A DNA stretch of 64,000 nt from Microthyrium microscopicum (lineage: Eukaryota). A model generated the notes under the pieces. The model was given only the letters and a program-made list of their open reading frames with translations. It did not search any database and was not told the DNA's origin. Shown here piece by piece: positions 1 to 64,000 of this stretch. Every line of letters begins with the position of its first letter. Position 1 is the first letter of the stretch. The DNA lies in contig MU004239.1 in assembly GCA_010405405.1 (NCBI GenBank), forward strand, positions 496,001 to 560,000, given 5' to 3'. A program made the position numbers and the translations under genes.

Positions 1-212
1 AAAACCTCGCCAGTTTTTATACTACCCGTTTATCTTGCTTCGCACGGGAAAAATGCTTTCGCAGGAGAAAAACCAACCTGTAAGTGTTCTAGGGAAGAAC
101 ATCCTCCTATCGCCCTGTCACTGCTCAGCCCATTATGCCTTTGAAATATAGCTAGTGATCAGTTAGGTAGCACCGCTCCGGCTCTCTTGATCTTTCAAAT
201 AACCATTTCTAG

Positions 213-650
213 GTTAGCACTGACATCATACTCCATGGCGATCCATGGCAATACAGCTCAACGTTTGAAGCTGGGCTCTATCTTCTACCTTCTGCGGCAA
301 TGGAGCGACCAGATGGCTGCAGACTATTGCTTCCATATCCACTCACGCCTCAAAAGTGGGTCAAGTACGGCTCTGGTGATTTGCTTCACAAAGAGGATAG
401 ATTTGATGGTCTATATCAGGGCCAACGTCAAAGTCGAGGCATGCGGCACTACCTTCTTCTTGGTGAACCACAAGATCCGTGCTCGGAATGGTGCCTGCGT
501 CTAGAGCTTTTGCTACAAAATTGGAAAGATATGGTTGAGAAGGGTCATTGGAAAGTTGATGCAGATGGAGTGGCAGGAGGAATCGATATGTTCAAAGAAG
601 CTGATTCGGAAGACAAGTGGGACTTGTATCATGTCCCGAAAACTTGGTGA
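213..650 (+). CDS. Last exon of a fungal hypothetical protein (5' part lies upstream or outside the window)
   Basis: Frame is open from the TTCTAG acceptor at 212 (..DPWQYSSTFEAGLYLLP..DGCRLLLPY..WKVDADGVAGGIDMFKEADSEDKWDLYHVPKTW*). The C-terminus resembles a family of uncharacterised ascomycete proteins recalled from memory. Confidence 0.6.
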   Translation, partial: VSTDIILHGDPWQYSSTFEAGLYLLPSAAMERPDGCRLLLPYPLTPQKWVKYGSGDLLHKEDRFDGLYQGQRQSRGMRHYLLLGEPQDPCSEWCLRLELLLQNWKDMVEKGHWKVDADGVAGGIDMFKEADSEDKWDLYHVPKTW

Positions 651-1614
651 GCTAGTGCCTACAATGAGTGTACTCGATATGTTTCTGCTCAACCAGCAGT
701 AACCTAAAGATATCAAAGAAACACAATCTGCTTGCCTGCTAAGATGTAGGTGTTGCTCTCGTCATTGCACACTAACTTGATATAATCTACCTGTCAAAGT
801 CTTTGTCGAATTTGAACCATGTATTCTTTTGTGAATATCCCCATTACTTACGGATTATCATTCCAAGTTCATGAGAGCTGTTTACGTCTCTGGTGACATA
901 GGTAATCTCCCAACCAGGTAAATAAAGAGTACAATGGTGCCCTATTTGAGCCTCTGATGATCGCGAGTACCGTTAGATTTACAGGACGTAACTGCACAGA
1001 TCTGTGAATTGTGGCGAGTCAAGAGAATATCAGGGTTGATGTTATATCATAGAGTGATGTGTTATATGATCAAGCTTTCGGATCAGTCCATGATCTACGA
1101 ACGATCTAACTAACACACATTTCTTAACATGACTTCCAAGCAAGTATTACACTTACACTATAGCATACATTGAAGGCATACGTCAAGGACATTCTAAAGT
1201 ACTGTTTATGAAAGCGGGCCAAATCACGCGGGCCGCGCAACGAGTCGGATGTTCCGATTGTAGGGGAATGGCAAGGTTAGGTTACGATCTCCAGATTTAT
1301 GAAGCGACTTTGTGCGGCTCAAATCTATAGGTCGACTTTATCCAAAACCAGAAAAATGGATTACATCGTCTAGCCAGCTAACCTGGCTCCCCCGCAATGT
1401 TCTTTATATGTTATTCAGTACTAATGACGGGTATCCCGAAACGAGAGGCCAACAGTAGTTCATGAAAGTAGTGAAATTAGTGAGAACAATATCAACCCTA
1501 GATGACCTTTAGAGATGACATATAATAGAGACAAAGACCCTTTCCGCCTTGTCTTTGAAAAGCTATCCCAACAACTAATCGCAAAGTCACTCCTTTTCAA
1601 AGTCAGATATCATC

Positions 1615-2462
1615 ATGCGTTCGTCAATTGCAGCAATTCAGGTCCTCGCGGCCGTCACAGCGGTTGTAGAAGCTCAAGCAGCTGGAGGAAGTGGAAAATA
1701 CAAGGCTACATATACCACGGTTCCCGGATTTGCGAAGCATACTATCTACGCACCAGCAACTCCTCCCGCTGAGAAGCTTCCTATGATCACTTGGGGTAAC
1801 TCTGGATGCGCCGGAGACGGAGTGGGATTCGCTACTTTCCTCACCGAGCTCGCTAGCCACGGATACGTTGTTGTCGTCAGTGGATCTGGAAGCAACTTCA
1901 ACTCTCAGTCAACGAATAAAGATATGCAAGACTCCATTACTTGGGCCTCATCGCCAGGTGCGGCCAAGTACAACATCGATACTTCCAAGATTGCCACTTC
2001 CGGCCAGTCTTGTGGAGGTATCCAAGCCCTTCACGTTGGTCAGGGAAATCCTAAGGTCAAGTTGATTACGTTATTCAACAGTGGGTCTCTGGGTGCCCAA
2101 GATTCTGTTGTCGCTGCCAAGGTCAACGTTCCAATCGGCTTCTTCCTTGGTGGATCTTCTGACATCGCCTTTGCCAATGTAAATGCAATCATTGCATCTA
2201 TAGAATTATGGGCTAACTTCTTCGCCAGGGTGAGAAGGATTATAACAACAACATCCCCAAGACTATCCCAGCATTGAAGGCTAGTTACAACTCTGGACAT
2301 ATGGGAACATATTTCGCTGCCAACGGTGGTACATACGGAAAGGCTGCCGTAAACTGGTTCAACTGGCAACTCAAGAACGATACCACCGGCAAGGCCGCTT
2401 TCCAACCTGGTGGACTTCTCACCCAAGAGAAGTGGACTATCACATCCCGAAACATGGCTTAG
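1615..2462 (+). CDS. Secreted alpha/beta-hydrolase (dienelactone hydrolase/chlorophyllase-like esterase), 2 exons
   Basis: Signal peptide, LASHGYVVV, nucleophile elbow GQSCGG, then SSDIA and GHMGT as putative Asp and His. Intron 2179-2228 (GTAAAT..GCTAAC..CAG) joins the two ORFs in frame. Confidence 0.85.
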
Positions 2463-2992
2463 ATAGTTTAGTTCAGCTCAAGTCTCGTTTTGATGTCCAA
2501 AACAAATTCATGAAAGGAAGACTATCTTCTAGAAGATCGGGTTTATAGTACTTGTAGCTACAGAGCCTTACAATAGCATAATACAAAATTTATGACAATC
2601 TAGTTTTCGTAATTATTTGAGCAAGAAAAATGTCAAACTTTGCGTACTTGAGTATTGGTTGATGCTCCAGTTGTACATACAGATGATATATCTTGTGAGG
2701 CGAACTGGAGAATTTATGGTTCATTTCATGACTTTCCCGACTCCTCTACCATATGAGGAGAGCAATTTCTGCAGGGTCTCGCACAAAGATGAAGCTAATG
2801 CCAAAGGTGACTAGTAGCGAATCAATGTTGCAGCCGAACAAATCTAGAAGCTCTTTGTAGGTTGCCACGATGCTTTCATGCAACTCCTAATCAATTGCCC
2901 GCGAATACTCAAGTCGAAGAATATCCATCTTCCTATTCGAATAAACCAGTTTTGTTTTACACATCCTTGTTGAAACCAACAACACTATCAGA

Positions 2993-4006
2993 ATGTCGCT
3001 CCGCCCAACCTACACTGATGAGGAAATCACTCAATATCTAGAACACATCTACGGAGCGTCCCATAAGTTGTCTACTGCGGCAGCACTCCGAGAAGGATTC
3101 ACCAACGACCCCGTTGAGACGTTGACATCGCTTCAATTGCACCACCAAGGAACAATCCCATGGGGCGATGTAGCGTTACACTATTCGAAAACAAAGACTG
3201 TATCTCTAGAACCAGATGCTCTCTTCCAAAAGCTCGTCATCCGTAAGCTAGGCGGTTATTGCATGGAAGTCAACACCTTCTTAGCGACTGTTCTGCATAG
3301 CGTAGGAGTCAAACTGTATCGTACAGGAGGACGTATTTCAAACGCTGTTGAACCGCACGGAAGAGATCCCGAAGGATTCTCTGGATTGTAAGCCAACGCT
3401 TAAAAATTGACGAGTTGTCCAGGTTTAACTCTCGCTAGTGAACATATGGTTATATTAGCCACGCTTAACGGTAAGATATACCACGTTGATGTGGGCTTCG
3501 CGAACCATGGACCCATTGGACCAATTCCATTGGAAGACGGAGCCATGGTAGCTGGAGTACCTGGCATACAAGTGAGACTTGTTCGCAAAATCATTAAAGG
3601 AAGTGTAAGTGGTCAGAAGTTGTGGGTGCTGGAGACGAAGGATGCGACGAGTAATGCGTGGAAAAACGCGTATTGTTTTGGTGAGCAGGAGTTTTTGCCG
3701 CAGGATTTTGTCTCGATGAATTATCGGACTATGACGGATCCGACTAGTTGGTTCACGTACACACTTATTATGGCGCGGGTGTTTTTGAAGGAGGGAGCGA
3801 ATGGCGAGAAGGAGGCTGAAGGGACTTTGACGCTGGTGGGCGATACAGTGACTCAGAGGATTGGCGCTGGAGAGTCGAAGGTTGTTGTGAAGTGCGAGTC
3901 TGAGCAGGATCGGGTGGATGCATTGAAGAAATATTTCGGTATTGTGTTGAATCAAGAGGGGGTGAAAGGAATTGTGGGCGCAAAGTCTGAGATCAAGTCA
4001 AGGTAG
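2993..4006 (+). CDS. Arylamine N-acetyltransferase, paralog A, 2 exons
   Basis: IPWGDVALHYS, GGYCMEVN (Cys), EHM (His), VDVGF (Asp). Intron 3388-3438. Confidence 0.9.
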
Positions 4007-4097
4007 ACATTTGAAGCAAGTCAATTCTACACTATAGTACAGTGCTTCAGAATGAGTCTAGAAGAGAAGTATGACATCCTCTGGTATCATCTCAGTA

Positions 4098-7082
4098 TCA
4101 GTTATCGACATCCATAACCGAGTCCTGGGTATCAGCCTCATCTTCCGAGTATACCTCAGCTTGCTTGGCCTCCGCAATTACCGCATCCATTCGAAGAAGA
4201 AATTCCTGCTGCAACTTGATCAACCACTGTCTCAACGGCTCGCCTTCTAAGGTACCATCTCTAGCCTGCTCCAGCTGCTCTTTGAGATGCAACATGATCT
4301 TTCGCTTGCGTGAGGTGACCACAGCACTAGAGGTATTTTTGCTTCGACGAACTTGAGTTTCCAGAACATCGGAAACATGTTCTGCGTACTGAATGACATC
4401 TTGTGGGAAAGGATACACTCGTGCAAGTGCAAGACCATAATGGCTATTTGGCACAAGACCTTCGGCTACTTGATACAGCATAGTCATCTCACTCATGGAA
4501 TCGTCGATTTTGACGCCCATGTGCAGTGAGATAACACCGGGTCGTTCGGCCAAGATCTTGACAAGATCTTTGAAGTGAGTGGCGAACCAGACGAAAGCTT
4601 TGCTTTCAATGAGAGCTTCGGCTATAGCAATGGCGATTGCTAGACCATCTCGGGTTGATGTTCCACGGCCAAGTTCGTCTACGATGACGAGAGAGTGAGG
4701 ATCGATATTGCGTAGAATGAACGCCATTTCTCGCATCTCAAGCGCAAACGTGCTGGCATTTGCTTCGATCGAGTCGTCAATACTTGTTCTAGCAAACAGT
4801 TGATGTATGATGGGAAGACAGGCATGCGTTGCTGGGACAAATGCGCCAATCTGCATCATCAAATTGATCAAGGCAATGCTGCGAATGTAAGTGGACTTTC
4901 CAGACATGTTGGCTCCTGTAATGATTTGGAATCGACTTTGGCGAGCTGCGTATGCATCATTGGGTATGTATTTTTGTGCCTGGAACTTCTCGCGAATGGG
5001 ATGTCGACCTTGCCGAATTGCGAGTGTACCGGCAATGTCAGGTCGGGCTATCACGATTGTCAGGGTTGTATTTTGAGTGGAGATACGAAACTCACTGTAA
5101 TCATTGGCAATAGTTGCGTTCGCAAAGGAAGCAAGCTACCAAATCAGCAAAAGCATGATAATTGAAAGCCGACTTACCATATCAAGTAAAGCGATAGATT
5201 CGCAACATTTGTAGAGACTCGACATGTGTTGTCGGATTTGATCCATTAGTTCGTTAACAGCTTTCTCACCTAAAAACGGTCAGAGGTTTAGATAACAATG
5301 TAATGTCAACTTACATTGCTGCATGATCTCTAGCTCGCAGTCTCTGATCTGTACAGTAAGTTAGCACTGGACCAGTCGTATCAGAGAAGTAGCGTACCTT
5401 TTGATTCAGCTTCAAGAGCTCAAGAGACTGACATTCAAGATTGTCCTTTCTCTTCACGACGTTGATGAAAACATCAGGTAAGAAGCGCTCCGTAAGATCG
5501 CCTTTTGGGAACCGAATGTAGAATTGTCGGCCAACTTCGAATTTGATCTCCACTGGCAACCCAGTCTCATCTAAGCTGGATGTAAGGATTTATTCGACAA
5601 CGTCTGGTGTGGTCTTACTTTGAATGGCTTGGATGTGTTCGTAGGCATCATCTTGTGCCTCTCTAAAAGCCTGGCGAGCGATATCCAGCATACCATCGGA
5701 GCCAGACTGATATATCAGTGGCTGTTCAAAGGTCAGACATTACTTCATACCTTGATAGCATAGTTTCGTTGGTTGCGAATCTCCAGCGGAGCTTTAGCAA
5801 ACATGGCATCTTCGTTGACAGTGTCATTGATCAAGGCGATGACCGGTTCAATGTTTGATGTAGCACAATAAGATTGGATGCGGCACAATAGCTCACATTG
5901 GCAGCCAGCTAGTGCGTGAAAGACTGGTTCAACTGCCAAAACGAATTGTTTGAGCATGATCAATCGGTTGACTGCTTGCTCGCGATACCAAGGGGAAGGG
6001 TTATTGGGTATGATGATGATCTGATGGCCAATTAGTCAATCACGGTATTGCAGTTTCACTTGTCTCACGTCTGTCAGCACTTTCTCGGCATCAACAAATG
6101 TCTTCAAGGCTATCACAACGTTAGCTCGGCCGAAAGAACCCAGGACATGTACAAGCCTTGTCGAACGGCCATAAACATTTCTTGGTTCGCGGATAGCTCT
6201 CCCACAGCATCGAGACGGGAATTGATTTTGTTGACATCGGTGGATGGCTGTAAGATGTTGGTTCTCAAGTATCGGGCACCCATAGGAGTCGTAGTATCAT
6301 TCAACAAGCCAAAGAAACATTGCTTGGACTTGGGGTTCTCAAGGTTTTGGATGAGCTCTAGGGAGTTGATAGTGGATACATCGATAACCACAGATCCCTC
6401 GGCAGAGGAGTAGGTCACTCGTAAGGAATGAAAGGGGAATTTGGTATGGTGCTTCACATCGACATGTTTGATGACCTATGAGAATTGAGTTATCACGACG
6501 AGTCAAAACGGAAAACGATGTTCTCACGGCAGCAAAGCAGCAGACTGCAAAGTAGTTACCACCAATGGAGACCTTGAGGGCTTCCACGTCTTCAGAAAAG
6601 GCAAGGCGGTTGAGATACTCGAGTCCAGCTGTCTCTGCGAAGAACGCTCGGTCAACGGCTCGGATGGTACTGATGTCACCCAGATTCTCCTCTAGACAGA
6701 GGTTGAGTTTCGAAATGTAAGTGGCTGCAAATTGTGGCACAAGGATTTCAGATGGTTCATAGACAGACAGTTTCTGAATAGTGCGAACATATGATTGATT
6801 GTCGCTAATCTGACAGAGAAAGGCTTCGCCAGAGTGCAAGTTCAACATAGCGATTCCAACTGTAGGAGAAACGCCTCGGGATTCAGTGATCGCACAGATG
6901 ATTTGCTGGTTGTTGATGGTTGATACTCCAGTTCGAGGACGCGCTGTACTTGGACGACCACTGCTGTGTCCTGTTCGTGGACGAGACGTGGTAGTCGTAT
7001 TGTACGGAAAGGAACGCGAACGCGAGTTCGACGCGTACGACGCGTACGACGTGGATGTGCGCGACATGCTCGCCATTTCCAT
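4098..7082 (-). CDS. MSH4: MutS homolog 4 (meiotic crossover factor), 9 exons
   Basis: ICAITESRGVSPTVG, QISDNQSYVRT, TINSLELIQNL, Walker A GANMSGKSTY, VDELGRGTS, FATHF. Eight introns were traced by eye and keep the frame. Start could be 7082, 7076 or 7067. Confidence 0.95.
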
Positions 7083-7438
7083 CGCAAAAGACTTTGTATC
7101 CGACCCAGATGAGCAAGAGATGAAGTTGAGAGAAACTCAAGTTCCAAACGCGAAAGGAGGCAACAACGTTGGGCGCTTGGACCACCTTCATCTCTACGAC
7201 CGTCGTCGGGTTGAGACTGGACGGCTCCGATGCCGCCTCTCAAGCATGTATCAGATAATTTGGAAAAATACAGAGACTGGGCGTGATCTGTATTAATCTT
7301 TGACTGCGCTCGGTTTCTTGAAATTCGAGCCTGACAAGCCGACGAAGTGCATTTGACCAGTGACTGTCAACTGACCACCATTCAGTTTCTCCAAGCTCAC
7401 GATCTTACGCATATATCAGGCTCAACTTGTGTGACAAG

Positions 7439-9253
7439 ATGGCTTCTTCAACTTACATGGGATTTGATCTAAGCACTCAGCAGCTCAAAGGCATGCTCCA
7501 AAGCCAGTGTCATGACGAAGACTGACCAAATCCAGCGATCGTTGTCGACTCGGGATTGAAGCTTCTGCAAGAAGCCAAAGTCGATTTTGACGCTGATTTC
7601 CCTCACTATGGCACTTCAAAAGGAGTTCTCACAAATGATGCCGAGCATGAGATATTTGCTCCTGTGGCAATGTGGCTCGAGGCCCTGAATCTGGTCCTCG
7701 ATAGACTAAAGTCTCTAGGAGTTGATTTCACCAGTATCAAAGCTATTTCTGGAGCTGGTATGCAACATGGAGTCGTGTTCTGGACCAAAGAGGCCGAGGA
7801 TATCATGAGAACTCTTGATGCTTCGGAGACTCTAGTCAAGCAATTGCTGCTTGTGAAGGACAGCTCTGAAGGAACCTTTAGCCATGAGTTTAGTCCTAAT
7901 TGGCAGGATGCGAGTACTCAGGCACAATGCGATCAATTCAATGCTGTTCTTGGTGGACCTGAAAAGTTGGCTGAAGTCACTGGAAGCAGTGCTCACCATC
8001 GATTCAGTGGACCTCAAATCATGAGCTTTCGGGAGAAATATCCTGAGAAGTATGCCAACACAGCGAGGATATCACTTGTCTCTTCATGGCTGGCATCTAT
8101 TCTTCTAGGCAAAGTGGCACCAATCGATAGATCAGATGTCGGAGGAATGAATCTCCAAGATCTCCAAAGCGGAACCTGGAATCAAGACCTTCTCACTCTC
8201 GTAGCAGGCAGCAAAGAAGGAGCAGCAGACCTACACAAAAAGCTAGGAGACGTTCCCACCGATGGAGGAGCCAGTTTCGGCAACATATCTCCCTACTTCA
8301 CAACCCGCTACGGTTTTCCTGAAACTTGCCAAATCATCCCCTTCACCGGCGACAACCCATCCACCATCATCGCCCTCCCCATGCGCGAAAACGAAGCAAT
8401 CGTCAGTCTCGGCACATCCACCACCTTCTTAATGTCCACATCCCACTACAAGCCCCATCCCTCCTACCACTTCATGCCCCACCCCACCACCCCCGGCCTC
8501 TACATGTTCATGCTCTGCTACAAAAACGGCGGTCTAGCCCGCGAACAAATCCGCGACACCCTCAACCTCAACCGCAACTTCCTCCAACCCACCACATCAA
8601 CCTCCTGGACCACCTTCAACGATCTCGCCCTCTCGACACCACCTCTCGGCCAATCTACCCCATCTGATCCCATGCGTTTAGGCCTCTACTTCCCACGCCC
8701 AGAAATCGTGCCCGCCGTACACGCCGGTCTCTGGCGCACACATTACTCGCCCTTGCAAAACACTCTCACGACCGCACCGCAGGGTAATCCGGATAACTGG
8801 ACCCTCCCCGACAACGACGCGCGCGCGATCCTAGAATCACAATTCCTCTCCATCCGTCTACGCTCCGCACCACTCGTTACTACACCATCATCTCATCCGG
8901 ACTTACCACCACAGCCAAGCCGGATCTACCTCGTTGGCGGCGGCGCACTAAACCACGCGATTACGAATATTTGTGGCCAAGTACTTGGTTCCGCAGAAGG
9001 TGTGTATAGACTCGACGTAGGCAGTAACGCATGTGCGCTGGGCGCTGCGTATAAAGCTGTCTGGGGCGCGGGGCGGAGGGACGGAGAGACTTTCGAGGCG
9101 TTTGTGGGCGCGCGGTGGCGGGAAGATGGGTTTGTGCAGCGGGTAGCGGATGGGTATGAGGAGGGTGTGTGGGAGCGATATGGGCAGGCGGTGGGTGGGT
9201 TGGAGATGTTGGAGCAGGAAGTTGTTAGGTTGGCAGGCGTGGGTGGGCAGTAG
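7439..9253 (+). CDS. XKS1: Xylulokinase (FGGY kinase), 2 exons
   Basis: Exon 1 MASSTYMGFDLSTQQLK, GC-AG intron 7491-7535, then SGAGMQHG, PNWQDAST, AHHRFSGPQI, FTGDNP, SLGTSTT, CYKNGGLARE. Confidence 0.93.
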
Positions 9254-9741
9254 GAAGGATTGGCGGGTTGGATGACGGATGCGGCAGGACCTTGCAGGAG
9301 ATGGCATCAAGAGCGGTCGAATAGTAGGTCTTGTTGGTGGCTCAGGGGGGGCTTGGTGGTTGGGTTTAGTTGGGCGCTTGCACGATGGACGATCTGTTCA
9401 AGTCAGGGGAAATCAGGTTCCTGAGATGAGATTGTCACGAACGAGAAGTAAGAAATATTTGCAAATTGCCAGGTTTGTAATGATTCGTGGTATATTAGTA
9501 TTTAAAAATCAACAAAGGAAAAGCCTATTCATCCTCCCCGATTTTTGCCCAAAAAGCAAAGCATGCGTAGTGGTATATATAAAAAGACTTGGGCCGTTAA
9601 AGATCTCGCTAGAAACCAACGAGGCCAGCCGATCCCAGCAACACCGGCCCAAGAAAAGATATGATTTGTCCTTGAAAAAGCGCTGAACAATCATCCAAAT
9701 GCAAAATATTCATCAAAACACAATCGCATTATCCAACATCA

Positions 9742-11276
9742 TCACCGAGCACCATAAGCGCCGGGAATTGCCACCTCGCCATACTGGACTTCGCCAGGAG
9801 CAACAGGTGCCACATATTCGGTTGGCGTTGATGCTTCTGACTTGTTGGCCTTGGGAGCCTTTGATGGTGGTGCTTGAAGAGCGAATGGTGCAGGCTCGGT
9901 GAACTTGCGCTCATTAATGGTGACAAAGCGGCCGTTGTCGAATTTCTCGTCATAGCCGGCCTCGCCGTCTTCCATCTGTCGTTCCTGGTTGTAGCTCTCG
10001 TAGCCCTGTGGTGGTTGCCATCCTCCGTCGCGGGGTGATAGTAGACCACCTGGGAGACCGGGTGTGTTTGGTGCAGATTGGAATTTGAGTTGGGCGAGAT
10101 AGAGATCAGAGCGAGCGCGGTCACGGGCGGCCATTGTCTTCCGTAAGCGACGCTTGGAGTAGTAGCGATAAAATGTGATGCCGTAGATGATGATTGTGAT
10201 GACTTCAATGACGATTTCAATGATGGCGCAAATCAGGGACCAGTTCTGATAGCAAGTTAGTTGTGATCGCATAAAAAAGGGGCAGTGTTGCTTACTTGAA
10301 GACGGCAGATGAGTGCGTATGGAACATCATCTTGAAAGACGTGCTTGCGAGGATTCTCCTTGCAGCTCCATCCCCAAATGTCTGTACCATTGTTGTTGTT
10401 TTTGGCAGTGTTTAAAACAAGAGCTCCGACAAACCACATTACAATACTGAAGACAAAGAATGCAACAGTGAATGTAGTGTAGTAGACTGCGACCTTCTCT
10501 GCTCGTCTGTGACCTCCCTTCCAGTACTGGTAGAAGATGAACATGCAGAGAACGAGAGAAACGCAGGCGATACTGAGGAGAACTATTTGAGGCCAGACTG
10601 GAGTTTGTGGTGCCCAAGCTGGAAGGTTATTTCGGGGAGGTAGGCTCTTCGTTGCCCGGAAAATACTGAATGTGGTTGCAAGCATAGAAAGAACGATAAG
10701 ACTGCAGCCGAAATTGACTCCACGCATGATAAACTTGGCCCATCTTACGCGAACCTTTGATTTCTGCGATGGTTGTTAGCAAGTGCATGATATAAAAGCC
10801 TGGGTCATACATACGATATCTTTCTTCTGCTCCACTTCTGTTTGTTGCTCACTCTTCTCTAGCACCTGCTCTTCCCGGAAGGTTGGACTGAGTATGGTGT
10901 CCATGTTTCTTGGAGCAGCACCAGGACTTTTAAGCGCCGACTTCAGAGGAAGATCGATTCTAGGTTTTGCAGACATTGGGGCGAGATATCTCTCGTCGGT
11001 TTCTTCCATTTCGACAGTCATAGCGGAAGCGCGCTGGTTTACAAAGCCAAATCCAAGATCAGAAACCTGCGGTTGGGGAGCGTAGTGGTTTGTTGGAGGA
11101 TCCTTGAATGGGTTCTTGGGAGCGTCTATTGGAGAATATACTGCGGTCGCCTCGGCGAACCGAGCAGTCCTTGGAGATTTGAGAGGAGCAGATGCGGTCG
11201 AGTCTGATCGATCCCGACTGATGGTTACTTGAGGAATGTTTTTGGAGTATTGTGGAGGCGGAGGAGTAGCTGACAT
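9742..11276 (-). CDS. Four-TM fungal membrane protein, HAM-8 (hyphal anastomosis-8)-like, 3 exons
   Basis: PLKSPRTARFAEAT N-terminus, KVRVRWAKFIMRGVNFGCSL, four hydrophobic helices, DIWGWSC..ICRLQNWSLICAIIE. Introns 10814-10764 and 10295-10246. Family assignment is from memory of motifs. Confidence 0.75.
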
Positions 11277-13822
11277 CCTTTAACTTGGAGTTGGTCAACA
11301 GGCCTCGTCAGATCCGGGGGCGAAGCGCAGGGAATGGGAGAATATCAGAAAATGAGATTCACTGAGGCCAGCCCAGAGATATACTCGGCGTATGCAAGTT
11401 GAAAATGTATAACAGGATAGAGGAAGACGAATATGAATAGACCAGCTTTAGAGAGAAGAAAGGAAACAGGAAGTACGTACAAGGTGCAGCTGGGGAAGTT
11501 GGAGGGTTTTCTTCAGCGAGCAGCAATGTGCAGCAAGAGGAGTCTAGTGGAGCACTGGTGACTGGACACTGGAGAGAAAGGCGGCGGCTGTGAGTTTTGG
11601 GATATTGGCAGGTCGCGATGAGGAGATGTGATATTTGATAGGCTGAGCTATTCTCGGGGCAGATGCAGTGTGAGCACTGACCGTGCCACTGGCCTGTTCC
11701 TAGCCGCCAGCCAATTCATACCCTTGCTGCAGCTTCCAATCGCCCAATAATGAGAGGGAGAGAGGTCTCTCTTTGATGGTGGTGGGCTTCGTGTGGTGAT
11801 AAAGGTCAGGCTGGTTGACCTGGCAGACCAGGCTTGATCTGCTGCTTACGCTGATCACGACTTTCCCTAGGGCATCTGTCTCTCTTTGCCATACCAGTCG
11901 GTAAAGATATGCTCCATGAGTCGCACACATTACAGCATCGATGCTGAAAATAGGAAAGCTCCCAAGATCAAGGCCCAAAACCAAGGTGTCCGCAGTTCAC
12001 AAGTCCCCATTACGGGACCTGATGCCAGTCTGCCAGTACCAGCATGAACATTGTCTCCACTATCAATCCCCAGCATGCCGGTTGAAGCCAGAGAGCAGCT
12101 CGAGTTGTTGAGCCAGCTGCCAGCCGAAGTTGGAAGCACATCAACCGCAAAGGCAAAATGGAGAGAGCCTCGAACACCATCGAATTGGGCAGTGTGCTGA
12201 GCATGTTGGTTGGCTGTGCATAAAGCCACGGCCGTCACAAGCTTGCAACTCAAATCGGGTCTTTATCGGTTTGATTGGTGAAGAAACTGAGAGAAGAAGG
12301 ACTGGCGTCCCCTGGTACGTCCTCGAGCCGAAAGTCCACGCGCACGTCGCAGTTGTGTGGAGCCAACCGCTGGCCACTCAGCGTTTCTTCCCTCGGCGGC
12401 AACCAACGACAGCCCATCCAAGAAAAAAGCCATCACTCTGGTTTTGCGTAAATTCACACCACTGTTTCCAACCTCTCTTTTCTCGCTTTTTTCCCAATAT
12501 TTGCCATCAAACCGCATCTTGATATTGTACAATTGCAATTTCTCCCGCCTTCAACCTGATGCAATGCAGTGATACCGCACTTTGCCTGTCGCAAAAGTCC
12601 CCCACTGCACTCTTACCGCATACGGCATCTCACATCAGCGCGGAAATATTCGCCGCCTCATCTTTATTAACCTGGAAACTTGATAGACCTCCCAAGGTTT
12701 TTGCGCAATCAAGCAGCCCTTGGCATATTCTGGCAGCCACTCCGCCCGGCTCTGGTTCGGGGCAAGCCGTAGTGTCTCGTGTCGGCGAATTAGCGTGGAG
12801 CTACCCAAAAGAAATAGTTCAAGATTAAATGCTTCCACTTCAGGGATAATTAGCTGCAGATTCTGTGACAACCCGTTGCCTGTTTTGTGGTATTTTACCG
12901 GCTTTTTGATCGACTGTCTATTTTTAGACCTGTCAATCGCTCATTGCCACAGCGCTTAGCAACCAACCTGTTCGGCGCCTGCAAGTTCTGGATATTGATT
13001 CATATTATTCCACCTTTCTCTTCATGACGATGAATTCGAATCGCTAATGATTTTCATATGTATGAGGCTGCCGATTATCACATTTCTCGAAACACAAATT
13101 TTTCGGATAATATGTGACTCCTTTTCAAGCAATGCTTTCAAGCGCTCGAGCAAGTACCGGAAATGCACAAAGCATGATGAAAATAGAACAAGTTGAAGCA
13201 TTTTTCTTCATGACTCTTGAGATCAGGGGTGAGGGACAAAAAATCATGGTTCAAAATCAGATAGTTGCTGATCGAACGCCCTGGTATCAAGTGAGTAGAA
13301 CAATGAGCAAAATATAGCAAAGAATCCTTGAAACTGCATCATTATGCAGTGTTTCTTTATACTCGAGACCTTGTTCGAGTCCATGGTGTGGAGTTACAAC
13401 AGGTAGGCTATGCTTTGTTTAACAGTGCTAGTCTCACTACAGGTCTCACAGAATACCTAATTACCGTACGAACTAGTAGTAAGCTTCTCCACTTAATTGA
13501 AGAACCAGCCTTTCCAGCTAAATATATCGTCAACTGTAGCACGCATAGCTTTGCAGGCACCAAGCCAATGTCAGTCCAATGGAAGATTTTGGAGATTCAT
13601 CTGGTGCGCTTCCGAGTTCTTTTGGAAATTAAAAGACTCAAGATTTTTGGATGCGAGGAATCTTAAGAACCAAAAAGTCGTTTGTAGTTCGAGTTAGTAA
13701 GCCGTGATGCTTGGCATCAAGATAGGCACATGGAGATCTCCAACCTCCTCTCATCAACCCCCACTACCTTAAAAGCGCTACATCTTTCGATCCATATTAA
13801 TCGTTCGTGATGAACATACACT

Positions 13823-15290
13823 ATGGATATTCATGAAAATCAAAAGAGCTTGGATCAGAGTCGACCACTGGAGCGACGCCAGCGGTATAAATCTCCGTTA
13901 AGGTTCTCACGTCATCTTTTCATCCTTGTGACGCTCGTGGCTATTTGGCTACTGTACGGAGGCGGCTCAAGTGTGCTGTCAAACGTCCAAGATGCTGTAG
14001 TCAGCGCCCTAGATGATGCCGCCTATGCTTCAGCAAGTCCGGAGAAAAAGGCTCGGCACATCTTACGGAAGAACCCGTTGATTGGTTTGTTCATATCCCT
14101 TGTATAAGGCATACAATACTAAGATTCTAAAAGATGGCCATAATGATCTGTTGATCAGAATCAGGGGCTTATACCTCAATCAGATCAACCAAGCAGGCTT
14201 TACAGAGCCATTTGAAGAGGGTGGAATGAGCGGACATGTCGATATTCCTCGAATTCAAGAGGGCCTGATGGGCGGTGCTTTTTGGAGCGCGTTTGTACCA
14301 TGTCCAGCTAATGGATCTGATTACTCGGACGACAATTATGCTTACATCGTTCGTGCAACTCTGCAGCAACTCGATTTGTACGATCGGTTGCATTCCCGGT
14401 ATCCAGATTACTTCACGCCATCACCGACCAGCGCAAAAGCAGAGAGTGCTTTCAAGGATAAGAAACTGATATCTCCTATCGGTATTGAAGGCTTGCATCA
14501 AATTGGAAACTCACCGTCAACGCTGCGTCTCTATCATTCACTTGGAGTCCGCTATGCCACGCTCACATGGAACTGCCATAACATCTACGCCGATGCCGCA
14601 ATAACTCGAGATGAATCCGGTTCCTTCGGCCCCTCCAAGCCTCTATGGCACGGCATCAGCGAACAAGGCCGCGAACTAGTCTACGAAATGAACAGGCTAG
14701 GCATGCTAATTGACCTCTCGCACGTCAGCAAAAACACCATGATAGACGCTCTCGTCGGATCAGACAAATGGGGCGGCTGGAAAGGAAGCATTGCACCGCC
14801 CATCTTCTCACACTCCTCCGCGTACTCCATTTGCCCGCATCCAAGAAACGTGCCTGACGATGTGTTGAGGCTAGTCAAGCAGCGAAATAGCGTGGTCATG
14901 ATAAACTTTAGCCCAGATTTCATCTCTTGCAAGGCGAGTGAGGAGGATAATGGATTGCCGGTTTTTGTGCCGGAGAATAATACGCTGGGCCAGGTGGTGA
15001 GACATATTCGTCATATTGGCGAACTTGTTGGTTATGATCATGTTGGTATTGGGACTGATTACGATGGTATTGAGTCTACGCCGAAAGGTTTGGATGATGT
15101 TTCCAAGTTTCCGGATTTGGTCGCGGAGCTTTTGCGTCAAGATATTTCTAGGAAAGATGTCATTAAGATTATTGGCGGCAATGTTCTGAGAGTTTGGCGA
15201 GAGGCTGATGCTGTTTCTGATATGATGAAGTTGGTTCGCAAACCTTTGGAAGAACGCATTGAGCGAGGATGGATCGAAGATTTCGAATAG
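13823..15290 (+). CDS. Membrane dipeptidase (peptidase M19) with N-terminal membrane anchor, 2 exons
   Basis: NPLIDGHNDL after splicing intron 14085-14133. GIEGLHQI, TLTWNCHN, DLSHVS, FSHSS, HVGIGTDYDG. Confidence 0.92.
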
Positions 15291-16776
15291 ACCTTCATGT
15301 CCGCTTGCAAATGCCTGAGCTGATTAAAGGCTTATAGCTGCCAGATCTTGTTTACATAAACATAACCACTATCATAGACATATTCTGAACTGGGACTACC
15401 TTGGAGGCTCGGCTCGGCTGGAATAAACCCCATTGAACAGGTACTTGGCTCAGTGATTGAAGGGTTCGGCCTCTTTGCGGTTTCATGTTCAGCGAATTAC
15501 TCATTCAGTGCTAGTCGCTGCAGAATTCTTCCAGAAGCATTTCAAGGGAATATCCTTGAAACTTGGTGGAGGCTCTGCTCATGAGAATAACACTACTAGT
15601 ACTAGGCAAATATGCTGCCTGATTTGGTGTCGCGCGTCGCATTGGATACACGATGATCCAAAGCGTATAACTTTATATCGGTATTGGTACTTGTCAATTT
15701 CCGTTGGCTATTCATGGACTAACGTATTTTTCCGCACTAGATTTGTGTCCCCTTCCACAAAATGACGGTTTTTCTCGCTGCGGCTAAAGGGCGGTCGAAA
15801 TGGAGAGCGAATTTTACGACGACAGATTGCTTTACATTGTTGGACGCATACATGTGATGCATAAAAGAATCACATTGACATGAACCCTACCTGCAGCCTC
15901 CAGGTATTTCATGACCTAACAGTTTGTACAGGTACAGTCGGTGTCCTGAATGGCTTTTCTCCGAAAAATCCATCGGTACATTGACTCGAACGGCGGTAAA
16001 AAGCTTCCCCGGCCTTTTGGTTTGCATTATACAACCTTCTCTTCCAGTCTGAACAGAAGTGCAAAACATGGGAGCAAATATTTTCAAAATAGATTTTAAG
16101 TCTGGCCCTCCACTCAAAGGATAATATACATTTCATCTCCCCAGTGGATCAAAAAGGTCTGTGACTTTCTTCTATACTCAGACCAGAACATGGAAACGAC
16201 CGAATCACTGGGCTTAGCAAGGTTCCCCATTTCAAGCATTTGTATATTGATCGAGTTAAAATATGGGCATCACGAGGGCACGGCCTACCCGCGGATCCTA
16301 TCTTTTTACTAGGGCATCTACTTTCTCTTCGTCACAGAGAGAATGATATTCTCTTATTACGTATCGAAATTCTAACTACTGGCTGTCAGTGGCTCCACTA
16401 AATGGTTTATACATGAAATCCAGATCGATTCGCAAGAAGCGAATTGAGTGGATGGAACGTCCGTTATTGCTCAAGGATTGCCAACAATGGCTCGTCGGCT
16501 TGTCACAACTATAGGTGACGACTACTCTGCTATATTCTGCTCCTCACGAGATATACCGTTCCTGGCAAGCATAACGTAGGCCTACAATTAATATGTGTGC
16601 TAGTTTAATGGTACATTGGCGATGCTGCCAATGTTCCCTCGAAATTTCGCGACCTGGTGGTTTGTTTCTTTAGCTTTTGGTGCTTCTGTCAAGATTTGCT
16701 ACTCCAGCCTGACAAGTAGCTAATGAGGTGATCAAACTCTAGTCAACGGAAAATCGAAAATCAAAAGACGGAAAAG

Positions 16777-19291
16777 ATGGGCCAGGTTGGGTTTCTTTCG
16801 CTGCTGTTGGCTGGCAAGGCGCTTGCTGCACAACATCACCTCTTCACATCGTCGTTCTCTACACCTAACCTTTACGCCCTGGAATTTGACGACGAGACAA
16901 ACACTCTCATAAACGTTGCGAACATTACTGCAAACTCGGGGCACCCATGGCTATCCTTTTCGTACGACAAGGCTAACCTGTATGCTGAAGAGGCTGGCGC
17001 ATTCACATCATACACAGTCGAGAACAGCACATCGCTCACAAGTCCCAAAAACCTCAAAGTCGGCGCTCAATGCGGACCAGCAGCTGCCGGGGACAATGGC
17101 GCTGGAGTAGTCATCTCAGAACAACGTAGACCATTCAGTGTCTATGGCGCACCAACAGGCTCATGCGGTACGGTAGTGAGCGTGTCGACTGACGGCCGTC
17201 TGGACAAAGTCGCACAATCCTTCAAATACAGAGATGGAAGCTCCATCAAAGGATTCGTTCTGGACCCGGACAATAGGTTTTTGTATTCGGCAGACTCGGG
17301 TGCCAATGGTATCTGGACACATGGAATCAATGAAGCTGGAACTACTGAAAATCCGGTATTCACTGCGCTTCCTTGGGCCAATGCTGGACCTAGGAAGCTT
17401 GTTGTACATCCTAATGGAAAGTATCTATATGTTGTGCTGTCCCGCCGAAATCAGGTCGCTGTCTTTGCTATCAATAGCGACGCGTCGTCAATCAGGACTC
17501 CGCTAACATCTACTGGAGTCACTTACTCCATACTCCCTGGTGGTATGTGATGACTCCATATACTTCTGGCGCACGCTAATGCAGAGTCTAGATGTCAATC
17601 CTAGCGCATACTCCGCCGACGACGTTTTCATCTCAGCAGATGCCAATATCCTATTTGCGAGTTCGCGCTACCGCATCGAACAGCAACCCAACGGCGCGCG
17701 AGACGACGAGGGCAGGAAAGGCTACCTTCGAGCTATCCTACTCACCAGTCTAGTCGAGGCCGATAATCCTATTGCAGGTCGCCAGGTCGCCGCTGGATTC
17801 CCACTGAAGTCACTCTTCCATATGGAACTTCGCACCGGTGGTGGCTACTCGAATGCTATCAGCCCAGCCCCTTGGGCCAACGACTACTTCGCCATGGCAG
17901 ATAGCGAATACGGCATCATCGATGTCTGGAAGATTGACGGCATGGAGTCTGTTGAATACACTGGCGATCTGGCTCGAGATGCTGCAAGCAGACCTCAAGG
18001 CGGCTGGATCAGCAATGCGTGGAGTCCACGCGGGACTATCAGTACTGTTGACATTGCGCCTGCCCCAGTCAAGACAACGCCAGCGAAACCATTTGGCAAT
18101 CGCCCGCCTGTCAAGACTACGCCTGTGCCTGCATCAGTGCCTTCGATTGTTCCATGGGGCGGCGCAAACAACCCACGTCCCATAACTCCCCGTCCCGCAA
18201 TGTCCACTGCTGCTCCTCCCAGTTCCAGCGCTGGATGGGGTGAGTGGCTCGGAAGCATAATTGGAGGATTGGGAGGAGGAGGACAGTATACAACTGGAGG
18301 GACCTGGGGAGGTGATCGAGGAAGTGATCGAGGAGGTGACCGAGGAGGCGATCAAGAAGGATATGACTGGAACAGAGGAGGCGAATGGAACAGTCGTGGA
18401 GGAAGCGGAGGTCGTGGAGGAGACGACGACGATGATGATCGCCGATATAACACACGTTTCCCAGGCCGAGCTGTCGCAACAGGTCTGGTCAAGCGTCAGC
18501 TACATCTCGCTCCTCCAGTGGCCAAGACCACCAGTCCAGTCCCAGCAGCTCCTCAGCCATCAACATCTACTGCTGCGCCGCCAGCTTCTGCGACTATTGC
18601 TCCTATCCCGAAGGCTTCACCTGCACCGACGACTCAAGTACCCATTCCACCACCAAGTCAAGCACCCGCACCTTCGAACCCAGCTCCAAAGCCAGTGTCC
18701 ATCGCCTCTCCACCTGCTCCTCCACCAGCAGCGCCAGCACCTCCTCCTCCGCCTGCTCCACCAGCAGCACCGCCAGCAGCACCACCAGCATCAAGATCAA
18801 CCACCCTCCCCATTCAGACACCCAAACCCATTTCCGGCCCACCACCACCACCAAAGGCCATCCCAGGCCCACCCCGTCAAGAACCACCACCCGCCTCACA
18901 AGCCGTTCCACCACCGCGACCCATCTCCGGTCCACCAGCAATCCCACCACCACCACCCTCCCCATTCAGCAAAACCACGCCCGCGGCTGCACCAGCGCCA
19001 ACCAACAAACCAGGCGTAGTAACAGCACGCATTATCGCAAGCTGGCAAGCACCGGCGGACGGCGGCGTAGCAGGAAGACGATATGAAAGTGAACAAACGG
19101 AGGGTATGGGACCAGCACGAGCACGAGTGGTACCGCATGGTGGACTACAAGTGAAACCATGGACAGGTAGTAAGAATAGGAGGCGACAAGTAGAGGAGAC
19201 TCCAGAGATGGGACCTGCGGTAAAGGGGCAGTATCAAGCAGCGCAAGCGGTTGGGAAGGGATGTTGTGCGAATGCGGTGTGGTTTGATTGA
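16777..19291 (+). CDS. Secreted lactonase-type beta-propeller (carboxy-cis,cis-muconate cyclase-like) with long Pro/Gly-rich insertions, 2 exons
   Basis: Signal peptide, HHLFTSSF..LYALEFDD, HPWLSFSYDK, FLYSAD, GPRKLVVHPNGKYLYVV, SNAISPAPW, C-terminal GCCANAVWFD. Intron 17543-17591. Confidence 0.8.
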
Positions 19292-20342
19292 GAGCACGAT
19301 GTTTAATGTGTATTGTATGGATTGACATGGCGTATTTATTTGTTGTGTATATAAAATTTGAGATATATATGAATTGACCTGAATCATCCATTGACCTGAT
19401 TGTTGACTTCTCAGGGGTAAAAGATGGCCTTCCATCTCTGAGTATCTGTAAATGAATTACTTTTTATTTGATATTTTGGACAACTTCGAAAGGTTTGGCA
19501 TGCTCATAGTACATAATATAATTTATTTATCGGCGTTCTGAGCGTTCATGGAAAGAGGGCGGCTGCTTCCAGTCTTCACCTTGTTTTAGCATTGCACGAT
19601 ATATACACAAACAGCAGAATATTTCTTTCACTAACCAACAGGACGGTCCAGTTTGTCCAATTAATTGAGCTGAAATTCTTCACCATCTTTGTCAGCAAGC
19701 TGGACCAAATACCTGCTTACTCACCACACCTATGGGAGGGGACAATGTGGCTGACTAATGCAGATGCCTCGGTATCTCACCACAATTATGTGGATGAGTA
19801 ACCCTGATGCCTGGTAATATAGTTTCCCCCGAGGGTTTAAGAGGGGGGAACTAGACAGAGGTAATCCCCTAGTGGGGTTAGTGGGAGAGAGGAGGTCTCT
19901 CCTGATTTGTTAAAAAGCCGGGCGAGGCTTTCATTACACTGTCTTTCCTCCACAGCGCATAATACCATGGGTATGGAGGGTGTATTTTTTGTCTTTTTTA
20001 TTACATCGTGAATTCAGAATTTCCTCTTTTAGACAGCTAGCAATCCAAAGGTCACACGTTCAAAAGTGCACCCTTTTTTTTTGCAACTTTGTTTTTACTT
20101 TTCATTTTTGCTTCTCTTTTACTTCTCTGGCACTATGCAATGATCGTAGCTTAGATATCGGTTTAGCTATAGAAAGAATCTTGCGGAACTGCTCTGTATT
20201 TAACTCTTCTTAGAGGCTAAGTATTTTTAGATTATGCGTGACCCCGTCATTTTCTTAACTAGAACACTACGTTTCAATAATCTGAGTCTCTAAGTACTCT
20301 ATCTCTTAGCAACACTATCTCTTTATAAGTAGCTAGACTCAA

Positions 20343-21116
20343 ATGTATCTAAACGCCCAAACTAGTACGCCCATAGCCTCATACCTAAAGCAAACCTTAC
20401 TAACTAGTCCTTCTAGCCATATCTCATTCTCACGTAAAGCTCATCCCTTATCTCCCCCAACACGTCAAGACTTACCACTCCTGGATGCAAAATGAAGTAA
20501 GCAGTCCACCTCCGTCCGCCGCCATGCACTACCAGCAGCCAACTAACATTTTCACTAGCAACTTCGCCAACTCACAGCCTCCGACCTCCTCTCCTACGAA
20601 GAAGAACTATCCAACTGTCACTCCTGGCGCACCGATAACACCAAGCTAACGTTTCTGTCTGCCAACGTTGCTTCTCGCGATAAACGGGCTGAATTGCTGG
20701 GTGATATCAATCTGTTTCTTAGCACGGAGGAACCTGATGACGATGACGTTGGGGGAGAGACGGTTGTTGGGGAGATTAACATGATGATCGCTTCTTCCTC
20801 CACGCGAGGCCAGGGACATGGGACGAGGGTATTGGCAATGTTTGTGTGGTGGGTGGGCGCGCAGCGGGAGGCGGTGGTGAAGGAGTATCTGGGCGAGACC
20901 GATGGAAATCAGAAGTTGGAAGTGCTGGTAGCCAAGATCGATGGAGGGAATGTGACGAGTATAGGACTCTTTGGCAAGCTGGGCTTTACGAAGGTCAGGG
21001 AAGAAGTGAACTACTTTGGCGAGGTGGAGATGCGGGTGCGGTTGGATAAAGCAGTTAAAATTGCGCGGTCGTTGCTTGGGGGAACGGAGCCGGTGGTTGA
21101 GATCTATGATGAGTAA
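20343..21116 (+). CDS. GNAT N-acetyltransferase, NAT9-like, 3 exons
   Basis: Spliced reading MYLNAQT|TISHSHVKLIPYLPQHVKTYHSWMQNE|QLRQLTASDLLSYEEE..SWRTDNTKLTFL, then GDINLFL, GEINMMIA, RGQGHG, SIGLFGKLGF, NYFGEVEMR. Confidence 0.88.
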
Positions 21117-21227
21117 CGATGTGTATGATCCATTTGGCAGGACGAATGAGTAGGGGAAGCTTAGATGTATGATATGCTACAGTTGCCCGCTAATGCAATT
21201 GTTATTAGATACTAGTACAGAGACTAT

Positions 21228-22569
21228 CTATAGTTTTTGGTAGTCGAGCTTGCTTTCTAGCTTCTTCGTCTCGGCCATTTTGCGGACTGCCTTGTTGAAA
21301 TCATCTTGATTTATGGCATCTCGGTAGTCCTTGATGGCGAAGAGACCACTGGAATAAGTTAGTATTGATGGTTCGATCAGAGGAGGGTCTTCTTACGCTT
21401 CTGTGACCACGTTTCGCAAATCAGCACCGTTGAAACCATCGCTCATCTTCACTATACTCTCAAAATCAATCTCGCCCTCCGTCGCCACGCCTGCTGCATG
21501 AATCTTCATAATCTCGAGCCGGCCTACTTCATTGGGAAGCGCAATTTCGATCTTTCGATCTAGACGACCGGCACGAAGTAGCGCAGGGTCAAGTGTATCC
21601 GGGCGATTCGTAGCCATGATGATTTTTGTCTTGCCGAGATAGTCGAAACCATCCAATTGATTGAGAAGCTCCATGAGTGTACGTTGGATTTCTCGATCAG
21701 CCGATGTACCTTCACTGAATCGACGACCACCGATGGCGTCAATTTCGTCCATGAATATGATACAGGGTTCATGCTCTTTGGCATAGCCGAACATTTCGCG
21801 AATGAGCCGCGCCGACTCACCAATATACTTGTCGACAATGGCTGACGATACGACTGGATCATGTTAGTGCCTGCCTAGTATCAACATCGTGTGGGAACTG
21901 CCAACCTTTGAGGAAGTTTGTTTCCAAACTGCTTGCAACCGCTCTCGCCAGCAGCGTCTTTCCAGTTCCTGGAGGTCCATAGAGCAGTACACCCTTTGGT
22001 GGTTTAATACCGACCCGGAGGAAGAGTTCGGGGTTCTTGAGGGGCAATTCGATAACCTCTCGGAGTTCGCGAATCTGTTCATTCAAACCACCAATACCAC
22101 CAAAGCTGACCTGACCTGGATCTTCCAGCGACATGTTGTATACCAATGGATCGACTTCTCGCGGTAGCATTCGCATAATGGTGAGAGTGGTCATGTCAAG
22201 CGCCACTCGCGTGCCTTGCTTTAATTTCTTTTTATCGACCTTGGAACGACATCCTACGACATAGCGGGGACCAGAGGAGGCTTTGACGATAACTGACAGT
22301 AGAGGTTAGCGAGAATTTTTGGCCACTGCTTGGGGATTAACAAGCTTACATCTCTCATCATCCAGTTGTTTCAAGACCTCTCCTATTATTTGTCCGACAC
22401 TTTGTAATGCTTTGATGTTGTCTTCCGATACATCATAATCGTGTTGTAGGCCCTTGATATCTAGTCGTAGAGCTTTGAGTCTTGCCTCCATTTCTCTTGA
22501 TTCCAGGAGCTTAACTCTGAAATCGCCGAGCGCATGATCACGCTCGGGGTCGGAGTTTGAGGAGCTCAT
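21228..22569 (-). CDS. RPT4: 26S proteasome regulatory AAA-ATPase subunit Rpt4/Sug2 (10B), 4 exons
   Basis: [70 protein letters not shown]-terminus [12 protein letters not shown]. Confidence 0.97.
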
Positions 22570-23068
22570 TGTGGTTGTAACGCGATGATGGCAGGAGGTG
22601 TAAGGTTCGAGAGAGCGAAGGTTCAAGGGGTAGATGACGCTGAAAGATGAAGGGTTGAGGGTTGGCGGATGATTCTTGTTTTGTTCAGACTGAGTTCACT
22701 TGAAGCTCAAGGCAGTTGAAGCTTCGCAAGTCGTGCACGGAGCAGGCGCCATACGCCAAGACCGTATCCCTGTCGTTTCTGCCCGCTACGGCCAAACTTC
22801 GGATGCCTTTTGTTGCCAAGCGTTTGGACCTTGACTTTATTTTCTTTCCAAACTTTTTGCTCCAACTTCTTTTCCACCACAACATTCACCACCAGCCTTC
22901 ATCATGCTGAGCATCATGGCTATCTTTGTCGCTACATATTCTGAGAGCTTCTAGCGATGCCTTGTCAATCTGTGATGAGTACAGAATTGCTCAGCATGTT
23001 GCCGCTGGTGGTTCACAGCTCCTGTAAGTTTCAACTTTTTCTTCAAGCACATTTCCACCCCATTTTGA

Positions 23069-23177
23069 ATGATGACACAACAAGAATGTCTTCTTTCCCA
23101 GGCAGAATCGACCATGAAGAGACTGCTTTCGGGTTGCGTCGCAGCAAACCTGTTACTTGCCAGTATACTTTGTCTGA
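23069..23177 (+). ncRNA. snR190: Box C/D snoRNA, snR190 ortholog
   Basis: C box ATGATGA 23069-75. GTCTTCTTTCCC 23088-99 is antisense to the conserved LSU rRNA GGGAAAGAAGAC. D' CAGA 23103-06, C' ATGAAGA 23114-20, D CTGA 23174-77. It lies directly upstream of U14, as in the fungal snR190-U14 cluster. Confidence 0.8.
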
Positions 23178-23412
23178 CACTATTTCAACTTGCTTGAAAT
23201 CTCACTTTGTCTGCGAAAAATCTCGCTAACATGACTACAGATCTGTAGTATTCACTTGTTTATTTACTGGATGCCTGCTCTTGAGCCTCGGTCATGGCAC
23301 TGAGGCTTCAGTTCTTCCTTCTGGTATAGATTGGTGACTTGAGCCCGCTGTTACCAGTCATTTAGCGTAAGGTCAGCATTATCTCCCTTGCACAACTCAC
23401 ATCTCCTTCTAC

Positions 23413-23513
23413 ATGACGAAAACTTTTCCACATTCGCAGTTTCCACGTTAGCATCAAACGAACCTATTTCGATGCCACATGAACGAATAACTACGCCTTT
23501 CTTGGATGTCGGA
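23413..23513 (+). ncRNA. U14: U14 box C/D snoRNA
   Basis: Domain A CATTCGCAGTTTC 23431-43 (antisense to 18S GAAACTGCGAATG). Y-domain stem GCATC..GAACC..GATGC 23451-75. Domain B GCCTTTCTTGGATGT 23495-23509 (antisense to 18S ACATCCAAGGAAGGC with one G-U). Variant boxes ATGACGA and CGGA. Confidence 0.92.
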
Positions 23514-23837
23514 CCCTTGAACTTCACATTTGAACTTTGCATGATTTACAAAGACAATGAGCTAACACTATTGTGTATTAGATTTACATTCCGTCCACCG
23601 ACGTAGAGCGTGATGCCAGTGAGGCTTGGAGTTTTGTTGTACGCTGGAACTAGATAGGTCTGGATAAGGTTGACGAGAGATTTGGTTCTGTAGCGGAGTC
23701 TACTTCAGGTTGCATTAGTAGCGCATGATGGTAGCATGAATTCATATTATAATAACGCTCATCACTTTTATCTATCTTAGCGCTTGAGTGCAACGTGAAA
23801 CAGTCCAATAATCTACTCTTTCTCTCGCCCGACCTAA

Positions 23838-25361
23838 TCACTCCAATAGCTTCTTCAGTACCTCGATCTGCTTCATGACCGCACTCTTACTGCATCCACC
23901 AGTCGCCGTCCTCTGCTCCACGCTTCGTTGATAGTCAAAGATGCTCTTGATATCATCCCCAAATCTCGCATCAACCTCCTGCAGCTCTTTGACACTCAAT
24001 TGATCCATCGGCCGTCCTTGTTTCTCCGCCAACGCCACAACCTGCCCACTAATATGATGCGTATCTCTAAATGGAACGCCCTTGCGCACTAAATACTCGG
24101 CCAAATCCGTCGCGAGCATATCTGGACTTAGCGCTGCCTGCATCTTTGCAGGGAAAATGGTGAGTGTGGAGAGAACGCCTGTTGCGATCTGAATAGAGTC
24201 GCCGACGGTCCGGACGGTGTCGAGCATAGCTTCCCAAGATTCTTGTAGATCTTTGTTATATGTGGATGGCGTGCCTTTGACGCTCATCATTAGACCGGCC
24301 ATGTGTCCAAACGTACGTCCCGCTTTTCCTCTGAGCAGCTCAAGGGAATCTGGGTTTTTCTTTTGTGGCATCAGACTTGATCCGGTGCTGTAGGCGTCTG
24401 CGAGTCGGACGAAGGCGAATTCCGCGGTGGAATAGATTATCAGGTCTTCTGCTAGTCTGCTCATGTGCAGCATGAGAAGGGACCCCCATTGCAAAGTCTC
24501 GATGATAAAGTCCCGGTCCGCAATGCCGGCCATGCTGTTGGGAAGCACGGATTCGAAACCTAGTTCGGTGGCCATGGCTTCGCGATCGATACCGAAAGGG
24601 TTTCCGGCGAGGGCGCCGAAGCCGAGAGGGGAGCGGTTTACGCGGGCGTGGACTTGGGAGAGACGTTCGTAGTCTTGGGAGAATGCGGTTGCGTGGGACA
24701 TTAGTAGGTGGGACCAGCGGACTGGTTGACTGTGAAACTGTTAGAGACTGACAGTCTGGGAAACTGGTAAGGGTGGTGCTTACGCGCGCTGTAAATGGGT
24801 GTAGCCTGGCATAACGTGTTCGATTTCAGCCTCCGCTCTGCTAGCAATCGTCTTTAAGAGTGTGGCCAAGTATCCATTCATATCAGTCAGACGGTCACGA
24901 AGCCAGAGACGCATGTCTGTTGCGACCTGGTCATTGCGGCTACGGCCAGTATGTAGTTTGCCAGCGACATCTTTGCCAATGATCTCGCCGAGACGGCGCT
25001 CATTGGCGGTGTGAATGTCTTCGTCTTGGCCAGGCACGATCACGAACTTGTCGGCTTCCCATTCTGCTTTGACAGCGAGGAGACCTTTCTCGATCTTGGC
25101 GAACTCTTCTTCCGTAAGGATGCCGGTTTTTATGTTGGCGCGGGCAAAAGCTATGGAGCCGGCGATATCTTGGGCGTAGAGGGCGCGGTCAAAGTGGATG
25201 GACTCGTTGTATGAGACCATAAGAGGATCGAGACCACCTGTGAGAGAGTTAGTGACGAACAGCTTTGTGTATCTAGAAATAGACTCTATACCGGTGAAAC
25301 GACCTCCCCAGAGCATGTTCTCCTTGGGGGCAGAGCCATCTTTTTGTGTATTGGAAGCCAT
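23838..25361 (-). CDS. ARG4: Argininosuccinate lyase, 3 exons
   Basis: [66 protein letters not shown]. Confidence 0.97.
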
Positions 25362-25392
25362 TGATGTTGTTGTAGTAGTATATTGGTTTGAC

Positions 25393-25399
25393 TGACTCA
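25393..25399. promoter_or_regulatory. Putative Gcn4/CpcA (general amino-acid control) element TGACTCA upstream of ARG4
   Basis: Exact consensus about 32 nt upstream of the ARG4 ATG. Confidence 0.5.
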
Positions 25400-26828
25400 G
25401 AATGTGGTGTATGAACAAAGGTCAAGAGTAGAATTGAGTGTAGATAGTGTACTGGAAGAGCGAGAGACCGATACTAGTACTTAGTAGTGTCAATTGTTCA
25501 ACCTGGTTGAAAATTTAGGAAATTTTCTTCAATGGTCATCCACACAATCAAAACAGCGTTGAGGGGGAAAAAGTTCATCATCATCCTTGTTCAACTTTTG
25601 ACGCTATCTAAACTTTCTCCATATGGTGGGTGTGGCTCAAGCTCCAGAAAAACACCAGCCACCTTTTCATTACCATGTGAACGTCCTCCAACTCTCGTAG
25701 AGATCAATACTCTCTCTAGGATACTCACTTTACTTCATCTCAGGGATCTCAGGCCTGTCAGCGAGGTACATCGATGGCACCAGAAGCCCGCATCTGGTAT
25801 TGATGAAGAAGAGCCAAAGACGAGATGGCATCATTGTGCTCTAACGAGCTTCTGCCTATCGCCCCTTTTCCATTGTTGTTTGTATGCTGAAGTCATTCAC
25901 TCTACATCCTCCGAATATACTACCTGTATCGGAGCTCTCAATTGAAGACATTCTCGATCCTGAAAAGGCATTTGTTGAGCTGCCAGGTTGCTTTTTGCTA
26001 CCAAGAGCTTCACTATGACCTGGATCTTCTGCATATAGCAAATACCCCAAGTCGATACTTGCATCAGACACACTATATTCACTGTCAAGTACTACTGATC
26101 TTTCAAGTCATAACAGGCCGCGTGGAAACGCTCTCAAACGCTACTTTCAGTCACCTTCAATCATAATACCGTACTTTAGAGTGTCAATTGTCAACCACAA
26201 ATAATTTGCAGTACCAGTTCTACACGGAAAACTCCTTTTCTCGTTTACGTATTTCTGTCTAAAAACTATTGACAACGCGGATCACTGCGGAATTAATAGT
26301 GTCTCTTGTCTCGGAAAGGCCGAACTCTTCACTTCAAGGGTTCCATCCAATGACAAAATCCACAATGAGAGAGATGTTTCGGGTCGAAGCCGACCCTATA
26401 CGTAAAGACCAGTACCAGGGCAGTAATAGACAAGACAAATCTCGGGTCGATGGGCCTGATTAGGGTTCTAATTGGTAGGAATGTTGATGAGCAGTTATTA
26501 TCAAGCTATGAACTACCTCACCTCGACTTGTTGGCTTCAACACTACACACGAAACACGATCTGATCATGGCGCTTATACCCCACACTCACCAGTCTCTCG
26601 TTTTTAGATGCCAAGGAAGATGAGGGAATATATCGACTGATGCCTTGAATCTATCGCCAGTCCTCTTTAAACCTGTCATGAACCTACCAGGAACAGAATC
26701 GTTCGCTTCACAATCCCTCTTCCCTGTTTGCTAATATATTGTATTGCCACCTTACGTTCTTTTAACCTACAGTCTTCGATGTGTTGTGGATGAGAAGATT
26801 GATCTGTTCGGCGTGAAGCTTTGTTGTT

Positions 26829-29151
26829 ATGGCTCCACCAAAGCGAGAACGGAGTGATACTCCACCCCTTCATTATGAATCAAGTGGAATTACCAAGGAT
26901 ATGAGGAAGGGAACACACAGCTGTACTGAATGTACGTTATATTGCGATTCCAATGGCCCAGGACTAACATTTTGATAGGTAGAAGGAGAAAGACTAGATG
27001 TACTCCATTGCCATCTTACCCGCAAATGTGCGTCGAGTGTTTTTCTAGAGGACTGAGATGGTATGTGTCAAATTGCATGAAGGACAGTGTCTGACATCCT
27101 TCAGTACTGATCAGTCACCGGGTCCCCGTAAGCCTGCACCGGAGCAAAAGACCAATTTAAGGGATCGAGTGAGTCGCCTGGAGCATCTAGTCCAACAAAT
27201 ACAGGAGACAAAGGATGACAAGCCAATACCTTGCGCTCGAGATACGAAAACGATATATACACGACTAATGGACGACGTAACGATCACAATACCCACTAGC
27301 TCCAAATACCAAGAGCGCAATGGCCATGCAGCATTGCAGTCGAATGCTAAACAGTTTGGTCATCCATATGGATATCTTGGTCTAGGTGCACCCACACTCC
27401 ACTCAAGGCCGAAAGACTACAAAATTCGATCTATATTTAAAGCTTCTCTACCTCCCCTTGAAGTAACTGAGCATGCACTAGAGGCCAACGCTTTCTGGTG
27501 GAATTCAATCATGGCTACAGTTGTCGACACTGATAAACTACAGCTCAAGAAAATGACCATCAAAGAGTTTGCATCCTGGGCAATGAACTATGGGTCGCCA
27601 ATGTCATGCGCGCATGTACTTCACATCATCTTGACTCAATCACCCGAATCGGAAATGGAACGACTTCTCGACCTTGTGGAGCGGTACATTCTTTCCGACG
27701 AAGAATACATGTCCACTCTGGAAGGATGTGAAGTAGCCCTATTCCACGTGAAAATGTTAGGCGATATGGGAGAGCCACAGAAAGCCTGGCAGATAACTCG
27801 AAGAGCTATTGGTTTTGCGCAAAAACTTGGATTTGACAAGGCTCGGGGCAAATTACGTCAAGACCTTATGTGGTACGGCCTATTTCACAGCGAACGCTTT
27901 GCCAGTTTGATTCTTGGAGTTCCATACGACGTTTACGATGGGCATTACAGAGTCTCCTTCTCTAATGGACCGGATGCGTACAAGAACAGAGACTTCACCT
28001 CCCGACTGGCGCAAATCGCTGGCAAAGTCGCCGACAAAATCCATGGTCTTAGTCTTACTCCTCTCTCCTTGACCGAAATTGAACAAGAGTTGGCAGCCTT
28101 GAGTGCCAGGATGCCAGAAGGCTTTTGGCAGATACCGTATTATGCGCCTTCCAATTTCCAGGAGGCCTTCCAATGGCAGGAAAAGGTGGTCGGCCAAATC
28201 TACTACTGGCAAACCCGTCTGATGCTGCACATGCCGTACATGCTGAAGAGTATGACTGAAGCCGGCTACGAAGACAGTCGAACTCTCTGCTTCGATTGCG
28301 CTCGTCAAATCCTCCGTCTCTGGTTCACTCTACGAGACCCTGCGAATGTTTTCATCTATAAAACAAAATCTATCGACTTTGTCGCATTCGTGGCAGCTGC
28401 TACAATAGTCTTCGGTCTCTTGACCTCTCCACATCGACTTAGTGAACAGCAGCAATCAGATGATTGGGACAGCATGGAATGTGCCACTGAGATATTCCAC
28501 CGCGCCTCAAAAGCACCATTTGGTCGCTTCGCAAAGCAAGGCTATCAAGAGCTTTCGCGCATCATCAGATATCGGGGCTATGTTCCAGAAGTCGAGAAGG
28601 ACGAGTTGGCGACATACATTCCCTTCTTTGGCACTGTCACTATCCATTTCCGCGAGCAGATCACCCACATTCAACGAACAGCGCCAGCGGTGCCACCGTC
28701 TCATATTCTACCTTCCCAAACCGAACCAACAGAACTAATACCACAACAACCAATCCAGAGGCAGGACATCCCAGCTCAAAGCATGCCATCACAGCTTCAG
28801 CCCCCTCCCCTCCCCTCCCAGCCAGTTCGTGGTCCTAGACTCAGTCTCAACATCCCGCAGTACTTCAACACCAAACGAGGAGGTATTACTTCAGCGCCAG
28901 TAGTCAACAACTATTTGTCTCCAGCTACGCCAACTGCACACCAGCCCTATCATAGTGCTATGTCTCGGAGTGCCATGCCTCGCACCATTGACCCGTCGCT
29001 ATTGGAGGGCGTGACGACAGCTTTCTCGCCACAGATTGTTTCCCCGTTTCAATCTTCTGCTCATGATAATTCTGCGCTTGATCGCGATTTGCATGCTTGG
29101 GATTGGCCGGCTGCGGAGCCAAGATTGTCTGCTGAAGTTGGGTTCAAATGA
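26829..29151 (+). CDS. Zn(II)2Cys6 transcription factor with fungal middle-homology region, 3 exons
   Basis: Spliced N-terminus MAPPKR..MRKGTHSCTECRRRKTRCTPLPSYPQMCVECFSRGLRC (six Cys), coiled coil LRDRVSRLEHLV, AWQITRRAIGFAQKLG, LMLHMPYML. Confidence 0.9.
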
Positions 29152-30339
29152 GGCATCCATCCACTTCCCTGTTGCAGTATGGAAGCCGCACATATGGAAA
29201 CATTCACAATTGGAGGTTGTAGTATATGGAATCATTCGCGAGTACCACGAGCTCCAGCATGAACATCCAATAACCTGATCCGGGACTACGGGAGTATTCA
29301 ATCTGGCAGTGAAGACGTCAGCTTTCAACCGGGCTGGTGGTCAGACACAGCGGACGATTTTTTGTCCATATGAAAACGCCTGGGCCACTCCATCACGTCA
29401 ACTGCTAAGAACGTAAAGGGCAGACAGAGACCACCCCCTTATCTGGCAGCTATAAGCCCTGAAGGGGCGGAAGGAATGGTCCCCCTGGAAATGGTGGGAT
29501 TGAAAGCCCACCGATAAGTTGCCTCAAGCAAGAGTTACGGTTAAGCAAGATGAGACAGATGACAAAACAAGATCAAGACCATAGCTTCCAAGCTTAGATA
29601 TGGGGCGGTATAATATCATTTGAACAATATCAGTCTTGCCCATCACAATTCAAGTACTTTGATGTCGCTACTATAGCCTTTCTGAACTTGATCTTCTGAT
29701 AGAAAGGACTTGGCATCACGACTTCATGAGATTCCTACTGTCGGGTCTTCCGGAAAGCTCTGAGAAGGTCGCGTCACTTGATGATATACTACAGGGGTCG
29801 TTTCTGTGTATATGATTCACTAGCAGGTTCTGGGACCTTGCCTGTATGGTAAGGGGATGTCATATATTCTCTACTTCAGTTTCTCTACCTTGGCTTTTAC
29901 AAAGGTACTTTGACATGAGCGGTTGCCATTATTAGACTTATTGTGGTTCATGCACATCACCATCTGGTTTGCCATATGCCAGATATTGTGATCATCATGT
30001 TGTGACTTGTCAAACAGAGTCACTTTGTCAACAGAAGTATTGCTTGCTAAAATCAGATCAAGATAGCCATACAAAATGGCCGACTCAGCTAAAGTTCCTG
30101 AATCAGAATTTGCTAACAATAGATCCCATAAAATTCTATGCCCTTTGGCCAAAAATTGCTGTCCCTTCAGCAAAGAGCAAAGTGGTTTCTCGTAAGAGTT
30201 GACCCCAAATCAATATCAAGATAAGGCAGTAATCCGACTCTCACAATTTCAGACATAATGACCTCAAAAGTAAAAAAAGACTTCTTAGACAATGAATAAT
30301 AGCACAAAAAGCCGTACCTGATCAGCAGTAGGCACAAGG

Positions 30340-30347
30340 AAAAAAAA
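30340..30347 (-). terminator. RNA polymerase III terminator (T8) of the tRNA-Leu gene
   Basis: Eight T on the minus strand starting one base after the discriminator A. Confidence 0.85.
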
Positions 30348-30348
30348 T

Positions 30349-30510
30349 TGCGCAAACTGGGATTCGAACCCAGGCGGGATAAATCCCATTGCAAGATTCA
30401 AAGCAACTTGGAAAGCTAACCGCTTGAGTGCAACGCCTTAGACCGCTCGGCTGATTAATCATTAGTAAGAAGATAGATAATTTTGACATGAAAAACATAC
30501 CCATCTGCGC
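30349..30510 (-). tRNA. tRNA-Leu(CAA) with a canonical 28-nt tRNA intron (30422-30395) and an additional 50-nt GT-AG intron (30500-30451)
   Basis: Exons 30510-30501, 30450-30423 and 30394-30349 give 84 nt: acceptor GCGCAGA/TTTGCGC plus A73, D region GCCGAGCGGTCTAAGGC, anticodon arm TTGCA-CTCAAGT-TGCAA, variable arm GGGA-TTTA-TCCC, T arm CTGGG-TTCGAAT-CCCAG. Confidence 0.9.
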
Positions 30511-31089
30511 GAGAATAGAAACATAATTTTGCATTTTTTGCAATATAGCTACAGTCTGAAAATGGGACTTTAGCAACCTTCTACACTCAACGTCTGAAAC
30601 ACTTCCGCTAATCATTCGTAGTCAGTATTTTATGCATCTCGGTTTTTTCGACTATTATAAAGATGCTTACCGCTTAATTTTGTCTCTTCTACACAAGATT
30701 TCAGACCTAGAAAGCAAAGTGCGAACCGGTTCAACTTCAGTTCCCGTATGAATCTTTTCACCCCTTTTCAGATTTGGTACCTTGGAACTCAACGTAAACA
30801 TCACACATTACTCCCAAATGCTATTGCTTCACTTGAAGGAGCATGTCTTCTAATCTTATGTCGTGATGATAGTCGCACTTGTGCAAATCAACTAGGGAAA
30901 AAAATGAGCAGCGGGGCTAAACCATATATGGGAAAAAGAGCTGAGTACTTTTAATGTCGCCTTTCGATGACTGTTTTGGGTATGACTGTAAAGGATGTTA
31001 TGGACCTTCCTAAGCTTATAAGTCTCTGAGACCGAACGAAAGATTCAGAACCCTATATTCTCCACAAACAGCGCTCTAGTTGCAGCATA

Positions 31090-32099
31090 ATGGCCGACAA
31101 AACAGAATCATATGTTGATCCGAACCACAGTGCTCCCCCAACCATTGTTTTCACTCAATCCGAAATCAACGACTATCTGAACTTTCTGGAACTACCACAA
31201 TACTGTAATCTCAGTCCCGAAGCACCTCGCGATGTCAAACTGCTCACTGCGCTCCATCAAATGCAAATCACCAAAGTTCCATATGAAAATCTAGCTCTCC
31301 ACTATTCTAGCCATCACAGCACAAATCTGGATCCCAAGTTCATACATAACAAGATCCTCACTCAAAAAGGTCGCGGTGGGTATTGCATGGAGATATCAAT
31401 TTTCTTCTGTGCATTGCTGCGAGCTATCGGGTTCAACGTGTACCATACAGGCGTGCGAGGACGGAATCGAAAGAATGGAGTTCCTGAGGGTCCTTTCATG
31501 GAGGTGTAAGATTTGGTCTCTTCATTATTGTTGTTATATACTAACAGGTCCTTAGAGCTCATATAATCAACATTGTCACGTTTCCTAGTGGAGAGAAATA
31601 CGGAGTCGATGTTGCGTTTGGCGGCGATGGAATGACTAAACCTATGCGTCTGGTTGCTCATGAGGTGTCGCTAAACATGGGCACGCAGGAAGTGCGATAT
31701 GAGCTTGCTCCAATTGCACAGTTTGCAAGCGACCATAAGTTGTGGATCTACCAGTATCGCAATCAGAAAGATCGACCGTGGGTGTCGTTCTATTGCTTTG
31801 CAGAGGTGCCATATTTGCACGGGGACTTTGTACTCATGAGCGAGTGGGTCAACAGAAATTCCCCTTTTCAGGTCGATTTCGTGCTTATGATCAAGTTTTT
31901 GTGGGATGGAAAAAGTGTGTATGGGAAGAAGATGTTTATACAGGATGTGTTGAAGCAGAATGACGGAGGAAAGACCAGAGTTGTGAGAGAATGTCGGACT
32001 GAACAAGAAAGGATTCAGCTTTTGCAAGAAGAGTTCGGTATTGAGTTGAGCGAGGAGGAAATCAACGGTATCAAAGGAACAAAAACCGAGTTGCGCTAG
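31090..32099 (+). CDS. Arylamine N-acetyltransferase, paralog B, 2 exons
   Basis: VPYENLALHYS, GRGGYCMEIS (Cys), intron 31506-31555, AHIINIV (His), VDVAFGGDG (Asp), LWIYQYR. Confidence 0.9.
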
Positions 32100-32408
32100 T
32101 ATTGTATTCGCACTCAATATGGCTGGTTAGAACGGTATTTATAGAGCTTAGAAGCATATTTGGACCTGTGAAACATATTAGCATTCTCTTTTCTTGGAGG
32201 TAGATGCTTGACAACAATGGTGACTAGGTCATATGAGAGATGTTTCGACTGCTTTCTATTTTAGTAGTACATGTCTATCCGGAACGTCTATGAAGGTATT
32301 ATAATTAGATAAATGTATAGTAAAGTTCCTGAGCTCCACTCTATCATTATGTTCGTAATGTCGTAAGTTCATACCTGTCCTTTGAAATCTTCATCACAGG
32401 CGATGGGC

Positions 32409-33593
32409 TCAAGGAGGAGCAGTTGAGACAGATCCTGGGGACGGATTCAAGTCAGGTGGAAGAGTAAAATCCGTTGACCGCCATCCGCTGTCTGTCACAA
32501 TGGAGCCAGGTCCATAGCCTTTCAGGTTTCCTAGGCCCATCGGGAATGGATACGCAGCACCGTCCGAGCAGGCAGTGATGTTGCCAAAATACCACCCATG
32601 ATCAGCAGTTGCCATTCGGAACCACTGTCGATTGCCAGACCAGCTCTCCCCAGACTTGAGTTCTGTTATGTCAGCGGCTTTGACTGTTTGGTTGGTCGGT
32701 GAAGAAATGTAGTACTCTGGAGAGATATGCTCGTAGCCGATTATGGTGCTAGGGTATTGAGGAACTGGATCAGACATATGTGTGAATCTGTATGACTTGC
32801 CCAGTGACGGAGGAAGAGATGTCATCCAATTAGCGAATGCTGAGTTCCCAACTCTTGGACTTCCAAAGGTGTACTGAGAGTGAGGTTAGAGTGCGAGACA
32901 AACGGAGGGACAAGTTTTCTTACCATATCGACAGACACATTGTTTTTTCGTAGTTCAGCAGTTGCTAGAGTTGCCAAAGCTCCTCCAAGAGAATGGCCAG
33001 TCACGATTATCTTGCTTAAAGGGTATTTGGTCTTCGTCTGATTGAGAATAGACATGACCAGAACACGAGACTCGTTCCATGCCGAAGAGAATCCTGACGC
33101 AACGCCGCATGATTCACAGAGGCTTGAATTGGTAATGAAAAAATCAATGTCTGTCATCGCATTCTTGTATGAGTCGGTACCTCGAAATGCGAGGACAATT
33201 TGGTTGTTTGTTTGGTCTGTGGCTAGGAAACCTGTTACCCCAGATTTTCCAGCTCTAAAACAGGTCAATCGAGGAATGACTCGATGTTCATTAGAAGACC
33301 TACTCTGAAAGGCCAAGGACTGTCCTCGTTTGTGCCGTTTCGACAGTCGGACAGGATTCATTGTCGCAACGTATTTTGCGATCTGCGTGCTCGGTATTGT
33401 TTGGACAGTATGCAGCAGCAGAGTATTGTTCGAAAATTGAAAATGCCTTCAGATCCTCAGCTAGATGTAGCAATTAGCACTGGTTGTTCTGATATCACAG
33501 AGACTAACCTGAAACTGGTGCCTGAAGAAGCGGCAGCGCTGCCAAAGGTTTTGCTTGGAGAAGAAAGAGAAGAGCAAATGCGAAATGGCTCAT
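32409..33593 (-). CDS. Secreted class-3 lipase / feruloyl esterase A-like, multi-exon
   Basis: Signal peptide MSHFAFALLFLLQ.., YSAAAYC exon, IVLAFRGT, VTGHSLGGA, YTFGSPRVGN, RFTHMSDPVP, YEHISPEY, DHGWYF. Confidence 0.9.
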
Positions 33594-35975
33594 CGATGAG
33601 AGCATGATGTCAAGACGCAATTGAACCAATACAAGTGGGAGGCTTATAGGAAGCCGCAAGTAAGACTAGAATGCGATTGGGAAGAAACAATTGACGCTCG
33701 AGCATTGATATCTCAACGAACTTGTCACAGGTATTTGAATAGCACTTGATATCAACAACGTCTAACTTTTTACGTCGGATCAACGACTTGACGTCACGGT
33801 ATAACGATGCGGATCTGATAATTCGTGCAAGCTCTCGCTGGATCACGAAATACCGAAGCGACTTTCCGGTACTGACCTTAAGTGAACTATAATCGAAAGC
33901 CTAAAACTAGACCTTGAAGACCAGCCCCATCCGAGCCAAGAGAACTCGATGGGACAAGATGACATCGAGTCATAAGAGTGTTTGATAAGTTTCTTCCTAA
34001 ACGCTAGGAGGCTGGGTACCACCTGGTATTGTGGGACATCAATTCCCCACACCATACGTCAAAGACCAAATGGCCGTATCTGCCCGTCTAGGAAAACGGA
34101 ACGGCCGTTAATGTGATGATAAGGCTGGACTGACGGGTTGTATGATTGTATCAGGCTATACTTCGCCTAGTTTCCTAGGACACGGGCTGATCGCAAAATC
34201 CTCTTACATGCTAGTACCAAGAGTTGATGAATGACACGATAGGTGTGCTGCCAGACTCACAATCATACACCAATCTATTCGTTCAAATGCCCCCGAATAT
34301 GGATGTCTTTGAGATAGGAAGACCTTGTAGCGGATCTGTTGGCGCTCTAAATTCAGTGTAGTAGACCTCTGCCTCTGCTTCAAAGCAACCACAATCGACG
34401 TCATTTAAAGTTTTAAACTTCACGTACGAACCTAGAGATGTGTGAATCTGAGACGCTGAAAGTGGAACTTGGGAGTTGAATAAGTAGCCAGCCCTACGAG
34501 CCTCCCATGGTGCAGATCCAGGATTTAAGGTTTCGTCCTCGCGTGGTCCTGTCATTGTAGGGTCAGTAGTTGCCTATGAGAGTACATGCACGGAATCTGC
34601 TTGGAAAGGGTTCCAAAAATAGTGGGTTCGCGTTGGAAGACTTCATAGATCTACCTCTTCAAGCACAATCGACGGATCGCTGGAGTGGTTGCCTGGAAGT
34701 CTGTCTAGTGCGACTGTCTGTTCGATCGTGTCGCCATGCTCTAAAGTCCCGAATCCATGCAAACTTACCGAATTTGAATCGAAATTGGAACCGTGGAAGA
34801 ATTTGTATATATTCGACTCCACGGATTGCCCTCAGGATACCCAGATGCCAGAATCGGGATGGTGAGTGCAATGGACTTATGGCTCTGACATGTGCCACGA
34901 CCTCAGATGGCTTCTCACCGCTTTCTACTATGATTGTAGTGAAGTTGCCTGTGACACTGAGCCATCTTGTGTTCGGCTCATAGGTCAAAGAAACCTGTGT
35001 ATTGCTATCCACGGCTCTGTTTCGTTTTGTGTTTCGTGTTCGTCAAATGCTCACCCATCTTCTATTACAATCATAAATGTAGGTAGACAAGCTGCCGATT
35101 GTCTAGTTTATGCCTCCTGTCAGTTGCAAGGTCCATGTATGAGTTAACTCCCGAGTGCTGGGGTCAAGTTCAACATGATTCCTCAAACTGCTAGAGAAGT
35201 CAAATAGATAGCTAGTTAAAAAAATTCAAGGGAAACGGTCTATCGTAGAAGTACACTTTTGAAGCGATAACTTGCTTGTCAATCACAGCCACTTGCTGAC
35301 TGATCGATGCTAACCAACACAATTTATAGGAGGTAGAAATTCACTCTACCAAATCTGTAAAGAGTAACGAACTGAAGAAACATCGATATTTGTTCATAAT
35401 AAAGTTTGCTCGAAAACAAATTTCAGAAAACATATGACCAACGCCATCAAATGCTCGCGATGTACCGTACATTGGCATAGACCGAAAATGAAAAGGAGCA
35501 AAGCACTTGTGTACTGTATGGGGGCCGACATATCACTGCCTCGAAAAGGAATTCATTCTAATCGTTGCAGGGATCTGTTCAATGGTAAATAAGCTTAAAG
35601 CCATTCTACCAATCACTGTCCGGTTATCAAGCCATAAGCTGATTCTAAACACCAAATTCCAGCCTCATTCAGCCGAATATGGACTGCTGAAAATCCTCCT
35701 TCTTTCAATGGCGGCAAATATTTCCTGGTGGCGTATCTCAGCTCACAAGCTCGTCTTAGTTAAGCGAGTTGCAAATGAGATTCGATTTTTCTGGTGGTGG
35801 TTGTTCAACGTCTTCAAACTCAACTTCATTCAGTCCCTCATTTTCAAGATTCACGCAGAAATCAGTCACTCGTTTGTGTTACAATCTAATATCGACTGTT
35901 GCGGTGCCTTCCGATCATCTCGCAAGCGAGGAGAATACACGACTCCTTCAGTTCGACTTGTATGAGTAATCTATA

Positions 35976-37938
35976 ATGCAACCCTCAACTCCACAGCAAT
36001 GGGCCAGTGTCCTCCAGTTTCTGCTCTTCGTACAAACCGCCCAAGCGCAATATGACCCGGTTGTCAACTTCTGTAAACGGCTCGACCACCAATGTACATT
36101 GCTCTATGGTTCAATATCATGCCCGTCACTGACATGTCCCAGCGACCGTAGTGAACGGCAAACTCTACATCGATGGCGGCCGTCAAGTATACACCAACTA
36201 TGCGCCAAACGGCTCTGATATCGGCCCTCATACCATCGGACCAAGTACACACCATACCTAAGTATTGCAAGCATCACCGTACTAACCATAGAATAGACGA
36301 ATACCTTCTCTCCATCGACCTCACACGCGGCTGGGACGCGAACGAAGGCCTCCCCATAACCAAAACCCCCAAGAATCTCACAACACCCTACCTAACCCGC
36401 GGCGCCCTCTTTCCCAGCAGCACGAATCCAGATGGCTTCTACCTTTTTGGCGGCACCGTCGCAAGCGATAACACGAGTTTCGTCAACTACCAATCTCCCC
36501 AGACCGAGGGCAAACCCATCTGGGGATATGCAGGTAGCACTAGTGGAATATGGAACAGCATAGATGGATCCTTCCCACGACCGTGTTCCGGCGCAAATGC
36601 AGTGCTGAACGATAAATCCAAAGCATTCTGGTTCAACGGCGAGCAAGATAATGGATCTAGTACGACAGCGCAGAGTCTAGCGGACACGACGAAGTTTCTT
36701 GATGGGATGTTGGTCATGGATCTGAAAGATGCTAGTGTCAAGAGCGTGAGCACAAAGGCTGTGAGCAGTAATGCGAGGGTTAGAGCTGGCATGGTGCATG
36801 TCCCACTTGAAAAAACGGCAGGAGTGTTGGTGTTGTTGGCTGGTGGGGAGAAACCGTCCAGTGATAACGCACATGATTGGAAAGGCACACTGGTGAATCT
36901 GAACTCGGTAGATGTCTTTGATGCTGGCTCGATATCAGACAGCAATCCGGACGGTCAGTGGTACAGCCAACCTACGACAGGGACAACACCGAGTCCACGA
37001 GTTGATCCTTGTGTCGTCGCGATGGCGGCACCAGATATTTCCAGCTATAACATGTAAGTCCCTGTCCATAACAGCCCATTCGCGAATCCTTAAACTCACA
37101 TTCTTCCTCAAGATATATGTACGGCGGCCGCGATGGTCTTAACGCTTATTACGACGAGCTCTGGATCCTCTCCCTCCCATCCTTCCAATGGGTGCGCGCC
37201 TACTCCGGCTCTTCCCCACGCTACTCCATGACCTGCCACGCCATCGGTCGCCAAATGATCGTCGTTGGTGGTTCAAATACCTCACACGTCACGGACAACT
37301 GCGACGCGGCCACACAGGGCGTCAAAGTGCTGGACCTCACCGCACTCACCTGGAGCACGGTATTCGACCCACGCGCAGCGGCGTACCAAGTGCCGAGCCA
37401 ATTGGTCAAGTTGATCGGCGGCACAGGAACTGGCGGTGCAAATATCAATGCTCCAGCAGCAGGATTTGCACAGAAAGGATTGCAAGCGCTGTTTTATCCG
37501 CCGTCGAGTAACAGTACTATGACGCCGGCTGCTGGCTCTGGTGCCACAAAGGACGACAAGACTAAGACACCTGTCGGAGTGATTGTTGGGATTGTGATTG
37601 CCGTGCTTGTGATCCTGGGCCTCATTGGCGCGCTCGTCTTCTTGTGTATGCGCAGACGACGGCAACAGGCGTTTTGCCTGAAAGATGATCAAAAGGTTGG
37701 AGGAAGTGAGAGCCATTTGATGTCAGGGAGCGAGTTGCATGAGATCCCAGGGAGCACACCACCGGCATACGCCAAGTTTGCAGAAGTGGAAGTGCTAGAA
37801 CTGCCAGGGAGCGATGGCGTAAAGAATGAGCTTCCAGGTAGTGAAGGTTTCAAGAATGAGTTGGCGGGAAGTTCGCCGGTTTTGGTAGAGCTGGAGGCTG
37901 AGAAGGTCTCCAGACCTACAGAACACAGCAGGACGTAG
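35976..37938 (+). CDS. Kelch-repeat type I membrane protein (signal peptide, kelch propeller, TM helix, cytoplasmic tail), 4 exons
   Basis: NFCKRLDHQ, LYIDGG, YLFGG, IYMYGG, WILSLPSFQW, MIVVGG, TM VIVGIVIAVLVILGLIGALVFL followed by RRRR. Confidence 0.85.
37798..37872 (+). repeat. Degenerate 30-nt coding tandem repeat (ELPGSDGVKN / ELPGSEGFKN / ELAGS)
   Basis: About 2.5 copies in the cytoplasmic tail of the kelch protein. Confidence 0.7.
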
Positions 37939-38275
37939 GAGGGTCCGATTTGGTTGATGATTGAGCGAATCAAGTATGGTACTGTGTTCAAGATATGTTG
38001 GATAGGCATTGCGTAGGAGCATTTGGGTACTTGGTTATGTTATATATTAATCTGTGGTAGTTATATTAGTGAAGTCAACTATGTCAGCATTCTAAATTTC
38101 AATCTGCCGTACAGATTTAAAACCACTCCGTAGCTTAGAATTCTATAAATCTGGTTAGCCGAGATTTATGCTTTGATGCACACGCAGTGTATGAACTCGA
38201 ATTCATTAGTATTGATTCGATGACCGTTGATCGAAGTATACATTTGTATTAGCTGTTTCGTAATCCTGAACTCGT

Positions 38276-38936
38276 CTATGCGGGCAGAACTTGTCCTTCA
38301 TCCTCGAACACATGTTCTTTGATGCCTTCTTTGCTCACAATCTTCACATACAGTCCCTTTGAATCAATGGGTAACCGTCTCTTCAGCTCATCCGAACACA
38401 TGCGAAGAATGGTGAGTCCACGTGCCAGGTCGATATCTGGGTGGTGGTGCTTGTCGAGTAGCGACAAGCAGTAGTACTGGGCATAGCCATGTGCGGCATA
38501 TGGTATCTTGGCCTCTGTGCCTAAGTAGTCGAGCCAGTGGAGACTGGGCTCGCCAGTTTTGGGATCAACGCCGCCAAGCAGGAGATTGACGTTGTAGGGT
38601 CGCTTGGAGCGGATGGATTTGGCCAGCTCTGAGCGTACGAATGATGAGACGGCGGGGGGTGAAAGGGCGACACCGTTACGCATTGAGTAGAGCTGCACGT
38701 TGGCTTGGATGAGTTCGGCAAATTGAACTGGTCGGGTTAGTATGAGTTAGTAGAAGCTTGTTGGAGGCCAAAATACCTGTGTCTCCGGATTCACCACTGT
38801 ATGCCATGACGCTGTTCTTGTTGAGGTTGCGGGTCTTGTTGTCGGTTGCTTTGAGAACGGTAGGACCACGCATGGCAGCCTTTGAGCTGGCTATGATGAC
38901 ATAGTCTTTACCGGTGATTCCTAGGAGAACTTCCAT
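38276..38936 (-). CDS. PRE1: 20S proteasome subunit beta-4, 2 exons
   Basis: MEVLLGITGKDYVII, SGESGDTVQFAE, RSKRPYNVNLLLGG, YAAHGYAQYYCLSLLDKHHHPD, ELKRRLPID. Confidence 0.95.
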
Positions 38937-39342
38937 AATGGATGTAGAATGGAGAGCTTGGGGTGTTTTTTGAAGACGATGTTGGAGGAGCTGAGGATGA
39001 AGCTTCGGTAAGAGGTAGCTGAAGAGGTGGGAGTCGAAAAGAGATGTCGCAAACAAATTCGCTACGCTAGAATTTATGATAGAAGCTCTTCTCGAAAATT
39101 GAAAGGGTGATTGATGAGGTGGCGTTTAATTCTGGTGATTGTTCTTGTGGTGGGAGAGCCTTGGGATTGAGGATGGGGGTGGTGTTGAGACGCGGCTCTG
39201 AAGCCTAGCAAAAGCTTAGACTCGGCTTTAAGCCCCCCAGCCCTCCGGCGTTAACATTTTTTTGACTTTACTCCTCTGTGCTTCAAAATTTCTAGACTTC
39301 GAAATTCAGAGACACACCTTCGAGGTGTTGCGACTGCGAATC

Positions 39343-42140
39343 ATGGCTCATCAAATCCAAATCAAGACTACCTACGATCCCGCCAAGGTCATTCAACCAA
39401 TTTTCACTCGAGGCAATGTCGCAATCACGAGTGATGGACGACTCCTGGCCAGTTGTGTCGAAGAAGATGTGCTCATAACTGATCTGAAGACTGGCGAAGA
39501 ACTCGCCAGTATAGAAGGAGTGAGTTTCCCATATATTCAATTGCGGTCTGACATTTCTAACTTTAGGTCTTAGGACGGCGAAATAGTAACTAGTTTAGCC
39601 AGTAAGTGTTTCAATTGCGCATCGCTAATGTACATATCTCATCATTCATAGTAACACCATCCGGCTCACATATCATCCTTTGTTCCCGATCCCTTTCTAT
39701 GCGCATATACTCCCTCAAAACCCCTCAACAAGACGACAACAGCCTCGAAGCTGAGCTTGTCCGCTCCATCAAACCTCACGACACCCCCGTAGTCAGCAGC
39801 ACTGTCGATCGCAGTGGAACATTACTTGCGACTGGAGGTGCAGATGGCGTGGTCAAAGTCTGGGATATCAAAAGAGGATTCATCACACATACTTTTCATG
39901 GGCATAGTGGGCTGATATCTTCCTTGTGCTTTTTCGAGGTCGATGTGTCGGCTGTTGCTGATGATGTGAAAAAGTCCAAGAAACGTAAAAAGTCAGGAGA
40001 GATTAATGTCGAAGACATCACAAATGCAGACAAAACTGGATGGCGCCTGGCTTCGGGAGGTGATGATGGAAAAGTTCGGATATGGAATTTACACAAGAAA
40101 ACAGCTGCTGCGGTACTTGAATCGCACGTATCGGTAGTGCGCGCAATTGACTTCTCTGTCGAAGAGAATGCGCTTCTTACAGCAAGCCGGGACAAAACCG
40201 TAATGGTGTGGGACTGCAAGACGTGGAAAAACCGAATGACAGCACCTGTCCTGGAAGGGGTGGAAGCTGCTGGCTTTCTAGCAAAAGGCTCAATAGTCTA
40301 CACTGGTGGAGAAACCGGACGACTAAGACTTTGGGAAATTGATACTCGTCGGGAAATAACGCAAGATCAAGCCGCAAAGTCGGAGATGGAAGGTATACAA
40401 GATGCCATTTATCTGTCCGAACCTGAAATACTTGTCACTGTACTTGCCGACCAAACACTGGTGTTACAAAAGACAGATGGCCTGAGAAATCTCACCAGAG
40501 GCACAAAGATACCCCAGCTTCCTATTTCGAGACGGATATGTGGAACCCATGACCAGGTGGTTGATCTGGCGTACGTTGCGAGAGACAAATCATTACTTGC
40601 TGTGGCAACGAACTCGGACGATGTACGAATCGTATCTGTACGCGATAAATCTTCAGACACAGACGCGGGTTATTTTGGCTCTGAAGTTGGAATCCTCAAA
40701 GGACATGAAGATCTCATCATATCTATGGACGTTGATTGGTCTGGACATTGGCTAGCAACAGGAGCAAAAGATAACACAGCGAGGATATGGCGACTCGATC
40801 CAGAAACCAACACCTTCGAATGCTATGGAGTCCTGACTGGCCACGCAGAATCCGTTGGGGCTGTCACCCTACCACATAAAGCTCCGGCTGAAGACACTCC
40901 GGCATATCAAAATCCGCTCGAACATCCTCCAGCATTCCTCATTACAGGAGCGCAAGACAAGACCATCAAAAGATGGGAGATCCCCAAACCCAGCTCCGCA
41001 AAAGATGGCAAACTACCCAAACCTCGAGCACTATACACTCGCAAAGCCCACGACAAAGACATCAACGCCCTCGCCACTCATCCCAGCTCCAACCTGTTCG
41101 CTTCAGCCTCACAAGATCGCCTCGTCAAGATATGGGCAGTCGAAGACGGCTCCACCATCGGCGTCCTGCGCGGCCATCGTCGCGGCGTCTGGACACTCGC
41201 ATTCTCACCCGCCGGTACCCAACTTAGTATTGCCGGCGCACCCGCCACCTCCTCCAGTCGAGGCTACCTCCTCACCGGCTCTGGCGACAAGACCGTCCGC
41301 ATCTGGAGTTTGACTGACTACACCTGTCTCCTTACCCTTGAAGGCCACACAAACTCCGTCCTCAAAGTCCTCTGGCTGCCAGCCCCCTCAACCCGCCTAC
41401 CCCACGACAAGCGCGGCCCACTCGTCGCCAGCGCCGCCGCAGACACCCTCGTAAAGATATGGGACGCCAATAGCGGCGAATGCGCAACCACACTCGACAA
41501 CCACTCCGACCGCGTCTGGGCCCTGGCCGCACCCGATGCTTCCACACTCGTATCTGGCGCAGCAGACGGCGTCCTCACCTTCTGGGCCGACACCACAACC
41601 TCCACAGCCGCAAGCGCTCGCGAACGCCAAGCCCAAGCCGTCGAAGCAGACCAAACCCTCAGCAATCTAATCCACGACTCCTCCTTCCGCGAAGCCATCG
41701 TCCTCGCTCTCCAGCTTGACCAGCCAGCGCGCCTCCTCTCCTTGTTCAAGCGCGTTTCCGAGAACGCCGAAGATCCGACTTCCTTTACTGGCTCGCTAGC
41801 TGTCGATGCGGCGCTAGGATCTCTCGCTGATGCGCAACTATACCGTCTCCTGTTGCGGTGTCGAGACTGGAATGCAAATGCGCGCAGCGCAATTGTAGCC
41901 CAGCGCGTGATTCGTGCTGTCGTGGAGTCTGTCGGATTGGAGCGGTTGGCGAGTTTGAAGGCGGGAAGGACGGAGAAAGGGGCTAGTTGGGTGGAGGTTC
42001 TAAAGGGATTGCGTGTGTATGGCGAACGGCATTATGGGCGGATTTGTGATCTGTGGGATGAGAGTTTTATGGTGGAGTTTACGCTAAGGGAGATGGATGG
42101 GCTTCTAGCCTTGGATGACGAAGTTATGGTCGATGCCTAA
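39343..42140 (+). CDS. UTP13: U3 snoRNA-associated WD40 protein Utp13 (TBL3), 3 exons
   Basis: IKTTYDPAKVIQPIFTRG, many WD repeats (LATGGADGVVKVWD, AHDKDINAL, GHRRGVW), C-terminal Utp13 domain (RDWNANAR..AQRV). Confidence 0.93.
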
Positions 42141-42294
42141 AGTGTTCCATACAGGAAGAGAAATGGCGTTAATGTTGCGATACCCAGACGATCAGGATCT
42201 ATTATGAAATACCAAAAGCTATCATGTCCAACCTATATCGCTACTCGCTACCAATGATCGCTAATGAATAACTCTACTCCTTCGTCCCTATCTT

Positions 42295-45200
42295 CTAGAC
42301 TTTAACTTTCGATAGACCATCCAACGCATCGACTGCACTCTCTACAATATCCTTGACAACGCCATCTACACTCCACCCACCGACTTCACTAAACAACTCA
42401 CCAATCTCCTCGCCCGTCGCTCCAGCGCCCACGAGTTCCTGGACGACCTTCTTCCCCTCCCTCTTCACGCTATCTCGCCACGAACTGCCTGCCTCCCGTA
42501 GAACTCTGCTAGCAGCATCTACAGCGCTTGTGACGCTTTTGAGGGCTGCTATAGGTACTGATTTCGCAATCGGCGACTTTCCCTTCGTTGCAAGCGTCGC
42601 TGCGTCGACAAAGGTGCGTGCTGCTAGAAGGATGTCGTAGCGTAGATAGAAGGCATGTACGGCCTCACTGCTCGGCAACACATCATGCTCCGGAGCTTTT
42701 TCCAGTGCGGACAGGAGACCAGCAAAGGCGGTGATATCCTTGGCGATATTCTTACTGGCGCGTGTGTCGCTGGGTCCGAGGATAAGCCAGGCGACGAGCG
42801 GGAGGAGTGCGTCCCAGGCTGGTGCGATGGCTAGCTCGGCGGGTGTGAGCTGGTATGAGATGTCAGAGATGTTGGACTCTAGATAGGAGACGCTGGTGTC
42901 CAAGAGGGGTAGGAGGTATGGTTCGTGGGGTGGTTTGGTGGTTAGTAAGTGGATGAGGAGGGTGTTGGTGGTTTGGCGGGCCAGCCAGTATCGCTGGAAA
43001 TAATTAGAATTGGGGCTACAGGGAGGGTTGAAAGTAACGTACGCTTGGTTTGGGTGTGCTTAGGACAAAGGAGTCGAAGGTTTGGGTGCTGGGATACTCA
43101 TAGCTGGGTATTGTGGCAAAGTCGCGATTATCTTGAATCATCTTGTCAAAGTCAGGCGGGAGGACGGTATTGGCGGTTGATGCGCCGGTCAGGCGGTTTA
43201 GACGGTGTAGTTCGAGAATGTAGAGCGCGCGGGAGAAACTGTTCTCGATGTTGTGGCGAAACGCGTTGAACTCGGCGAATTTGTCGAAGGGGACGATGTC
43301 GAGTATGTCAGACATGAAGGTCATGGTTCTGTCTGAGGCATTTTCGAACCACTGGGCAGCGTTTGCGAGACCAACGGCTGGGGTTGAGTAATCAGCTCCC
43401 TTTTGGCTTCGATGTGATAACGATTTGGAGCAATCGAATGGGTGAGAGATTGATATTCGAGACCAGAATAGATGGCCAGTCGTATCATGTTGTACTTCCT
43501 TGACGTTTAACGGAGAAATGGCGGCGCATGCCATAGAAGTGAGGTTTAGCATTTGGCTGATGGCAATCGATAGGAGAGAAGCCGAGTAATTATGCGGCGA
43601 GTTTGAGTGGAGGAGTTGTAGAAGTGATATTGCCTGTACAAGATAGCATTGGGGAGAGACCTTCTTCGCTGGAGTACCGCCAGGTGATCTATTTGTGGGA
43701 TCGTTCTCGTCTAGTTCGTGGTCGCGAGAAAAGTGATGTAGTTTAACAAGTGCCATTACAACCAGAAGGCAGGCTTCGTCTCCGCACTCTCTGTCGATTC
43801 CAAGTGATATCTTGTACATACGCAAGGCATCGGATACGAATGCTTCTAGTGAGTCCTTTGTAGGCAGTGGAGCCTTGGATATGCATAGCAAGTATTCGAA
43901 TTTGAGAGCATTGACATTGATCATCACCCAGTCCTTTGCTTTAGACTGTGAAAGATTAGACATGAAGGTAATGTATACATATCTTCTAAACTTACCAGAT
44001 CAACATCAGACTGACCAGATTCGCTCCATGGTGTATGCGATTTTGCTTCCTCGTCGATATGATTGAGAAATTTCTCTTCTTCTGGATGAGATAAGTCTTT
44101 GAGAAACTGTCTCAAGTCGCCAAAGCAAGCCCGTCGAGAACATTGCGTCGTGAAAGTCTCAATCAGAACTGCTAATAGATTTTGTCGGTTATGCGCCGTT
44201 ATCCACATAAGGTACGCTCGAGTTGCATTTCTATCCGTGGAATTGGCGCTTAGGAAATCCTGGATCAGCGATGAGATCTCCTCTGCTGCTCTGTTCTGAT
44301 GTTAGATGAGATGACCACCAAAAAGTCAGAAAACATACTCAGGACTTGTTGGCTCTTTCTTTTGAGAATCAATCATGGCCTGCCATATGTGCCAATCATC
44401 GGCCCAACTCAGAGCCGTTATTCTGTTGTCCTGTCCTTTCTCCATATCTTCTGCCTTTCGTTTCGGAGAGCCTGATGCTTTCGCCTGTAACAATGCTTTG
44501 AGACTGCCATACGCAAAATCAAATAGCTCTTTCTGTCTGTCCAGTTTCTGCAGAACTTCAACCTTGGCCCGAATGAATTCTATATTATTAGCGCCTATTG
44601 TTGGTATTGCATCCAAAGTGGTGTTTATGTAGACCCCGAGTAAATCGCTGTATTCATTTTGCGCCGAATATATGGTATCAATTAGTCGGAGATGATGTGA
44701 GTCGGAAAGCTTTCTTTGTGTATCCTTTTTGGCGATAGTGTTATCCACAATGGCCTTAAGACTCCTGAAAGCGAGTAGTTTTAAATTTTGGGCCATTTTG
44801 TCGTCTTTTGGCATCATAGTCGCCTGCATTTGCGAGCATGCTATCCAAGCAAAATGATATTGCACCTGATTTGGGTTCTCCTTTTGGAGTCGGGCAAAAA
44901 GTTGCTGAGCCAGATCCCAGTATTCGTCTCGCCAGGCTGCTCTGAAAAGAGCCTTTCTCACAATCCTTAAATCTTGGGAATGAGCGTTATCCTGTGCTTG
45001 CTTCCAGAGTGCAGATAATGCAGGATTGAGCGTGTGGTTGAATGTCAAAGTAGCTTTTTGACACTGTGCGACCAAATATTGAATTTCCGAAAGCAATTCT
45101 GGATCCAGAGGATCTGTAGGTGCGAATTTGAGGCTCCATATGCTCTTAAGGGCTTCATCAAAGCGTCTTAGTCGCCATAAAAATTCGGCTTGTGCCAGCT

Positions 45201-45419
45201 GTTTCGTGCCTGCGTTAGCGGGAATCAACTTGAAGTAGTCGCGATCACAACAGCGGGTGTAAGAGTACGAAACAGGAAAAAAGGAATGGTAACACGCACT
45301 AAAAATTGGGTATTTGAGGGCTCTTTTTTTAGCCGCTTTTCGGACGCTTTGAGGCCTTGGTCTGGATGTTTTTGATAGCCTTCGACAAAATTCCGATACG
45401 GTAAAAGTCGAAATGCCAT
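42295..45419 (-). CDS. MDM20: NatB N-terminal acetyltransferase auxiliary subunit, multi-exon
   Basis: LKASEKRLKKEPSN, AQQLFARLQK, ACFGDLRQFL, SPHNY, LNVKEVQHDT, IQDNRDF motifs typical of NAA25/Mdm20. Confidence 0.85.
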
Positions 45420-47816
45420 TATGGTTGGTGTTGATATTGCTGCTGGCAGGCCTAATAAGGCAGAAGGTCCAGGCGGAAGGGCAAGATGTTGGATTTTCTG
45501 AATGTTCGATGGTTCAAGGCTGAAGAACTTTTTACACTTGCAAACCAAGAGGATGTTGAGCGAGTGTGGTGGTGAGACAAGTGCAGCTTTACTATGAGGA
45601 TAATTTTACGAGTCGACGGACATGGTTTCGCCGTGAACTAGTAGTTTGATGGGAAAGAAATGGGCTGGCTCGCTTGATAGGATCGCATAGGCTGGTCTGG
45701 TAGTCCGGCGTTTCAACGTCATTGACGGTGATTTGGGCAAGAGAAAACTGGCGCTATAACAAGAATAAAGCGGTTGATCTTGTAGGGCGCGCGGTGGAGG
45801 AAGCTGGAGCCTGGAGAGATGAAGATAAAATAATAAGGGACGTAAGGTTTTGGCATAAAGTTGATGCAGGAGTAGGAGTGAGAGGCGAGGTCCTTCCAGG
45901 CACGCCAGGTTAGATCAAGATGCTGGTAGAAATCGCGGCCAGTTGGTGGGTGGTGCTGGGGAATCAGGATACCTACAGTACGCAGCATCAAAGCTCTGTG
46001 TGGGAGACCATTCCTATTTTGAACAGTGTGATGTGTTGGGTAAGAGTCTTAGGCGGAAAACAGGCCCGGAACAAGCGTTGGAGAAGGAGTATAAGTGCGA
46101 GGTTATGGTCGTTGAGAAAAGACATGTACAGCTTATGGTAGAGGTACCTTCATCAGCAAGTAGTAAGTACAAGCTAGTACTTAGCGAGGCACGCGATAAA
46201 ACGGAATAAGCAGTCAGTTCTAAAGATTAGTGCCCGCACTTTGATATAAAAGCTTGATATGCTCTCGATTATCCACCTATTCTCATTCTAACCACCAGAC
46301 CTGTACCACCAAAATTGACCAACAGGTTGTGGAGATAGACAGATATTTCCTCTTTCTCTGTGGAATACATGATGATATGTACCTCAGCGGGTCAGGTACC
46401 TGATGCAAACTCTTGTTCCATGCAACAATTACCTAGTTCGTCTAGATCCTCCCAGTTTTGTATGCATAAGCCTGACGGGTTCCGGCAGCCACGGTCTCCA
46501 ATTGCGAGGCCAGACAGACAGCCGGTAGTAGATACATGCATAAAAATGTTGCTTTTTGCTGCTATACTCCAATCCCCCAGGAGGACCCGCAAATCGTCTC
46601 AAAGATCCTCGGCTTTGCATCTCATGCCCAGCATACTGCATGCACGAAATTATAGATATTGCCCGCAATTATGCTAATTCTACATGGTTCTAGCCTACTA
46701 AGCTAACTAGTCATATCCCTAAATACTCGTATCTCCATTCAATTCTGATGCCTCTCTTTTCGGTTCGTACTGTCTACCTAACTCAGTCTGTGCTTTTCGC
46801 CGCTGGCTAAGTTTAGTACTTTGTAGTACTCTAGACTGACTATCTGTAGCCGAACCCCCTGTGCAATCTGAGCAAAAAATCCAGGGCATATAATTTCCAT
46901 CAGATAATCACTATCCTAGACAATATGTCGGCTGCCACCGTGTTATCAGCCGGCGATAGATCGATTGATTGCCCTTGGAAGATCAAGCACTTCACTCCCA
47001 TCTCATTGCATCTTTTCTCATTCTTGGATTCTCTGATCGTGGTCCATCCTAGAACTCGAGACGTTTCCGAACATCGGCCTATTCTGTGGCCAAAAAAGAG
47101 AGGTACTTTGTAGGACCCGCCATGCATTGCAGATGCGGTGCACACGGTGCTTGATCGCTTCGTGGTCATGTACGACACAAAAATCCGAGATTGGTGACCA
47201 ACACATTCAGGCAAATGTCCTAATTGTCGCGCAATTGCAATAGGCTCTATATCACCCGCCGCCGTAGCGCAGTCCAGTGTGAACTTGGCCTTGCCTGTCA
47301 ATTTGCTTAGACTCGGTTTAGCATTGCAGATTGATCTTCAAGTCCATAGTAATTCGAACCCTAATAGTACATTGCTATGCATTCTCAAAGTCTGTTGGTA
47401 CAAATGATCATTAGCGCAATGAGAAGATGAAGAACACGAAATGTGCTTCATAACGCTATAGTGAGACATGCGCGATGCTTAGCATAAATCCATCAGATTG
47501 CCCATGAGTCAAGCTATGATCTCCTCATCTCAGACGTTCGCTTCTGCCATGCACTAGCCGAAGCTGGTGTAGAGTGATAATGGTAGGCCCGGACAAAATA
47601 AATACACAGCTGATTTTAGATGAACGGTGAGGAGAGAGTTCCAAATGCATTATCCATCGCAGGTAAGGCAAAGTGTGGGATCAAACCACATACCTGGTTG
47701 GATTATGGGGCCAGATGTATGGAGCACATTGATTTGCCCAAGGTGATGAAAGGGGTTATATGGGGTGAAAGTGGCGAGGATAAAACATCAGTCGATGAGA
47801 TGTATTTCTGGTCTCA

Positions 47817-48260
47817 TTACGACCAGTTGAAGAAGTTTTTGGCTTTCTCTTCTCGCCATTTTGCCGTCTAGAAACCGCGTGTTAGTCTGGGACTTTGACT
47901 GATGTTGTTGAGTATAGGTTTTTTACTGACCCATTGCTTTTTACAATCTCGGTATTGTCTACGAGTAGTTAGTTTGGACTGCGTGAATCTTTGACATGGT
48001 ATACGTGTGATTGACGGAGTGGTCATACTCAAAATAGTCCCTGCAGAATTCTCGATCCCCATCGTTGCGTGTCAAACAGCGATATGTCCGCTCTGCCGCT
48101 TCTTGGCACGGGTCGTAGTATTTGCTGACATCTTTTCTGTTGGCGGTGACCTTCAGTATGGTGGTGGCGATTGAGATGATGGTGATACATACGCCTCGAA
48201 GGCTTTAGAGTTTTCCTTCGTCCAGGGGTCCTTCTCCTTCTTTGGGTCACTGGGTTCCAT
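47817..48260 (-). CDS. COX23: Cytochrome c oxidase assembly factor Cox23 (twin-Cys mitochondrial IMS protein), 4 exons
   Basis: Spliced product MEPSDPKKEKDPWTKENSKAFEA|KDVSKYYDPCQEAAERTYRCLTRNDGDREFCRDYFE|QYRDCKKQW|TAKWREEKAKNFFNWS*. Three GT-AG introns. Confidence 0.88.
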
Positions 48261-49419
48261 AATAGGTGATAACGAGGTTGGCTCTGGGTTAGAGGTCAGC
48301 AATGCAGCTGGAGGAATGTGTTGAGGCTCGAGAAGATCAAATGCTCCGCAGAACTCTAACTTGATCGACTTTGCCCATTTTCCATGGCCCCTGCCAGACA
48401 GTCCAATGCAACCCCCTCAACAATTCTGTGAATGGGACAATTATTTCTGCTTATTTCTTCTTAGAAAAGATCTCTATCTTATCCAATCATGAGATTTCAA
48501 CGTCCATTCGTCTCGGGTTCTGTACGTCTCGCTGGTTGCTCCCACCGCGAATGGATATGATTCTATTGCCAACTCAAGGAACATAATGATATTGATGGGC
48601 ACTAACCAAATTTCAGAACATGATAAAGTGAATACATCTCTGCTAGATCCTAAATACAACTAGTTTAGTCAACTGGATACTCTTGAGCTCCGTCGAACTA
48701 ATTCACAAAACGGCTCCGAGCATATTGCTGCATACAACTACCATCCCTCTCACATTGGGCCATAGAGAATAACTCGACTAAATCAAGACTTATGTGGTCG
48801 TTAATGGTATGTTTCAACCCAAGGTCTGTTTGATCTTGATATGAGATGGTGAAAAAGTTATCTGCAAAGATGTTGTCATTTGTCCGAACACAGGACTCAG
48901 GAGTAACGACCGCTGATATAGTCACTGCAATAGTTGTGGCTGTTAGTTTCTTTGTGTATGTCAGTGTCTCTGAAGTGAGATTCAGGATCTATGGGGTAAA
49001 AACAAAGATGTTGAATTGAATTTGTCAGCTTCTTGAAGGAATAGTGAACTTGTTTCTAGCGGCACACTTCTACGGCCGTGGAAGCTGACCCGTCCCGGTT
49101 TGGTAGCCAATAACCACCACAATGGCCTTATGTTTACAGCCTTTTGAGTGCTTGATCCAAAGAAAGCCAGGGATCATGATCGCGAAGGTAACGAATCCCT
49201 GAATTTTGTATGCTATCGTAGTTTGAAAAATGGCTGTAATGGCTTAGCTTAGACAAGCCTCAAGAACTTGACTTCAATGTTCACAAATCGTGAACAGTCA
49301 AAACCATGTTAGAGGATTATTGTATATAAAGGTGGTAGTTCTCAGTTGTAAATCATGATTGTATCCAAGCATCAAGCACAATATCTCAACTTATCAATAC
49401 CGCTGACCATCAATTCATA

Positions 49420-50342
49420 ATGGCTGCTCCCTTACCATCTGCAACCACCAAGTGGCATACGGACACCTACGAGGCTCTGTCCCCCAGACGTCCTGAACTC
49501 TCTGCTAAGGGGAAGACCGTTCTAATAACAGGTGGAGGAACGGGCATTGGCGCAGAGACCGCTCTCTACTTTGCCGAAGCAGGAGCAGCTCGAATAGCTC
49601 TCCTTGGCCGCCGAGAGCAACCCCTTCTCGACACGAAAGCCAAGATCGAGAAGAAGTTCGCCGGTATCGAGGTCTTCGTAGCCTCGACAGACATCACCAA
49701 CCAGAGCGCCGTTAACGACGCCTTTGCAAAGTTTGCCGGCGCCTCCAAAATCGACGTTTTTGTCAGCAACGCAGCTCTGCTTGGACCTCCAGAATCCGTC
49801 AATGATGTCGAAGCCGACAAGCTCATCGACGCTGTCCAGGCAAATCTCAAAGGAGCAATGTACGTCGCGCAAGCATTTCTGCGATATGCATCGCCAGATG
49901 CTGTGGCTATCAATGTAACTACAGCTATGGCACATTTGAATATGGTTCCAGGGTTTCAATCATACAACGTGTCCAAATTGGCCGTCTTTCGACTTTGGGA
50001 TTCTCTGGCCTTTGTGAACCCAAAGCTGCGCGTTTTTCACATGCATCCTGGGGTAGTGGACACTGCGCTGAGTAGGGAAGCTGGTGGTGTCGAGTCTTTT
50101 GGCATGGATGATAAAGGTATGTAATCCTCCAGGCGCCTGATCGGGATTCTGACGGTGAATTAGTTGCTCTGCCTGCAAGCTTTGCTGTTTGGCTTTCGAG
50201 CGATGAAGCACGCTTCTTGAAGGGCAAGTTCTGCTGGGCTAATTGGGACGTCGATGAGCTCAAGGCAAAGGCGAAGGCAATTGAGGCGAGCCCACAGCTC
50301 AGCATTCAACTCGTGGGATGGCCATTTGAGAAAGGCAGTTGA
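49420..50342 (+). CDS. Short-chain dehydrogenase/reductase, 2 exons
   Basis: TGGGTGIG, VSNAA, YNVSK (YxxxK), HPGVVDT. Intron 50117-50163, then LPASFAVWLSSDEARFLKGKFCWANWDVDEL. TATATAAA at 49323. Confidence 0.92.
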
Positions 50343-51082
50343 ACAGCTCAGGTTTCACTGTTCAGAGTGCTCTCAGCGCTGGTATTGCTTTCGAAAATAC
50401 TGGCTGAGAGCTGCAAGTCTCGCAGTTGAGAATGGACGATGCCAACCGATAGCAAACGTTCTTGAGCATGGTAATGGCCGCAACAGGTAAATAGATAGAA
50501 AATCAATACGACTCGACGCGCTCACTATTTCAGTTGATGTTGCAGACAAGAGTTCCAAAGATCAATACATCTTGATTAAATGTGTAGATGGATTTCGATA
50601 TGCCCGAGTATCCGATCGATAGCCTGGTGGGTCGTGCCTTCCTCAACATGTCTCAAGGTCTCTTCCGGCAGGTGCATCCCAGCACTGTCCCAACTCCTCC
50701 AAAACTCTCCACCACCCCAACACCACATCTATATCGACTTCGTCTACCCCATAATCACCTTCTATTCTCTCCCTCCTCCTGCTCGCAATTCATTGCACTT
50801 TTCCAAAGCGTGTTCTGGCATATCCCGCACTTTTTCTCATCGAGCACGTGCACTCAGTCTCCTCACCCTCTATTGGCTGCTCGACGCGCAGCTGTACGCC
50901 GCTTTAGTCGCTTTGCCTACTCCAACCCGAATTGGACTGCACTTCTCCACTTCTGCCACTCGTCTGCTCACCTCTCACTATCCGTGCTAATCTTCAATCT
51001 ACACTGGACCCAAAGCCTTCCGTATCTTCTCCCTCTTCTCCGCCGCACAGTCATGGTGCAAGTTCTCATATAAGCTCTTCAA

Positions 51083-54000
51083 ATGGACCGCCCAGCCACA
51101 TCTGGCGGCCCACCAACTCGTAGATCCCCACGCACCTCCGCTCTCTCACTATCTTCAGCCTCTTCAGTCAATTCCGGATCGCAAAATGGCAGCTCCCCCT
51201 CTCCAGCTCCGTCTAGGACGCGCCCCAAGACCTCATCCGGTGAAACGACAAGTCGTCAGGCTTCCATTGTGCCTGATCGATCATCAGCCCGTGGCAGCAA
51301 AGATAGCCTAAAAGCAAGACTCGAAAATACCTCCGCTACTCCAAGTCCATCGGGAAATGTCAAGGTAAGCCCATGGCTTTGTGTCAATGTTTTCTAGCTT
51401 ACACGTTTCTAGTTGCTTGAAACCCTTCAAGACGAATTTAAGAATATTCGAGACCTCATCACCTGTCAGATTTGTTACAGCCTTCTGTACGAGCCTTACA
51501 CCACAGCATGTGGACACACTTTTTGCTACAATTGCTTTTGCAAAACGTTCGAACCGCATAGGGAGAAGAAGTGCCCAGAATGTCGAACAGAACTACGATA
51601 TCCTCCTGCACCTGCGTTCCTCCTTCGACAAATTACCCACCAAATCGCCAAGCAACCCGACCTTCTACCCGAAGGAGAGCTGTTAGATACCCACCTAGCA
51701 CTACTCAAGGAACAAGAACAGCTTGTGAAGAAGGATAAAGAAGGTCCTCACGGTCTATTCAAGGGATTGTTTGCCGTACCCCGACTCTGTCCTTTATGCT
51801 CCTGTGAGCTAGACCATAACATGTGCCCGCAATGTGGCATCCCAGTTCCTCAGGATGCAAACCCCAACGATCCGCACATGTTTGATGATTGGTCAGAAAA
51901 CACTGCATCTGATGAGCAAGAAGATTTTGATATGACAGATCTGGACTTGGAAGGTGACTTCGGCGAGGGCGGAGAAAGTGTTTACGATGAGTGGAGTGAG
52001 CCAAGCTTCCCTTATGACGATGATGATGCTATGCCTCATATTCCATTTCACTATAGACAAGATTTCGATGAATATTTGGCGGATTCAGCCAACTACGGAG
52101 ACTTTGCTGCCATGTCTCGTGCCCCAGCATCACACAGTCTCGCTGCGAGCACCCGACGGAGATCTTATGCCGAGAGCTCCTTGTCCAGCTACGGGGATAC
52201 CGAAATGAACGCCATTGAGGAAGAAGATGACGACGAGGGCTCAGTTGCTGGTGATTCAGTATCAGGTGCACCCGATGGATATACAAGCGGGGAACAGCCT
52301 ATTGGCGCAACGTCAATTAGCAGCAGTAACTCGACCCCTCCACAACTCAGAGCCACGGCGACCTCAACAGCTGGTCGTCGTCGGCAGAGAGAGTCAAACA
52401 CTCCCACCTCTAGCATGGGTGGACCACGCCAAAGACGTAGAATTGGCAGCGTTGTCAACCTCTCGGCCGCGGCTATGGAGACAATTGAATCGCCTCATGC
52501 ATCTGAACCGGCTACCCAAGCTTCATCAGAGACTTCCAGTCAAGCAGATACTGGTTCAACGTCTTCTGGCGAGGATGATACTTCAGGACCATCAAACACT
52601 TCAGGCCAAATGAATGGATATGTTTCACTCGAAAATGGAATAGAAGATGATAGTGATGGAGCAGAAACAACTGTTGGTTGGGGAGAACCTTCCTCACAGA
52701 ATCCTAGATCCAGGACTGGGGGTTCCTTGACACCAACTCTAGATCGACCTTTTGTACAACTTCGCACGTCAAACTTCGGTGGTAGCCCACGCTTTTCCAA
52801 TCTTGCTCGTGGACTTCGACATCGATCCTCGAGCCTGTCTCAGTCAACTGCGCCACATGATGGTAATGAGGCGGATGTTTCTGATACAGAGCCTGATAAC
52901 ATTGGACATAGTAGACAGCGAGCGTTACGACAAAGACGTTCGAGAATCTTAAGGCAGCCATCTGTCAATTCCATGTACACAGACGGTCTCGACGAATCGG
53001 ATGATACTGATCCCGCGTTGGGTGATGAGAGTGCCGGCTCTCGTCAGCGATCCATTGATCCAGAAATTGCGCGACGGTTCGCACAACATGCACATGATCT
53101 GAGAAATGGCACCCAAACACCTGCGAATTTGAGTCAGATTGATCAACTCCGAGACTTGAATCGCACTCCAGGTATAAATCGGCCTAGGACTCAGAATAGA
53201 AGTCGGACTGGTACACCCTCAATGGGACAAAACTTCACGACTAGCCCTGCTCGTCTGGCACGTCAAGAAATGCTTGCTCGTCTGGCCGACCGAGACGAGC
53301 CTCAGCGTCGACAAACTGTAGCCACATCAAACCCTTCTGTTGGTCGACAGATGATCGATAACTGGGATCTTGACATGGACGTTTTGTCTGCCAACTCTAT
53401 GAGATCTCAACTTCCTCCGAATATTCCGAGTCCTTCCAGATCGCGAGTTGCAAACCCACCTCACTTTGCGATACAAACCGCCATGGATACGCATGGTGAT
53501 TCTTTAGATCGGCCAGAGAGTAGAGTTTCTCAAAGACCTCCGTCAGCCAGCAGCAGACGTAATTCGACAGCGCGTACATCATGGACACTAGGCACTCCTG
53601 CTATGTATACCCCTGGCTTGAACGCCGCAAGAACCTGGTCAAATGGCAACCCATTCATTCCACGTCAACAAGCCGCAGATCGACCATCTATTGCAACCCT
53701 CCGACCTGTTCCATCTGTTCGAGAGATTAGACGACAAAGTTCGAGAAACAACATGCCTAGTGCACCCCCATTTAGACCTCCATCTAGAACTAATTCTCGA
53801 AATCAACAACGGTCGTTAAACCATACACCATCAATGGCTCATCTTCCTCAATCCAACGCTCCATCAATATCTTATGTCGCATATGTGAATCCTCCTGCGG
53901 CTAGGAGAGTCCCGTTCCCTGCACCTACTCAACCAGACGAAGATCCACGTCTAAGAATCAGCGCGGCTATGGCACTTACGCGAGAGCAAATTGCACGACG

Positions 54001-54544
54001 ACAGGGACAAGATTCATCTGATACAACGACAGGGTCGAGTCGTCCCCCTCCAATAGCTCAACACCCGGACCTTCAGTCTCTGCGGAACGCCTCAGCTAAT
54101 CCATTCGTTCGGCAGACTCCGACTTCCAGTGCCTTCTCACCGCCCATGTCGCATAGAGATATAGCTCAGCATCCATCTCACGTAGCCAATTCTGGCAGTA
54201 TTAGCATTTCGCCACGCGTGAGCGTCCGCCGTAGTAATCAAAACCTCCGCCCACACCCGCCAGGTATACTATTCTCCACCAATGCCGGTGTTCATGTGCA
54301 AAATCAACATGCTTTATCCATTGCTTCTCAGGCTGGAACTGCTGCCAATACTGGATCACCACGTCTCGCTCGCCAACGTAGCAGAGGCACTGGTGCTCCC
54401 TCTGGCACCTTTATCCCGGCGTCATCGTCATTGCATACCAGCGTTCCACAGCCTCGCCAATGGGGTGGGGTGAGATCTCCTGCAAATGCTCTGCAGCGAT
54501 CCGAAACTCGCAACACAGCGAATACTGCTCATGCCAGATCTTAG
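51083..54544 (+). CDS. RING-finger E3 ubiquitin ligase (Psh1-like N-terminus, long disordered acidic and S/R/P-rich tail); C-terminus uncertain
   Basis: C3HC4 RING CQIC..CGHTFCYNC..CPECR and second Cys cluster CPLC..CPQC. Intron 51365-51412. The frame continues past the stop to 55264 (see findings). Confidence 0.8.
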
Positions 54545-56509
54545 GAAGATTCAGAACATGAGGAACGCTCAGCGAGTCTTGATACCACTTCATCAACGCT
54601 TTCACAACGGGAGTCCCTTAGACGATCATCAGCCCCTAGCCCTTCTTTACCCCCAGAGAACAATTCGCCTCGTTACTATGACCCGGAACCTGACCCGGAT
54701 ACTCCGCTGCATCAGCAAGTAGCGAACATATTCTCGAGGTGGGATAATCGAGTTCCAGGATATAGATTTGAAGACCCAGATCCTTATCCATCCACGACGA
54801 TTCCTCAAGACAATCTCCCAGCTACTGTCATAACATATAATGCATCACCATTCCGTGATTGGCCTCGTGACTCTCCAAGAGTTATACCGGATAGCGAATC
54901 AGGATCCGATTCTGATAAAGATGCCATAGTTGAACCAGCATCTTCTGAGCCACTAGTGTTGTCTATAACAACACCTCGTAGGCGACAAGCAATCTCGCAA
55001 GACACCGAATCAGGTCTCCAAGGCAGTCCAACCTCACGGCATGCTTCTCGCATTCTCCTTCGTCGGTCGCGCACTTCTGGTTCTTCGGATGTAGCTCATC
55101 ATAGGTCCTAGTCAGACCTAGAAGAAGAGCACAATGGATCGTCAAGTTCTCAGTCCTTCGCAGACTCCCACTCAGATTTCATTACGTTCATGGGAACTCT
55201 CCAGGGCACCATGATGCTTGAAGACGATCCAATCGCCACATCTGACATTGAAATGTCGACATGAGTTCACTCCAAAAAGACACAAGCACGAGGACATTGT
55301 CATCACTCTATTTTATTTGTCATTGCCTTTTCACATTACAAGGACAGTATTCTCGACGAATCAGCATGTTGGGCGTTTTATGTTCAGATCAACTATTGTT
55401 TTCTAATTGCTCGATCATGTTCTGTTTTGTTGTTGTTGTTCAAAAAAGCCTATGGCTACGAGTATACATTGTCATTGCCATGTTTATGCCCCCGTCCTTT
55501 CCACCTTACGATGCTGCCAGATGGCTCATGGGATTAGCGTTCATAGCGAGGAGTTTTTGTAATGGATATCGGGTTCTAGGGTGATACTGGGACGGATTTA
55601 GTGTTCTATGCGCGCGGTCAACGTATGCGCTTGTATGAAATGAGAATGGAATTTGAGCTTTAATTTATCGTTTGACTCGTGAGGATCATGTGTTGAGGTT
55701 ATGAGTTTGTCTCGGGCATACCTACTCGTGCTTTGGGTGGATTGCGTGTGGCTACCAACCTCCCATGTACTCATGCTATTATACAAGTAATACTTAATCA
55801 ATGGCTGTAATGAGATAAAGAGCAGTGATCTGGCTCGTTTTGCTCTTAAGTTATGTTTCTCAGCACTAATATAAGCTCGACGATGAAGTCTAAAGACAGG
55901 TGTCGATATCTTCGCTTAGCTGCTATTCTAGACAATGATAAATTTATGTAGAAAGCAGCAGAATCAGAAATAGTAATTTGAGTATTTCATAACTCATTAG
56001 CATGACTTTGATACTTTGATAACTATACTATATTACAATCCGAGTTGTTCTAGAAAACTGAACTCTAATATAGTAAGTACCATTAAAATGCTCAGGACAG
56101 TACATTCACTATATACACGCAAAACCGCAAATTATTCCCCAAGACGCAAACAGGCGTGCGAGTGAGGCTCTCGTTTGGATCAAATTTGTGTGCTTGTTGG
56201 AATACGGCGCTAGCCCAAACGGGCATGTACGATACATGATTCCGTCGCCCTCTCACAGGGCGACGGTTCAATTCTGGGGAGGGTTATAAGGGACTAAAGT
56301 CCCCCGACCCATCAATTCCCCAATCCTCCGGACGAGATAAAAGCCACCGGGCTTTTTCCTCATGATACACCTCTTACCCCATCGGGGGGTAGGGGCTGTA
56401 TCATGAGTTTTTGCTTCTTTGGATGCTGGAGTTGGAGTGTCTTTTTTTTTGCTCTTTAGTTTTGTTGGGCTGGATGGGCAGAAATGTGAATATGATTGTT
56501 TTGTGTTGC

Positions 56510-56719
56510 TTAACATGAGATTCCGCCGCTGCCTCCGTCTCCTCCTCCTCCTCCTCCGTGGTGTGAAAAGCCTCCTGCTCCGTGATGGGAATGGTGGGCG
56601 TGGCCAGCAGAGCTAACGTTGCTAGCGTAGACACCATGGTGGTGCCTGTGTTGATTTTTGTGTTTTCGAAAGCAAAGTCCTAAAGTTAAGCAGCATAGAG
56701 TGAACCGAACGAGGCCCAT
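56510..56719 (-). CDS. Putative 69-aa His/Gly-rich microprotein
   Basis: ATG in ATCATGG context, hydrophobic Cys-containing N-terminus, His-rich middle and Gly-rich end. TATA-like ATATATAAG near 56947 and a possible 5'UTR intron 56819-56751. Confidence 0.45.
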   Translation of the reverse strand: MGLVRFTLCCLTLGLCFRKHKNQHRHHHGVYASNVSSAGHAHHSHHGAGGFSHHGGGGGGDGGSGGISC

Positions 56720-57465
56720 GATAAAAAGAAGAGTGGTAAAGTAAAATAGACTGGATTGCAGAACGATTAAGTTGGCAGAAAATATGATTGTACTGCCTTG
56801 ACTCGATGTTGCCGGTTACTTGTGTAAATGCTGGATGTAGATTTGATTATTGTGCTGAGATATGTAAGCGCCGTGATCACTATTGACAAGATGAGAAGAT
56901 AGGACAATCAAGTTGTTTGTTGGAAAACGATTGCATGTCTTATATATGCCTCCCACTATAGATTTGTCGAGGTTGATTTTACTATATAACTGTACTTGGA
57001 GACACGATAACTAAGCACTACGGCCAAGAGTGAGAAAATTTGGGGCGTTCTTGCGCGTCCCAGGCTTAGAAGAGGAGCCAAGCTTTTGGACCTGCTGTAT
57101 AACACCTCATACGTGTGGCTGAATGATAAATATTCCGAGATGTGCATGTTGAAAGTCGCAGCCTTGGGCATAGCCTCATAGCCTCGTAACTGACCTTATG
57201 AGCTTTGCAATTGGCCAGTGTGGACAAGCTAGTAAAACACAAGGGGATTATTGCTTCTAGCCTGATTGATGTTAGCGCCTTGCTCGGTCGGCTTCTTCAG
57301 GTTTGCTTTGGAATTTCTCTGATTGGCCACGAGAATATTAGAGCCAAGTCCGAGGTAAATGCGGCAACAGCCGAATAACGACACCTCATGATTCATCGTT
57401 GCCATCAATCTGCTGTACAAAACTGTTGTGCCTTGCCACTGTCCCTCTCCACTCCACCAACCACC

Positions 57466-58439
57466 ATGGCTACTTTACGATCAACTCAAAGGCTGGCTCA
57501 TGGCCTTCGTGGTAAGTCAATTGCCCGCTCAAGCTGCGATTTGCAGTCTTCGTCCGCCTAATTGAGCACTGACAAAATGAATAGCCACAGTATCAGTGCC
57601 TTCAATGGCCACGCGATCCATGGCATCTGTCCAAACAGCCAGTCAGTCGAAGACGGAAGCACCACCAGAGAAAGCTCCCAAAATGAAGACCTTCCAGATC
57701 TACCGCTGGAACCCAGACACACCTGCCGAAAAGCCTCGGATGCAGAACTACACTCTCGACCTCAATAAGACTGGACCCATGATGTTGGATGCGTTGATTC
57801 GGATCAAGAACGAGCTCGACCCAACTCTTACCTTTCGAAGAAGTTGTCGTGAAGGTATCTGTGGAAGCTGCGCCATGAACATCGACGGTGTCAACACTCT
57901 GGCATGCCTGTGCCGAATCCCCACTGAGTCGGCGAAAGAAAGCAGAATTTACCCACTACCGCACACCTACGTAGTCAAGGATCTCGTGCCAGATATGACA
58001 CATTTTTACAAGCAATACCGAAGCATAAAGCCATACCTACAGCGAGACACACCCGCTCCTGATGTACGCCCCCATTGCCACTATTGAAACGTGAGCACAA
58101 CTAACCGATGAACAGGGACGAGAATATCGCCAATCAAAAGCCGAACGGGCCAAGATCGACGGTCTCTACGAATGCATTCTCTGCGCCTGCTGCAGTACTT
58201 CCTGCCCATCATACTGGTGGAACTCTGAAGAATATCTCGGCCCCGCCGTCCTCCTACAGTCATACCGCTGGCTAGCCGACTCGCGTGACGAGAAAAAGCA
58301 TGAGCGTCTTGATGCGCTGAACAACAGCATGAGCGTATATCGTTGCCACACGATTCTCAACTGCTCCAAGACATGCCCCAAGGGATTGAACCCAGCGTTG
58401 GCAATCGCAAACATTAAGCAGGAATTGGCATTCGCATGA
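57466..58439 (+). CDS. SDH2: Succinate dehydrogenase iron-sulfur subunit, 3 exons
   Basis: [57 protein letters not shown]. Introns 57512-57584 and 58064-58115. Confidence 0.97.
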
Positions 58440-60770
58440 GCTGTACAAGAGCAAGAGCGCTAGCGGATGTCGTCTTTGAGGACAAAGTCATTGGCGGTGG
58501 TGTTTGTACATGTGGCAAGCGGCAACGAATGGGATGTAAATGCATTATTTCATAGAGAGGTTTTGGTTCAGTTGCATATGTACTCGTAGGTTCTGGTATC
58601 GTTGAGAATATACTCATCAATTCTGAACACTTCATTCAAGGTGAAGTAGATAGTGATCTAGTCGGTGAGCATAATGACGCCATTGCCTTGGAAATGAGAG
58701 GCTGCCTAACCGCACCCCTTTCAAGCTGCTTATCTGTTGAATAGATGTATGTCTCTCGCTTTTCAACACCATCAGGAGGCTGCTAGGAAATCCCTAGGTT
58801 TTATATCAAGTTTGCTGTCTTCTTTTGCAAACTTGAAGCAGGTCAGCTGTTTGAGTAAGTCTTTTCGACTACCTAGTGGGTCTGATAGTGGCGACAACAT
58901 TGTTCATGACCGTAGAACCGACGTGCTAGAATAGCTGACCTTGTCAAAGATGGCGAGATTCGAGCATCTTGCAGTGTTATTGTGTAGGTCTGGCGATTGC
59001 ATATTTGGGTTTCATTGTATTGCAATATCAACTTGGTTTGGGCCTACCTTTGTAGCATTCGTGTCTTGAGAAGAAATCGATGATCGAGGGCTGTGGCTCT
59101 TTTATCAATTGATCAAAACGTCATGGAGATTGGTGGTTGTACACGGTTCTCGACGAAAGCATTCTGAACACAAGATAGGCTGGAGATATATAGAGTAGTT
59201 GATACATCTCAGGCTTGTGGTTGCTTGGCCATTTTATCATGGTAGACTTAGGACTAGAGAGTCTAGTCGGCATTGGCATTTGCGTTGGATTAGACATCCA
59301 GTCAAAATAGCAGTTTCCTTAGCAATCGAAGCGTAAGGAGGCGCTGCACCACAAAATGGAAAGAAAAGACGAGACCGTCCAGCTGGAAGGTATATATTGG
59401 TGTTTTATAGCAGTTGGGCCACAAGGAAGATGCAAAAGCACCAATGCCACGCGAAACGGAAAGCGTGGGTTTTTGGTCTGTGCAGAAAGCTTAATTTGAG
59501 CTTATCAAAGCTCCACCAAATGTCAAAAAGAAAAGAAAAGATGATGGGCGTAAAACGTCATAGAATCAAGCATTCTTGGCGATTGACTGGATCTGATATT
59601 GAGTTCTGAGTGTTCAATGAACGCTAACTAGTCGCAAATGCCAGAGAAAATCGGTGAAAAAGACGCGTGAAAACTGAATAGACTATAGCCGATATTAGAG
59701 GAAATATAGCAAAGACGCGCCAACTTGGACTGTGCGGAAGCTAAACATCGCGACATCCGATGAAGGATAACCGATGCTTTGAGCGACAAAGAAACTGTAC
59801 AGAGCCGCGGTCGATCACGGCCTTTGGTTATAGGCATGATGGCCTTGTCGGACTTGCCTGCTTGTCAAATGCGTACTCAGTCAGTATTTTCAACTTCCTT
59901 GGCGACATGGATAGCTCGCAGATACCATGGACAACGGTAGCTAGCTCCAGGCACATCCAACACCTGCGACGAGCGGGAAGAAGGCAATGAAAGATTCGCA
60001 AGACAGGGATTTTGTCAGAATCATGTAAACTCGTAACTCTAGCCTAGAATTGGGAGGTGGACAAAGATTAGGAAGAAACTGGTAATCGGCATCTCAAATC
60101 TCAAAGCACGGTAGACCCCGCCAGTCTACAAGTAACTTGATCTAGCAGCCAATAGCAGAGCCGCGTCGAGTCAGCTTTTTGCGTGCAAGTCCTTGTCTCC
60201 TTCATCTGCAGCGATTCTGCACCTTCTTTGCTCTCTGCTGCTCTCCACCATCCTCTCTGTGCCTCCCAACCTCCCCGACTTCCGACAACAAACACCGCTG
60301 CAATCTCTGTCTTGGCTACCTCAATTGCTCTCCATATCCATTCTCAGTCCTCTGGAAGGTCTCGATAAATTGCTTTGTAAGTTCCTCTACTCCCCTACCC
60401 GTCATTGTCGGTCCATTGAGTTGGTATCCGCTCGGAAGTTTGCGCGAAGCTACAAAATCCCGCAACTTGAGCCGAATCATCCGACTGCCATATTTCCTCA
60501 AAAGCACGCCTATTTCTGTGCAACAACCTCAATTCCACTCAGCCAACCGTTCCGATTTCTACTGTTGCACAATACATCATCGCGGGAATCTCTTACTAAC
60601 GCGTCATTCGCCCAGACAATCTCCAACAACCATCCCAACAACTTCTCAAGTAGCCTTAATCTCCACTCCCAAAGGTCAGTCAAACACGGCAATTCCAACA
60701 CAATCTTCTACATCTAAAACCTTCCGCCTTCATTGTTGGCATCCAAAGCTAACAACCACAAAGCTCTACA

Positions 60771-60947
60771 ATGGCCGCCATCGATCTATCGTCTCGTGCC
60801 GTTCACGAACTCGTCAAACGCAAGAACTGGGCCGCCCGTGAGCCCGGTGTCATTCTCGTGTTCGCAATCGTCGCTGCCGTGGTCATTCTACTCCTTGGAC
60901 TCTTCATTCAAAGAAAGTTGGCTGCTCGTCGGGCCGCCAAGGCGTAA
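60771..60947 (+). CDS. 58-aa single-TM microprotein (NWAAREPG motif), below the ORF-track cutoff
   Basis: MAAIDLSSRAVHELVKRKNWAAREPGVILVFAIVAAVVILLLGLFIQRKLAARRAAKA*. ACAATGG start context, C-ending codon bias, 5'UTR intron 60377-60615 (GTAAGT..CTAAC..CAG). Confidence 0.8.
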   Translation: MAAIDLSSRAVHELVKRKNWAAREPGVILVFAIVAAVVILLLGLFIQRKLAARRAAKA

Positions 60948-62058
60948 GGTGTTCAAGTAGGAGCCGCAAAGAGAGGGGAGACAAAAGGAAGATGGAACGG
61001 ATGCTCGGTTACTACACTAATACGAGGCGGGATACTGTGAAGACGGACATGTGTGATGGCGGCAATGTGTAATGTACCGGACCGTACGTGACTGGGCGGT
61101 CTAATGTTCGTTGTGGGAATGCTGGGCTTGGGAGCCGTCAACAACAATTCCTTTTCTAGTATCAATATACTGCAAATATAACTGTTTATCGTTCTATGGA
61201 TTTGTCTTTGTTCAATTGGCCAAACTATATGGCAAGACGCAGCAAGGCTCTTTGCTAGCAAAAATGGGAAGCTGCACCCATTTACTATTGAGTAAGAAAA
61301 GCAGAAGATATCGTATCATTATGTGAAGTCGGACAACAATCCTTGGCTATAACAAGCGTGGATTTCTTAAGTTTTTTCGGATACATTCTTTTATACCTTG
61401 ATAGAGTATGCAGAGAAGTTCGGCTTGTCAGGCCATATGAATATCATTAATAGAACGAATTGTTCTCGCGAGTCCTCGATACATCACTATTAGCTGCACC
61501 CTAGTAGTATGCAAGACGGGAACCGACACACCGCCCCTCCCACTGCCCCAAGTATTCAAATTTATACATTAGTTGCTAGTCGCGAGCTTGATAATCTGCA
61601 TTACCGTTGATTCTTGGAATGTCGATTTATGTTTAGAGAATCTTTATCATTTGACGTTAAGAACGCGTGTTAGCAGAGAGAGCATATGATTATCTTTAGA
61701 GTAAGGGGCAACCACCACCAACGACCAGCAGAACTCAGAAGGAGCATCCAACACCTCACTCGACAATTGAAGCAAGAGCAATCTGGAATAATGGCAGACG
61801 CTCTTGCCTGCGCTTGACTAGTACATTGAATCGTTACTGCCCCTCTTCAGCAACGTGCCTTCCACGATAATCGATGCCTCCAAGGCATCCCTCTGCCAAC
61901 ACTCTGACCTCAAAACATTGTTGCCAACTTCCGCACCTTCAAAATTTCTTGCCACATCTGGACAGTCACACAACTCGAGTCTGCGCTCTGAAGCTCACTC
62001 CACTACAATTCTGGTAGCTTTGCAGTCAATTGCTCGATAATATATCGCGCGCGCCGTC

Positions 62059-63968
62059 ATGGTACAGGCCAAGGTACGCGGCCAAAAACGGCCTTTTGTT
62101 GCCACTAGCGACACAGACAGTATTGGCACCGACTTTACTGCTACCACTTACTACTCTACAAAAGAATATCAGGTCGATCAAATTCTCGCAGAGAAGACAC
62201 TCGATAATGGGAAGCAACAGTACTTGATTCAATGGGATGGCTACGATCTTACTCGTGCAACATGGGAGCCAAGCGAAGGCATTCCAACTGCTTCCAAGTT
62301 TGCCTGGTCCCGTCGTAAAAAAGACATACGGAACAATCTCAAAGATCCCTTCAATGTTCAGAAATGGGAGCAGGAAAATGAGGAAGCTGCCATCACCAAA
62401 ATGAAACGCCGCCTAAAGAAGAGGAAATCCAGAAATCTCCCACTGCATTCAGAGTTGGCAAAAGTCAGAGAGCACCTCGCGAACGATGAGCTTAAGCTGT
62501 ATCTGCATCCCAAAGAAATCGAAGAATGGCTTAAAACGCTCCCAGGACAGAATGACCCCGCCGAAGATAGTGATACGAGCGATGATATTCCACTTGCCCA
62601 GCGAAAACGAGGTATAGCTCATGTTATCAAAAAGTCAAAGAATATAGACGAATCCTCGCCTCAAAATATTCGCCTGTCTGTCGGTTCGGCGCATCATGCA
62701 GAAGCCCAACCTTTGTTTGTGGACAATGTTTCATCCGACGACGAAACTCCTCTAGCGCAACGAAGGTTAAGACATTCCACAACCTCGCTAGCTGTCATTA
62801 ATACACGAAGGTCGTCCTTACCCGTCACTTCTCTGGCGCCTAAACCAGGCGGCGAAAAACCAACTGTCAAGAGATCTAGCACTATGGCAGGGCTGCCTTC
62901 GACTACAGCTCTGAAAGCCGCTTCGACTGTTGCCTCTGCAAGCCGGATTGAAACTATCAAATCCATCAAGTCTAGCGATAGCAACAAGAAGGTCACGGCG
63001 CGCAAGTCGAGGCCCATCAAAGCCTCAGTGTTCTTGAAGCCGGAGCGCAAGAAGAGGGCCCCGGCGACTACACCTAGCATTCATGCCTTTAAAACCTTGA
63101 GCCATGAAAACAACATGAGAAAAAAACAGAAACTCCGGGCCGAAGAAGCTCCTCCGGCCCATATGTTGACTTTCTTCGAGCCTGCCACGAACGAAATCAT
63201 ACAGCATGCCCAAGCTCCTCCCCTTATAATTCCCCCGACCGGCTCTTTACAACCGGTTGGCTCAACTATCAACTCTCCACCAACTGACCCGCTCTCCTCG
63301 AAAGTTATTTCTCCGATATCTCGACAATTGGCATCGACGCAATTGTCACCCGTGATCAAGCCCTCAACTCTACCGACATCTCCTGAGCAGCATCGTCAAC
63401 CTCCTGGCTTTATCCCGCTTGCATGCCCATATGTCGCAGACAAGGAGCCTTGCACTAGAGGTTCAGGATGCTTTTTCCGTCATAACCGCGCCGAAACCAA
63501 CAAAGTTGCCTCTAGAGTTCTCTTTTATCAAGCAGAAGCAGAAAGCCAGAAACGAGGAACGTTCGAATTCAAATTTGGGTTCTTCAAAGCAACCAAGATA
63601 TGTTCTTTTTGGTTGAAACACGGGTACGCATACGACTTTCGATGTGCAATCATTTCCCTAGTTAATACTAATCATAATGATTCTAGTTCCTGCAAAAACT
63701 CAGATGAAGTCTGCTGGTATGCTCATTGGAAGCCCGAGACAACGGTCAACACAGAACTCGCAAAAAACCCTTTGGCTTGCCCTTACTTCAGATCTAGTGG
63801 AGGCTGCAGAAAGCCAGAATGGCAGTGTGAGTATAAACACACACTAGAAGGGCCAGCAGCGCCGTTCGTAGGCAACCAGATGCAGCGTGCGTCGACTTGT
63901 TGGTTCTGGTGGCACCATCCGAAAGGCTGCAATAAAGGCGACAAGTGTACTTTTGCTCATGCAGATCA
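62059..63968 (+). CDS. Chromodomain plus multiple CCCH zinc-finger protein (continues beyond the window)
   Basis: Chromodomain EYQVDQILAEK..QYLIQWDGYDLTRATWEP and four CCCH fingers. Intron 63624-63686. Next donor GTAAGT at 63969. Confidence 0.85.
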
Positions 63969-64000
63969 GTAAGTTGACTCTCTCCATGTATCCATGAAAC

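Follow-up and report, generated by a model that had tools for sequence, protein, structure and literature searches.

A tRNA-Leu(CAA) locus on the minus strand in the genome of Microthyrium microscopicum, a filamentous fungus of the Dothideomycetes, raises the question of whether a nuclear tRNA gene can be interrupted by an intron of the kind found in mRNAs. From the letters of the 64-kb window (the whole stretch of DNA analysed here), the original prediction held that an apparently 5'-truncated tRNA is completed by a short exon lying 50 nt farther upstream, that the intervening 50 nt are a GT-AG intron of spliceosomal type in the D-arm, and that a 28-nt intron of the normal tRNA type is present as well. 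To our knowledge, spliceosomal and tRNA introns are handled as two unconnected subjects in textbooks and current reviews. Pre-tRNA splicing is contrasted with the spliceosome in PMC10275265, and no paper in the literature searched, which lay mostly outside subscription journals, reports a tRNA gene with a spliceosomal intron. The evidence set out below makes us almost certain that a real spliceosomal intron sits within this tRNA gene sequence, and leads us to weaker views on how, and whether, a working tRNA is made from it.

The layout of the gene is given in Table 1. Exon 1 is GCGCAGATGG, its letters as predicted, and after removal of the 50 nt the junction of exons 1 and 2 reads GCGCAGAUGG joined to CCGAGCGG. 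The boundary of the intron is ambiguous by one base (G on either side), GT..AG being one of two equivalent placements.

Table 1. Coordinates of the split tRNA-Leu(CAA) gene and its host transcript within the window
Feature	Position	Strand	Basis or remark
tRNA-Leu(CAA) locus	30349-30510	minus	letters identical to those in the original prediction
Exon 1, GCGCAGATGG, nt 1-10	30501-30510	minus	GCGCAGA 5' acceptor strand, U8, G9, G10
50-nt GT-AG intron, tRNA positions 10/11 (D-arm)	30451-30500	minus	sequence and X5 contig
5' splice site GTATGT	30495-30500	minus	sequence
T5 run within the 50-nt intron, directly 3' of the 5' splice site	30490-30494	minus	sequence
Branch-site motif TACTAAT, presumed branch A 30462	30461-30467	minus	followed by 10 nt ending in CAG
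3' CAG of the 50-nt intron	30451-30453	minus	sequence
Exon 2, D-arm and 5' half of anticodon arm to G37, anticodon CAA	30423-30450	minus	ARAGORN, sequence
28-nt anticodon-loop intron, endonuclease type	30395-30422	minus	ARAGORN; placement ambiguous by 1 nt
Exon 3, 3' anticodon stem, long variable arm, T-arm, 3' acceptor strand, A73	30349-30394	minus	ARAGORN, sequence
B box GGTTCGAATCC in T-arm of exon 3	within 30349-30394	minus	sequence
T8 run, one base past A73	30340-30347	minus	sequence; Pol III terminator-like, function putative
Host exon B, 107 nt	30501-30607	minus	X5 contig piece between two joints
Rest of host exon B, 5' leader of the embedded pre-tRNA	30511-30607	minus	X5 contig piece
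TATATT, -37 to -32 from tRNA +1	30542-30547	minus	sequence
Upstream 63-nt GT-AG intron of host transcript, GTAAGC..TACTGAC..TAG	30608-30670	minus	absent in X5, kept in DNA contig

As had been foreseen, standard scanners miss the gene in its native form. ARAGORN called no tRNA in the 64-kb window, either by default or with introns allowed, and Rfam gave none in the window at gathering scores and none at the tRNA-Leu locus even at E<=10. A low-stringency ARAGORN call at the native locus, a 'Gln' tRNA with a 67-nt intron, was judged spurious, and there was otherwise no call. With 30451-30500 removed, ARAGORN calls an 84-nt tRNA-Leu(CAA) in which GCGCAGA pairs 7/7 with TTTGCGC at 30350-30356 (one G.U) to form a 7-bp acceptor stem, and the call includes the long variable arm and the 28-nt anticodon-loop intron. 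The result is the complete class II cloverleaf that had been predicted, with U8, G9 and G10 supplied by exon 1, with the conserved bases of the D- and T-loops, with A73, which we take to be a leucine identity element, and with no structural defect across the 84 nt. Elsewhere in the window, a 15-nt match to the anticodon arm (23781-23795) had no tRNA context and was regarded as chance.

The completion of the acceptor stem by exon 1 exceeds chance. Only 7 of the window's 127,980 10-mers (both strands) could complete the stem together with U8-G9-G10, and just one of these seven, exon 1 itself, is followed by GT. The strict pattern GTATGT..TACTAAY..YAG has a single occurrence in the 64 kb, both strands considered, and that occurrence is the 50-nt intron.

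That the 50 nt are really spliced out, inside a longer RNA, is seen in a 6198-nt contig assembled from a public run (X5), which aligns to 29600-32148 with three joints. One skips 30451-30500 exactly, with GT..AG on the minus strand, and so contains the predicted junction of 30501 with 30450; a second, also GT..AG on the minus strand, skips 30608-30670, 107 nt upstream of the 50-nt intron; the third skips 31506-31555, with GT..AG on the plus strand, and corresponds to an intron in an N-acetyltransferase (NAT) mRNA. The 28-nt tRNA intron is retained in X5 and the contig continues beyond the T8 run. Removal of the NAT intron gives an uninterrupted 319-codon N-acetyltransferase frame, where the unspliced frame stops at codon 139, and both halves of the ORF match PF00797; since the NAT joint restores this frame, X5 represents spliced RNA. 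Its origin from RNA is deduced from the three GT..AG joints, and the RNA evidence is one assembled contig of one run, in which transcripts of both strands merge and strand, ends and local depth are not recorded. Because the 50 nt are removed and the 28-nt intron kept, the spliced RNA amounts to a complete, canonical intron-containing pre-tRNA-Leu(CAA). A DNA contig (X3) is colinear over the stretch, with 0 differences and all introns present. Two further runs, X6 and X7, matched the window identically only in fragments of 232 and 286 nt (30693-30924 and 31140-31425), which do not reach the tRNA and are uninformative about it.

The removed segment has the signals of an mRNA intron. Its 5' splice site, GTATGT, fits GTRNGT, and a CTRAY branch motif lies shortly before the YAG (TACTAAT, then 10 nt ending in CAG), the branch-site assignment resting on motif and spacing. 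The NAT intron is also 50 nt long, with TACTAAC and then 10 nt ending in TAG, and the claim that the tRNA intron shares its size and spacing with mRNA introns of the window thus holds for this one RNA-verified intron. A passage of PMC4457414 gives 50-55 bp for regular fungal introns and sets introner-like elements apart as longer; at 50 nt the tRNA intron does not exceed the regular length. BLAST found no second copy of either the 50-nt or the 63-nt intron in the 64-kb window.

A scan of metagenome contigs for other split tRNAs looked for CAG directly ahead of a D-arm of Leu type, without demanding a 5' splice site or a branch site, and returned 11 loci, two of which have the architecture of the Microthyrium gene. 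In the first (L006), GGACAGATGG is followed by a 53-nt intron (GTAAGT..CACTAAC+10 nt..CAG), and ARAGORN, which made no native call, finds an 83-nt tRNA-Leu(CAG) once the 53 nt are removed. Removing instead 49 nt that start at GTTACA likewise leads ARAGORN to a call at this locus; GTAAGT was preferred for its 5' site and acceptor stem. In the second (L002), GGCGAGATGG is followed by a 43-nt intron (GTGCGT..TGCTGAC+10 nt..CAG) ahead of a Leu(AAG) body that ends at the contig edge before the 3' acceptor strand and is intact as far as the contig goes. The Rfam tRNA model matches L006 and L002 only over positions 9-63 of 71, with 33.8 and 27.9 bits. Both 5' sites fit GTRNGT, and the motif-plus-10-nt spacing is common to the tRNA-Leu(CAA), L006, L002 and NAT introns. 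The three tRNA introns have only the splice signals in common, their sequences being otherwise unrelated, and their shared location at position 10/11 was imposed by the search pattern and is no evidence of a hot spot. We saw no clear ORF in the flanks of L002 and L006. None of the remaining nine loci is a split tRNA-Leu gene. Four are tRNA-like repeats (L008 and the mutually identical L001, L009 and L010), two (L004 and L005) are fragments of bacterial-type tRNAs adjoining tRNA-Ser, and three (L003, L007 and L011) are non-tRNA. As a control, 77 loci from prokaryotes (71) and viruses (6) that carry this D-arm motif were examined, and 0 showed the split pattern; 57 are ordinary tRNAs and 20 gave no tRNA call.

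These observations bear on two explanations that would do away with a spliceosomal intron altogether. It could be argued that the 50 nt entered the sequence through faulty assembly, or that the exon-1 10-mer is coincidental, all the more as X3, the only DNA run over the locus, may be the source of the assembly and hence not independent. However, an erroneous insert would not have GT, a branch motif and AG, nor would it be missing so precisely from the RNA-derived X5 contig, in which two further introns are absent as well; for coincidence, the acceptor completion has a rate of about 7 in 127,980 per site, and against both stands the same design at two loci from other contigs. We find this explanation scarcely credible. 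The second would make the 50 nt an ectopic intron of endonuclease type, cut via a bulge-helix-bulge (BHB), with GT..AG a coincidence, and sections of PMC3728597 and PMC3978253 do describe nuclear tRNA genes of Cyanidioschyzon merolae with ectopic and multiple BHB introns. At the junctions of all three loci, however, we found no BHB with 3-nt bulges, a 4-bp helix and flanking helices, in a test that also fails on the canonical 28-nt intron and therefore informs only on the strict BHB; bare 4-bp helix matches were as frequent as chance would give, recurring in 254-568 of 1000 controls with shuffled introns. A 5' site, an equally spaced branch motif and YAG are present in each of the three introns, and X5 loses the 50 nt plus two GT..AG introns, yet keeps the true endonuclease intron. 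This second explanation, too, we regard as very remote, and a spliceosomal intron is the reading we carry forward.

What sort of transcript carries the intron is a more delicate matter. The longest ATG ORF of the host RNA is 90 aa and ends within the tRNA, and with no convincing ORF the RNA appears to be non-coding. It looks like a Pol II host transcript on account of the upstream GT..AG intron (30608-30670) and its continuity past T8, as far as a contig without starts, ends or strand can indicate. The presence of that second intron, the continuity past T8 and the intronic T5, a feature passed over in the original prediction, all favour a Pol II route; a T5 run would hinder Pol III read-through and is likely to act as a pause or terminator. 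The gene also keeps Pol III features, namely a B box, T8 and TATATT at -37, which would fit a Pol III past or present. The B box GGTTCGAATCC matches the consensus RGTTCRANTCC of PMC7954030, and the A-box region of the unspliced DNA, CAGCCGAGCGG, fits the consensus TRGYNNARNNG of the same paper except at the first position. In the DNA, tRNA nt 1-10 lie 50 nt farther upstream. Since CAGCCGAGCGG persists in unspliced DNA, TFIIIC-directed initiation would probably fall inside the intron, and Pol III, if guided by nothing but the internal promoter, would then start there and yield a 5'-truncated, useless RNA.

In the pathway we propose, the productive precursor would be the non-coding host transcript, probably made by Pol II. 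The spliceosome would remove the 50 nt and restore the tRNA body; the pre-tRNA would next be excised by RNase P and RNase Z, and the tRNA splicing endonuclease and ligase would remove the 28-nt intron, with CCA being added. The outcome would be a functioning tRNA whose production calls on two splicing machineries with no relation to each other. We lean towards this whole chain, functional tRNA by the Pol II route included, although only slightly. The continuity of X5 through the tRNA means that at least some of the host RNA is uncleaved by RNase P/Z.

A route closer to that of U6 has been weighed against it, in which Pol III would start upstream of exon 1, at the TATATT lying at -37 to -32, and read through the intron, which the spliceosome would remove, the long X5 transcript being irrelevant read-through. 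S. pombe U6 is Pol III-made and has a spliceosomal intron, as do many fungal U6 genes according to a portion of PMC5855946. The T8 right after A73 would suit such a route, and so would the introns of L006 and L002, in which no T run exceeds 3. Set against these are the T5 just after the 5' splice site, which is likely to pause or terminate Pol III, the A-box-like sequence beside the 3' end of the intron, which would presumably place initiation inside it, and the observed RNA, which has another intron upstream and passes T8. We consider this route improbable. The analogy with U6 drawn in the original prediction stands for spliceosomal-type removal and looks less apt for the Pol III precursor, since the RNA is longer, twice spliced and runs past T8.

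A stronger challenge to the proposed pathway is that the gene is dead or dispensable. It would lie within a Pol II non-coding unit and be spliced but never matured, with ordinary Leu(CAA) genes serving in its place, and the perfect cloverleaf would reflect only a recent intron insertion. Intron gain is active in the Dothideomycetes, where introner-like elements are described in part of PMC4457414; the sole RNA observed is long and retains the 28-nt intron as well as both flanks; and by moving the 5' acceptor strand away from the internal promoter the insertion would probably cripple normal Pol III expression. If ordinary Leu(CAA) copies exist elsewhere in the genome, the split copy could indeed be dispensable. 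X3 gave a single record at 80% likeness, with a 17-kb contig unbroken through the tRNA; this hints that there is no second identical tRNA copy, but contigs show presence, not absence, and we do not count it as evidence. Yet the tRNA-Leu(CAA) is structurally flawless over its 84 nt, L006 is equally perfect and L002 is intact to the contig end, their introns being unrelated. Moreover, 50 nt is the size of a settled regular intron rather than of a fresh, longer introner, the intron has a single copy in the window, and both the T8 terminator and the B box are intact. Judged from sequence, that the cloverleaf is intact in both of the independent complete cases speaks for its having been maintained by selection. 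A dead gene therefore seems to us unlikely, while deserving to be taken seriously.

With a functional, Pol II-derived tRNA as the preferred reading, it is tempting to look beyond a single locus. There may be, in fungi, an overlooked class of nuclear tRNA genes that escape tRNAscan-type tools, are interrupted by spliceosomal introns, have moved from Pol III to spliced Pol II hosts, and supply tRNA in a manner dependent on both spliceosome and endonuclease; we put this forward tentatively, with rather more doubt than belief. Were it true, Leu-CAA here would possibly come from the genome's only such gene, the class would span at least three lineages or isoacceptors (CAA, CAG, AAG), and tRNA-Leu supply may be coupled to Pol II regulation. 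As described in part of PMC8450103, tRNAscan-SE seeks non-canonical introns only with archaeal BHB models, and for this reason a tRNA gene that needs the spliceosome would show that fungal tRNA gene counts can be incomplete. If the tRNA does need the spliceosome, tRNAs would join the hosts of spliceosomal introns, a natural tRNA would probably come from a Pol II transcript, and with this gene one could follow, in a clean setting, how new introns become established in genes for structured RNAs.

Several known systems offer points of comparison. Tani and Ohshima, in 1989 and 1991, and Canzler and colleagues, in 2016, reportedly described mRNA-type introns in fungal U6 snRNA genes, and Bhattacharya and colleagues are said to have described, in 2000, spliceosomal introns in nuclear rRNA genes of ascomycetes. 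Such introns in the U6 genes of Schizosaccharomyces pombe and other fungi are covered in a section of PMC5855946, and the Microthyrium gene resembles them in its canonical 5' site, branch and 3' site within a small structured RNA gene of Pol III class, in an intron sequence that is otherwise unconserved, and in its fungal host. It differs in that the host is a tRNA with an endonuclease-type intron of its own besides, and in that the observed RNA is longer, twice spliced and extends beyond the Pol III terminator, pointing to a possible Pol II route. A tRNA also lies outside the spliceosome, and the origin by reverse splicing in the active site proposed for U6 is thus not obviously applicable. 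The non-coding hosts of spliceosomal introns listed in that section of PMC5855946 are U6, U2, U5, U1 and rRNA, with tRNA absent from the list. The introns of ascomycete nuclear rRNA genes, cited by way of the same source, are likewise of spliceosomal type in a structural RNA gene not belonging to Pol II, but the host RNA is another and so is the polymerase, Pol I in their case.

Among tRNA genes the nearest parallels are the ectopic and multiple BHB introns and permuted tRNA genes of C. merolae and the non-canonical tRNA introns of archaea (sections of PMC3728597 and PMC3978253). There, as here, tRNAs are interrupted outside 37/38, including in the D-arm, a gene can hold more than one intron, and scanners miss them. 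Those introns, however, are cut by the tRNA endonuclease at a BHB, whereas the Microthyrium gene has none and carries instead GT..branch..AG, removed along with mRNA introns. The RNase P RNA of insects and crustaceans, which sits inside a Pol II transcript's intron (part of PMC6797745), is also an ancestrally Pol III structural RNA that has moved into a spliced Pol II host, as we propose for tRNA-Leu. It is released from an intron, whereas the tRNA gene is itself split by one and lies in host exons. RNase P and RNase Z free tRNA folds from Pol II transcripts in the MALAT1 mascRNA and in engineered arrays of tRNA and guide RNA. Neither of these is a natural split tRNA gene with an internal spliceosomal intron, but the release step from Pol II RNA is the same one that we propose for tRNA-Leu(CAA).

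The original prediction of a GT-AG intron in a tRNA-Leu(CAA) gene of Microthyrium microscopicum, a filamentous ascomycete of the Dothideomycetes, now has the support of independent RNA data and of two additional loci. The minus-strand sequence quoted for 30349-30510 proved identical when re-read from the window, and the expectation that standard scanners miss the gene was borne out. ARAGORN made no tRNA call in the whole 64-kb window with intron search on or off, and Rfam returned none there at gathering scores; relaxing the cut-off to E<=10 still gave no tRNA hit at the locus. When 30451-30500 was deleted by script, ARAGORN called a tRNA-Leu(CAA) of 84 nt; its acceptor stem has 7 bp, one of them G.U, its variable arm is long, and an intron of 28 nt sits in the anticodon loop. 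Only 7 of the 127,980 10-mers in the window can complete the acceptor stem together with U8-G9-G10, just one of these being followed by GT, and the 50-nt intron itself is the window's single match to the strict pattern GTATGT..TACTAAY..YAG; the completion of the acceptor is thus not a chance match. Regular fungal introns are described as 50-55 bp long, and since introner-like elements are described as longer (PMC4457414) and no second copy is present in the window, a freshly inserted introner is unlikely.

Features of the tRNA-Leu(CAA) locus and its surroundings in the window
Feature	Position	Strand	Basis
tRNA-Leu(CAA), first ten nucleotides, GCGCAGATGG	30501-30510	-	sequence
50-nt segment, GTATGT start, CAG end	30451-30500	-	sequence
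TACTAAT inside the 50-nt segment	30461-30467	-	sequence
Rest of tRNA-Leu(CAA), down to A73 at 30349	30349-30450	-	sequence
28-nt insert, anticodon loop	30395-30422	-	sequence, ARAGORN
T8 run downstream of tRNA-Leu(CAA)	30340-30347	-	sequence
Host-transcript upstream intron, GTAAGC..TACTGAC..TAG	30608-30670	-	X5 joint
Host upstream exon	30671 to about 30850	-	X5 contig
N-acetyltransferase (PF00797) gene, two ORF pieces; positive control	31090-32099	+	Pfam and X5 contig
N-acetyltransferase intron, 50 nt, GTAAGA..TACTAAC..TAG	31506-31555	+	absent from X5 contig
697-codon ORF, neighbour	27058-29151		99% identical to Microthyrium microscopicum protein (NCBI)
637-codon ORF, N-terminal chromo domain (PF00385)	62059-63972	+	no further Pfam match

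A 15-nt exact copy of a tRNA anticodon-arm segment (CGTTGCACTCAAGCG) lies at 23781-23795 (-), just downstream of an ORF at 23838-24701(-); it has no tRNA context around it and is probably a chance match (in-window E 0.005).

Records of public runs X5 (taken as RNA), X3 (DNA), X6 and X7 (both of small share) were compared with 29600-32300; four DNA runs are possibly the source of the assembly. The X3 contig was colinear over this region with zero differences. X5 gave one contig of 6198 nt spanning 29600-32148, with three joints. As an assembled product it carries no information on strand, transcript ends or local depth, and transcripts from the two strands have evidently been fused in it. Joints 1 and 2 omit 30451-30500 and 30608-30670, each with plus-strand ends CT..AC, that is GT..AG on the minus strand, and joint 3 omits 31506-31555 with GT..AG ends on the plus strand. 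Joint 3 sits between two ORFs that each match the N-acetyltransferase family PF00797; removal of its 50 nt gives an open 319-codon frame and retention a stop at codon 139, and because this joint restores the PF00797 frame we conclude that X5 carries spliced RNA. In this one contig of one run the 50 nt in the tRNA are therefore spliced out precisely where predicted, the boundary being ambiguous by one base (G|G), and the 28-nt anticodon-loop intron is kept in the same RNA. The splice signals and the exact absence from RNA rule against an assembly artefact.

Metagenome contigs were scanned for CAG followed by a Leu-type D-arm, U8 being found in a normal tRNA where this CAG stands; a 5' splice site, a branch site and an acceptor complement were not required. 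The same architecture was found in two of the 11 loci. In L006, GGACAGATGG is followed by 53 nt (GTAAGT..CACTAAC and 10 nt to CAG) and a tRNA body, and ARAGORN called an 83-nt tRNA-Leu(CAG) solely once the 53 nt were removed; the acceptor stem has 7 bp, the anticodon loop lacks an intron, and runs of T5 and T7 lie downstream. In L002, GGCGAGATGG precedes 43 nt (GTGCGT..TGCTGAC and 10 nt to CAG) and a Leu(AAG) body, the contig stopping in the T-arm before the 3' strand of the acceptor stem. The Rfam tRNA model aligned to L006 and L002 over positions 9-63 of 71 only (33.8 and 27.9 bits); both are tRNA bodies with no 5' acceptor strand next to them. All three introns are alike in splice signals and branch-to-end spacing only, and their common position 10/11 was imposed by the search pattern and so gives no evidence of a hot spot. 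In a control scan, YAG plus the D-arm motif matched 71 prokaryotic-genome loci and 6 loci on viral contigs, none of the 77 with the split pattern: 57 are tRNAs of the ordinary kind, and in the other 20 a tRNA is not created by any GT..AG removal.

The nine remaining metagenome loci were rejected: they are repeats resembling tRNA, fragments of bacterial tRNAs, or sequence that is not tRNA. L001, L009 and L010 (identical) and L008 carry, at ~495-620, a repeated unit of CAG, Leu-type D-arm, GGTTCGAATCC T-arm and conserved GT-rich sequence; ARAGORN made no call in it, natively or after any GT..AG removal, and it may be a tRNA-derived, SINE-like repeat of some eukaryote. L004, L005 and the prokaryotic L033 and L037 have a complete bacterial tRNA-Ser(TGA) and, about 60-110 nt upstream of it, a truncated tRNA 5' part (D-arm, half anticodon arm) that looks like the tRNA-end duplication an integrated element leaves behind. 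Among the prokaryotic matches (L012-L082), 54 of 71 are native tRNA-His(GTG), mostly from Chloroflexota (Dehalococcoidia), with a D-arm identical to the eukaryotic Leu-type GCCGAGYGGTYTAAGGC and U8-A9 before it. Five viral contigs (L083-L086, L088) share a conserved, apparently protein-coding stretch with a D-arm-like 19-mer, and this is not a tRNA. In L006 a 113-codon stop-free frame, 455-796 (+), runs from inside the intron through the entire tRNA-Leu(CAG) and past it. A7-U8-G9 forms ATG shortly before the 5' splice site in L006 and in the window, which we take as coincidence since the window frame stops after 12 codons.

A rival reading is an ectopic endonuclease intron such as those of Cyanidioschyzon or archaea; this type needs a bulge-helix-bulge (BHB; PMC3978253). 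A BHB with flanking helices is impossible at the junctions of the window, L006 and L002, and bare 4-bp matches are no more than expected by chance (present in 254-568 of 1000 shuffles); the canonical 28-nt intron fails this test too, so it covers the strict BHB only. Moreover, X5 loses the 50 nt alongside mRNA introns and keeps the true tRNA intron.

A short tRNA precursor does not fit the X5 RNA, which has a further GT..AG intron 107 nt upstream and runs beyond T8. This host transcript lies head to head with the N-acetyltransferase gene and is apparently non-coding. With both introns removed there is no convincing minus-strand reading frame, the longest ATG ORF being 90 aa (start 30801, end 30416 within the tRNA), and Rfam found no other RNA families in 30250-30900. 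The host is probably a non-coding transcript made by Pol II, and in our reading its exon 30501-30607 gives the tRNA's first ten nucleotides and 5' leader. What the data show is a spliceosomal-type intron in the tRNA gene sequence, spliced in a longer transcript to leave a product with an intact intron-containing pre-tRNA. RNase P and RNase Z would then cut the tRNA out of this transcript, and tRNA endonuclease, ligase and CCA addition would complete it. These two enzymes are able to release tRNAs from Pol II transcripts, as with mascRNA and tRNA-guide arrays.

According to the main rival, a dead or dispensable gene is spliced merely as a piece of a non-coding transcript. The sole RNA seen at the locus is indeed the long transcript, not mature tRNA, but the intron is of settled size and the two complete cases, which are independent, both have flawless cloverleaves, which makes this the less probable reading. 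A route like that of U6, in which a Pol III transcript is spliced by the spliceosome, is more doubtful still. It is kept as a rival because of TATATT at -37, a perfect B box and T8, the precedent of S. pombe U6 (PMC5855946), and introns in L006 and L002 whose longest T run is <=3. However, the A-box region of the unspliced DNA, CAGCCGAGCGG, fits the consensus TRGYNNARNNG (PMC7954030) except at the first position, so that factor-directed transcription would begin within the intron and yield a truncated RNA, and a T5 run follows immediately after the intron's 5' site. At the window locus Pol III is therefore less attractive than the Pol II route.

Full-text literature searches, which covered few subscription journals, turned up no tRNA gene described as holding a spliceosomal intron. 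In the portions available, tRNA-biology reviews handle tRNA introns as endonuclease substrates (PMC10275265; PMC12530127), and the tRNAscan-SE 2.0 paper describes non-canonical introns as sought by archaeal BHB models only (PMC8450103), so spliceosomally split tRNA genes would be dropped or reported truncated. Closest in kind are the mRNA-type introns of U6 (in fungi), U1, U2 and U5 snRNA genes, together with spliceosomal introns in the rRNA genes of ascomycetes, and tRNA is not among the hosts named in the U6 review (PMC5855946). The present case adds to these structural RNA genes a tRNA gene that carries, besides its spliceosomal intron, one of the tRNA type.
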